From: Okamejei kenojei | Taxonomy: Eukaryota | Direction: 5' to 3' | DNA length: 64,000 nucleotides | Assembly: GCA_035221665.1 (NCBI GenBank) | Contig: CM069174.1 | Coordinates: 9,424,001 to 9,488,000, forward strand | Shown here: one piece after another, positions 1 through 64,000 of the stretch | How the letters are laid out: every line of letters begins with the position of its first letter | Position numbering within the stretch: the stretch's first letter is position 1 | Position numbers and translations under genes: made by a program | Notes under the pieces: generated by a model | Told to the model about the DNA's origin: nothing | The model's input: only the letters and a program-made list of their open reading frames with translations | Databases searched by the model: none

Positions 1-599
1 CATTTAGTGTGTGAATGGGCCAGGAAATGAATCAGGGGCAAGTGGCTCATTAGGTTCCTGTCGTATTATCCTAACGGAGAGAAAACAGGGAAACCTGGAT
101 GAAGATTCTTCCAGGAAAGTGATAGAGTTAGTTCGACAATAAATTGGACATGGTCCATGGCAGGAAGAAGGTAAAAGACCATTTTTCATCACATGCTCGT
201 TGTGTTCAAGATGGAAAATTGTTTATTAAAGTGGTTCGGCAACACTCTGCATGTCTGTAATGGAGCACAGGGTAATTAGGCAGATTCCGAGTCGAATTCT
301 ATTCATCAATTTACCAGTTCTGTCCAACTGAGGAAATATATGGAGTGCTTTGATTTATGAAGCACTGGCTGACTAAACAGATTGGATTTGAAGAATGCAC
401 CTCTCTAAAGGCAATGACGGAATAATCAAAGCGATGAATTAATCCTCATTACCCTTGTGGACCCCAAATGTTTGCCTCGAGAACTGCAACGGGCAAAGCC
501 CCGACCTTGAGTGCCATGGGTCACCTGTCCATTTTCTGAGCTCCAGGAAAGTACAGGGACGAAAAGAAGATAACCTGAGAGATTGGTCACTATCATTGA

Positions 600-806
<207 letters not shown>

Positions 807-1499
807 GCAAAGGTGCCTTGTGTCCTATTGCAGACCAACCAGGGAGGAATGTGTGTTGTATCAATCAGAAGGTTAAATGGAGCACAGAATTAGCAACCCA
901 CCCCACCAAAGCCCTAAATTTTCAATCGATAAATGACAAATCACAATTTTATTTTAAACTTCACAATCAGTCGTATTTGTTTTATTTTAGCACTCATATC
1001 AATTGATTCATTAAACAAGATCTGCCCGTTGACTGAATGTGAGAGCAGTAGGTAGCGTTACTCAAACAAGCAAAGGCAATGCGCTAAAAAACAAACCACA
1101 GTTAAAAATCCAGAGAGTTAAATAATGAATTAATATCAATTAACTCACAAGTCACAATTCGCCTTTAATATGCTGGTAGTGTATTTATCATTCCCCAATC
1201 TAATTCATAGCCAAGCTGCGTGCTTAATACATTTTTACAAGTAGCTGCTTGCGAAAATACTTTGAGTATACTCAAATCCCGATATCCTGCATCTTAAATG
1301 TTGCTTCCTGCTTTCTATGCATCATGTTCTACTGGATGATGTCACATTTGCACCAACAGCAAAAATAGCTGTTCCTTCAGGCAGTCGCATCATCAGTAGA
1401 ACAGCCACTGAGAATACGGGCAGCAATATAAACTTGGGTAACAAAAAACTCAAAGCCCCATCTATCTGTTCCAGTGGTTCAGGTGGACACTGTGGCACT

Positions 1500-1645
1500 A
1501 TTTCCTCCCTCGGCCAGCTATCACCAAAAACAGATTAACCGCTCAATCATCACACTGCTCTTTATTGAAACTTGCTGTGCGCAAAATGTCTGCTGCATTT
1601 GCCTATGTAACAACAGTCACTGCACTTCAAAGAAGCTAATTGTGA
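1500..1645 (+). mobile_element. Ancient Deu-domain SINE fragment (SacSINE1/AmnSINE1-like)
   Basis: acagattaacc...cttgctgtgcgcaaaatgtctgctgcatttgcctatgtaacaacagtcactgcacttcaaag resembles the Deu central domain. Diverged relatives occur at ~4548-4900 and ~49340-49515. Confidence 0.6.
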
Positions 1646-4114
1646 TAATGCGCTATATTAATACATTTCTTTCTTCCTTATCTAATTTAAACGGTAGACT
1701 TTTTTGGGTCTATCTACGCTTTCAGTGAGAACCGAGGTCAAATTGATGAAATTCCTGTCCTTATTACTGCTTGCAAAACTGTTGTTAACATCACTTAATG
1801 TACGGCATAGATAAAGGGGCCTTCTAGTGCAAATGTGTTATGTGTCCTTAGTAAAGTTGGGGATTCATTTACTCCATGTTGCTAGTATTGGTTCTACATT
1901 TATCTCACCTAATAGCAAAAGCCCTTCACGACACCATCACATCAACTCATTTCTTTGTGTTGTGAAGTCACATTGTGGAAAGTACCTCTCGTTCATCACT
2001 AAGTTGATTTGATTTCATTCTTGACATCTTTGAATACCTGACCGGTGAACAGATAGAGGAAGAAAAGTTCCAACAGAAAGAAAAAATACTAGCATGTGTT
2101 CTGGGCAGCACTAAGGCCGTACAAATGTGCTTGCCTCAAATAATTCCGTGTGCTTTTTGAATCCAAGTGCACCAGAAATTTCAAGTTTGATGAGCATTTG
2201 TATGGAAATATTTGTAAAATGAAGCAAGTATAATCTAGTCTTAAACATGGATGAAGGTAGAATTTAGCAATCAATAGTGATACCAAAACTCCTGTAACCA
2301 ACGCAGGACCGGAGGTCATCTATTAGTATTTCTTCTTTCTGCTTGGACTTTCTATACAGTTGTTTTCCGACAGTGTTCATGATACAAAATTTGCACATAT
2401 GTCATCCTTACAAAATTCCAGATGTTTTGCCTGTGTGATTTACCTAGAAAGCCTGAGACATCTGCAATGTTACTGACTGGAGCTTTAGACACTGTTAAAG
2501 GCGCTCAATTTAACTGGTACCATTCTCATTTGCAAAATTGATTTTGCTCCTGTTTCTGCTAATTGCACATATCATCAATTGAAATTCTTCATTACGATAT
2601 TAAATGTTGAAACATTTATTTAATGTTGCCCTTGCATCGTGTGAAGTGCAAGGTTACTAGCGATCAATCCTGTAAACAGTTATATGAGGACAGGAACATC
2701 ACGATTTGAGGCCTCAAGTGACATCTGTTGGTCTTTACCTGAATACCAAACAACAAAAAACAAATAATTACATCTTTTAACAAATGTACTACTTAGCATT
2801 GGAATGAAATAAGATGGAATTTTAGGTAGTCTTCCTTGCAAATTCTTTAAAATGTATTCAACGAGCCATAATCATTGGGTCGACTTTTAAATCAAAGGAT
2901 TGGCCACAAGACGACACCTTCATGTAAATAGGGCCCTTGTGATAGAACTGAAGGTTTTCCATGCATGTTGAGTTTGTACTGGTTTGTACTGTGCTTACGT
3001 CATGCATAATAGCAATATGTATTGTAAACCATTTCTGGCAGAAGATGTAGACAATTTGTACCAGTTTATCCACCTTGCAAACTCAAAATTCCCGCTTTGC
3101 TCCTCACAAATTGCCTTGGTCTCAAATCATACGTCTTCTGCATTATCGGCCGTCCAGTTTAGCTTCTTTATTTCATCGGTTAGGAGATGATGATGTACAA
3201 AAGCAGTGCCTAATAGGAGGTGTCAGCTTTAATCTAGTGCAATATGTTGTTCGTGAGCCGATGGTGCCCAGTTAGACCAGGAGCAAATGTTGATCTTTCC
3301 TTCGATTCTAATCAAATGAGTTAGGACAATCACAACCCAGGTAATTTCTATGTACAAAAAAAAAAAAACTTTTCACCCTGGATATCCCAACATGTTTTTC
3401 CTGATAAAATGATCTAAGGCTTTTTTTTGTTTGTCTGCCCCACATATCTCTTGTATTGCATGGCCATCGATCTTCAATGGTGAATCGATCCTGGTTTGGT
3501 CTCTCTTGCACAGCGGTTGAAGTTCACCTCCAGTCCTAACCTCATCATCTTGGCTTCCAAAGATTTCAGGGAATTAAAAAAAAAGAAACTCCCTTCTCAC
3601 TACTTTCCGGGACTATCATCATGGACTAGGCAAGAGGACCTTTGTTAGATCAGATCTTTGGTATTCACACTGAAACAAGTCAAGGGTTACAAATAAAATT
3701 GTTTAACCAGGAAAAAACTCCCAGCTTCTCTTCCTCTATAATGGATATGGATTGGATGGTAAAGAGAATTGAAATATTATCCTGTGACCATTGAACAAAT
3801 TGCAAATCCAGTCTGGGTTGGAGAGAGATTGTCCCCCTCTTTGCAGCAGTTTAGGAATCGAGTTTGCACAATCTCATTTGAGTTGCCTACAAGTTGATCA
3901 GTAACTCAATTGAGTTCTTGATCAGCTAGCAGACACTTGAGTTGATAAGTTGAACCTAAATTGGTCACTCCCCAGTATCCATAAAGATCCCTGGCGTGAG
4001 AACTGGCTGGTTTCGGAGCTTCAGAAAGTGTAGTGGGTATAGCTGATGATAAAATATGAAACAGACATCACTTTACAGGGTGAGCTCCCCAGTGCTGCTA
4101 ATGCCAATTCCATA

Positions 4115-4320
4115 TTAGAAACATAGAAACATAGAAAATAGATGCAGCCAGCACCGCCATTCATTGTGATCATGGCTGATCGTCCCCTATCAATAACCCG
4201 TGCCTGCCTTCTCCCCATATCCCTTGACTCCACTAGCCCTTAGAGCTCTATCTAACTCTCTCTTAAATCCATCCAGTGACTTGGCCTCCACTGCGCTCTG
4301 TGGCAGGGAATTCCATAAAT
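4115..4320 (-). mobile_element. CR1-type LINE 3' fragment
   Basis: Reverse complement of the CR1 3' end seen at 7228-7605 and 39601-39976, with an (agaaacat)n tail. Confidence 0.8.
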
Positions 4321-4547
4321 ATTGCTATACTATTAAAAATATAATAAGCATAGAACTATATAAGACCTCTGCAAAATATTGTATGTATACAGAAGTGCAT
4401 GTGGAAGATGTACAGAAGACATCCATGATTTATCGGTCACTGTGTCCATTTGAGATGTGAGGCAAATTAATTGATCCCCATCAATCTACATCGACACTCC
4501 CAACTAATACTACCTTCCCCATTGACAGCGTTCTCTTCCTCTCAACT

Positions 4548-4900
4548 GTTAGCTTGGGTCAGTTGCTCGTACTCACCCTTAAGTCGGAGATTTGAAGATC
4601 CAAGTTCCAATCCAGCACATGAGTATGTTATCTAGGCTGCCACCCCAATGCAGTATTGAGGACGTGCTGAGATGTCAGCATTCGGCTAAGATTTTAAACT
4701 AAAGTTCTCTTCAAATGGATGTTAATGTTTCCTTGGGAGCTATTCAAAGAAAAAGCAATTCTCCCAACTGATATTTCTTGCACAATCAACACCAGCAGAA
4801 TTGGTAAACTGGTGAATCGATTTGTTGCTATTTGTGGGAACTTGCAATGTGCAAAACGGCTGCCTCTGTTGCTAAAATAAGTCATTAAAATATTGCATTG
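4548..4900 (+). mobile_element. Deu-domain SINE (SacSINE1-like), diverged
   Basis: Degenerate tRNA-like head followed by the Deu-like core tttgtgggaacttgcaatgtgcaaaacggctgcc. Confidence 0.55.
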
Positions 4901-5865
4901 CATATCAGGCACATGGAGCTGCAGAAAAGTGATTACGTGCTAAATCAGTGCAATCCTTACAAATCATTATCAAGATCTTTGAATACCTCAACTACATTTT
5001 CTTCTGTAGCCACCAACGTAAACGTTGTGAGACCTCGGTATCGCTTTCACTGCAATAGACAAAATAAATAACAAGTCAGGGTGAAAAACGTTGTTTCTTA
5101 CAGCCAGGCTGGGAATTAAATCGACTTCATTCCCCCGTCCCATTTTTGATCTTGCCTTTACCGAGAAATTAACTGGTGATGTATCTCATTACTGCTTGTG
5201 GCCTCTGCTCTGCGCAAAATAGCGATTCTGAAAATATTCTGAAATATTTGCAAAAGCACCAAGTGCACGCGTGACACTGTTCTTGCTCTCCAATGCCAAC
5301 TCCTTTGCAGTGGCTACATAGACATCAGCTCACAGAGCAGAGATCGTTGAACACTTGCCATACACCACGAGTACTTACTTCGACCTGTATACAGTCTGCA
5401 TACACAAGGCTAAAGAGTCACATCACCTACCCATCCCTTGGCCCCCAGCTGATGTGCCTCCCACATTGCCAATCCCAGCCTGATCCACTGCGTCATCCTT
5501 TCACCCTTCTCCCCACTCCCTCTCCAGCAAGAGGAACGAAAGAATAATAGCATCAGATGGTCAGATATCCCAGAGAAAAAGAGAATGGCTGCATTCAAAC
5601 TGTTTTCCAACATTCAGCAGTGCAGTGTGTGGGAGAGTATGTGAAAGTGGCCCTTGAATATGCATCAATACCAGTAGCTGGTTGACTTCAGCTTTACCTT
5701 TATTTAATGGATTAAATCAAACACACAAATCGCTGCTTTACAAGGTCTTACACAAAATATAATTGAAGACGAAAGGCAGTGAGAATGTTTCTGGCAGCGC
5801 CGCAAAGGAAACTCGAGTTTCTTAGGTGTTAACAACTTTCATTTTAAAGCTACTTATTTTGGTGA

Positions 5866-6430
5866 AGGGCTGCAAGGTGGAGCAACTGATCAAGCTGCTG
5901 CCTCACAGCTCCAGTGACACAGGTTCAATCCTGACCACGGGTGCTGCCAGAGTGGAGTTTGCCCGTTCTCTCTGTGACTGCATGGGATTCCTCCAGTTTT
6001 CTCCCACATCTAATCAAACACATGTGTTTAGGAAAAATTGGCTGCAGTACATTGCCCCTTGTGTAGGTGGGCGGTCGGTGAACGGAGGGAGAGGGATGTT
6101 GATAGTGTGCGTGAGAGAACATGGTGCCGCAGCGGTAGAGTTGTTGCCGTACGGCTCCGGAGACCCGGGTTCGATCCCGACTACGGGCGCTGTCTGTATG
6201 GAGTTTGCACGTTCTTCCCGTGACCGTGTGGGTTTTCTCCGGGTGCTCCGGTTTCCTCCCACACTCCAAAGACGTACAGGTTAGTAGGTTAATTGGCTTG
6301 GTATAATTGTAAATTGTCCCTAGTGTGTGTAGGATAGTGTTAGTGTGGGGGGGGGTCACTGGCCGATGCAGATTCAGTACGCCGATTGGCCTGTTTCCGT
6401 GCTGTATTTCTAAACTAAACTAAATTAAAC
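5866..6430 (+). mobile_element. Two adjacent tRNA-derived V-SINE (HE1-like) copies
   Basis: A-box/B-box head (gcagcggtagag...gggttcgatccc), V-domain ggagtttgcacgttct, CR1-like tail ending in (taaac)n. Confidence 0.85.
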
Positions 6431-7227
6431 AGGTTACAGGGAAATATGATAGAGGATGGGATTGCTTTGAAAGCCAGCATAAATTGGATGGGCAGAATGG
6501 CCTCCTGTGCCCTGCAGAAATATGAGATGGTGATAGTATTGTAACTAAAGATACTTCAGGTGATGTAGGACTGCCCAGGATTCTGGCCTCCTTCAAGAGA
6601 TGAACTATTTCAATGTTTACTGATCACCTGGTGATACAAAGTTCTTGCCATTGCTCCTGGCATCCTCTTTCCCAGCCAGCGTTGATGTATTACTAAACGT
6701 CCAGCTTCATTATTCCACGGTGAAGAAGCAAATTAATCACATGCGTTGATTAAAGTTGACCACTCCTGCGAGTGATTGATTTGTGGGTTATGTTGTTCTG
6801 CTTCGATCGCCACAAACCAACTCCCCGGTGAGCAGGGACGGTCATTAGTAAACAGAACAGCAGTGTGACTCAAGAATTGTAATGCAAACTAAGTATTGTA
6901 AACTGTCACTGCGGCAAATCTACCCTAACCACAGGAGAGGATCTCAGCAACACACACGACAATAATGCGTGTGATAACTCAACCATTTTAGCCGTTGGTC
7001 AAACAAATAGATTTTACAATAAGAAATAAGTAACCTGCCTTATTGCAACTTACCACTATTAAACTGTGCAGCACAGAAAGATACCATTCAGCCCACTGCG
7101 GTTGTGTAGCTCCTTGAAAGTGCTATTTGATTAGATCTATTCCTTTTTCCACTTGCCCATGTAGTTATATTTTCTGATTCCAGTACATATCCTATTCCTT
7201 TTTGAGTTACTATTGAATCTGTTTCCA

Positions 7228-7605
7228 TTACAAGATTGTTAAGGGCTTGGACACACTAGAGGCAGGAAATAGGTCCCCGAAGTTGGGGGAGTCCAGAACC
7301 AGGGGCCACAGTTTAAGAATAAGGAGTAGGCCATTTAGAACGGAGACGAGGAAAAACTTTCTCTCACAGAGAGTGGTGAGTCTGTGGAATTCTCTGCCTC
7401 AGAGGGCGGTGGAGGCAGGTTCTCTGGATGCTTTCAAGAGAGAGCTAGATAGGGCTCTTAAAAATAGTGGAGTCAGGGGATATGGGGAGAAGGCAGGAAC
7501 GGGGTACTGATTGGGGATGATCAGCCATGATCATATTGAATGGCGGTGCTGGCTCGAAGGGCCGAATGGCCTACTCCTGCACTTATTGTCCATTGTCTAT
7601 TGTCT
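7228..7605 (+). mobile_element. CR1-type LINE 3' fragment (ORF2 C-terminus plus 3'UTR)
   Basis: ORF 7247-7510 encodes RTRGHSLRI...SQRVVSLWNSLP...FKRELD, typical of CR1 ORF2; ends in an (attgtct)n tail. Confidence 0.9.
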
Positions 7606-7855
7606 ACCCTCCTCTGCAGCGAGTTCCCACCAACCTGCTGCCTGAAACAAATTCTTCCTACTCTCCTCTAACCAAGTAATGAGTCTTCTTCACATCCTGC
7701 CGGTTAGGTTAAAACATCGTTTCTTCCTTTGCTGCACATCAAAGTACTTCATTGTCTGCAGAGCTGTTGGATGAAAGATGCCATACAGATGCAAAGGGTT
7801 TTTTTTTGTTGATCTGTTTTATTCCAAGTCCCCAAACTGCTCATAAGAATATGCC

Positions 7856-8098
7856 GGTAGACAAAAGTGCTGGAGAAACTCAGGGGGTGCAGCAGCATCT
7901 GTGGAGCGAAGGAAATAGGCAACGTTTTGGGCCGAAACCCTTTTGGGTTTCGGCCCGAAACGTTGCCTATTTCCTTTTGGGTTTCTGAACGAAACGTTGC
8001 CTATCTCCTTCGCTCCATAGATGCTGCTGCACCCGCTGAGTTTCTCCAGCACTTTTGTCCACCTTCGATTTCCAGCATCTGCAGTTCCTTCTTAAACA
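7856..8098 (+). mobile_element. Fold-back Penelope-derived non-autonomous element with 14-bp TSD
   Basis: Inverted arms around aaacccTTTTgggttt; TSD cataagaatatgcc at 7842-7855 and 8099-8112. Confidence 0.8.
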
Positions 8099-8585
8099 CA
8101 TAAGAATATGCCTCCTTGTTTAGGTTTCAAATACGCCATTACTAATACCCTGAAGAAATGTACAGAGGCAATGGCATCGTGGAAATACAAAGCTCCTATG
8201 AGTGGGGCGGAAGCAGACCTGGAAGGGATTCACGTTGTTTTTGTTACAACAGATGTAAAAAGCTGTGATGTGTGTTCAAGGTGATTGATATGTCTGTACA
8301 TCTTTTAAGACTTCAGTCAGAAATTGGTTTAGGCAGTAATGCCTCAGCTCACAATTCCCTTCTGTAGTAAGACATTACGATGACATTGTCATTGAGTGCC
8401 GCGATCATATTTATGTGTATCTTTCCGGTCAATGTAGACAATATTAGAAAGATGTTGCTGTTGGAAATAGCTTAAGCCCAGGCAGCTTTTAAGATCTTAT
8501 AAATAGTCTACATTTCCAAAGCTACATCACAAGGACCTTAATACCCACTTTAAGATTAATGCTCTACTGTGTGCATTCATTTCTT

Positions 8586-8907
8586 GTCATAAGTGATAGG
8601 AGCAGAATTAAGCCATTCGGCCCATCAAGTCTACTCCACCATTCAACCATGGCTGATCTATCTTTCCCTCTTAACCCCAGCCTTCTCCCCATAAACCCTG
8701 ATACCTGTACTAATCAAGAATCTATCTATCTCTGCCTTAAAAATATCCACTGACGTGGCCTCCACAGCCGTCTGTGGCAATGAATTCCACAGATTCACTA
8801 TCCTCTGACTAAAGAAATTCCTCCTCATCTCCTTCCTCGAGGAGAGTTCCTTAATTCCGAGGCTTTAGCTTCTAGTCCTAAACTCTCCCATGAGTGGAAA
8901 CATTCTC
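8586..8907 (-). mobile_element. CR1-type LINE 3' fragment
   Basis: Reverse complement of the CR1 3' sequence found at 20500-20746 and 21033-21327. Confidence 0.8.
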
Positions 8908-9094
8908 TGTGGGAATTTTTTCCCCCCATTCTTGTTCAAAGCTGGCACAGCCATTCAGCCGAGAGGGCAGCACTTCCCACGCCATGGTCCTGTCCTTGGG
9001 CTTATTGGTGTAGTGTCATAGTGGATCATTCACACACAGCCTCCCTCCACACTTGCCATTTATCGTTGATCGATTTCCGTGATGTACACTGTCA

Positions 9095-9211
9095 CCATCT
9101 GGTGGCAGAGCCGAGGTGTTCCATCTGGTGGCAGAGCCGAGGTGTTCCATCTGGTGGCAGAGCCGAGGTGTTCCATCTGGTGGCAGAGCCGAGGTGTTCC
9201 ATCTGGTGGCA
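9095..9211. repeat. Perfect 26-bp minisatellite, 4.5 copies
   Basis: ccatctggtggcagagccgaggtgtt starts at 9095, 9121, 9147 and 9173, with a partial copy at 9199. Confidence 0.97.
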
Positions 9212-10473
9212 TGTATCGAGGTATCTCTTTGAAGGGCAGATGCCAGCGCCTGCAGTCTCTTGTGCCTGCATCTTATTAAAGGTTTTTTTTTGGAATTCAG
9301 AAGTGTGCATCTGAGAGTAAGTTTGATCAAGTCGCAAGGACTTCAAAGACTGAACTTTAATCGGACAGGACAGATAATGCAGGGGACATGGGGAATTAGG
9401 AATTGGATTGCCAACTTGCATTTATTTTGTGAGATTTCATCACAAGATACCATGTCAGGTCTAATTATGCCTGACACGTGATAAAACTGACCTACAATCA
9501 ACAGCTACACGGCCTGCACCGAGCAATCCATTTAAACTGAGCGGGGCAGGCAGCATACGCCAGTATCTTGTGTCTATCTTTGGTGTAAACAGCATCTGCA
9601 ATTCCTTCCCACATATTTAAAATGACTCCTGGCTTTACATCAGAATATAAGAAACTGGAGCAGGTGTCGGCCAATTTTGATCTTACCTTTGCCTTATGAC
9701 TCAGGTTGGATTACACAGAGTGCTGTGAATAGTTCTTGTCACATTGCAGAAAGGATATGACAGAAACTGAAGGTAATACAAAGGAGACATACTCACATTA
9801 TGCCAGCAGAGCGAGCTTATCAGGGAGGAGTCATTTCTGCTAGTGGTCTCTCGAGAGGTCTTTAACAAGTAAGATAAATAAATTCCACTTCTGGGGAAGA
9901 CCAGAACTAGGGATAAATATTGGATAATCTTTCCTAAATCCAATTGAAAATTCCATGGGTGTGTTTGGACTAAGGAACTTGCAAAGGCCATGAACTACCA
10001 ACACGAGTTATCTGAAGTTGCTGAAATGGATAATGAGTCTGGAAGACTGTACTATACCCAGATGAGGTGCTGTCGGGCTTGTATGAATGGCCTTGGTTCA
10101 AAGCTGTTGCGCCTTGCACTGTTTTGTAATCTTACCTCTACATTTCCACCATCCACATTTGCAATATTTAACAGACTTTAGCTACAGGTCTGCAACTGAT
10201 ACGTGCAATGCCTCTCAATAAAAAACCCCTAACCAGATGTAACTGCTGCCTATCTTTAGTCGAAAGGCTGAATTCACCAATCTCACTCCTGATAGCCAAT
10301 CTCAAGGAAAGTCTGGCTTGCAGATGGGGCAACAACAGAGTGGTTCAGTTTCATGATGGCTTCCTGCTGGCATGACAGATGAAAAGTTAACTCTCTAAAC
10401 ATTTCCATGTTCTTCTTGGTTTGGTTCAGGCATGCAGGTGCAAATTCCCCAAATAAACATAGTTCGTGGCAAT

Positions 10474-10683
10474 AGTTAGTTTAGTTTATTGTCACGTGTA
10501 CAGTGAAAAGCATTTGTTGCGTGCTAACCAGTCAGCGGAAAGACAAAACATGATTACAATCGAGCCATTCACAGTGTGCATGATGAGGGAATAACGTTTA
10601 GTGCAAGGCAAGGCCAGTAAAGTCCGATCTGAAGGTCTGAGTGTCGCCAATGAGGTAGATAGTAGTTCAGGACTGCTCTCTAG
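10474..10683 (-). mobile_element. LINE 3'-end fragment (Rex/Babar-like, family uncertain)
   Basis: The same ~170-210-bp sequence with a (taaac)n tail recurs at ~23710-23876, ~26715-26931 (opposite strand) and ~35320-35491. Confidence 0.65.
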
Positions 10684-11539
10684 TCTTACCGTCATTGCAG
10701 GGTGAGTTAGTCACTCTGGTGGTAACAGCTCGGTGAGGACTGACTGGGGCACTTCACCCAACCCAACACCACCCAACCGTTCTTGATTAGTTTGGGTGTC
10801 AGAAGTTATGGAGAGAAGGCAGGAGAATGGGGGTTAGGAGGGAGAGATAGATCAGCCAAGATTGAATGGCGGAGTAGACTTGATGGGCCGAATGGTCAAA
10901 TTCTGCTATTCCTTATGACCTTATGAACCAGAGGGTGCTCAAAATACTTGCACTGAAGTTGCACAAGAAGCCAATTGACAAGAAGAGGTGAAAATGCCAG
11001 CAAGTCAATCTTTAATGATTTATAAAAGCTTGATGTCATCAGATAAAAACAAATCGAAACATAGAGAAGAAATTAGATGATCTGGAGATGTAAGTGAAAG
11101 TGGATATTTAACTATATTTAATTGAATCATTATAATAGAATTACAGAGAATATGCAGCAGGGAAACAGATGGTTTGGCCTACCAGTCCAATGCTGGTGTT
11201 CCTGCTGCGCCACGCTGTGTCTCTTCCCATCCTCACCCTCCTGCATCTAACTCCATCAGCGTGTTACCTCTATTCTCCTCCCAAATGCTGTGCGAGCTTC
11301 CCCTTGAAGAAACCCTTGCTGTTCGCCTCCAACCACACACCGTGGTGGCATGATTCCACACTGTCACCACTCTCTCCACGAATTTCCCATTGAATCCATT
11401 ATGGACCCTGGTTCGACTGAAGGAGCAAGTGAATGTAAGTGGCATCACCTCCAAGGTTGTTGTTCTTGTTAATTAAAAGCAATGGTTTTATTGGCTCATA
11501 CTGTCCGTTTCGTTTCGATTTGCTGCAGCTTTTCTGGTG

Positions 11540-11760
11540 CAGAGTGAGCCTGTGCGTGTCAGAGAGTGAGTGTGTGTGAGTGAGAAACAGAATGAGTGTA
11601 AGAACGTGTGAGTGAGAGTGTGTGAGGGTGTGTGATACAGAGAGAGTGTGTGTGTGCATGTGTGAGATGGTGTGTATATGTGTGAGAAAGAGGTTGTGTG
11701 CGAGTACGAGAATGTGTGTGTGTGAGAGAGTGATGAGTGTGTGTGTTGGTGGCTGTGTTT
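11540..11760. repeat. Degenerate (GT/GA)n low-complexity tract
   Basis: Imperfect gtgtga/gagagt repeats. Confidence 0.9.
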
Positions 11761-12799
11761 TGCACGCATGCACATGTGGTCTGCATCTCCCCTGGGCTGC
11801 AATGAGTGCATGTGCCACTTAGCTGTGGTCCCAAGCAAGCGCAAAGCCACCTCTTCATCCATTTTGCTGCCGCAGTCTCTCATCTGGCACACGCACCGGT
11901 AAAGTCACATCAACGTGTGCAGGTCAATTAGCCAGAAAACTGAGCGAGTGCAGGGAAAACACAGTGGGGAATATGGCTTTGCCTGCCAGGCTCAGCACAA
12001 TGAAGGTCTTTGGTGGCCAATTTTAGAGGGATTGGAAAACAAATTCCTGTGTTGACAGGGTAAGGATAAAGCAAAGATACCTGAATGACGTCTGCCAATG
12101 GCGGAAATCTGAAATGACATTAAAACAGAAACGGAAAACACACAGCAGCAAGTCCAGCAGCACCTCTTCCTAATGTGTTGAATAGCGATGTTTCATCAGG
12201 GGCAATTGAAATGAAATGCTGCAAATGTTGCACGCGAGGATTACTGAAACTGTCTGTCTACCTCGCTGTGCGCTTACACAAAGCCTATACTCAAGGGGGG
12301 GAATGTACAAAGGTGCAGAGATAATGTTTGAGCCGATGCATTGAGATGGCTTCTTAACCAAATTGTTTAAATCCCCCAGTACCGTCAATGGCATATTGAC
12401 ATATGTTGTACCATTAATGTTCTTTCTATCCTCTCGATGCTCTGGGTATATGTCATGCGTTTGCCCATGTCTCTGAAGCAAGAGCAGCCTCTGTTTCCTG
12501 CTGTGCCTTCCTGAGCTCTATAGCACTCTGCAGTTCCCTGCACCATCGACATGGAGGATTCAGACTCCAGCAGAGCTCACGCCACTTAGAAGGGTCAAAT
12601 ACCCAGTTGCCCGTTTGGTTTTTGCTTTTAGTTTTCCTGCCGCACAGGGCAAATAGTGCTCCGGGCAGTCTTATTGCACATGTTGAGAGCAGCCACACAT
12701 TACAGCGGAGAGACTGTGAGCCGAGGTTTGGCACCACACTGTTGGCCATGCTCATAAGTTGCTTGACAATCTGTGACATACTGCATCTAAATAGTGTAT

Positions 12800-13000
12800 G
12801 AGGGAACTGCAGATGCTGGTTTAAACCGAAGATAGACACAAAATGTTGGAGTAACTCAGCTGGTCAGACACTGGAGAAAAGGAATAGGTGACATTTCAGG
12901 TAGAGAAGGAGAAGGGTCGCGACCCGAAACTTCACCCATTCCTTTTCTCTCGAGATGCTGTCTGACCAGCTGAGTTACTCCAGCTTTTTGTGTCTATCTG
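12800..13000. mobile_element. Penelope-derived element, inverted arrangement
   Basis: ggaactgcagatgctgg...gagtaactcagc arm followed by an inverted arm with gggtcgcgacccgaaac. Confidence 0.7.
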
Positions 13001-13226
13001 TGTGTTTAGATTGTTTGTTTTTATTATTGGGTGAGGGTTATCTATTTGCGATCCCAATCAGTGAATCTCAACAGTGATGGCGAAGGGTGGGCTGAGACAC
13101 AATGGCTACGATGCCATTGCTGGAACATGGGAGGATTCTCAGCTCAGGCACCAGGTTAAATGACACCTATATTTGGGCCCCGTTCAATTACTTAAGCCAT
13201 ATCCAACTAGTTTTCAGTAGATGTAT

Positions 13227-13363
13227 CTTCTTCTGTCGTGTGGCGTGCACAGCCTAAAGTTATTGGACAACTTGTTTTATTTTATCTTCCGTTTGTGCGC
13301 AGTCGAGTTGATTGCATTAGTCGAAACAGGACGGACCACGTGAAGGTTGCAATCTTCCACCCC
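13227..13363 (-). mobile_element. ~137-bp ribozyme-headed SINE-like retroelement, copy 1
   Basis: TSD agtagatgtat at 13216-13226 and 13364-13374; minus-strand 3' tail ...gacagaagaag; near-identical to 21449-21578. Confidence 0.85.
13310..13363 (-). ncRNA. Minimal HDV-like (CPEB3-type) self-cleaving ribozyme, predicted
   Basis: Minus strand reads GGGGTGG AA GATTGCA ACC TTCACGT GGT CCGTCCT G T-TTCG-A CTAA TGCAATC, i.e. P1, J1/2, P2, P3, L3, P3', P1', P1.1/mini-P4, J4/2 with the catalytic C, and P2'. All helices pair and the G1-U wobble is present. Confidence 0.8.
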
Positions 13364-13607
13364 AGTAGATGTATAATCATATGTGACTAATATTTGACCA
13401 TCTTGATCAAAGTGGCAAATGTGCATAATTGGAAATGCCACACGGGCATAGTTAAGGGTGAGAAATCACTGAGAAATTTTAGTTGGCAGCCAGACTGCTT
13501 TATTCTGATGACACCAAAGTGAATTTACATTGCCAAATGATTGAACGTTTCAGCATGTGCACATATAGTCAGGATGGAATGTGACATCTAGTGATGAAGT
13601 AGTTATA

Positions 13608-13860
13608 ACATAGAGTCCTACAGCAGGGAAACAGCCCCTTCAGCCCAACCCATCCATGTTAACCAAGATACCCCATCTACACTAGTCCCATTTGCCCACA
13701 TTTGGCCCATGTTCCTCTAAACCTTTCCTGTCCATGCACCTGTCTTAATTGTTGTTCTAGTACCTGCCTCACCTACCTTCTCAGGTAGCTTGTTCCAAAT
13801 ACCCACCACCCTCTGAATGGAAAAGCTTCCCCTTAAGTTCCTATTAAATCTTTTCCCCTT
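13608..13860 (-). mobile_element. CR1-type LINE 3' fragment (older subfamily)
   Basis: Minus-strand peptide KRFNRNLRGSFSIQRVVGIWNKLPEKV. Confidence 0.8.
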
Positions 13861-14883
13861 CGGTTTTAGGCAGAGCTGCAGCAAAAGTAATGTCACCAAA
13901 ACATAATTGGTGGAACTGCTGCAAGTGCATCAGAACATGGTGGTGGACACGAGGGGAGGCTGAGACTGGGGAGAAATTGTCCCCAAAAAATAAATGGAAT
14001 AGAATGGTTGAGCTTTCCCCATAACTGGTGACCAACACAAATAAATTTCCTGAAATCCCATATTTTGGAGCTCCTGGGAATTCCTTCGTGGGCTATTAAT
14101 CCTAAAGGAAAACCGGAATTCTCCTGTTATTTTTTGAAGACGAAATGTACCCATTTCAAGTGAAAGGCATAACTCAACACATATACCTGTACTAGAGTTA
14201 ATATTGAATGCTCCATTTTTGAATCTATAGGTTTAAGACAATTTTTATGTTCTTAATTAAAATAACACAGTTAGATGGGTACTCCTGAATCCACAATAGT
14301 GTTTCGTACTTTAGCAAAATGTGTAATAATTGACATGTTTAAATAGACCAAATGGTTTCCCTTGTGCTATAATTGTCTATCTCCTTTTTCCCGTATTAAT
14401 TTCTTTCTTCCGACACTTTGGCTGCAATCTACTGGGTAATTTTAATTTAAATGTCATTACAATAATTATTTTACTGAGCTGCTTTTGAATAACTGATCCC
14501 GAAAGGTTTGATTCTGAATTCACCACTGTCTACCCTCATTATGGACCAGTCTCACTTACCAAACCTTCCCCTTCCCCTATTAAAAAAACATAGATGGATT
14601 TTTCCCATTTTATTTAACTATACTATGTTAACTATACTATGCAAGCACATGTCAACTGTATTTATACACTGAATTATCCAGAGCCACATGATACTAAATG
14701 CCACTGGGCTACCTACACTGTAACATTAAACAATCTATGTTGAATTGTACTGTGTGTAAGATTTCCTATAACAACACGAGGGAAACTGCAAACACAGAAA
14801 ATCAGTGAACACAGGAAGATATGGGCTATTCAAGAAGAGCCAGCACAGATCTGTAAAAGGCAGATTATGTTTCTCCAATGTAA

Positions 14884-15172
14884 TTTAGTTTAGTTTGGAG
14901 ATAGAGCGCGGAAACAGGCCCTTCGACCCACCGAGTCCGTGCCGACCTGCGATTCTGTGCACTAGCACTATCCTACACACACTAGGGACAATTTACAATC
15001 TTTACCAAAGCCAATTAACCTACAAACCTGTATGTCTTTGGAGTCTGGGAGGAAACCAGAGCTCCCGGAGAAAACCCATGCGGCCACGGGGAGAACGTAC
15101 AAACTCTGTACAGACAGCACCAGTGGTCAGTTTCGAACCTGGGTCTCTGGAGCTGTGAGGCAGCAACTACTG
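14884..15172 (-). mobile_element. V-SINE (HE1-like)
   Basis: Reverse complement of the 6122-6430 copy, with (taaac)n tail. Confidence 0.85.
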
Positions 15173-15359
15173 AGGCGACATTCTATAGATAAAATGACCA
15201 AATGTATTGGCAGGGAGGTTATATGGTTGGAAATTATAAATGATCACATCAAATGCTTGGGAAGAAGATTAAAGCCGGTGGTATTTAAGGTAAAGTCGTG
15301 AGATGGAGTAGATCATGGACGGAGAGGACGGAGTAGAGAAACCATTTTGGTTAGTCGGA

Positions 15360-15603
15360 TGTTTAAGAAGGAATTGCAGATGCTGGAAAATGGAAGGTAG
15401 ACAAAAATGCTGGAGAAACTCAGCGGCTGCAGCAGCATCTATGGAGCAAAGGAAATAGGCAACGTTTCGGGCTGAAACCCGAAAGGAAATAGGCAACGTT
15501 TCGGTCCGAAACCCAAAAGGGTTTCGGCCCGAAACGTTGCCTATTTCCTTCGCTCCATAGATGCTGCTGCACCCGCTGAGTTTCTCCAGCACTTTTGTCT
15601 ACC
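15360..15603 (-). mobile_element. Fold-back Penelope-derived element, second copy, 14-15-bp TSD
   Basis: Reverse complement of 7856-8098 with the same internal architecture; TSD tttggttagtcgga(t) at 15346 and 15604. Confidence 0.8.
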
Positions 15604-18600
15604 TTTGGTTAGTCGGATACCCTGTGGACCTCGATTGGGATTCTTGTCTTCCTTGTGCATAAATGATTTGGACATGGCCAAAGAAACCAACACTACAATC
15701 TAATGACACCAAATTAGGGGAAATAGCAAATGTAATATAGCAAAGTAACATTTGTTTGAATCTGAATTTTATTTTGTGCTTTTTAACCAGTTTATATCAA
15801 AAATATGTACTTTGGTTCTTGCCCGAATAATCTTCCCTTCTTCGATCCTGCCAATTCTTTTCACCGTCATTATTTTAAACATCGTTCAGCAGCTTTACCT
15901 CCAGATGCTATAACCCCAGTTTACCTGGCTGGACATCAGAACCCGGTCAGTGGCGATGTAGGTAGTGTGGCTGTCTCACCCATGCTGTTTCGTCCGTTTC
16001 CCCCCAGTGTAAGTGGGTAGGTGGTGAATCAGTTGAGGAAAGGGGGAGAGTTGTTGGGAGGGGGGGGGCTGAGGGAAAACATCGTGGGATTAATGAAGAC
16101 GGGTGCTTGATGGTCCACATAGACATGGCGATCCAAAGCATGATTCCGTGCTGATGCCTCTATAAATACAAACACAGATGAATTTACTAGTAGTAAATCT
16201 GCCCATGCTGCGGAGAGTTTGTCATACCTGCTGTGGGCAGTTTTGGACTTCCTATTATTAGGTGATTACAGTCAATAAAAAACTTCCAATTTAGATTTTA
16301 TATAATTATTTACTACGATGAAACTAGGACAGAAAGATAATGTTATAATTGACTTGTAGAACTAGTTCTGCATTGGCTGAAACACAGGAGTTATGGTGAC
16401 ATCTTAGAAAAGAGAAGTTTGCAGAACCCTAAAAAATTCTGCAGGCAAATGATAAAATATTAATTCCATTGAATGGAATGGATAAGTATAAAATGGACAA
16501 TGAAAGGTTTTTTTTTAATGCACAGGCTTATCAGGATATGGAATGACTATGAAGGATGAATCTGTCATGATATTTGAGAGAATGACATTTTTGAAAGTTG
16601 TTCAAAAGAACATGAAATGTAGGATTAAGTGATCTCCTTGCGTTGATATTTTCATGAGACCAGGAACCCTCTGAGGAACAGAAACTGCTTTGTGCCATTA
16701 ATCTCTGCGCCAGATCTACGCAGCATCTACTGCGCTTTTGGTGGAAATATCAGAGAATCGGCAGCAACGTCTTTTTTTCCATTTACCCAACATTTGCAAG
16801 GACTTTCCCCCTCACTCCCAGCAGGCACTCAAAAGAATCCCTGCAGATAATCAGCTCCTGAAAATCGACCGAATCGACAGTCAGGTTTGCTTTTCCTTTG
16901 AATAACTGCTCAACTTCCTGATTGTTTGCAAGGCACCGCTTCGCTCTTTGTGCGGGCCCCGGGAATGGAATGACTGCTTAAATCGGCCGAGGAGGAGGTG
17001 TCCCCTCATCATCCCATCTCGCTTTTATACTGCCAACAGCATTGCTCCAATAACTGGCGGTATAATAAAGGAACATGTGCTATTCTGAGTGTGAGATATA
17101 TTTTAAATGTTATATTTATCCTATGGATACAATGTGTGGACTGGACATCGTGTGTTATCAAGGCTATAAAGTCTAACTCCAGTCCAGAACTACAAGTGGC
17201 CCTATTCACATGAATGTGATGCTTACACTTTATATATTGTCTTGAATTGATTTAATTTATAATTGGATCAACTTACTTTATTATTGTTCCAATTATTTGA
17301 AAATACATTGCTGTTTTCTGGCAATAATGATTACAATCAAAAATGATTATCCTGGCTGATTTGCACAAAGCTCAAAGCACAAAAGACATTTATATTTTCA
17401 GCTATCTAGAGACCTTGTACAGATGATCAAAGAGCCCAAATTCTGATGGTCCTGTGTGCAGTAATGACTTCTGGCAACATCAGTCATGGAGGTAACCTGC
17501 CATGGAGTTTTTGTATTATAAGTGAAGTAGTTATTTTGCCACAATGTTACTTAAAGTTCCAATTGTTAACCAAATGCACGATACTCCTGATGAAATTCAC
17601 AAACCTGGTACTTGTCGTAAGCAATTAAGAATTCCCCTCCAAAAAAAAAAACACAAAAGGAACAAAATAAAATAAAGGCTGTGTTGAATATATCAGAAGT
17701 CCAAAGGAAAATGCTGGAAATGTTCGCCAGGCCAGGCAGCATCTGCGGAGGGCAAAACAGATCTAATGTTTCGGGTCTATGACCGTCCTCCTGAACTGAT
17801 AACGCTCATCAACCTCGAATGTTCTTTTTTCTCTCTCCACAGACGCTGCCTGAACTGCTGAGTATTTCCAACATTTCATGTTTTTATATCAGATTGCCAG
17901 CAGCCACAGTTTTGGTTTTGAGAATGAGGTTATAGTCCCACTGGCTTCTCATCGCTAATGCATACAGTCACATGAACTGCATTTGCCGTATCGCCACTCA
18001 TTTCAACAGCATGAAAATGATGGGCTTCTTAACAAGGGCGAGAATCAAATTATTCAATAAAGGGGATGTGAATCCTGGAGTAAATAATGACAATTTGCAC
18101 CAACCTCTCTGCCTTTGCCACCATTCACCAAAGTCGGAAGGGATCTTGAAATACTTTGTTGTATGGGGAGATTGCTAGTTTCATTCACCAACAAACAGCC
18201 CTCAAGAGACCCACCAAAGATGGATGGCCCTCCCATAAACGAAGTGAACAAACCTCAGTCCCAGATACAAAGCAGAACACAATCGCCACTTCCAAATCCA
18301 GTGGCATCTTGCGTTTAGCTGGCACTGGAGCGTTTCAATGCTGTCTAAAATACTGTGTGAGGGAGTACATTGTTACATGGCATTCTCACTCAAGTAATGT
18401 CACTTTTTAATTTCACAGACGCTCTATGAGTGTTAACTTCATAAATATTGTGAAGATGCCAAGATGTGTTGCAGGTATCCAGGGCTCGAGCCTCAGCTGA
18501 AACCATAACCACATGGGTGTAAGAATACAGGTGCAACACCTGACATTGTGTTATATTCTTGAACACTCTCATTTCTCTTTATTTTCCAACAGTTACTGCT

Positions 18601-20228
18601 CCCTCCGCTTCCATCCCAATCCAAATGAAACATTTCTTGTTCTGCTGGCTCCGCTCTGTAACCGGACGGAGGAGACTTTGCAAGATGCAAGACCGGGGTT
18701 GTAAATTGTGGCAGTTAACTTACTAACCATCTGAATGCACATAAAATGTTATTTTCTTGTCGATACAATATACACGTAGCATTATATATTGTCACATCTT
18801 TCAACTGACACGATATGGAATTCGATTAATAGTTAACGGAAAATTTCAAGGCCCACCAGTCGGGAGCTTGCTGTAAAGCTCTGCTAAAGATCTGTTTTGT
18901 CGCCAAGGTGAGTGTATGTTGCAACAAATACCCGCTGCACTCCAAACTTAATGCAATTCAAACGTTTGCTTTCTTGTTCGTAAGTTAAATTTTCATTGGG
19001 GTCGGGGAATGTGGCCCCCATCTCTCGTCCTCTGATCACTTTCTCATTCGGGCTCTCTCTCGGTTACCTCCCTCGCTGGCTATTTTACACTCTCCCGCTG
19101 TCTCTCCCTTGCGATGTCAATGCTGCCATTCACTCCAGGATGAACGTCGCAATGTAGAGAGGTGGCCCTTCTACATGTCCTTCTTTCCCAATTGGAAGAA
19201 GGATTGGGGAGATGCGAGGTACTGTATTGAACAATGAAAAACAAAATTCGAGGACCTGAGAGGGGGGGGGGGGAGAGGGTGGGAGGGGTGAGGAAATGTA
19301 ACAAGAAAGATAAATTTGTGACTTTAACCAATTGATAGTAGACTTGGATCGGAAACTAGATTTGAAGTTGGTCTGACTGAAATTTTCACAACTTACTGGA
19401 TTTATTTATGTAAGTGTTAAATTAAATGTTCGTGTGATATACATTATGACCTGCATGACTGTCTGTGGTCTCTTTTGATCATTAAAAATTAAAATAATTT
19501 TGATATTTCAATAATTTTATGGTCCTTTTGTTCTTTGCAAAGTTGTTTTCTTACCGAAAAAATATTTCTATGTAGCTCAAGATATTTTCGTTGAACATGA
19601 ATTCCTGTTATGTGTATATGACCAACCTGTCCAATAAAGCTACCATTCCTTATAGTAAATTCTTACTTTCTATCGTCTTGTTTGAATGTCCTTTTGCTTG
19701 GAGCGCGTTTTGGGGGATAGTTTCTACTCAGTGCCAGCAGTTGGCTCTGGTCTCTCATCTTGACCGCTGTTTTTTCAATGATGGACCGGATGGCATCGTA
19801 CAGAACTATAAAACCTCCTGCAGGCTCATTCTATCTGAACCTAAGCCCACCCTGTGCAAAAACCTGCCATTTGCGTCCTGTTAAACAAACAGCGTTCAAG
19901 TCCTACCTGCTCCAATAGTCATCTCCCTTGTATACATGTTGTGCATCCCAGTGTCACCTATTCCAGCCATGCTTAGATTTGAAAAGGTTTTGCCAAAACC
20001 CAGGCCGTGCCATACTTCAAAGTCTCAGAAAGATCCTAGTGTATTCTCCCTTTAATTATATACTGGCCCTGAGGCCTTGCAGCGTTTGTCCAAAAGAATC
20101 AATAAAAACTTCAAATGGATAGATCAGCCCTCAGGCTTTGCTGAGCAACATTCAGCTATTGCAGCGAATTAACCCATGCCAGGCTAAGTAGTGCAAATTC
20201 AACACTAAATCATATTCTTCCCCCCTCC

Positions 20229-20263
<35 letters not shown>

Positions 20264-20499
20264 ACCTCTGTCTCTGTGTCTATTTATTGATGTCACGAGT
20301 TTATAGACACACAGCTTAATTGGGGTAAAAAGAAAATAAAGGAAACTTTGAGGTCTAGAAGAAAGGTTTGCATTTCTGAGGCTCCTTTCAGCACCTCGGG
20401 TCATTCCAAATCACTTCATAACTAACATGGTATTATTGAAGCATCATCAGTTACAATATAAGAAAAACACAGCAGCATATTCGCACATTGAAGCTGTGC

Positions 20500-21327
20500 G
20501 GAATTTCTTTAGTCAGAGGGTGGTGAATCTGTGGAATTCACTGCCACAGACGGCTGTGGAGGCCGTCAATGGATATTTTTAAGGCAGAGAGAGATAGATT
20601 CGTGATTAGTACGGGTGTCAGGGGTTTTGGGGAGAAGGCAGGAGAATGGGGTTGAGAGAGAGAGATAGATAAGCCATGATTGAATGGAGGAGTAGACTTG
20701 ATGGTCCGAATGGCCTAATTCTGCTCCTATCACTTATGACCTTATGAAGCCTCACAAACACAACATGAGAAACACGAGTAGGAGAGGCTGCACGGCCCTC
20801 GCTCCCGCTCCACCATTTAGTAAGAACAGGGTTGTCCTCTTCACGAACCTCCATTCCCCTTTCCAGTCCGAACCTCAGAACCCTTGATTTACTTGTCGTC
20901 AAAACATCGACAGATCTCACCCTTGAAAATACTGAATGACCCAGAATCCACAGCTCTCTGGGGTAGAACATCCCAGAAATTCAAAACCTGAGAGAAAACG
21001 TTCCCCCTTGTCTCAGTCTTAAATCGACAATTGGAGAGGATGTTTTCACTAGTGGGAGAGTCTAGGACCAGTCTCAGAATTAAAGGACGTTGTTTTAGGA
21101 AGGAGACGAGGAGGAATTTCTTTAGCCAGAGGGTGGTGAATCTGTGGAATTCTTTACCACAGAAGGCTGGAGGTCAAGTCACTGGATATTTTTAAGGCAG
21201 AGATAGATGAATTCTTGATTAGTATGGGTGTCAGGGGTTATGGGGAGAAGGCAGGAGAATGGGGTTAGGAGGGAGAGTTAGATTGATGGGCCGAATGGCA
21301 TAATCCAGCTCCTACCTCTTTTGATCT
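20500..21327. mobile_element. Cluster of CR1 3' fragments (+ 20500-20746, - ~20765-21020, + 21033-21327)
   Basis: agagggtggtgaatctgtggaatt...ggggagaaggcaggagaatgggg motifs and a (ccttatga)n tail. Confidence 0.8.
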
Positions 21328-21448
21328 GATGAAATCCTTACCCTGGGGTTATGCCCTGTGGTCCCAGATTCCCCATCAGATGGTCTGTTCTCTCAGCATT
21401 CACCCTGGCCTGTGCCCCCAAGGATCATGCACATTCCAACAAGAACAT

Positions 21449-21578
21449 ATTTCGTGTGGCGTGCACAGCCTAAAGTTGTTGGACAACTTGTTCTATTTGA
21501 TCTTCCGTTTGTGCACGTCGAGTTGATTGGATTAGTCGAAACAGGGCGGACCACGTGAAGGTTGCAATCTCCCACCCC
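21449..21578 (-). mobile_element. Ribozyme-headed SINE-like retroelement, copy 2
   Basis: TSD aagaacat at 21441-21448 and 21579-21586; body matches 13227-13363. Confidence 0.85.
21525..21578 (-). ncRNA. Minimal HDV-like ribozyme, predicted (one P2 mismatch)
   Basis: GGGGTGG GA GATTGCA ACC TTCACGT GGT CCGCCCT GTTTCGA CTAA TCCAATC. Confidence 0.75.
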
Positions 21579-23044
21579 AAGAACATCTCTCAGTTTTTCC
21601 AAAGACCAGGTAATGTCAACGTCCACACAGTCTCCTCCCTCTGTACAATCTCTTCTCATGAAACAGCCCTCACGCCCCAGGAAGCAATCTGGTTAAACCT
21701 CGCTGTGCTGCCTCAAAGGCAAAATACATCCTTCCTTCTTCAATAAACAGACCAAAACTGCTCAGCACTCCTGGTCCGGTCCCACCAAAGCTCTTTTGAG
21801 CTGCAGCAAACAGTCTTATTGTCTGTCGCCCTATCCTCCTGCAGAGGCCAAATGTGATCAATGATTCGATAATATTAGAGCGACGCCCGCTGAAGGATGC
21901 TTCTTCTAGTCTTCCTTCTTCCAGTGCAGAAAAGGCCACCAAGTGCTGGAGTATTTAGCATGGCATTGAGAACCCCTTCAGAGCATATTTGTAGGGAGCA
22001 CACTGAAGGTCACAGTAAACAGCAGACAGAGACGTCCTGCCCCACTTACTGTGGAGCCTGCAGGTCCCACATTCACCTCATCAAAATTCTGATTACATTT
22101 TCCATTTGATAGATACAAGAAAAGGTCACAGGCCCACCAAGATGTCCATTGCTCAATTTCCCTCTTAATGAAAACTGCCACATCGGGATTCCCAATCAGT
22201 TACCTATGTCCAGAGGCTAATCTTTTGGACAAAGCTGTTCTGAGGCACTTTAGCAGTAACCCATCTAATTATACATTCACTGAGTGTGTAGGAATTCTCA
22301 GAGGTGTTGTAAATGACGGTTTTAATAAGTCCTGGCTGCATTTACGCAAGGTCCGTGATGAAACTGGTGCCTTGTGGGTTTTATAATGCACAAAGGCCTG
22401 CGTTTGACTCATTTCCGGATGGGAGTAAAACAGTCATAGATTCCCTGGAGCATGGAGTCCTCCTCTGGTTAACCTCACTCCTTGAATTTATGCTACAATG
22501 GCTGTATAAAGTCACAACCACTGATTTCACAACTGTGATTTTAAAGGCATATTCAAATGCAACTTTCAGCCTCCAAGAATGAATGCAATAATAAGCCCAC
22601 CTTCGTAAACGTTGGCCTGTATTTGATTTCTCTGCCCCTTTTCCAACGAGTTTCAATATCTGCGGTAACAATCTCTCAGTGCTCAGTCCCTTCCAGCTAT
22701 AGCTCATCTCATTTGATTGAAACGTACAGCATGCAAACAGGCCCTTCGGCCCACCGACTCCATGCCGACCATCAATTACCCATTCACACCAGTTCCATGT
22801 TATTCCACTTTCTCATCCACTCCCTACACACCAGGGGCAATTTACAGAGGCCAGGTAGCTGAGGTTTTGCACCCCACTTGCACACAGTTCTAACTTTTTG
22901 CTACCTTGCCTTTTCTGTTTTTATTCGAGCATTTGTTTCCTCACACAGTTTTTTTATTAGTCTAAGTAGCAAATAGTAATTAATATTGCAAATTTTAACT
23001 TAACATCATTGCTTGATTCGAAACAGAATCTCCTGAACGTAGGC

Positions 23045-23293
23045 TTTAGACATACAACATGGAAACAACCCCTTTGGCCCACCGAACCCGCGCCAACCAG
23101 TGATCACCCCGTACACTAACTCTGTCCTATAAAGCCAACAAACCTGTACGTCTTTGGAGTGTGGGAGAAACCTGGTGCGCCCAGAGAAGACCCACACAGT
23201 CGCAGGGAGAACGCACAAACTCCGCATAGACAGAATCGGCGCCGGGACCCTGGCACTGAGCGTCAGCAACTCTACCGCTCGGCCACTGTGCCA
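23045..23293 (-). mobile_element. V-SINE (HE1-like), internally deleted
   Basis: V-domain gggagaacgcacaaactcc and tail ggaaacaacccctttggccc. Confidence 0.75.
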
Positions 23294-24294
23294 AAGAGGC
23301 TTTTTTTTTAAAACTGTCTGCTATTCACAGGCTGCATCTATTGGCAACATGTTGTTGTAGCATCTGTGGGGGCTACTTCCTGACGAGGTTTCTGCCATAA
23401 GGATAACCAAGGTTGCTTGTAATGCAAATCTGTTATTTAAAAAACGTATCAGATTGCCGAGCTCAACACTGTGATCCGTTACCTGACATGGCACTCCATG
23501 ACACACATGTATTGATCACAGACATTGTTCAATTCGTTACATTGTGAGTCAGCTGAGCTCCCTCTGTGAAACTCAAGTCGTCTACAACCAACGGTATACG
23601 TACATTGCATTTCAGTCAAGCAGGTCTGAATCAACTTTGTACTTTGTAATTTCTTCAAGACATTTGCAAGACTGGAACGTTTCTTCCTGCATATTTTCTT
23701 GCGTCTAGGTTTAGCTCAGATTAGTGTATTGTAACGTGAACTGAGGTACAGTGAAAAGCCTTTGTTGCGTGCTATCCAGTCAGCGGAAAGACAAGACATG
23801 ATTATAATCGAGCCATTTACAGTGTATAGATACATGATCAGGGAATGACATTTAGTGCAAGGTAAAGCCAGCAAATCAGGTAATGAAGCAGCCCACACCA
23901 GCAAGCAAAGTGATCTCAGCAACATTCAGGCAGCACCTGCAGCATGCACCACTACAACAGCCACACAATGCATTGGCCCAATTTGCCAAGGTTCCTCCAG
24001 AAACTCTCCCATAGCTGTGGCCTCTACCACCACAGGAGACAAGGATAGATGCTCATGGGAGTACCACAACTGCAAGCCACTCTTAGTCGCACACTTTACT
24101 AACAAAATTATATCGCTGTCCTATTGTTGCTGGACATAAATGGAAGAATTCCTTATCAATGGAAGAAATGTCACTATAAGGACGGCAGTGGTTCAAGAAA
24201 AAACATTCCCACATCTTTTCAAGGGCAATAAATGCAATAGTGATATCCACATTCCATAAATATTGATCTATGTTTTCTTCAGAAAAAAAAGACA

Positions 24295-24887
24295 CAAAGT
24301 GGTAGAGTAACTCAGCGGGTCGGGCAGCATCTGTGGAGAACATGGATAGGTGACGTTTCACAGAGTGCTGGAGTAACTCAGCAGGTCAGGCAGCATCTGT
24401 GGAGAACATGGATAGGTGACGTTTCACAGGGTGCTGGAGTAACTCAGCGGGTCAGGCAGCATCTGTGGAGAACATGGATAGGCGACGTTTCACAGAGTGC
24501 TGGAGTAACTCAGCGGGTCAGGCAGCATCTGTGGAGAACATGGATAGGTGACGTTTCACAGAGTGCTGGAGTAACTCAGCGGGTCAGGCAGCATCTGTGG
24601 AGGAACATGGATAGGTGACGTTTCACAGAGTGCTGGAGTAACTCAGCGGGTCAGGCAGCATCTGGAGAAACATGGATAGGTGACGTTTCACAGGGTGCTG
24701 GAGAAACTCAGCGGGTCAGGCAGCATCTGTGGAGAAATGGATAGGTGACGTTTCACAGAGTGCTGGAGTAACTCAGCGGGTCAGGCAGCATCTGTGGAGA
24801 ACATGGATAGGTGACGTTTCACAGAGTGCTGGAGTAACTCAGCGGGTCAGGCAGCATCTGTGGAGAACATGGATACGTGATGTTTCG
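24295..24887. repeat. 66-bp tandem array (~9 copies) derived from the Penelope-related element
   Basis: Unit cagagtgctggagtaactcagcgggtcaggcagcatctgtggagaacatggataggtgacgtttca starts at ~24295, 24361, 24427, 24493, 24559, 24626, 24691, 24756 and 24822. Confidence 0.95.
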
Positions 24888-25877
24888 GGTCGGGGACCCT
24901 TCTTCACACCCGAACCATCGCCTATCAATGTCCTCCAGAGATGCAGCCTGACTCGCTGAGTTACTTGGTTGTGAATCAGCATCTGCAGTTCCTTGTGTGT
25001 CAGAGGTTTCTTCAGACAGGATCCTATTATGTCAATGACACCCAACATGCAATATTGACAGGAGAAAAAACAGTTGAGAGCGAGAAGTCATACAGAAGGT
25101 AGACGTGAAAGCTTAACTTTGGGCTTCATGTGGGCTGGGATGGAGTGGAGTGTTACTCCATCCCTTACACCAGGCTCCTTTCCTCCTGATCCTTCCCACA
25201 CACACTCCCACCAACATTCCCACACACGCTCCCACCAACATATGCCCTACATATAATAATTGAGTTTGTTCCTCCTTCATTGTTGTTTGGGTTTGAAGAA
25301 CTTTTGAAGACAAAACCTTGCTAAGAATACATTACTGGATATTCTTTACATGATTAAAAATACCTCATGCCTTTGCAAAAACAAAATCTTGTTACATGAT
25401 GTCAGTTTTATTAAGAATTGGACAGGTACATGGATAGGACACGTTTGGAGGGTTATGGACCAAGCGCAGGCAAGTGGGACTAGTGTAGCTGGGATATTGT
25501 TGGCCGGTGTGGGCAAGATGGGCCGAAGGGCCTGTTTCCACACTGTATCACTCTATGACTAATTCATCTTCCCACTGTTAATAATTGGTTTCAGACTGGT
25601 GGATTGATGGGAGGTGGTGTTCACTGAAGTAAAATTGCATCTGCTTGTTCTCGCTGTTTAATGGGACAAGCTGTGAGATTGAAAGGTTCGCTTACATCAC
25701 TGGCAACACCGGAGCTGCTGAAACAATGATCGATCCTCGCTCTTAAAGAGTGGAAGAAATTTGAACACAGATCAATTGCTCTCCAAACACTTTCCATTCT
25801 AAAAGCTAATTTGTTTTGCATAGTCTTCCCGTATTCCCATTTTATCCAGCTATCCCACTTCCTACCACAACTAGAAT

Positions 25878-26147
25878 AGTGGCGCAGCGGTAGAGTTGCT
25901 GCCTCACAGCGCCAGAGACCCGGGTTCGATCTTGACTACGGGTGCTGTCTGTACGGAGTTTGTACGTTCTCCCCGTGACCTCGTCAGTTTTCTCCGGGTG
26001 CTACAGTTTGCTCCAACACTCCAAAGACGTACAGTTTTGTAGGTTGATTGGCTTTGGTAATCATTGCAAATTGTCCCTTGTGCGTAGGATGGTGTTAATA
26101 TGTGGGGATCGCTGGTTGGTTCCACACTGTATCTCCAAACTAAACTG
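25878..26147 (+). mobile_element. V-SINE (HE1-like)
   Basis: gtggcgcagcggtagagttgctgcctcacagcgccagagacccgggttcgatc head plus V-domain. Confidence 0.88.
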
Positions 26148-28417
26148 AAGAGAAAATGATAAAGGGAGAACCCTCAGACCATTCGGCCCATCAAGTCTAC
26201 TCCGCCATTCAATCATGGCTGATTTATCTCTCCCTCATTAATCCCATTCTCCTGCCTTCTCCCCATAACCTCCGACACCTGTACTAATCAAGAAGTACTT
26301 GATTAGTTGAACTTGAACTCATCCAAGCTCTGCTTCCCGGGTCCCATCTCACATCAACACTTTTGTCCATCACCCCCCCCCCCCCCCCCCCCCCCCCCGT
26401 GCTTGTTGCATTCCAGTTACGCAATGTCTTGATTATAAAATTCTCATCCTTGTTTTCAAATCCTGCCAAAGCCCAGAATCCAGAATCTTACTCCACCCTG
26501 CCACCGTAACATCAATCAAAACTGCAACTCCCCGAGTTCTCTGTGCTCCTTCAATTCTGCTCTTTTGTGCATCATTGATGATAAATCGTTCCACCGTCGC
26601 TAATATCCAGCAGACTCTCTCCAAGTCAGCACCTCTACCTTTTTTCCCCCCCAAGGCATCCCTTCAAGCAATTCCTTTCAACCAAGCTCTGGTCATTTCC
26701 CATTACACCTTATGAAGCGGTCCTGAACTACTAACTACCTCATTGGTGACCATCGGACTATCCTTGATCGGACTTTGCTGGCTGCTCCTTGCACTAAACG
26801 TTATTCCCTTATCATGTGTCTATACACTGTAAATGGCTCAATTGTAATCATGTGTTGTCTTTCCGCTAACTGGATAGCAAGCAACAAAAGATTTTCACTG
26901 TACCTGGGTACACGTGACAGTAAACTAAACTGAGCCTCTAAAGAAAATCAAATCATTACACTAATATAGATCTCATTGCAGTGTTTTTACTTTAATTGGA
27001 CAATGCAAATACAAGGAACAGAGATCTTTCAGTATATAATATGCAATAAAGTAGTGAGTGCTATTTGTTTTGACAAAATTCTGAAATTTTGAACGTCCAA
27101 ATCAAATATTTCACAGCAATTTGAATGGAATTCATAATGATGTTACTGTGTGCTAAAGTCTTTATGCGACTTAGATTAATCCAGCAACAAGCAGTGAGGA
27201 TTGTCAGGTGATCCTGTCAAACAAGCTGGCTGTGATTTGAATTATTTCAACAAAACGCAACACAATCCCCATTAAGTTTCACAAACAAGGAACAAAAAGA
27301 GAAAAAAGTAAAACCGGGGAAATATTTGGATTATAAGAAGTCTCATTTGTAATTGGTCGGAAGTCCAGGTGTGGTCACCAGGAAAGAGACGGACTATTTG
27401 AAACCAGGGAACAATAACTTCACTTATGGCTGATCTGTCAGAATTATGCATTTTGTTATAGTAACAGCTATGAATATTAATTTCGGCAGTGGTAACTGAA
27501 CAGAATTGAAAGTATTAAAAATACAAAAATGATTTAAAAACCGGATCCATTTATACTGTCCCACAGTACCGGTGGCACTACCTAAGTGCTGTGGGTGCTT
27601 GTAATCTTCTGGGGTTGACTAACCGAAAAAGTAGAAAAAGGCCCAGAATAATTGAGGAAAGAAATTATTCTCTCCGTGCTTCTTTGGTGATCAAGCCTAG
27701 TCTTGGAGATGAAGGCTTCAGTTAGCAGTCAAGGGACAGGCAAGTGGCACAATATATTAACTACAACCAGATTGTCATTGCCTTAAAATATTTATCTTTT
27801 CTATTCCTCTCTAAACTCCTGTAATGCAAGATGCGGTACAGGCCGGAGGGGCCTCTTGGTATCTTTGCCAGGCACCCATTCTCCACCGAGAGACTGGCTA
27901 TCAGCTGATGATTTGGCCAAGGACGATGTTATAGCTGAGCCCCTATCCATCATCTGACATTGAGACAGCAGCCGTATGCAGCAGACAAACCAGCAGCTAG
28001 ATTGCTGGTTCACATTCCCACCCATATCCCAGGGATGCTGAGATCAAAGGTTACATCTCAGACAGAAGCTTCTAATGAATTGCAAGGTATTCTGCAATGT
28101 GTTCACGCACAGCTATCAAGATATAGTACTTTGTATCTAAACCCTTACACTTGTCGAGGCTCACCAATACTTGTTTAGTGAACAGTTAAGTAACTTGTGT
28201 CTTCCTGTCTTTCGGAGATTGCATTTGTTTTGACTAGGAGGCCAAACCATTGTAAGTACCAATTTTGAATAAATTTGACCTCTTCAGTTCAAATACTATA
28301 TACTGTAGATACATGTTGTTTGTTACCTCCAAATTCTGTTTGTGGCAAGACTAGGAAGTGGAGAAATCCTGCAACGTCACAGTTTACATGAGTGTAGAAT
28401 AAAGTAAAGAGGAAAGT

Positions 28418-28694
28418 TCAAATACAAGAGGGCGTAGCTTTAAGGTGAGGGGCAAAGTTTAAAGGAGATGTGCGGGGCAAGTTTTTTTTACCGAGAGGGT
28501 GGCGAGTGCCTGCAACGTGCCACTGGGGGTGGTGTTGGAGGCAGATACAACAGTGGCATTTAAGAGGTGTGGATATGCAGGGAATGGAGGGATAGGCATT
28601 ATGAGCATGGCAGATTAGAGCTGGTCTTGGCATCATGTTCAGCACAGACAATGCGGGCCAAAGGGCCTGTCCATGTGGCGTCCTGTTCTATGTT
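28418..28694 (+). mobile_element. CR1-type LINE 3' fragment
   Basis: acaagagggcgtagctttaaggtgag...gagagggtggcgagtgcctgcaac...gggccaaagggcctgt. Confidence 0.75.
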
Positions 28695-29057
28695 CATCCC
28701 TCGTTGCTCATGAGATAGTTGTGGTTCTCCTTCAACTGCTCCAATCCTTGAAGTGAAGTGTCTCTGATGGTGTTTGTGGGCAGGATTCCTAGCAATAACG
28801 AAAGAATGACAACATACAGTAGCTCCAAGATAGTAACAGAAAAGCTTGGTGATATGCTGCAGATACAGGACCACATCTACAAAGGGAGAAACAGAGTTTA
28901 CACGCATCTCAAACCGACACGTTAATTCTGTTTCTCTCTTCACAGCTGCGGCCTGACCTGCTGAGTGACTCCAGAATTTCCTGCTTTCGTTTCAAATTTC
29001 CTGCATCGCCAGCAACATACAATCTGCTGGAGGAACATAGCAGGTTGAACAGTATCT

Positions 29058-29088
<31 letters not shown>

Positions 29089-30275
29089 GGGGAGGGGAGA
29101 TTGGTTGGCATTTCAGGTTGAAACCCTGCATCAGGACTGAAAGTGGAGATTGCCAGTCTAAAGAAGAGGGGGTGGTGAAAGGGCGAGACATGAGACAGAG
29201 CGTGAGGTGATGGAGAGGTGAAAGGTGCCGGGTAGATGGGGCCAGGGAGGGAGGGAGCAGGGGTGGAGTTGAAAGATGGAGGCAGGTGGGCGACGGATCG
29301 AGGCAGACAGAAGAGGAAAGCTATATCAAAGATAAGCACCAAAAAAACAACAGTGCTTGAACCTCACCTCAAAAAATCGAATCCCAGTCCCTGAAGCCCT
29401 CGGTGCTGCCACTGACCTGGTTCTGCTCTCTTGGCACTGGTCCAGAAACACATTCAGCATTGCTTGGAGCATGCCCTCTATTTCCTGGTTTTCCAGGCTG
29501 CTTTCCTCTCAGAGCTATCCCCGGATCTTATCAGCATACTAATGTTTCTTCATGAGATATAATTGAATCTTGAAACTGCACTGATATACTGGTGCATCAA
29601 TGTTTAATATTATTCATTGCCAAATATGAGGAATACATTGATTTTCAGATCCACTAAATGCTGGTAAAATATTGGAGTACCAATCAGCATCTCTCAATAT
29701 TATTCACTGTCACCTTCAGACTGTTAACATTGATGAAGCAGATAAAGAAATAGATTTTTATTTGACCTTTTTATGTAGATATTTCCAGCAACTCATGAAA
29801 TCCTCCCGTAATCAGAATGTCAGAATGTTATAAGATTTACAAAGTTGGCGAGCAAAGGCCAAACCCATGAATCGGCAGTAATAAAGATTATGGGAACAAT
29901 TCCATTGGGTCTGAAGTAAGTCTCCCTACTCTATCCTCTGTTCCTGCTCAGTCTTCCCCACGAAAACTGCAGGGCAGAGCTGACAGAAGGAATGCGTAGG
30001 AAGGAACAGCAGATGCTGGTTTAAACTGAAGATAGGCACAAAAAAATTGGGGTAATTCAGCGGGACAAGCAGCACCTCTGGAGAGAAGGAATGGGTGACG
30101 TTTTCGAGTCGAGACCCTCCTTCAGTCTGAAAAAGGTTGGCTTGGACAGGGTGGGCTGAATGACGATCTCTTTAACAGGAATGTTGACGGTATTGTGGGA
30201 GGCTGCTACTGGTCACAACACAGAATGACACCACGTGCAAGTGACACAAAGAAATGATCACATTTCATTTTGGGG

Positions 30276-30492
30276 CGGTCACGGTGGCACAGCGGTAGAG
30301 TTGCTGCCTTCCAGCAAAATGCAGCGCCAGAGACCCGGGTTCGATCCCGACTACGGGTGCTGTCTGTATGGAGTTTGTACGTTCTCCCCGTGATCTGCGT
30401 GGGTTTTCTCCGAGATCTTCGGTTTCCTTCCACACTCCAAAGACGTACAGGTTTGTAGGTTAATTGGCTGAATAAAAATGTAAAATTGTCCA
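30276..30492 (+). mobile_element. V-SINE (HE1-like), 3'-truncated
   Basis: tRNA-like head and V-domain as in the other copies. Confidence 0.85.
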
Positions 30493-31699
30493 AGTTGACG
30501 ATATGCAGAGTACTGCCCTGCCGACTACAAAATTCAGAAGGTTCAGAAGGTTCACATTTCCAATTAAGTCGTCAGCAAATACTAAAGAAAATCTCAGTCA
30601 ATGAAATAAATCCATAAGTTCAAGGAGCTGAATGAGGCCATTCAGCCCATCAGGTCTACCCCACCATTCAATCATGGCTGATCTATCTTTCCCTCACATC
30701 CCCATTCTCCTGCCTTCTCCCCGTAACCCCTGACACCTGTGGCATCAAGTATCTGTCAATCTCTGCCTTAAAAATATCCACTGACTTGTCCTCCACAGCC
30801 GTCTGTGGCAAGGACTTCCATAGATTCACCACCCTTAAAATATCATAACTGGAATTGTTTTTGTCAACGTCTATCTAAGTTTCTAAAGAACTGATTTACA
30901 CATGCAACCAATCATTCCAAGTATCTTTTATTCTGCTGTTTGGATAAATAAACCTTTTAACAAGAGTCGATAACTTGGCATCCAGAAAAGCAGTTGGACA
31001 ACGAGGTTTTAAAGCCCCACCACGCATTGCTGGTTTTCCCTGCTTTCCCTCGGATATCTGTTCCAGCCACAGATCTTTGTAAAGAGCAGAATGACTAATT
31101 AGGCTGGCTTGCTTCAGGCTGCAAGCAATTTTTTTTTCCAGGCTCTCAAATCTGATAATGCTGTGCTGCTTATGTTAATATTAATGGTACACTTCAATCC
31201 CTGTTTTCTTGTGTTGGCATACAAAAAAATGAATCTGTGGACTCATAAAAGTTACTCAGCTATAACAGAAACAAAAAAAATAATGGAAATTCATAGCACA
31301 GTTGGATAGGTATTTCTTATGGATGTTCTACTCCATGCTATTATCGTGACGATGAGCAGTAGCAGAACAGAATGAAGCCCAGGGGAGTCAGGCACTAGTC
31401 AAGGACGAAGTCTTTAAAATTATGTAGGGATTTGGAAGAGTAGCTGTGGAGAAATGTTTCCTTGTGTGAGGGAATCCAAAACCAAGAGCCATAACCATGT
31501 TGCTTGGAAATTCAGTAAGGAATTAGGAGAAGCCTCTTAGAGTCATACAGCACGGAAACAGGCCCTTCAGCCCACTGAGCCCGTGCTGACCATCACTCAT
31601 TCACACAAGAATCATGCAGTTGTTCAGCACAGAAGCAGGCCCTTGGGCCAAAGCCACTCATGCCGACCAACATGTCCCATCTACACCAGTCTCACCTGC

Positions 31700-31999
31700 C
31701 CGACAAAGAACAATCCAACCAAGACCTCAACGGTGGAACAGGCGGAGGATGCTAGCTGACCTTAGTGGAGCGTCACAACGGCTGGGAAGGCGGATGAAGG
31801 CTGCAGCAGAAAAGGGTCTCCGGTCGTCTTGGACTCCATGCCACTGGATCCTGAACCAGATCTGACAAGGTGGGTGTCTGTGCACCAGTCTCCCCACGTT
31901 ATACAAAGTCACACACTGGCGTCCTCCATATAGGGAATAGCACACTGGAGACACCCATGGTCAGCCATGAACGAAGGGGGCCTAAGAAGAAGAAGAAGA
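31700..31999 (+). mobile_element. GC-rich retroelement fragment with (AAG)n tail (RTE-related, tentative)
   Basis: Interrupts a CR1/SINE tail and ends cctaagaagaagaagaaga. Short-repeat tails are typical of RTE-clade elements; the family assignment is inference. Confidence 0.5.
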
Positions 32000-32109
32000 T
32001 ATATACATACACACACTGGACTTTTTTTTCTCTCTCATTTATTATATTGTTCACTGTGTACCGTGTTTACATATTCTGTTGTGCTACTGCAAATAAGAAT
32101 GTAATTGAT

Positions 32110-32204
32110 CAGTCTGAAGAAGGGTTTCGGCCCGAAACGTTGCCTATCTCCTTCGCTCTGCATGCTGCTGCACCCGCTGAGTTTCTCCAGCTTTTTGTGT
32201 ACCC
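32110..32204 (+). mobile_element. Penelope-derived element with intact hammerhead-like core
   Basis: CTGAAGA-A-GGGT TTCG GCCC-GAAA-CG-TT at 32114-32141; flanked by a duplicated atgtaattg. Confidence 0.7.
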
Positions 32205-33274
32205 CCATGTAATTGTTCTATCTGGATCATATGACAATAAAACACTCTTGACATCGTAGCCACTAACTGTTCCCCGTTATAAATGCTGTTGCATTTTGAG
32301 GAACCCGTATGACTGCCTGACTGCAACAGCTGTTGGCAGTGGGATCTGAAGAGAATGCTTTTCACCGGTTATCTGAAGATTGGCACAAAGCTGTCAGTAG
32401 ACAGCACTGATCCCTGATTCAGCCCCCTGTTTTTTTTTTAAAGCATCAACTCATTTGTATTTCAGTTGTGCTCCCTGTCCCTGCTGTTCAGATAAATTGA
32501 TAGATTCTATTTTACATGGGCTGCGTGTCAGACCATCCTGGGATCTTATTAAAAAGTGCACAGATTTGACTGACGACTCGCATTTCTTCATCTACATCCT
32601 TGCCGGGCAAGTGTCGGAGGAATAACTTTGTAGAATTATTCCACAAAAAAAAATCAATGCACAGGCTTGTCACACACAGGTCAATCGTCCCTGCAAGTAG
32701 GAGGCTCTTACCAACATGTCAATATTTTTCAAATCTGCTGCATAAATCATTTTAGTACAAAATGTGTGGAGCCTTCTGTTTTCTCTTGCATCTGGATTTA
32801 ATCCTTCCTTTCATCTCTATTTGGCTGGACTGAATGCAAATAGGTTCAAATTTTGCCAGGCATGTTTTAAAAACTAACCATCCCCATTTCTTTAAAAGTC
32901 CATTATTTTCTATCCTCCCGGTACTTATCTTCCCAGAATTTTTTGAAAATAATTATCCTTGGTCACAGCGAGAAGTTCAGACAGTTTTTGTTCGCAATCC
33001 ACAGGTATCTGAACTGCTCTTCGATGATCTATTAGTGAGTACACATGGCCTGAAGCAGTGAGGAAGCCAGGCCCACGGCCTCTACACATCGCCTGGCAAA
33101 ATCCACCAGGCCTGATTTAAGATTTGCACAATCATTGTTCTATGCAGCGACCATTTTCAAAATGCTTCTTATGTGGAAACAGTAAAATCCACAGCGAACC
33201 TGCTCTGAGCTTCCAAACGAAGGCATCCACTAGCCCAAAGAAAGTGGTGTCACCCATAATTGCAACTCGTTTTT

Positions 33275-33520
33275 ACAGTTAACAATGCCCTGTTTCCTTT
33301 ATCATCGTTACTTTTTAGCATATATTTCATTCATTTGTTCTATATCTCTCTACATCACCGTCTACATCTCATTTCCCTTTCCCCTGACTCTCAGTCTGAA
33401 GGAGGGTCTCAACCCGAAACGTCACCTATTCCTTTTCTGCAGAGATGCTGCCTGACCCCCCGATTTACTCCAGTTTTTGTGTCCATCTTCGGTTTAAACC
33501 AGCATCTGCAGTTCCTTCCT
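33275..33520 (+). mobile_element. Penelope-derived terminal-repeat fragment
   Basis: Pyrimidine-rich leader, then cagtctgaaggagggtctcaacccgaaacgtcacc...ccagcatctgcagttcc. Confidence 0.7.
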
Positions 33521-34179
33521 GCACTTTGCATCAAACATCTATTTATTCAAAGTAACAACAGCATTAACACACAAATAATTCAGCCAATGCAGAGTTCTCA
33601 AGATGCTGCTATGAGTACACAATACAAACAGACCGAAATCTGTGGACTTTAAGAGTTCTGCAGAGGCCAAGGCATGAATAAATCCTCTCAAATGCTCTGT
33701 AAATGGGGCAGTGATATGTTCTCAATAAATAAACAAGAACTTAGAAGCAAGAGAAAGACACAAAATGCTGGAGTAACTCAGCGGGTAAGGCAGCATCTCT
33801 GGAAAAAAGGAATAGGTGGTGTTTCGGGTCGAGATCCTTCAGACTGAGAGGAATCACTTTTGGGCTGTTCCGACAGAGAACTGTCAGGGACATGAAGAAC
33901 CAAATGGGATTCTTCTGTGCTGCCGTGGCATATTCTCATTCCCAATATGTTTTTTTTTTAAAAACAATCTTCGTGCACCAGATTTATCCGAGGGTGATAA
34001 ATTTGTATTGGGCGCTAGCAAAAATAGTAGCAGTGAATCAGCTTTGCAAAGAGGTCAAGGCAGGCTGTAAAACGGTCAGATGATTCACAGATTTATAATC
34101 TAGAAATGTTATCCTCAGGCAGCTTCACACAAGGACATGGAGGAGAAGGGTCCTTTTGTGCACCTACTGTCATCTGCTT

Positions 34180-34288
34180 TCAGAACACAACGTTAGTACC
34201 TCCACCAATGTAAAGCACTTGGGCCAACGAGAGTTGTTTTTTAAATGTGCTATAGAAATAAAAATGACTTGACTTGATTTGACTTGAC
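34180..34288 (+). mobile_element. L2-type LINE 3' tail
   Basis: ccaatgtaaagcacttgggccaacgagagttg...(gactt)n, matching 40185-40255. Confidence 0.7.
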
Positions 34289-36252
34289 AACTGGAAGGAG
34301 AGTCGGATGTACCCACTCAATCTTTCGTCACCGAGTAACTGGAGGCGCCACGATGGGGAGAAGAATAATATGCCCAGGGTAGGCCCACCCCAAAAAAAAT
34401 AGAAAGAGTCTTCCAGGAGAGACACAATATGCTGGAGTAACACAGCGGGACAGGCAGCATCTCTGGAGAGAAGGAATGGTTACGTTTCGGGTTGGGTCCC
34501 TTCTTCAGACCACAGTGGCGCAGCGGTAGAGTTGCCGCCTTACAGGTTCAATCCTGACTATGGGTGCTGGCCGGCAGTTGATAGGAATGCTCGGTGAACT
34601 TTTGTAACTTTGTCAGTGCCTAAACATGGTGACACTTGAGTATTGCCCAGGTCAGGTCTGCTACATGATTTTACCAGGTTGTATGCAAAACAAAGCATTT
34701 CACAAGTACATGTGACAACAAAGTATTGGATTCATTGAACTACCAAATGCAGCAAATTGTCTTTTGCGCTATCCTATTCGGATGATCATTTGCTCACGAT
34801 CATAGCCATTTTCTTGGAGAAGCATTGGGATGAAATGGTGACAAAGAAATGAGGTAGTGGAGATTGCAAGCTGCCTGGCTGGGTAAAGCATGGTGGAGAA
34901 AATCGGTATGAATGAAAAAGGACTTGATCCTAAGGGTGTATTTAGAAGGCCAGTGGTCAACAAGGTTGTAGCACGTGGATCTGGGGGGTAATATACTGGC
35001 ATTGATTGAGAACTGCTTATAACAGAAAGCAAAGAGTGGAGGAAGAAAAAAAAAAGAAGGGTTATCAGAGGGCCTAGAGCCTGTGCCCCAGCTAGTCACA
35101 GTCTTCCTTACCGATTTAGACGAGGAAATGGAGCAATATTTCCAAGTTTACTGACCATGCAAAACTAGTTGAGTTTGTCAACAGGGAGAAGGATGGAGAA
35201 TGGCCTCAAGGGATTTGCATGAGCTGAGCAGGAAAGAACATGGCAGAGAGAATGCAACGTGGAAAAATGAAAGGCTAGATACACAAAACAGAACAAGGAA
35301 GTATTTTGGAAAAGGGGATAGTTTAGTTTAGTTAGTTTATTGTCACGTGTACCGAGATACAGTGAAAAGCTTTTGTTGCGTGCTATCCAGTCAGCTGAAA
35401 GGCAACACATGATTACAATCGAGCCATTACAGTGTATAGAGACATGATAACGGAATAATGTTTAGTGCAAGGTAAAGCCAGCAAAGTCGATGTTGAGAGA
35501 CCTTTGTGTAATTAGGAACATAAATAGTATATTGGCTTCTATTACAAGAGGACTTGTGTGGACATAATCCTACACAGCCTTGGTGAAGCCACACCTGGGG
35601 TGTTTTGTACAGTTTGAATCTCCTTACCTGATAAGAGAGATGCCTGCTGTAGAGAGTGTGCAATAAAGATTCATCAGATTGATGACCAATATGACAGGTT
35701 TACCATGTGAGGCGCAATAGAGTAGAATTGGCTGAATTCCCCAGATTAGAAGAACGAGCAGTGACCTCATTGAAACAGACAACATTCTTACAGGATGAAG
35801 GGTTACAAGAGGAGCTATGAAATGACTATTAAAAGGTTTTTTACTGCCCCTTAGTGGCACAATCTGAGAGGCACACAACCCGTTACTCTCAATAGAAACA
35901 TTAGCACATTCAGAAGAAAAAGTCTGAAGGTGAAAGAAAGACCGTAAAACTTAAACCAAAAGGAAATCACAAACAGAGGTAAATAGAGCAATGAAAATAT
36001 TAATCTGTTGATGGCAATGTGAGATCAACAACTTTTGTTTTGCGGAAGAGAAATGCACCATTCAATCTGACAGACCCAGGGCAGAGTTTCAGACCCCTCC
36101 TGAATCTCCTTCCACCCTTCTTTATCTCAATTTATCATGTGTTTCTGATACACTTGGTCTGATACACCGAATGGCCTAATTCTGCTCCTATCACTTATGA
36201 CCTTATGACCTTATGATATGCCCTCCAATTTTTCAGTAAACTCATACTATTG

Positions 36253-38981
36253 AATTAAATCAGATACGGGAGAAATATTAACATTACCCAAGGATATTAA
36301 TGATAGATTCTCTCAATACTATCAAACACTTTATTCAACCAAAACGGCAGAGGGCTCTGTAGGAATGGAATTATTTTTACAGAATTGTAACCTTACTGGT
36401 TTAGATTTGAAAGAGAGGGAATTATTATGGGCCGAAATATCAGTAAAAGATATTGAGGAATCTATTAATTCTCTAAAAAATGGAAAGGCCGCTGGACCAG
36501 ATGGTTTTAATAGTGAATTTTATAAAAAATTTCATGATTTGATCTCGCCACGCCTACAGACATTATATACGCAAGCATTCATGCAACAGAAACTCCCAGA
36601 AACCTTAAACGAATCTACTATTATACTTATTCCAAAAACGGATAAGGACCTTGAAGATCCAGGTTCATATAGAGCAATTGCTCTATTAAACATCGATCAG
36701 AAAATGTTAACCAAAATTTTAGATCACAGATTAAGCTTAGTGATTTATAAATTAATACACCCCGATCAAACTGGCTTTATTCCAAAACGTTATTCATATT
36801 ATAATTTGAGACGATTATTCAACATTATATACTCAAATCGAATAGCTAATGAAGACTTAGCAGTCATCTCGCTAGACGCTGAGAAAGCATTCGATCAAAT
36901 TGTATGACCCTATTTATTTTCGGTGATGGAAAAATTTCAATTAGTTGAGAAGTTTTGTACATGGGTTAAGCTTTTATATACCAATCCAACAGCCAGAATA
37001 ATGACAAATCAAATGTTATCTAAAAAAAAATGATTTATCTAAAGGTTGTAGACAAGGATGTCCGTTATCACCATTACTATTTGCTCTTGTTATAGAACCA
37101 CTAGCAGAAATAATTCAAGCTCATCCAGAAATATATGGGTATAATACTAAAAATACAGTTAATAAAATTTCTCTATATGTAGATGATGTATTACTATATA
37201 TTACAAATCCAGAAATTAGTATCCCTAATCTGTTAAATCTTATAACTCAATTTGATTTATTTTCGAGATATAGAATTAACTGGAAGAAGAGTGAGATTAT
37301 GCCAATAATGGAACCTAATGTATACATATTACAACAATCACCTTTTAAAATAGTGAATGAAAAATTTAAATACTTAGGAATCTATGTGACCAAGAAATAT
37401 ACTTCTTTATTTAAATCAAATTTCGTGCCTTTACTTAATAAATTGCATAAGAATATTCAATACTGGAAAACGCTTCCTATTTCAATGCTCGGTAAAATTA
37501 ATGCAATTAAAATGATTTTCCTTCCTCAACTTCTATTCCTCTTCCAATCAATTCTAATATACCTACCTACAAATTTCTTTTAAAAAATTGACTCTATTGT
37601 AACAAGTTTTATTTGGAATTATAAGAATCACAGAATAAGTAAAAAACACTTATGTAAATCTAAGACGAACGGAGGATTAGTCTTACCAAATTTCTTATTT
37701 TATTTCTGGGCAGTCAATGTCAAAAACTTAAATTTCTGGTTGGAAGATATGGATCAACAACCAGATTGGTTAAAGATGGAAAAGGAGGACTGTCTGCCAT
37801 TTGAAATTGATCCGATTCTCCTATCCCCTACAAAATTGAACAAAAAGATCTATAGTGAAAAATCCAATAATACATAGCGGTATTCGAATTTGGAAACAAA
37901 TAAAAAAAACATTAAAATTGGATAATTTATCACTTTCGCTCCCTATTGCAAATAACCCTTAATTTAAGCCTTCGGTATTGGATAAAGGCTTCACACAATG
38001 GAAAAACAATGGAATTAAAAAGATGGGACATCTTTATAGAAATGGTATGTTCCTCTCATTTCTGGAGGTACAACAGAATTATGGATTACATTCAAATATT
38101 TTTTTTAGATATTTACAATTGAAAGATTATGTTAAATCACATACACAAGAATACAGAATTAGAGAGCCAGAGATTCTAGATGAATGTTTGAATAAACATC
38201 CCAACACAGTCAAATTAATATCATATATTTACAATATTCTGTTAGATAGTGAGAATCCGTCGACGGAATCACATAGACAAGCATGGGAAAATGAATTAGT
38301 TCAACCCATAACGAAAGATATTTGGGGTGAAAGCCTACAACATATACATCAATGTTCGTTAAACGCCAGACATTCTTTGATACAATTTAAAATATTACAC
38401 AGATTGTATTATTCTAAAACAAAATTAAACAGAATTTTTCCTAATATCTCTCCTATCTGTGATAAATGTCAATATTCTGAGGCTAATTTAACCCATACCT
38501 TTGTAAATTGCATAAAAATTAAAACATTTTGGGTGGATATTTTTTAAATTATTTCCGTAGTGGTTAATAGTCAACTGGATCCCGATCCTAAATTAATAAT
38601 ATTGGGCATATCTGAACAATACCTAAAACTGACAAAGAAATGTCCTGGATTATAGTATAATAACTGGGAAAAAACTAATATTAAAATTTGGAAAAACCCT
38701 GCATCCCCTACAATTAAAATGTGGATTATGGAGATCTCGGAGACATTAAATCTGGAAAAAATTAGATTTGTCTTAATCGACGAACCTGAATTAGTTATTA
38801 GAATATGGTCCCCGTTCATAGATTATTTGAAGGGGTAGAATGGGCCAGCGCTGAGGCTCGGCGGAAGCTTGAACCCAGGACTAGACGAATAGTTTTGTTT
38901 TCTGTACCTACGGACCTATCTCCTAAGTTGTATTATAAAATTTAAAAAATAGAAAAAAAAAAAAAAATAACATTTAAAAAA
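36253..38981 (+). mobile_element. 5'-truncated L1-clade LINE (ORF2 reverse transcriptase plus CCHC), inactivated, 15-bp TSD
   Basis: Peptides KAAGPDGF, SYRAIALLN, HPDQTGF, SLDAEKAFD, GCRQGCPLSPLLF, LYVDD, KYLGI and CDKC..H....C, broken by stops and frameshifts. A-rich tail; TSD aaactcatactattg at 36238-36252 and 38982-38996. Confidence 0.95.
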
Positions 38982-39600
38982 AAACTCATACTATTGGTTA
39001 TTGTCATAGTGTTATGGAGTCATACAGCATGGAAACAGGCCCTTTGGCCCAACTTGCCCAAGATGCCCGTCTACTCTAGTCTCACCTGCTCACATTTGGC
39101 CCATATCCCTCTAAACTTTGGGTAGACACAAAATGCTGGAGAAACTCAGCAGGTGAGGCAGCATCTATGGAGAGAAGGAATAGGCGACGTTTTGGGTCGA
39201 GACCCTTTTTCAGACTCTAAACCTTTCCTGCGACATTGCAGAGCACTTCCAAGCCTACCAGAAATTATTTAGAAAGCATTTAAATTACTACAGAGTGCAT
39301 ACACTGCTGGCCACAGATGAATGCGTGGGCGACGACATAACTGGGTAGTTCTCAACTCTAAAAAAAAAGCGAATGTGCAAAGGAAATAAAATATTGAACA
39401 CGGCATTTTCTTCCTAATACCTCAATTTATTTTTGTCAGGCTTGCTTGGAGCATTGCTGAAGATTGTAGTGCAATTCTGGAGTTTAGTTGGCAAACTATA
39501 ATTGGTAAAAAAAACATGCAAGGTTCTGGGGTCAGACAGAGTGAACACGACTTGGAGGAAGGAACTGGTTTGTACAAGATGGACACAAAGTGCTGTAGTA

Positions 39601-39976
39601 ACTTATAAAATTCTTAAGGGGTTGGACAGGCTAGATGCAGGAAGATTGCTCCCGATGTTGGGGAAGTCCAGAACAAGGGGTCACAGCTTAAGGATAAGGG
39701 GGAAGTCTTTTGGGACCGAGATGAGAATTTTTGTTTTCACACAGAGAGTGGTGAATCTGTGGAATTCTCTGCCACAGAAAGTAGTTGAGGCCAGTTCATT
39801 GGCTATATTTAAGAGAGAGTTAGATGTGGCCCTTGTGGCTAAAGGGATCAGGGGGTATGGAGAGAAGGCAGGTACAGGATACTGAGTTGGATGATCAGCC
39901 ATGATCATATTGAATGGCGGTGCAGGCTCGAAGGGCCGAATGGCCTACTCCTGCACCTATTTTCTATGTTTCTATG
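39601..39976 (+). mobile_element. CR1-type LINE 3' fragment (young)
   Basis: TYKILKGLDRLDAGR...RTRGHSLRI...TQRVVNLWNSLP, ending in (ttctatgt)n. Confidence 0.9.
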
Positions 39977-40044
39977 TAACTCAGCGGGGACTAGGTCTCA
40001 CTGAGTTCCTCCAACATTTTGTGTCTGCCTTCGGTGTAAACCGG

Positions 40045-40255
40045 TGGAACAGCATCCCTCTTCCCATCAGAACTGCCCCCTCCATCGACTCCTTTAAGTC
40101 GAGACGAAAGACCCATCTGTATTCCCAAGCCTTTCTTGACGTCCCCTGAGCGAGGGCTATAAGTATGTAGTTTGTTTGTTATACCAATGTAAAGCACTTT
40201 GGCCAACGAGAGTTGTTTTTTAAATGTGCTATATAAATAAATATGACTTGACTTG
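40045..40255 (+). mobile_element. L2-type LINE 3' end
   Basis: WNSIPLPIRTAPSIDSFKSRRKTHLYSQAF resembles the L2 ORF2 C-terminus; (gactt)n tail. Confidence 0.75.
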
Positions 40256-40279
40256 CTCCTTCTTTCCCACACACAGGCT

Positions 40280-40830
40280 GACTGACCCGCTGGGCGTTTC
40301 TCGCCATTGTTTCCGCCGTGAGTTTAAACTGAGGAGAAGTCCGCGCCGCCCACTCGGCAGCCGGTTGCCATGGGGATGTTTTTACTCCGCGCCACGGAAT
40401 TGGACAGTTTGGAGGCGGAGAGGGACCAATGGTGCGGTTGCTTTTGCTTTTACGCACCGATTCAAGCGGCTGCGAGGCGGCGGAGGACGGCGGGCGGCGA
40501 CGGTAGCGCGGGCGGGCCCGGTCACAGCGGGCGGCGACGGTAGCGCGGGCCCGGTCACAGCGGGCGGCGACAGCGGTAGCGGGCAGCCGGTTGCACGGCA
40601 CGACGAGCTGTGAGGCTTGCAGCGGACGCCTCTGCCGGGGCTCGACGTGCTCGCCTCTGCCGTGACCCAAACCACTCAACACGAAGAAGAGAAGGAGCTT
40701 GAAACCGGAAAGAAACCTCACTTTACGAACGAAAAAGATAGCCTCGCCATGGCAGCGCCCTTCAGGAAAGCGAACCCTCCGAGTCCGGGGCCGGCGGCTC
40801 CCAGGTGAGGTGGAACAACAGCCCGTGGTT
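40280..40830. promoter_or_regulatory. CpG island / promoter of TROAP, possibly bidirectional
   Basis: The only strongly CpG-dense stretch in the window. Contains a GC box (40346), X-box-like GTTGCCATGGGGAT (40364-40377), CCAAT boxes (40399 inverted, 40426) and CHR-like TTTAAA (40323), TTCAAG (40461) and CTTGAA (40698). Confidence 0.8.
40749..40804 (+). CDS. TROAP: Tastin (trophinin-associated protein)-like, coding exon 1
   Basis: Strong Kozak gccATGg; MAAPFRKANPPSPGPAAP; donor AG|gtgagg, phase 2, matching the next exon. Confidence 0.75.
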
Positions 40831-41465
40831 CAAGTGGGCCTAGTTTGTCCCTCGGCATTGGGTTGTGTTGACATTTTAAAAAAAAGACAGATTTGGGATT
40901 ATTTTGCACCTTTCCCAACGTCAGAGTGTTCCCCAGAGCATTTAACAATCACACGAGTGCTTCAGAAATGTAGTCATGTTTTGAGATGTAAAGTACTGAA
41001 GGTTATTTGTGTGCAGCAAATTAACCACAAATGGCAGTGGGGAGATGACCAAATATAGTGTGTTTTTTAAATGTTTGTAATGGCTAGGACATCGTGTAGT
41101 TATCCTCTTGTTCTTAAACAATGTTGTGGGGATCTGTTGTGTACCCCCAAAAGAGTAAATGAGGCATCAGTTAAACATTTCATGCGATAGACTTCAAGAG
41201 TGCAGCGCTGCCTTAGTATTAGCACAAATGCAGTGTTTATATTTTAAGCTTGACATTTTGTTCTGGGACTCAAATACACCATCTCCCATACCAAGGTATT
41301 ATCAATCAAGTTGCAGCTGATATTGGACAAAAACGTTTTTAAAAATGGTACTATGATGGCTATTTAAGCAGGTATGTTGTACTTTCTCTCTGTAAAAAAA
41401 TTATATTGTCTTGACCCTTTCAGCAGCAGGTGGTTTCTACCACGAGCAAACCAGGTAGTAGCAAA

Positions 41466-41564
41466 GTAGTCAGAAGAAGGGTCTCGACCTGAAACGTCGC
41501 CTATCTCCTTCGCTCCTTAGATGCTGCTGCACCCGCTGAGTTTCTCCAGCTTTTTGTGTAACCC
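41466..41564 (+). mobile_element. Penelope-derived element with 15-bp TSD
   Basis: TSD ccaggtagtagcaaa at 41451-41465 and 41565-41579. Confidence 0.75.
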
Positions 41565-42315
41565 CCAGGTAGTAGCAAATATGGGTTGAAGCACATGATC
41601 TGTTAAATGGTCAAAAGAGGCACAAAGTACTCAGCAGGCCAGGCAGCATCTTTGGAGAACACAGATAGGCAACGTTTCAGATTGGGACCCTTCTTCAGAC
41701 TGATCTGAAACATTGCGTATCCATGTTTTCCAATGATGCAGTTCCTTGTGTCTTCATCTGCTAAATTATGTTTGGCATAGCTGAAGGTTGAGGACTTACC
41801 AGCCAGAAGAACTTTTCTTCTGAACCCATGCTGGTAGACCAGATAACATTGGCTTTCCTTCAACTAATGCTGAAGGAGCTCTTAACCCTTTATATAGGAC
41901 TTGGGTAGCATATGCTGTTGTAGACCTTGGTAGTGCAGCAGATGTTAAAATGTGTGTGGTGTGCAGTTTGATATTTGTGTGGCATATACAGAGAACATCT
42001 GGAATAGATTTTCAAAAGTACATGGATTGCACATATAGGGCAACTTGGAAAAAATATAGAAAGTTGTAACTCCTCAGCATGTTGGGCAGCATCTGTGGAG
42101 CAAGTAGCCGATGCAATTATGGGTCAATAAACTTTCATTTCATCCTCTGCAACAATTCTTAGTCATCAACCTCCATCTTGATTCATAGGTCTCCTGATTG
42201 TCTGGCAGCAGTAAACCATTTGTTGCCTGAAAAAAAAACACACTCATTTTGTTTTGGTATTGTGTGCTATGTGATTTGCCACAAAATAAGGATTTTTTTT
42301 CTGGTTTCTGGGCAG

Positions 42316-42517
42316 AAATACAAGTCTTGCTCACAAAGCTCGATCTGTAAAACTGACTGCGGCCAACAAAGAGAACTGTCCAGAGGAACCAGTGAGGCCA
42401 GAGAAAGGAGCTACCAAGCAAGGCAGCAGACTACCTGTGCCGGTGAAAAAGTTCAAAGTAAAATCTGTTCCAGACTTCAAAAAGTTGCATCAAAATTGGG
42501 ATCGTAATTTCCAGAAG
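42316..42517 (+). CDS. TROAP: Tastin-like coding exon
   Basis: Acceptor ctgggcag; NTSLAHKARSVKLTAANKENCPEEPVRPEKGATKQGSRLPVPVKKFKVKSVPDFKKLHQNWDRNFQK; donor gtaagg; phase 2 to 0. Confidence 0.85.
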
Positions 42518-43303
42518 GTAAGGCTTGCCTAATGGACATGTACTTCAGAGAATATGTTGATTCTGTGCAGAAGGGCTCTTTTCCCATTGACTGGAGATAA
42601 AGAGGCAGACAGGCAGGCCATGGTAATGATGTGATAGCAGTCTTTATTATAATCAAAGGTATTCACGGGGCAGCAATTGAAAGGAAGTTTTCACTTGCGA
42701 TTGAGAGCGGAACTGGCGGCTATATAATAATTGAAATTCTTTAGTTATCTTTACCCAGAGAATGTGAAAGGCATAGTTGAAATAAACAGCAAAGATGTAG
42801 TTAAGGGGAGATAAAGAAATGGGGAATCAAGGATATGCTGAGGGGCTGTCAGGAGGCTCATGTGAACTTTCAACACCAGCAGAGATCAGTTGGATCAATT
42901 GGGATGTTTCTGTGTTGGGACCTTTTTTACTGATTTGAAACTTGTTTTGATCACTGATAGTTCAGATAAAACTTTAAATGTATTTTACAATGACAAATTT
43001 AACCGAGTGGGCGTGCTCATTGGAATGACTTGCTGCACTTGATACCAATGCTTATGTACCAATCATAATAGTTCCTAGACAAAACCTTGTTGTATAATTA
43101 TAAGCAATCTTAGAAAAACTAAAGAATATTTAATTTAATGTAATTTTAGGCCATTGTGATTGTGGATTGCCACGTCTGAGATCAAATTGAATGTTTTTCT
43201 TTCTTGCTGAATGGCACTAAATTTAGTAAATGTATTGCCGGTCTTTGTCATTGTGTTCTGAAGATGGTTGATCACTACTTCTGAATTTTGTTTCTTATTC
43301 TAG

Positions 43304-43647
43304 AAACAAACGGCAGCCAAGAAAGCTTGCACCCGGCCAGTTCCATTTAATTTTGCAATGGCCAGAGGACCCAAATCAACTGAGCCCATGAGCACAAAGC
43401 AAGCAATCTGTGATGAGACGATAGTGCTGTCTTCGGCAGTAACCAAGGAAGGGCCCTTCGAATCTGAGGAAAGTTATCCAATGGGTAGCTATTGTGCAAT
43501 GGCAGATACAGATACAGCTGCAGGTGAAACAATACCTATCCCGGACCGATGCTCTGGTGAACTGCCGCACCAAGAGAAGCAAGACTTTGATCCTAGCATT
43601 TCAAGTTTAGAAATTGACTGGAGTGTGGCAGCTAAGAAAGAAAAACA
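43304..43647 (+). CDS. TROAP: Tastin-like coding exon
   Basis: ttattctag|KQTAAKKACTRPVPFNFAMARG...AAKKEK|gtaagt; phase 0 to 2. Confidence 0.85.
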
Positions 43648-44158
43648 GTAAGTAAAAAATAAACTCTCTCGGACATTCGCCAATTGTTAAAGAATGAAGC
43701 ATGTGGACAAAGAAACCATATACTAGAGAATGCTGTTGTGCAGATAGACTAAGCCAACACTTGCATGAAACACATTTAGTGTGCGGGTTTGGTTTAGTTT
43801 GTGTAGGAAGCATCTGCAGATGCTGGTTTACACCAAAGATAGACACAATGCTGGAGTAACTCAGCATCATAACAAGCAGCATCTCTGGATAGAAGGAATG
43901 GGTGATGTTTCAGCTCGAGACCCTTCTTCAGACTCATTTAGTTTAGAGATACAGCGTGGAAACGGGCCCACCAAGTCCGCGCCAAGTAGTGCAAACTATT
44001 ATAATCTCAATCATTCCTTACTGCTTGTTGTAGCTAAAGTTTATTTAAATGGACTGAGCTCCTGAATCACCAATAGCATTCAGTGATGTTGTGTTTTTCT
44101 CCCTTGTCTTTCAGTTTTATCCCTACAATATCATTCCATTATCTTTATTTTTCTTCAG

Positions 44159-44301
44159 GTTTGACCCTTGCCAAACAAGTTCAACTCCAAGTAAAACCAA
44201 GAACTCCGACATCCAGAATCCACCACAGGAGATCAAGCCTCCTTCAATGGTAAAAGAAAAAATGGATATCCCTCAGAATGTGACCATGACACCAAAAGCA
44301 G
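44159..44301 (+). CDS. TROAP: Tastin-like coding exon
   Basis: ttcttcag|FDPCQTSSTPSK...MTPKA|gtactt; phase 2 to 1. Confidence 0.75.
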
Positions 44302-45023
44302 GTACTTTGAGTAAATCCTTTGATAGAAGATGCATGGGGAGATGCAAGCACTCAACCTTTCATTTTAATTGGGGGGGCATGCACATGTGAGCCACTTGAC
44401 CCAGATATACAAAATGGTTGCGAGTTTGGCCTAGTCTCGAGACCACGTCTAACGCATGATTTTGGTAATGTGAAACAGAGTACTTGTTTTGCCCTTTTCC
44501 TAGTGTCGGTGGCAGTTGCTTTGTCACAAAGGACATTTTTCAATAAAAGATAGCAATTGCGTTTCCATTACTTGCATAAAAAGCCGAGATCTTACTTTGT
44601 GATCATTTCAGTTTCACTTTGCTTGATGGAAGACGAGCAATTTATCTTTGCTGGGGTAAATTACAGAGTGCTTGAGGTTAATGGTGTGTTGAAGTGTAGG
44701 ATCCAGACTTGTAGCAAATGTAAAGCTGGAGTAAAATTCTGAAGTTTCAGACTGCAAGTTAGTAATTGTGTTATCATTTAACATTATTTTAAATGCCAGG
44801 TTATAGATTGACTTGTCATTTCTAGTCTCGTAGCCTAAAATGTCCGAGCCTTCAAATTTTGGTTTAAAAATATAACTCGTTTTTTTTGGTCTGTAATTCT
44901 AATAAAATTCTTATCCACCCGGATATAAACTATCTATGTACTAGTTTCATTTGAGAGATTTGAATTTGAGATGACGGGCATGCTTACCACATAACTAACA
45001 AAGAATCCTAGTAGTAGCAGTTT

Positions 45024-45312
45024 GGTTTTAGTTTAGACATGCCACGTGGAAACAGACCCTAAGACCCACTGTGTCCGTCCCAACCAACGATCACCGGTAC
45101 ACACGTTATGTCCTACACACTAGAAACAATTTGCGGAACTAATTAACCTGCAAACCTGCACAACTTTGGAATGTGGGAGGAAACCGGAGCACCCGGAGAA
45201 AAGCCAAGCCCTCAAAAGGAGAACGTACAAACTCTGTACAGACAGAACCTGTTGTCAGGGTTGAACCTGGGTCTCTGACTGCAATAAGGCAGCAATTTTA
45301 CTGCTGTGCCAC
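45024..45312 (-). mobile_element. V-SINE (HE1-like)
   Basis: Reverse-strand V-domain and tail. Confidence 0.8.
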
Positions 45313-46734
45313 CCTTACGATTTCCATGAACTTCACTTTTTGCTTCATTTATGTACAGTCGAATTTGTAATATTTTGTGAGGTGCAAATATGACGGGGGC
45401 CGTTTCCATCAGGTTTTTCAAGTGCTTGTCTTCACTCCAAATTCCCATTGTTTACTTTTGCTCTTTGTGCAATTTGCCAAGCTAATCAGAATGTTCATTT
45501 AATATGGACTGTTGGCATCACTAGTAATATTTTTTGCGCCTACATTTTCTGCTAACACTCGCCTAGGCATCCTAATTCGCACTTGAGTAAAATGTCATTG
45601 AACTCGAGTCTTGCCCTTTATTTACAGCTGGCTCCTTGTTGCATCTGCAGATGTTACTGCTGGGGACTCTCGGCTCTCCCGATCCACTGATGATCTCAAA
45701 GTGGTAAAGGCCTGGTGCTGTATTGTACTGATGTCAATAGGTCTACTCTTGTTGTTGTATTTTTACTGGGGCCGAGATCTATATCTACATCACCTACAAT
45801 TAACTTTAAATCAGATCGCGAGTAGTTGGAAGGTGCTGATCCAGTCCAGAGACTCAGAACTTAATCTACGCTGATGGCTCTGTTCAGTGCTATGGAAATG
45901 TTTCACTTTTGGACGTGCTATCTACAGTGTGACATTAAACTAACTGTCATCGAGAATATAAGCTCCAAATAAATACTGGAATAATCTTTGGTGCCCTGGT
46001 CAATGTTTATCTCCCAACCGATGTTACTAAAAACACAACAGACCTCAGATGCTGGAATCTGGTGTGGGAAGACAAAGTGCTGGAAGAACTCAGTCGGCTA
46101 GGCAGCATCTGTGGAGGGAAAGGGACAGAAGACATTTCAGGTCGGGACCCTTGAGACTGATGATGCTCTCTGTCGATTTCCATCCACAGATGCTGCCTGG
46201 CCCGCTGAGCTCCTCCAGCAGTTTGTTTTATACACACTAAAACCTTTTGTGACACTAAAACCTTATGTGAATGTAATGTCAGTACTGTTTCAGGAAGCTT
46301 GCTGTATGCAAATTGGCTGCTGCATTTCCTGAGTTACAACATAATCTTCAAGTGCTTTATTCACCAGACAGCACAACGGATTTTTTTTTTTGTGCAAAGT
46401 TTCCTGCCGTGGGCACTGAACCATCTGCGATTTCTGATCTCCCTGTCCTTGAGGGGAATTTGCCGGTGAAATTTTGTACAAAGTTGTTGCTTGAAAAATG
46501 GCGCAAAAAGATTCATAAAGCCAATAATCGCTGGGATCTCGGAGGTGGTACACCGTGTTTGCTTGCAAGTTTTTTGCGTTCATAAACCATATGCAGGCCA
46601 ACTTCTGTAAATCAAAATTTGACTAATTGACTGCTTCAGAGGAGATATACAGTCTTGGCTGACACCTAACCCACAATCTCTGTACTTGCCCACTGGATAA
46701 GAGGGAATGTGCATTTATTTATTTTTAGTTGTAG

Positions 46735-47012
46735 AGTTACAGCGTGGAAACAGGCCCTTGGGCCCACCGAGTCTGTGGCGACCAGTGATCTCCCGTACAC
46801 TAGTTCTATCCTACACACTAGCGACAATTTACAGAGGCCAATTAGCCAACAACCTGCATGTCTTTGGAATGTGGAACAAGAGCACCCGGAGAAAACCCAC
46901 GTGATCACAGGGAGAACGTACAAGCTCTGTACAAACAGCACCGGTAGTCGGGATCAAAGCGGGTCTCTGGTGCTGTATGCCAGTAACTCTACTGCTGCGC
47001 CATCGTGCCGCC
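46735..47012 (-). mobile_element. V-SINE (HE1-like)
   Basis: Reverse-strand head, V-domain and tail. Confidence 0.8.
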
Positions 47013-47930
47013 CTCTCATTATATCCATGGGTGCAAACCTATTTGGTCACTGTATACAGGCTAAAGGTATTTAATCAGATAGGATTCACGCCAAAACCAA
47101 TTGACGTAGCACGGTACTGAACAAGACGATGCTCCGAAACAGATATTAAGCATGATGACACAAGGTTGGGCTCACCGCTTCGGAGCAGGAACCGCACCGT
47201 GTGCCACTGGATATCTATCTTGTTCTTGTAAATGCTTATCAAATCTCGGAGGTGTGAACTACTTTTACCTGGATATGCTGCTTGCCACATGCATGTCCCT
47301 TTATAGGATTTTCACATTTATTATGGAGTTCTCATTAATTCTGAATGAAGAGAGATTAGAGTTAGCTTTACCATTTTCTGTTAGCCACCTATATAGAAGC
47401 CTGCAAATTCATTCACGATAAAGGTATCTTGTATGCCTATTTTGCATGTGCTTAATCTGACCCTTTATCATGGGGATCGTAGCCATAACAAGAGATGGCA
47501 CAGAAGCATGCCCTTCAGCCCACGGAGTCCATGCCCAACCACTCATTTTACACTAATTCAATTTTTATACTGAAGATTCAGTTGCTCAGAAATTCCTTCC
47601 AGTGGAAGTTAATGCACACTGGACTTTTCCAAAACACAGACTTGAACGTATTTTTGATTCTCTCTATGATTATGTAGACGGATAGTTTAAGGATTTGATA
47701 TTTTGAACTACTGAACGACACGGGTTTCATATGGAAGGATGATTTTCATCGCGTGTCCATGCAGCTCTATGCATGAGCATCGTGACTGCCCCGTTCCCCG
47801 GCCCTCTCCTCCATTATTCCTTTTCTAACCTTGCGTACACTCGAGTACCGGCACTCTGCATGTTTAAAGTGGGGGGGGCAGTGTTTGCATTTGGCAGCAT
47901 TCAGAATAACTCTTTTCTATACAATTGTAG

Positions 47931-48095
47931 GCAATAGTGATGGAGATTTTGTGGGCAATCCAATGGCATTACAGAGCATCCTATCGAATGTTGGAATTGA
48001 TGCTTTTAGTATTATTAATAACAAACCCAGTCTGGCAAATGGAGTGTCTGTGAAAAAGAGCATCCAAAATCCTGAACAGGCTAACCTGAATCCAG
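47931..48095 (+). CDS. TROAP: Tastin-like coding exon (conserved FVxxPxALxxILS motif)
   Basis: NSDGDFVGNPMALQSILSNVGIDAFSIINNKPSLANGVSVKK resembles human tastin EFVADPAALATILSGEG...QPSLAKRVLVR (from memory); ag/gtattt sites; phase 1 to 1. Confidence 0.88.
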
Positions 48096-48217
48096 GTATT
48101 TTCCCTGCATTTTAAACAATTTTTGTATATTTCAAACCAGTAACATTGTTCATAATGGAAGCTGTGCCGAGACCGTGGCTCTAAGTTTCTTATTTTGTGT
48201 GGATTTTCTTAATGTAG

Positions 48218-48372
48218 GTAATAACAAAGGTATGGCACTGGGGAGTGCCAGCTCGACTGTTGATGGCAGGAATACTTTCAGCATCCTCTGTGGCAAAACT
48301 AGCATGATAAGTCAAGCCCCTGCGAAGAACAGTGTACTCCATTGCAAGTTTTCTGCGCAAAACCCTTTTATG
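48218..48372 (+). CDS. TROAP: Tastin-like coding exon
   Basis: aatgtag|NNKGMALGSASS...QNPFM|gtaggt; phase 1 to 0. Confidence 0.75.
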
Positions 48373-48684
48373 GTAGGTTATTTTGAAAAGAATGCTCAAG
48401 GTGTTTGCTGCAAAATTAAACTGCCTATATTTGTAAGCAGTTTATCTGTAGGCCTTTACCACAATTTATACTTGTTTCCAAATGCTATCTGGATTTATTA
48501 TCTCTTAAAGCACATTTTTTAGACGAGAGCTAAGTAATCTTTGTGTGCAATTTTGGTCGTAATTTTCCTATATCATGCTTTAATTCTGAGTTTGTTGCTA
48601 CTTTTGGCTCGTGTAAAATAACAAAGACTGACCTGTTGCGTGCGGTCCGGCTAGTACAGTGAGCAAGGATTCTTTGGAAAAGGT

Positions 48685-48975
48685 AGACACAAGGAACTGC
48701 AGATGCTGGTTTACAAAACTAAAGAGGCACAAAGTGCTGGAGCAACTCAGCAGGTCAGGCAGCATTTCTGGAGAACATGGATAGGCAATGTTTTAAGTCG
48801 GGACCCTTCTTTAACCTGATGATAGTAGGGGAATGAAAGCCCAGCAGTCCTTCCAGATGAGACAGAGGTTCACCTACATCTCCTGTAACCTTATCTACTG
48901 CATTCGATGCTCCTGATGTCTATTCTCCAGGCATGCTTCCTAACCTACTGAGTTCCTTCAGCATTTTGTGTCTCT
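48685..48975. mobile_element. Penelope-like element remnant with GIY-YIG endonuclease fragment
   Basis: Inverted terminal arms enclose 48845-48919 = QSFQMRQRFTYISCNLIYCIRCS*C, resembling the start of the PLE GIY-YIG domain. Confidence 0.7.
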
Positions 48976-50406
48976 CCCTGGGAAATGATACTTTGACTGA
49001 TTTGTGCAGGGGAAAAGATTTGCTATGAAGCACTTTGCTATACAGCGCCTTGAAGTGACGAGCAGTTCGCAAGTTACCGCGCATTGTTCCATCCACCGCA
49101 CTGCTGACAAAGAAGCACTGACCTTTGGGATAATAACTGTCGGAAGGCACAACCTAGAACATTGTGCAAACTACGATAAGCACCCACCTAGTTGCAGAGA
49201 CAACCGTGTCTCCAATCTTTGGAATTATCAATCCTTGGAACACGATGTGTCTTATTTTGCATTCAGGGGCATAGTGTTGCTCACATTCTCTTGTTGCGTG
49301 GCCCGATTCTGCCTATCAGACGACGGTGCTCCAACCCATATTTGTCAGGGGAACAGGTCATCTGCCAATTATCACATTCCTGTTTGCGGGACCTTGCTGT
49401 GTACAAATTACTGCTGTGTACTGGAATGCAGCAGTGACAGAGTTTTGCATGTTAGTTCAATGGCTATATAGTGCTTTTGGCCTTCCCAAGGTTGTAAATG
49501 GCACGTGCAAATAAATCGTAACCAATGAGTTTACATCTGTGCGATGGCCAAATGGTGAATGAGGGCAAATAATTCATCTCCGGTATATATATTGCTTTTT
49601 TTTTCCAAGTATGGAGATTTCAAGCAATGTGCTGTGTGAGTCTCTGAGCACGTTTGACTCCTGGATATGAAAAGTTAACTGTTTCCCTTTCCACAGATGA
49701 CCTGAGTATTCCCAGCACCTACCACTCATTGATTTGCACATTAGAATGCTGACTGACCCTCAAAAATTCAACTTGTCAGAGGAGTGTAATTGAATTACAG
49801 TTTGTTCCAGTTTATTTAACAACATTATGCCTCTGAGATTTTGAAAGGAGAAAATGTTGTTTTGCAGCATCATTGCCATTCTAAAGGCAATCCAAACCCT
49901 TCCATAATCCATGCGCTACTACTGAAGTGTAGTTATTACGTTAGGGAAATGTCTCGTGAATCATAATCCCTTATTGATCAGAGCTCATCATCACTCGCGT
50001 TGGCATGTGAAACCTTTACTGTGTTCACTCTATTTGTGAAAGTTATCTAGTGTTAGAATTGTCGTTTTTAAGATTGTCTGATCTAATTGTCATTTCAAAT
50101 ATGTATTCCCATCTACCTTCATCCTGTTTGCTTATCCAGTATCTATCTCCCATTCCCTTAAATATTCAAAGAAACTGTTCCACCAGCCATTTGAGGGAGA
50201 GAGTTCCAAAACCTCTCGACCTTGCACGAGGGAAAATAAATAGTGGGAAATTAAGCAGTGACTCCTGGTTGTTGGTTCTACAAGAGGAAACGTCCTCTCC
50301 AAATCTGCCCAGTGCAGGCTCCTGCCGATCTTTTGTGTGTTTCAATCGCTCCTCTGAACCATGTGAATACAGCCTAATTTGTTTAATTTTACCATTTATT
50401 TTGCAG

Positions 50407-50497
50407 ATTGGAAGATCATCCTATATGCCCTGTAATCTCCCTGCTCTCCCATTTGCCTTGGGCCGTGCTTCCTGCATTGCTAAACTAGATACCAAGG
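50407..50497 (+). CDS. TROAP: Tastin-like coding exon
   Basis: ttttgcag|IGRSSYMPCNLPALPFALGRASCIAKLDTK|gtaagc; phase 0 to 1. Confidence 0.75.
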
Positions 50498-50700
50498 GTA
50501 AGCTGCTGTACAGATATGTTTTAATCCACATACAAGACCTGGTAGAGCCGGCATGGAATGGGAAAGAGAGAGGAATTGTCGTGACATGATTAGTATCCAT
50601 GATATTTGTTCAGCCTTGTCCTTCTCCCATTTTGTCAATAGTTTTTGACCTATTCACCTGCATAGAACACAAAACTGGTGCACCAAACTCAACACTTTAA

Positions 50701-50861
50701 NNNNNNNNNNNNNNNNNNNNNNNNNNNNNNNNNNNNNNNNNNNNNNNNNNNNNNNNNNNNNNNNNNNNNNNNNNNNNNNNNNNNNNNNNNNNNNNNNNNN
50801 NNNNNNNNNNNNNNNNNNNNNNNNNNNNNNNNNNNNNNNNNNNNNNNNNNNNNNNNNNNNN
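50701..50861. other. Assembly gap (161 N)
   Basis: Run of N. Confidence 1.
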
Positions 50862-51057
50862 TTGCTATTTAATGCAATCATTAGACAGCCGTTGGCTTGT
50901 GTTCTACACTAAGCCATAGGAGGTGCCAAAGCAGTGTTTGATTGTGGAACAGCTGTGTTGTAGTCTAATGTGAGGAATGATTTCTATGTCGATAATATAT
51001 CGTATAATAGATAGGACATCTTTTTATGCTTGCCCTTCTTGTTGCTAGCACTTTGAT

Positions 51058-51265
51058 AGTTTAGTTGAGAGATACAGCGTGAAAACGGGCCTTTTGGCCC
51101 ACTGAGTCCGCACTGACCAGCGATCCCCGCACACGATCTCGGTGAAAACCCACGCAGATCACAGGGAGAACGTACAAACTCCGTACGGACAGCACCCATA
51201 GTCAGGATTGAACCCGGGTCTCTGGGGCTGTGAGGTGGCAACTCTACCGCTGCACCACTGTGCCA
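51058..51265 (-). mobile_element. V-SINE (HE1-like), internally deleted
   Basis: Reverse-strand head and V-domain. Confidence 0.8.
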
Positions 51266-51781
51266 CACCATGGGGGAAGACAACCGGAGATCAAATGGGT
51301 GCGCAATCCTGCAAGAGCATGAGTTGGATGCTGGATAACTTGTGTCAGAAGATTCACTGCATCAAATGTACAATGGCAAAGTACCTCGTGGAAAGAATAG
51401 ATTGTTTTAGGAGATATTTCTAACAACCAACTTTCTATTTCTCCTCCTCCTTGCAGTGACTGGGCAAGGTATAAACCAGGCCACCAGCTGCACGGTCATT
51501 ATTTTTTTACTTGACTGCAGATGATGAGCCGAAAATACACTGATTTAGTTTTCTACTGTAGACTTTCTCATCCTCTTCTTCCCCCCCCCCCCCCCCCCCC
51601 CTCCACTTCCATTGACTGACCTGCTGTATTTTTATTGTATGTCTCTATGCTTGGGTTTGTTCAAGATCTGATTTCCGAAATGGCAAATTCCAAAAATGTT
51701 CAGATAAGTACCGTTTAAAGTGCATTTCATTCCTATTATTTTACCATTGTACAAGAGCGACTTGTTTCCATTTTCTTTCAG

Positions 51782-51909
51782 CTTTTGAAATGACTACTCC
51801 AAACAGAATTCTTCAGCCATTGAAACTGTATAACGAAGTGAGCAGCCGACACCATTTCTCCTCCAAGAAACCAGCCAGGCATAAACCTGATGACCCAGAC
51901 GCCAACTTG
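51782..51909 (+). CDS. TROAP: Tastin-like coding exon (3' boundary uncertain; alternative donor after 51837)
   Basis: tttctttcag|FEMTTPNRILQPLKLYNE...DANL|gtctgt; phase 1 to 0 with either donor. Confidence 0.65.
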
Positions 51910-53163
51910 GTCTGTAAAAGTCTTTTTAAATGTCTCTGGATAATAGCACTTGGTATTCTTTGTCCTTGTGAGTTATACATTTCTTTATTCCTTTCCTTTT
52001 CTCCCTTCTCCAGCTTTCAAAACATGGGGATGGATGATTAAGCCAATTGCAGTATAATGTTCTCGAGCAAAACACAAAGTGTAGGAGTAGCTCAGCGGGT
52101 CAGGCAGCATATGTGGAGGGAATGCACAGGCAATGTTTTGGGTCGATTGTAGTAGGTGGGGTGAGGGACAAAGCTTGGCGAGTGATTGGTGGATGCTGGT
52201 GACGGGGTTTAGATGTTCTGTTTCGGAAGTAGCTATTCATGTTAGACCCAATCCTGGCCTAATGGAAAAAGGGCAGCTTCTCTCTTATTCATCCTGCTGA
52301 GACGCCAGCAAATTCACCCAGACGGGAGGTCATTCGCCAAGGAAATATAAACTTAATATGACCTGTTCATTGGGGTGAAGAAAGCTATGCCGAGATATTT
52401 ATTCTCCTACTCGTCAACTAATGTGTCAGCTGTGTCAAGTAAATCCAAAATGACATCTCTGCTTTCCTCACATCAGTTAGTTTAGTTTTTACAGCAGATA
52501 TAGAGCAGGTATGATTGATGCAAAGGATTAAACTGGCCCGTCTAGAGCGCATTTTTGCAAAGTGGAAATTAAAGAATGGAGGAAGCACGTGTGGTCTGTA
52601 GACTTTAGAATGTGGAATGTCATTGTCTTGGATGTTCAAACCAAACGTTTAGAGGAGCAAGTTTATTTTTACACGAGTGTGGTGGATGCCTAGAACTCTC
52701 TGCCGGCGGTGGTAGAGGAGGCAAATATGATAGTGGCATTTAAGAGGCTTCTAGATAGGCATATGGAACATGTAGAGGCAGAGGAGATTAGTTTCTCTTG
52801 GTATCATGTGCAGCAGAGACTTTGTTGGACCTAAGGGGCTGTCTTTGTGCTATACTCTTCTATATTCTATAATCTGTGGTAAAATGTTACATTTTTAAAA
52901 AACTAATTACAAACTTCAGTACATTTGTGACCACTGGTGTTTTTGAGCAAAGGTCAAACTTTTAACTTGGGACTCCTGCAATTCCAATTTGGCTAATGTT
53001 AAGAGTGAAGAAATAATTTGTATTAATTGCAGCCATGCCAGTAAAATCACTATATTTTACTCCCCTTGTTAGAATTATCTCGTTCAATAATTTGGCCTTT
53101 GTTCCCTTTTGACCTCTTTTCATAATTGAAGAATTATGTAACACTTTCTATGCCTCTCTCCAG

Positions 53164-53251
53164 GGGGAAGACCCCAGTGAATCCTCTGGCTCTGCTGCTC
53201 CCACGTCCGTTTCGGCCAGAGTCTCCTGCGCCTGGAAACCACATGCCAAAA
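53164..53251 (+). CDS. TROAP: Tastin-like coding exon
   Basis: ctctctccag|GEDPSESSGSAAPTSVSARVSCAWKPHAK|gtaggt; phase 0 to 1 fits both neighbours. Confidence 0.65.
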
Positions 53252-54595
53252 GTAGGTATTTGTCTGAACAACTTGCTCTATTTTAGGATGTCTGAAAATG
53301 CTTCATAATCAGAGGGTGGTGGATATATTAGAACGAGTTGCCAGGGGATGTAGTTGAGGCAGATACAATAATAATATTTAAAGGACATTTGGACAGATAC
53401 ATGGACAGGACAGGTTTAGAGGGATATGGGGAGAAAGCAGACGGGTGTGACTAGAGTGGACGGGGGCATGTTGGGCTCAATAGCCTGTTTCCATACTCTA
53501 TCGAAAATGTTTTTGAAGTCCAGTCACCGCTGTAATGCAGAGATATGTGGCAGCTGATTTGTGCATAGCAGGCCCCTCTAGTCAGCACTGTGACAATGAC
53601 TGGGCAAGTTGGCTGGTCTGGTCCAAGTGCTGTTCTCAGCTGAATATCAGGAGCCAGGTGATTAGCCCAGTGTTGGTTACTGTTTTTGGTCTCATCATCA
53701 AGAACTGCTCAATAATGAAGATTAAATCCACATCTTCCAATTACGTATTAGTAATTCAACTATTATAGAATACACACAAATTCTATGTCTCCACTTTAAC
53801 ATGGGACTTGGTATAAATTTGAATGCAGTGACAGAGCTTTATATGGGAAGGATCAATTGTGTTCACTTTGAACTAGTGGTCTGTGTATTGATTTCCTATA
53901 CACTTTTCTCTTGTGCATCCTGCTGAGACGCCAACAAATTCACATGGGGGAATTTTGTATTAGTTATGTTTGAAAGTAAATAAAAGCATGGATGAGAGCC
54001 TTACTGCAAGAGCAGAGACTGAAAATACCCACCCCCCCCCCCGCCAATTTCCTCCTCGTTCTGGCTTTGCAATCCGCAACTCTTCAAACCTGTCTTCAAC
54101 CTTCCTTTTCTTATCTTTTTGTCTTTGTTCCAATCATCTGTCTATTAAACGTCCCCACTCTTGCCTGTGTCGACCTATTTCCTGCCACGCGGGCCCTGCC
54201 TCTCCCCCTTTCCAGCTTCCTTCACTCTTTCTTTAACCCCCCCCCCCTTCACCCAATAAGTCTGAAGAAGAGTCTCAACCCAAAACGTACACCTATGCAT
54301 GTTCTCAAAGGATTCTGCCTAACCTTGTGAATTACTCCAGCACATTGTGTCCTTTTATTTAAAATCCATTTGATACCATGAGAAGCTTCTTTACAGCAAG
54401 AGTTGTGAGACTTAACAGTGAAGCTCATAAATGGCAAATATTATTAAGGTAAAGTTGGGTTGCCTAGGGATTGGAGGGTTATGAATTATGTGCAGGTACA
54501 TAAGCATTGGTCTTGGCATAAATTGTGGGCCGAAGGGACTGTGCTGTACTGTTCTGTGGTGATGCTGAACATAAAATCTTCTCTTTCATCTCCAG

Positions 54596-54711
54596 CCATG
54601 CAAACACCCGATGGAGCATTACGACCATCTAACTGTCCTTTCAGCAGTACTCGCACTCCATGTGAAAATGCCTGGCATCCAAGCCGCATGCTTGCTCCCC
54701 CCTCCAGTATG
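54596..54711 (+). CDS. TROAP: Tastin-like coding exon
   Basis: catctccag|MQTPDGALRPSNCPFSSTRTP...PPSSM|gtcagt; phase 1 to 0. Confidence 0.75.
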
Positions 54712-56032
54712 GTCAGTATATATCTGACTTTCTTTTTAATGGAGTCTGTCTGTTAGATTTTCTCGGATTGATAATGATAAACTAGTAATAGATGGTGCAA
54801 CTCCTCTCCTGAGCTATTTCTCGACGCCCCTCTTCTTCGATCTATCAAATATTTATCTGTCTCCATTTTAAATACTTCTAATGATCACGTTGGACCTGCC
54901 TGCTGGCTTGTTATTCCTGCACTAGAACCTGTGGATCTTTCTGTACTTCACTCACTTTGTCCCTCTCCATTTAAATAATCTGCTTTTTTGATTTCTCTTC
55001 CCTCCAAGCCATTTGATATCTCGGAGGAAGCGGATTATGCCCATACTCAGTCAATTGATTCACTCTTTCTTATATTCCTATCCAACTCCCCTCTCTTGAC
55101 CAAACCTCTGGTGACATGCATTGTATGGCCAAGTATTATCGGGCTGGTATCAAAATAAATTTCCAGCACCATCCCAGCAAAAGGATCTATCTGTTGAGAA
55201 TAAAATGAAAGTTGTGGTTCTCCTATCTGCTGCAGTAACACTGAAAATCTGCTGCCCCACCAGCATCATGATTCAGCATCAGGTGATGTTTGCCATTTTC
55301 ACTCGCCTATGTCCCAGTTTCCACACTCGCTAAACACTGTTGTCCACTCTTCCAAGAAATTTACTGGGTTTACTAAAATATTTCTGTAACTGTTTTAAAA
55401 AAAAAAAAAATGTTTTTAAATTAGAAGTGTATTAAAGTAGTAAAATTAATCTGATTAGTATTAATAAAATCCGCTACTCCCCCACCTCTGAAGCCCCAAG
55501 CATGCCATGTTAATGGAGTTTCACTATACTTTGTTTGACATGTTTCAACAGTGGTTTTAATTAAAATGTGAACAGAATTTCTCCACATGCTCCGTTTAGC
55601 TAAATTACATTTGCTATATTAGATTGCAAGTGCAATTCAACACCATTTAGTTGAAGAACACGTTAATAAACATTCTTCACTGTAATACTCCCACTGTATT
55701 TAGGGAAAATATGGTCTCATCAGCCTAATAAATAATTCCTGCATGTGTACTTACGTTGCCATCAAATCTTTAAAAGTGGTCGTTTGCCGGTTCAAAATCA
55801 CTGCTCTCGTGTAATAGTGATCTATTAAAAGATACATTTCAGCCCTTAAAACCTGCCTGACGCCAAAATGAGAAGTTAACCGTTTCCAATTACAGCTAAT
55901 ACGCTAATAACTGTACCTGCTCTTTCTGTCTCATTCTTTCTCTTGTGTGAATGTGCTGAGATTTCTTGGTTACTTTGTCATTCACAGGCATTGAACGTCT
56001 TTTGTTAACCTCGCTCCCTTTCATTCTTGCAG

Positions 56033-56128
56033 GGTGCAACGTTCAAGTATGTGAAATGGTCAGATGTTCGCCTTGCAAAGGGCAAGGCTACTGAGAGCAG
56101 TGCCTCAGACAATGCCAAGGATCCAATG
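56033..56128 (+). CDS. TROAP: Tastin-like coding exon
   Basis: ttcttgcag|GATFKYVKWSDVRLAKGKATESSASDNAKDPM|gtgggt; 96 nt, phase 0 to 0. Confidence 0.78.
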
Positions 56129-56576
56129 GTGGGTGGACCATTCAATTGAACCATGGGGCACTTTATATCTTGACCAGTGCATGTGGCGGAGGAGAATTGG
56201 AAGAGTAAAAAAAACATCTCCCCAATCTGTCAGCTGCCTGCCATAATACTTGCATTGTGATTTGGAATCCTTTTTATTCTCCTTCCTGATGTAAAGTTGT
56301 TGAGTGATGTGATTAAATGTTACTTCTGAAGGACCTCGACCCGAAACGTCTCCCATTCTTTCTCTCCAGAGATGCTGTCTGTCCCGCTGAGCTACTCCAG
56401 CATTTTATGTCTATCTTCGGTTAAATATTACACTGTATTGTCACTGTTCAAACTGTTCTTGAAATCGTTGATGTGTGATCATATTCATCATCTTCAATAA
56501 CCTGAGCCTCGTGCTTTCAAAGAATGAGTGATGTGATTTTGACTCTGTGATGGATTTGACACGCTCTCTATTTTAG

Positions 56577-56726
56577 GATCGGATCGTACTTCGTCTTTTT
56601 AATGATCCAGATGATCCAAATGAAGTTGAGAAGGTACCAGAGATGCCAAGCTTGAAGCAAGAACTTGAAGGAGCAACGTCTCAGCAGAGTCCAGTACTTA
56701 TGGACCTAAAGCTGGAAAAGCTAAAG
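56577..56726 (+). CDS. TROAP: Tastin-like coding exon
   Basis: tattttag|DRIVLRLFNDPDD...LKLEKLK|gtacaa; 150 nt; VxRLF resembles tastin VAVRLF. Confidence 0.82.
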
Positions 56727-57699
56727 GTACAAGAACAAGTGCTTACTGGCTAATTCAGCCCTCTGATACATACTTGCACCTATGCTTCCAGGAATGTCGT
56801 TGCTTGACTTGTCATCACATGGGTGCTATAAGAACCTGGTCTTTATGCGGCCTGATTAACTTTCTTCCTATTTTCTTCCAACGATTTTACATTTTGCAGT
56901 GGGAGACAGAGGCATAACTGACTTTTCTCCTCCCACATCCTTTTTGTATTTCAAAAAAAAGCTTTGAACCAATGAAAACAGCCATATGGCTTAATTGATA
57001 TAACTTTGCAGATAAAGTACTGAGTGGGAATGTTTTAAATTCCCTTTTTTGTGTTCTTTGATAATGGACTGAGCTTCCCCTGTCTACTGTTCCAGACTGC
57101 TACTGAACGAGCTTCTCCGTTCTGAGCTGCCGATTGTGTTCTTCACTCCTCACTCTGCGATGGTTCAGCATCTACTGTGTGTTGCTGGTTGGTTCTGCCC
57201 TTCTCTCTGCCAAGTCTCTGTAATGGCTACAACATTGTAGTTCTGTGTACTAATGCTACGCTTGGCCAGGCCGCCCCTGCAAAGCTGCCAGGACAACAGA
57301 CCTTCATGGTCAGATCACGATCCCTGCACTTACAACCACTGGGACTTGAAAATGGAGCCAAACTGTACTTCTGCTGTCCACTTGTACTGTATCAGTGATG
57401 CTTATCTAATATGTATAAGTGCTTATGTATAGTGATACTTGTACTGAACGGTGTACAAAAATGAATTTCACCCACGTGATAAATAAATGCCCATAATACT
57501 CATTGCATTGATCAGAAAGGAGAAGCTCGTTCCGTAGCAGTCTGGAACCGTAGACGGGAAACTCAGTCCATCAATGTAAGCCAGTGTATGCATCTCTTTG
57601 TTCCATGTATTTCCAGAGTAAGTAAAAAAATTCTGTCACTTTTTTCCTTTTCTTATTTCCTTCAAGGTCTCTAATGTTTTTAAAATTTTGCTTTTACAG

Positions 57700-58142
57700 A
57701 AAATCGAACTTCTTGCTCAACTTCTGCAGAAAGAAATTCAGGAGGTGAAGGTGATTGAAGAAACGCTTACAGAAAGCAACTGTGATGAAAGTGTTCCCCT
57801 CTTCTCGGAAGGATTTCCCAACCTGCCTGGTGCCGTCTTGCAAAGTTGTCCAATTGCCACTGCCCCGAAGCAAGATGAAGGCTGCCTTCGGCCTCCTGAG
57901 TGCACTGAACTGGTCTCCAATCAAACACCTACACCGGTGGACAGCTCACAAAATATTGATGGTGTTTCTGGAGCTGTAAAAGATCTTTGCACAGTCACTC
58001 GCCAGTCTGAGATCCTGCTTCCTTCCACCGAGCCCCTTTCTGAATGTGACGGACACTCTGCCCACACCTGTTAGCTGCAGCTCTGCTCACTTACTCGCAA
58101 CTGGGTTCAAATTCCAATCTCCCTATTCTAGTGGTCAAGCAG
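57700..58142 (+). CDS. TROAP: Tastin-like coding exon with apparent internal frameshift
   Basis: ttttacag|KIELLAQLLQKEIQEV (cf. tastin RIEILQQLLRQEV). The entry frame stops at 58072-58074; the +1 frame is open from 57980 to the consensus donor CAG|gtgagt. Confidence 0.75.
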
Positions 58143-58196
58143 GTGAGTTACTTTCCGGTTAAGATGCAGAAAGTCACAATGAAACGTTGAATTGAA

Positions 58197-58497
58197 AGTT
58201 ACGGCATGGAAACTGGCCCTTCAGCCCACAAAGTGCACGCCGGCCGTCAATCGCGCGTTTACACTAGTTCCATCTTGATTTACTTTTGCGTCCACTCCCG
58301 GCACACAAGGGGCAATTTACAGAGGGCCACTTAACCTACACACTCGCACGTCTTTGGGATAAGGGAGGAAAACAGAGCACCCAGAGAGAACCCAAACAAA
58401 CGCATGGAGAACGTGCAAACTCCACACAGGCAGCACCTAAAGTCAGGATCGAACCTGTGTCTCTGGCTGCTGTGAGGCAGCAGCTCTACTAGCGGTA
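58197..58497 (-). mobile_element. V-SINE (HE1-like), diverged
   Basis: ggagaacgtgcaaactccacacagg V-domain on the reverse strand. Confidence 0.75.
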
Positions 58498-59665
58498 CCA
58501 CAGCTGTTTTTAACCTAACCTGGCTTGCCATTTCTAAAACCACGGATTCTTAATTGTTATAAATAGAGGTAATTGTGTTGGCTTCCAATGGTAACGAAAA
58601 CATTCATATTGGCACATGCTTGTGTGTATCCAGATCCTTGTAAGCTAGCTGCCTACCTTTGATTATTTATTTTGTCCCTTTTTTTAGAAGTGTAGTGTCT
58701 GAAGTAATATCCTGATGTATTGGGAGAATGAGAATTGCTATGACATTAAGATAGACAGCAGCTCCCTTATTTATGGCCATGTGTGCCTTTAGCGATTAGA
58801 TCTATTCCCTTCTCTTTCTACACCTGCCTTCCATATCCTTTTAAAATTAGAATTTAAATGAAATGGCTTGTGCTGTTAAAACTCTATCTTTTATTTATTA
58901 GTTGGTTATAAAGCTAGTGAGAATGTTTCAATTCTGCATGAATAATGATCTAGAATTGCAAAGTGACTTGGGAAGCGAAATAAATCACTTTGTAAAATCC
59001 ATCATTTTCCCAGGATTTACAATATCTATTTTGAAGTAAGATGCATGTGACTTGAATACTTGTTTGGCCAATGAACTGGAGGTATCCAGCAAAAATTAGC
59101 AATATTGAGCCTCTGTTAGGGAGTAAAAAATCCCTGCAAGTGATTGGCATTATTAAGAACACATACTGCCTACAAAAGCAACTTTAAAAAAAAAAGCATT
59201 TTAGTATTTAATGAAGTATTTTCTTCGCTATCTTGCCAATATCTGGATGCATCAATCAATTATTGTTTAATGCAAAGACTGCAGGTGTATACATAACCAC
59301 AGTGGCCATTTTGCACATAGAAAGATCCCATGTGTAACAAATGATGAATAACTACAATGTACTTGAGTGTCGGTCTAGACTGAGCCCTGAGTTTCAGCCC
59401 GCAACACTTCCAACTTCATGATGGACTATGATCGATTAAGCAAACCTGATAATTAACCAATGAATTGCTATTGTTTAATCCAATGCTTTGATTTGTCGAT
59501 TGTAAAGCTGGTCCACCGATCCGCTGGAGGAGTATCACAAAGGTGAGTGGTGGGTTTGTGAGCTATTAGTGAAATTAAAATGTATCCAACTCGGGTACGT
59601 ATGCAACGAGACTCCCGGTTGCAGGTCAGCTGTGAATTTTACAACCCGTCTCTTCTGACCTTCAG

Positions 59666-59865
59666 GCAGAGGGGCGCTGCATCCGTCCAGCGTGAAACGG
59701 AGGTTTGGTGAGCTGCGTCCTGGATGCCGGAAGCGTTTTCAGGAGACTCTGCTGGATGAAGAGGTTTCCTGCTGCTTTGCTCGTATCGCCCTGTCGCCCG
59801 ATAGGAGGGGAGACAGAAACTGCACCAACCCTGTGGCCAAAATACTCGAGCAACAAGAAGTTATG
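59666..59865 (+). CDS. TROAP: Tastin-like coding exon (conserved C-terminal motif)
   Basis: RGALHPSSVKRRFGELRPGCRKRFQETLLDEEVSCCFAR...CTNPVAKILEQQEVM|gtgagt; matches tastin LDDECAFY...CTNPVATLLEWQD as recalled. Confidence 0.9.
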
Positions 59866-59940
59866 GTGAGTAATACTGGCAACTGGTTGTCCCATAACCT
59901 AGTGTAAGGAGAGAATGCGTCGGTATCCCATTTCTCTCTG

Positions 59941-60207
59941 GGCGGTGCAGCTGGTGGGGCTGCTGCCTCACAGCACCAGAGACCTGGGTTCGATCATTAC
60001 CTTTGGGTGCTGTCTGTGTGGAGTTTGCACGTTCTTCCTCCTACATCCCAAAGACGTGCAGATTTGTAGGATAATTGGCTTCTGTAAATTGCCCCTGGTA
60101 TGTATGCAGGGACTTGATGTGAAAGTGGGGTAAGATAGAACGTGTGATCAATGGTGAATGTGTGATCAATGGTGGTATGGACTCAGTGGCCCGAAGGGTC
60201 TGCTTTC
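59941..60207 (+). mobile_element. V-SINE (HE1-like), diverged
   Basis: tRNA-like head ctgggttcgatc plus V-domain. Confidence 0.75.
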
Positions 60208-60686
60208 ATTTTTCATCTTTCAATCAATCAATCTTTATAGTTTATAAAACCCATTATCGTTGCAGTTGTGATGTGCAACGTGCCAGGTCTAGGTTTGTGA
60301 CCTGCGTGAGCACACTACAACCACATAACAAATTGACCCATTACATGGAAAAGCTGCCATTATGCAAGGTTTTCACAAAGTGAAAGAAAGGTTCTCGCAG
60401 GGAAGTGTCTCAAAAGTTAGACTCCATGTTGGACTTCAGATTGACTGAGGCCAAAATGAATGAAATGAACCTGTTGCCACTTGAATGGCATTCCATTCTG
60501 CTGGAAAGATGGAGAGTTTTGCAAAACTTTCCTGACTCCATGAACGCAGATGAAAGCGTGCAGCTGTGGGAAGCAGTTGACTCCCATTCTTTCTGTTTGC
60601 CACTTTACAAAATTGGACTGAAGTCCTGAAGCTGATCCTAGAAGTGTTGAAATCTTTGATTGTAATTGTATGTTTCTGCTCCACAG

Positions 60687-60788
60687 CACTTTGTCCCAAT
60701 TGAGCTCCCTCCTTGTATAAGCAGCCAGAGGTGTCTCCAGCAATTTCTGCTGTCTGTTCAAGAGGAGCAAGAAAGTCCTACCCTCTAG
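60687..60788 (+). CDS. TROAP: Tastin-like last coding exon
   Basis: ctccacag|HFVPIELPPCISSQRCLQQFLLSVQEEQESPTL*; FVPI corresponds to tastin CFIPV; phase 0. Confidence 0.85.
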   Translation, partial: HFVPIELPPCISSQRCLQQFLLSVQEEQESPTL

Positions 60789-62260
60789 ATGATGCATTTA
60801 TGAAGTTGTGGTATTTTCTATTTCATTGTCTTTTTCAATGCCTCTTAAGTGTGGTCAGGAAACTAGTTTGTAGTTACAAAAAAGTGAACTTAAGTGCCCT
60901 TCAAGAGCTTGGGCTACATTGTCACTTGAACAGCTATTGTCAATGTTCAATGATGATCCCTTGCTGAAACGCAAAAGCCATGCTTTGTTTACATGAAACT
61001 TTGTCTACATATGCTGTCTCCTTTGTAAAAGCAAGCACTTTGAGATTCATCAACTATATAAAACTGCCTGACTAGCACAAGCATACTGGTGACCTAACGC
61101 TTTTACCTGCTGTGTATTTCATCACTCTGGAAATTGCCTAAGTTTCAATGTACACTACAATACACTAACCCTATGTAACCACTTAATTAATAACTTGGAG
61201 GCTTGCTTTCTGTAATCTCTCTGATATGAACAGGACACGATAATACATGCTACTGCCATCCTTTGCACATCACAGGGCTCCGGCAGTCTCGCCACTTTGA
61301 AATACATGAGTTAATTGAATTATCCTTGTACACCAATGCTGGGAGCTGATCAAAGCCAGAGTTCGAGGAAAGTAATGCTTTTTTTAAGCTGCAGAGCTCC
61401 AAGCATAGATTGGATCATGTGACTGCTGTTTTAACGCAAGGACACCCGTTTCTCCTAACCGTCCCATGGTGTAGTCATGTATCCAGTGTTAGCTGAAATG
61501 TTGACCAAGTGTAAAATAACCTGTTTTAAAATAAGAGCTCCCCAAATCCAGCGACTGATTTGATTCTAATTCAACATTGAGGGTAGCCAGACTTTAGTTG
61601 TAATATTTTTGTTTACTGTACCACTACCAAAATCTTTGCAAATTTAAAAAAAAAAAAAGCATCGGTCCTACATCACCTGCATTGTTTGTCTGAAAACGGT
61701 TACTAGGCTTCATACTTGCTTGGACTTACTATGCAATGTGGCTTTATCTTCAACTTCCCATTGAGTGGAGCATCAAAGAACTCTTGTGTGCCAGGGTTGA
61801 GTTCTGGGTTAGTGACTGAGAAGCAAGCGGCTTGCTAGCCTGCGTGTCAGTAAACCAATTGTGTATACTTCTAACAACTAGATGTTTAAAATCTGACTTC
61901 ATCCCTTGAAGCTGCTTTGGGCGCAATTTAGACATCTTTTCTTTAGTCTTGTAACTTATGCAGACTAAAATGAATTTTGATTGAACCATTCCAATCTGGT
62001 CGTCTGCTTTAGATTTTAATCTCTGCCTTTGAGGTGCCTACACAAGCTCGACTCTCCTAGAGAAAGGTTTTATCTTCATTTGGAAAAGTTCCAATTGTTC
62101 TATTAAAGCTAATATAACGTGCTGTAAATAACCAAACCTGGTAAAGTATCTGCAAAGTTTGTCAATTCCTGTATAAATACGAAATTGCTGCCTTTGCTCT
62201 GCTAGTCCCTGAAGTGTTTGTGTATGTCTTGTACATTTTTGTATATGTATGTACTATGCA

Positions 62261-62266
62261 AATAAA
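62261..62266 (+). promoter_or_regulatory. Candidate polyadenylation signal of TROAP
   Basis: AATAAA ~1.5 kb after the stop codon, preceded by several TGTA motifs. Confidence 0.5.
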
Positions 62267-62359
62267 GCTTTGGATGCATTTAACAAAGAAAATATTATAA
62301 TGTTTACATTCTTGCATCTGTCCCAATCACTATATATATTTAAAAACATCAGGCTTTTA

Positions 62360-62976
62360 TTTCCAAGACGTTTCCTCAACTACGGCCTAATAACGGCGAA
62401 AAAATTAATACTCAAATTGTGGAAGCAGACAACAGTCCCTACAGTGAAGATGTGGATTACAGATATGTCCGAGACACTACATTTGGAAACCATTAGGCTT
62501 GTCTTGGCGGAAAAAGCAGATCAATTTCTTAAGACAGCTTAAGAAGATTACCTTTTACTTCTTGCGTATGGCGTGCACAATCTTATTTGATTGTGCACGC
62601 CGGATTGATTGCATTTGTCGAAACGGGGGGGGGGGGGAGAAACCACGTGAAGGTTGCAATCTCCCACTCCGTCCTGAATTTCTGCAACAGAATGGTTAAA
62701 CGCAAATTTAAACCTGATGCCAGGGATGGGTGAGGGGGGGGAGAAAGGTATATCTCCATTTTCTCTTCGTATTTCTTTTCTCTTGCACTTCATTAGTAGC
62801 TTAGGGGTCTTTTTCTTGCTCTCTTATTTTACTACTTTTTCTTCATTCTCTTTTTTCCTTTTTTTCTTTTTTTTTAGGTTACAATGTTAAAAATGAAGCT
62901 GTGCAATAATTGTATAACTTATGTCGATCGTCTTATCCCTGAACAATTGCTTCTAATAAAATTAATTCAAAAAAAA
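62360..62976 (+). mobile_element. L1-clade 3' fragment with 12-bp TSD and a nested insertion
   Basis: AKKLILKLWKQTTVPTVKMWITDMSETLHLETIR resembles the end of the 36253-38981 L1; TSD atcaggctttta at 62348-62359 and 62977-62988. Confidence 0.85.
62558..62670 (-). mobile_element. Ribozyme-headed SINE-like element, copy 3 (variant, P1 disrupted)
   Basis: GGAGTGG GA GATTGCA ACC TTCACGT GGT [TTCT-polyC] GTTTCGA CAAA TGCAATC, then a 13-bp hairpin and a cgcaagaag tail. Confidence 0.75.
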
Positions 62977-63424
62977 ATCAGGCTTTTAATCTTCACTGCT
63001 TCCTTGGTTAAGGGGGCAGTCAAAGCTAAATGGTAAACGCTGACTTTGCCAACATCCCACCCTGTGTATGAATAAATATTAACTTTCTAACTTAAGTAAT
63101 CCATATCTTCAACCTATTATTGTTTGGGGGAATTTGCCAAATAATTGCCTTGAAATTATGATTTGAGGCACCCCAATTTCAATCCATGCCTTTTTTTTCC
63201 ATGACGTGACCAGCCTCAGTTGGAATCCCTTCCATTTCCATTCTGAGCTAGGCTGGGGCAATTCTAGTTGACTGGAGATTGAACTATTCACGATTAGGAA
63301 AACCTTGCATCCAGTTTCTGATGCATCATCGTAATGTAAAATTGGTGCTTCTCATTTTGGGAATCAGAAAACACAAGGAGAAGTCAATATATGAATAACA
63401 AGTGGACTCTGGACTTGAAGAGTT

Positions 63425-63625
63425 TCATAAAAGATAGGAGCAGAATTTGTCCGAACGGCCCATCATGTCTGCTCCACCATTGAATCATGACTGATCTATT
63501 TTCCCCTCTCAACTCCATTCTCCTGTGATCTTTGATGCCCTTGCTAATCAAGAACCTATCAATCTCTGCTTAAAAATACCCAAATACCCCCCAAAAAGTA
63601 CCTTCACAGCTGTCTGTGGCAATGA
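63425..63625 (-). mobile_element. CR1-type LINE 3' fragment
   Basis: Same family as 8586-8907. Confidence 0.7.
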
Positions 63626-64000
63626 ACAATGTCCATTTAGTTCTGCCATAAGATTTATTGTATCAACCTAGCAGGGAAAGGAACGTCTTGTCAAAGAATG
63701 TGCAGCTCCTCCAGTTGATCCATAGGAAGAGTCCCAACCTGAAACAGTGACTGTCCATCTCCCTCTGCAGATGCTGCCTGACCTGCTGAGTTCCTCCAGC
63801 AGATAGTTTGTTGCTGCTTCAGTAATGCCCTGTGGCTTTTTGGGTTCCTGGGATGGGACTTGAACGTGTGACTTTGGTGACTGAAGCAAGGTTGCAATGA
63901 CATTACCTATTAGAAAACTCAAAGCCTTTCCCTGAACATCCAGGCTAACTATATAATTTTTTTCCCCTCAATTGATGTCCTTGGCTATTTTCAAGAATTG

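Follow-up and report, generated by a model that had tools for sequence, protein, structure and literature searches.

The 64,000-nucleotide stretch of Okamejei kenojei DNA analyzed in this study (the window) contains, on the minus strand at 13363-13227, a 137-nt non-coding retro-insertion that is flanked by an 11-bp target site duplication (TSD). Judged from its sequence, the first 54 nt of this element fit the HDV-like double pseudoknot in the register of the CPEB3 ribozyme, without P4. We consider it probable that the element is a non-autonomous derivative of a LINE with a ribozyme at its head and that its source copies cleave themselves at G1, the first base, and it most likely represents a bipartite derivative of an APE-type LINE, composed of a LINE 5' end and a LINE 3' end, from the Vingi/Ingi group. 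It is already known that a ribozyme can free a non-autonomous element from a cotranscript and that LINE derivatives can be headed by ribozymes; what appears to be new is that a ribozyme without P4 stands at the head of a vertebrate element with a high copy number. Our literature search, which ran outside Repbase, Dfam and key subscription papers, found no description of the 137-nt family, nor of any vertebrate element with a head that lacks P4.

The insertion in the window

The element, its parts and its two further copies in the window were placed as follows.

13364..13374, minus strand: 5' TSD, 11 bp, adjoining G1; a single copy at the empty site in sequencing runs X5 and X8
13310..13363, minus strand: HDV-like P4-less (theta/minimal type) ribozyme fold, 54 nt; predicted cut 5' of G1 (13363)
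13357..13363, minus strand: P1 5' strand, nt 1-7, pairing with 13334-13328 (nt 30-36), G1.U36
13348..13354, minus strand: P2 5' strand, nt 10-16, pairing with 13316-13310 (nt 48-54), 7 Watson-Crick pairs
13335..13347, minus strand: P3-L3-P3, nt 17-29, with U20, C22 and G25; P3 is 17-19/27-29 and L3 is 20-26, UUCACGU
13317..13327, minus strand: G37-U38, 5-nt linker replacing P4, and J4/2 CUAA; P1.1 is C22-G37
13320, minus strand: C44, putative catalytic base within J4/2 CUAA
13235..13309, minus strand: body, a long outer hairpin enclosing an inner 6-7-bp stem-loop
13227..13234, minus strand: (AAG)n tail
13216..13226, minus strand: 3' TSD, 11 bp
21452..21578, minus strand: second copy of the 137-nt family; one mismatch in the P2 3' strand
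62558..62670, minus strand: third copy, older and damaged, with a C-run expansion in P1' and an internal deletion; 3' end approximate

An earlier note on this DNA had proposed a 54-nt nested double pseudoknot that starts at 13363 next to an 11-bp TSD, and all of the parts that it named are present on the minus strand. By comparison of contigs, the orthologous site is empty in two of the four other sequencing runs; the 137-nt element is found in contigs of all four, and loose contig ends cluster at 13363/13364 in each of the four runs and also at the tail. Because of the TSDs and the empty orthologous sites, the element is considered to have been inserted by retroposition. When the 150 longest of the 404 unmasked open reading frames of the window were compared with Pfam, the element was not placed inside any gene; the same comparison identified a C1q-domain exon fragment at 600-803 and a reverse-transcriptase fragment at 36254-36904, both on the plus strand. 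A run of N occupies 50701-50861.

The P1 proposed in the earlier note (GGGGTGG/CCGTCCT, opened by G1-U) does pair, but in the window copy it includes three wobbles (G1.U36, G4.U33 and U5.G32), and the U at nt 33 (C>U, position 13331) is private to this copy; at this site the other four runs have C in 98-99.5% of their depth. P1 of the family is therefore better than that of the window copy. Decay of a CpG was considered as the source of the change at nt 33 and was rejected, since the site is not a CpG.

The fold of the element head

The head follows the order P1 (7 bp), J1/2 (2 nt), P2 (7 bp) and P3 (3 bp) in a nested double pseudoknot. A 7-bp P1 with G1-Y at the cut site is a feature of HDV-like ribozymes (PMC6326823), and such a P1 is present here with G1.U36 as its opening pair. 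Further HDV-like features are P1.1, formed by the single pair C22-G37 with U21/U38, the bases U20 and G25 in L3, and a J4/2 of the form C-N-R-A, which is CUAA in subfamily A and CGAA in subfamilies B and D; only the latter two agree with the stricter CRRA form. The classical P4 helix is missing, and a 5-nt linker stands in its place. There is at most one U-A pair over the UUCG loop, so that what the earlier note took for a shrunken P4 (T-TTCG-A) is better described as the absence of P4.

In order to evaluate how often such a fold would be expected by chance, we used a fold descriptor that was built on published constraints but composed after the sequence had been seen. It had one match in the 64-kb window, the element head at 13363, and none when both strands of 3.84 Mb of sequence from 60 second-order Markov simulations were scanned, nor in any of 20,000 dinucleotide-shuffled versions of the head. 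With the catalytic C of the descriptor replaced by A, G or T, the numbers of matches in the window were 0, 0 and 0. In 851 kb of retrieved loci there were 51 matches, all of them in the 137-nt family, against 0, 0 and 1 in the three controls. Nested folding gave z scores of +1.07 for the head, -0.04 for a near-majority head and -3.55 for the body hairpin of a subfamily-B copy; the weak values for the head are as expected for a pseudoknot. The covariance models for HDV and CPEB3, to which the earlier note had looked for confirmation, provided none: Rfam at the gathering score detected no HDV/CPEB3 or tRNA family in the window, and at E values up to 10 it gave no HDV-clan or tRNA match for 10 copies. 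In another HDV-like ribozyme, there was almost no activity with spacers of 0-1 nt, whereas spacers of 3-7 nt gave increasing rates (PMC4908430); J1/2 of the element has only 2 nt, as does that of CPEB3. We hold the fold to be real because the theta ribozymes of phages and the CPEB3 ribozyme match it, and its strong support is thus external to the family.

Copy number, ends and subfamilies

The family has more than 10^4 copies, 136-138 nt in length, in the 2.76-Gb genome. An exact pattern for the head core had 7,638 matches and a 19-mer from the body had 9,516, with 0 matches for the reversed control in both cases; these numbers are lower bounds, as diverged copies and subfamily D escape exact patterns. 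Since the leading position of the body 19-mer passes about three in four copies, the number of copies is estimated at about 12,700. The copies lack an ORF, end in a microsatellite tail and are flanked by heterogeneous genomic DNA with TSDs.

The claim that the element's 5' end is at G1 was borne out by copies that had been retrieved by their tails. By eye, the head is present and starts at G1 in 96 of the 100 tail-anchored matches listed. Fifty tail-anchored copies were fetched, a set that includes all four headless ones, and in 45 of them the alignment starts at position 1-3. Another copy carries an internal deletion behind an intact head, and the remaining four have no head in the segment examined, one of these being split by a later insertion. 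TSDs of at least 8 bp were found in 115 of 146 distinct full-length copies from a mixed set of loci; 79 of these 115 have 11-12 bp and 92 adjoin G1. However, short elements are often full-length anyway, and therefore a sharply defined 5' end is no proof of cleavage. The base preceding G1 in the 146 copies is T in 93 (31% in the flanks) and G in 17 (21% in the flanks). The excess of T may reflect a non-templated A on the cDNA or a target preference. An extra G at a 5' junction can derive from a cap, and the lack of G enrichment at this position would fit an uncapped template.

Measured against a reference copy, the 27 copies of subfamily A have a median distance of 3.7% and the 23 copies of subfamily B one of 5.8%, and the head is fully intact in 17 of 50 copies; we propose that most inserted copies decay neutrally, with about a third retaining an intact head. 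The majority sequences of A and B differ in nine columns of the body and, in the head, only at position 8 (J1/2) and at the free J4/2 position 45. The covariation that the earlier note had looked to across copies comes from other families: within this family no pair has a change on both sides. U5.G32 has become U5-A32 in subfamily D (A32 in 14/14 copies). The letters of the catalytic site (G1.U36, U20, G25, C44, A46 and A47) are in the majority in every subfamily examined. The substitution U29>C, which disrupts the first P3 pair, occurs in 5 of 26 subfamily-A copies and in 7 of the 100 head-core matches listed.

A deletion of 10 nt that removes exactly the P3' and P1' strands, between direct repeats of 2 nt, was found in 39 copies genome-wide (15 with an A body, 23 with B and 1 with C). 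The possibility that these copies are a ribozyme-dead subfamily was rejected on account of query bias and of the three backgrounds, which indicate recurrent loss. The deletion has recurred without being amplified, which hints weakly that the head is needed in source copies, and it may have arisen by slippage of the reverse transcriptase across the pseudoknot. In three other copies (C1:86081568, C4:37358027 and C12:33602024) the segment between the P2 strands is seemingly inverted, and the breakpoint falls at the inverted repeat formed by P2. One head-only copy lies in antisense close to an exon that resembles part of a neuroligin gene.

The presumed partner LINE

No autonomous partner with the same head or tail emerged from our searches of this assembly. 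Several old RTE families were detected in the genome with DUF6451 and RTE endonuclease queries. One of them, 3.26 kb in length, ends in (AAG)n and has 11-12-bp TSDs in 6 copies, a count in which most of the 32 tail rows are without a reliable call; the 5' end of a second RTE family matches head positions 10-30 of the element at 19 of 21 nt. On these grounds a local RTE-clade LINE might mobilize the element, whose head would then descend from an RTE 5' end. We regard this as somewhat unlikely. Four RTE families (RTE-a, RTE-b, RTE-e and RTE-f) do have a P1 of 7 bp that opens at their first base, with strands that vary between the families yet stay paired, and a P3-L3-P3-like core, but their heads start with C (a C1-G first pair), have UUG(U/A)CGU as L3 and P1.1 flipped to G22-C37, and lack CNAA. 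The element has no similarity to the 3' UTR of either of the two RTE families above, nor to that of any other RTE family wherever 3' ends were visible, the 3' ends of some families lying outside the examined DNA. Furthermore, an equal identity of the core is attained by phage theta ribozymes, probably through convergence, and it is the Vingi heads that share L3, GU and CGAA with the element (PMC5786205). The type of head thus points to Vingi/Ingi, while the tail and the TSDs are compatible with RTE. Of the possible partners we lean slightly towards a Vingi/Ingi LINE; a partner that is neither Vingi/Ingi nor RTE is quite unlikely. The statement in the earlier note that the element borrows an RTE-type reverse transcriptase is therefore doubtful, given the absence of a shared 3' UTR, the different heads of the local RTEs and the closer heads of Vingi.

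Pattern searches of the genome for an autonomous RTE sharing head and tail, as the earlier note had envisaged, did not yield one. No recurring neighbor was seen among the first 100 of 336 matches to the body pattern next to foreign upstream DNA or among the first 100 of 771 matches to the corresponding tail pattern, and there was no LINE among the first 100 of 197 matches to the head pattern with other downstream DNA; the matches listed are indel, truncated, inverted or interrupted copies, and a parent element that is rare or has diverged would escape exact patterns of this kind. No matching LINE was present in four long loci where foreign DNA follows downstream. Queries with PF14529 and a Nimb-like endonuclease retrieved no Vingi from the genome, the matches being saturated by Nimb-like, CR1 and L2-group copies.

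Two other observations were made on the LINEs of this genome. Many RTE-a matches cover only residues 1-60/70 of the query, at the start of the ORF, which suggests that an internally deleted RTE-a derivative family exists. There is also a young two-ORF LINE with an open frame of 1,276 aa, an RNase H-like C terminus and many copies at 93-99% protein identity, which we read as Nimb/I-like.

Proposed mechanism and alternatives

The mechanism that we favor begins with a host transcript that would read through a source copy. The 54-nt P4-less ribozyme would then cut 5' of G1, as its fold and its analogues lead one to expect, and the cut RNA would keep an uncapped 5'-OH end that is resistant to nucleases, again by analogy (PMC11331408). 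A LINE protein would bind the body hairpin, probably a LINE-derived 3' recognition element, together with the AAG tail, and would nick the DNA with a stagger of 11-12 bp, which is the length observed in the TSDs. Target-primed reverse transcription would run until the RNA template ends, in many cases with one or two bases added; the ends and the extra bases are those observed in the copies.

Several features of the element count against a cleaving head, namely the 2-nt J1/2, the one-pair P1.1, the lack of an Rfam match and the copies with U29>C. Three of them (J1/2, P1.1 and the U29>C lineage) are also what would be expected if the fold were real but served mainly as a protective 5' structure and/or overlapped an internal promoter at G1, with cleavage being slow or dispensable. 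For instance, an HDV-like fold in R2 templates raises insertion apart from cleavage (PMC11331408), Pr77 of L1Tc/NARTc is both promoter and ribozyme (PMC4035085), and the four local RTE families have kept a 5' P1/P3/L3 fold without a canonical G1 or CNAA. However, the catalytic-site letters, which are the majority in the examined subfamilies, match those of the theta and CPEB3 ribozymes that cleave, and heads without P3' and P1' arose on three backgrounds and yet number 39 versus 7,638. We therefore consider a mainly protective or promoter role of the fold unlikely.

It is very improbable that the pseudoknot arose by chance in what is really a degenerate SINE of the Pol III (tRNA) type, an explanation that has largely been refuted. 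The majority sequence does lack a T4 run, Rfam gave no ribozyme match, and positions 38-46 bear a weak likeness to a B box. On the other hand, no tRNA was detected by ARAGORN in any of 13 element loci or by Rfam at E values up to 10 in 10 loci, which agrees with the earlier note in that there is no tRNA head; the chance controls were empty; the fold opens at the first base of the element; and independent natural ribozymes match it. Self-cleavage of source copies at G1 remains the reading that we prefer.

A more demanding proposal, which we put forward tentatively, is that all of this combines into a vertebrate retroposon so far undescribed, about 137 nt long, which carries an active P4-less theta-type ribozyme and can therefore do without a Pol III head. 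If it is true, host transcripts would be cut by the intact copies inserted in them, of which there are thousands; HDV-like ribozymes in introns would thereby have been put to a natural experiment, and the family would provide a living model for the turning of a Vingi-type head into the CPEB3 ribozyme. If the ribozyme is active, a 54-nt ribozyme and an 80-nt tail would suffice for more than 10^4 retrotranspositions, and thousands of ribozyme insertions with the same sequence would be available to test for selection against sense-strand intronic copies. Activity would also give a eukaryotic role to the minimal HDV-like fold, the origin and functions of which have been described as open (PMC10879173). 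In addition, the compact head and tail would be of practical interest for two-RNA insertion systems based on Vingi/RTE (PMC13708176).

Comparison with known ribozymes and elements

The CPEB3 ribozyme and the element share a common register over nt 1-38, with G1.U36, U20, U21, C22, G25, G37 and U38 (PMC4836649, PMC6326823). The statement in the earlier note that UUCACGU is the L3 of CPEB3 proved to be right, since the two loops are identical (PMC6326823 supplement), whereas the sequences of P2 and P3 differ and the element has no P4. The 5' ends of Vingi elements from gharial, crocodile, lancelet and sea urchin have been reported to be G-rich with GU, and with CGAA in three of the four (PMC5786205); two of the four also have UUCACGU as L3 (PMC5786205 supplement). 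They thus resemble the element in the G-rich P1 and the GU, and subfamilies B and D in particular in the CGAA (PMC5786205). When the Vingi-2_Gav 5' end was compared by eye with the human CPEB3 ribozyme, 29 of 32 positions matched (PMC5786205, PMC6326823). This likeness of sequence suggests that the CPEB3 ribozyme could be a domesticated Vingi-type 5' end; CPEB3 goes unmentioned in the main text of PMC5786205.

Theta ribozymes are P4-less, cleave in vitro and are inactivated by a C>U change, and minimal HDV-like members without P4 have been described (bioRxiv 2023.06.13.544163). Nearly 99% of theta ribozymes are in Caudoviricetes, and the survey, with a set including human, mouse and protist genomes, gave just 12 bacterial matches (PMC10879173). 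The theta data file has 410 rows with a 13-nt P3-L3-P3 core identical to that of the element, and it also includes a row with GU, a 5-nt L4 and CUAA, like the element (PMC10879173). Common to both are the lack of P4, a 7-bp P1, a 2-nt J1/2, a 7-bp P2, ACC/GGU as P3, a short L4 and CUAA. In contrast, theta ribozymes have a phage host and G1 at the 3' end of a tRNA, whereas the element is found in a vertebrate, with TSD flanks and no tRNA. When the head core was used for scanning, 2 stretches from metagenomes and 110 from viruses matched, 80 of the latter being examined. Among 64 distinct phage/metagenome cores, 28 have a perfect 7/7 P1 at the spacing of the element, with other P1 sequences, compared with a mean of 2.2 and a maximum of 8 in 2,000 permutations, in which related contigs are not independent; this comparison scores P1 alone, and the strict descriptor, which disallows P2 bulges, passes 6 of 82 phage/metagenome loci. 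All but one of the 28 cores start with G, and 11 sit directly 3' of a tRNA; we assign them to the theta ribozymes. Thirteen phage loci have an HDV-like motif with the core of the element and a perfect P1, but no adjacent tRNA by ARAGORN and another downstream build. The identity between the cores of the element and of theta is likely a convergence.

Ribozyme-headed derivatives have been described for several LINEs. R2 SIDE and R2/R1 SIDE are non-autonomous elements of this kind, with SIDE heads that are active in vitro (PMC3414825). The heads of NARTc, RIME and SIDER are HDV-like, the hallmark head of trypanosomatids having 77 nt, and those of NARTco and several SIDERs cleave in vitro, although some well-folded SIDER heads are inactive (PMC4035085). 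RTE, Ingi, Vingi and R2 yield bipartite derivatives that retain the LINE 5' end (PMC5786205), and, according to a review, hammerhead or HDV-like ribozymes are employed by some of the non-autonomous SINEs (PMC6765202). Strictly defined, however, a SINE is transcribed by Pol III and has a small-RNA head (PMC3414825), and neither Rfam nor ARAGORN found a tRNA-, 7SL- or 5S-derived head in the element. By the usual definition the 137-nt element does not count as a SINE but as a non-autonomous derivative of a LINE, so that of the term SINE-like retroelement in the earlier note, the TSD-flanked, high-copy retro-insertion stands and the SINE does not. Like the SIDE, NARTc, RIME, SIDER and bipartite RTE-Vingi derivatives, the element is short and non-coding, with a ribozyme fold at the first base, a probable LINE-type 3' end and TSDs; it differs from them in being a dispersed vertebrate family of more than 10^4 copies with a P4-less head of 54 nt.
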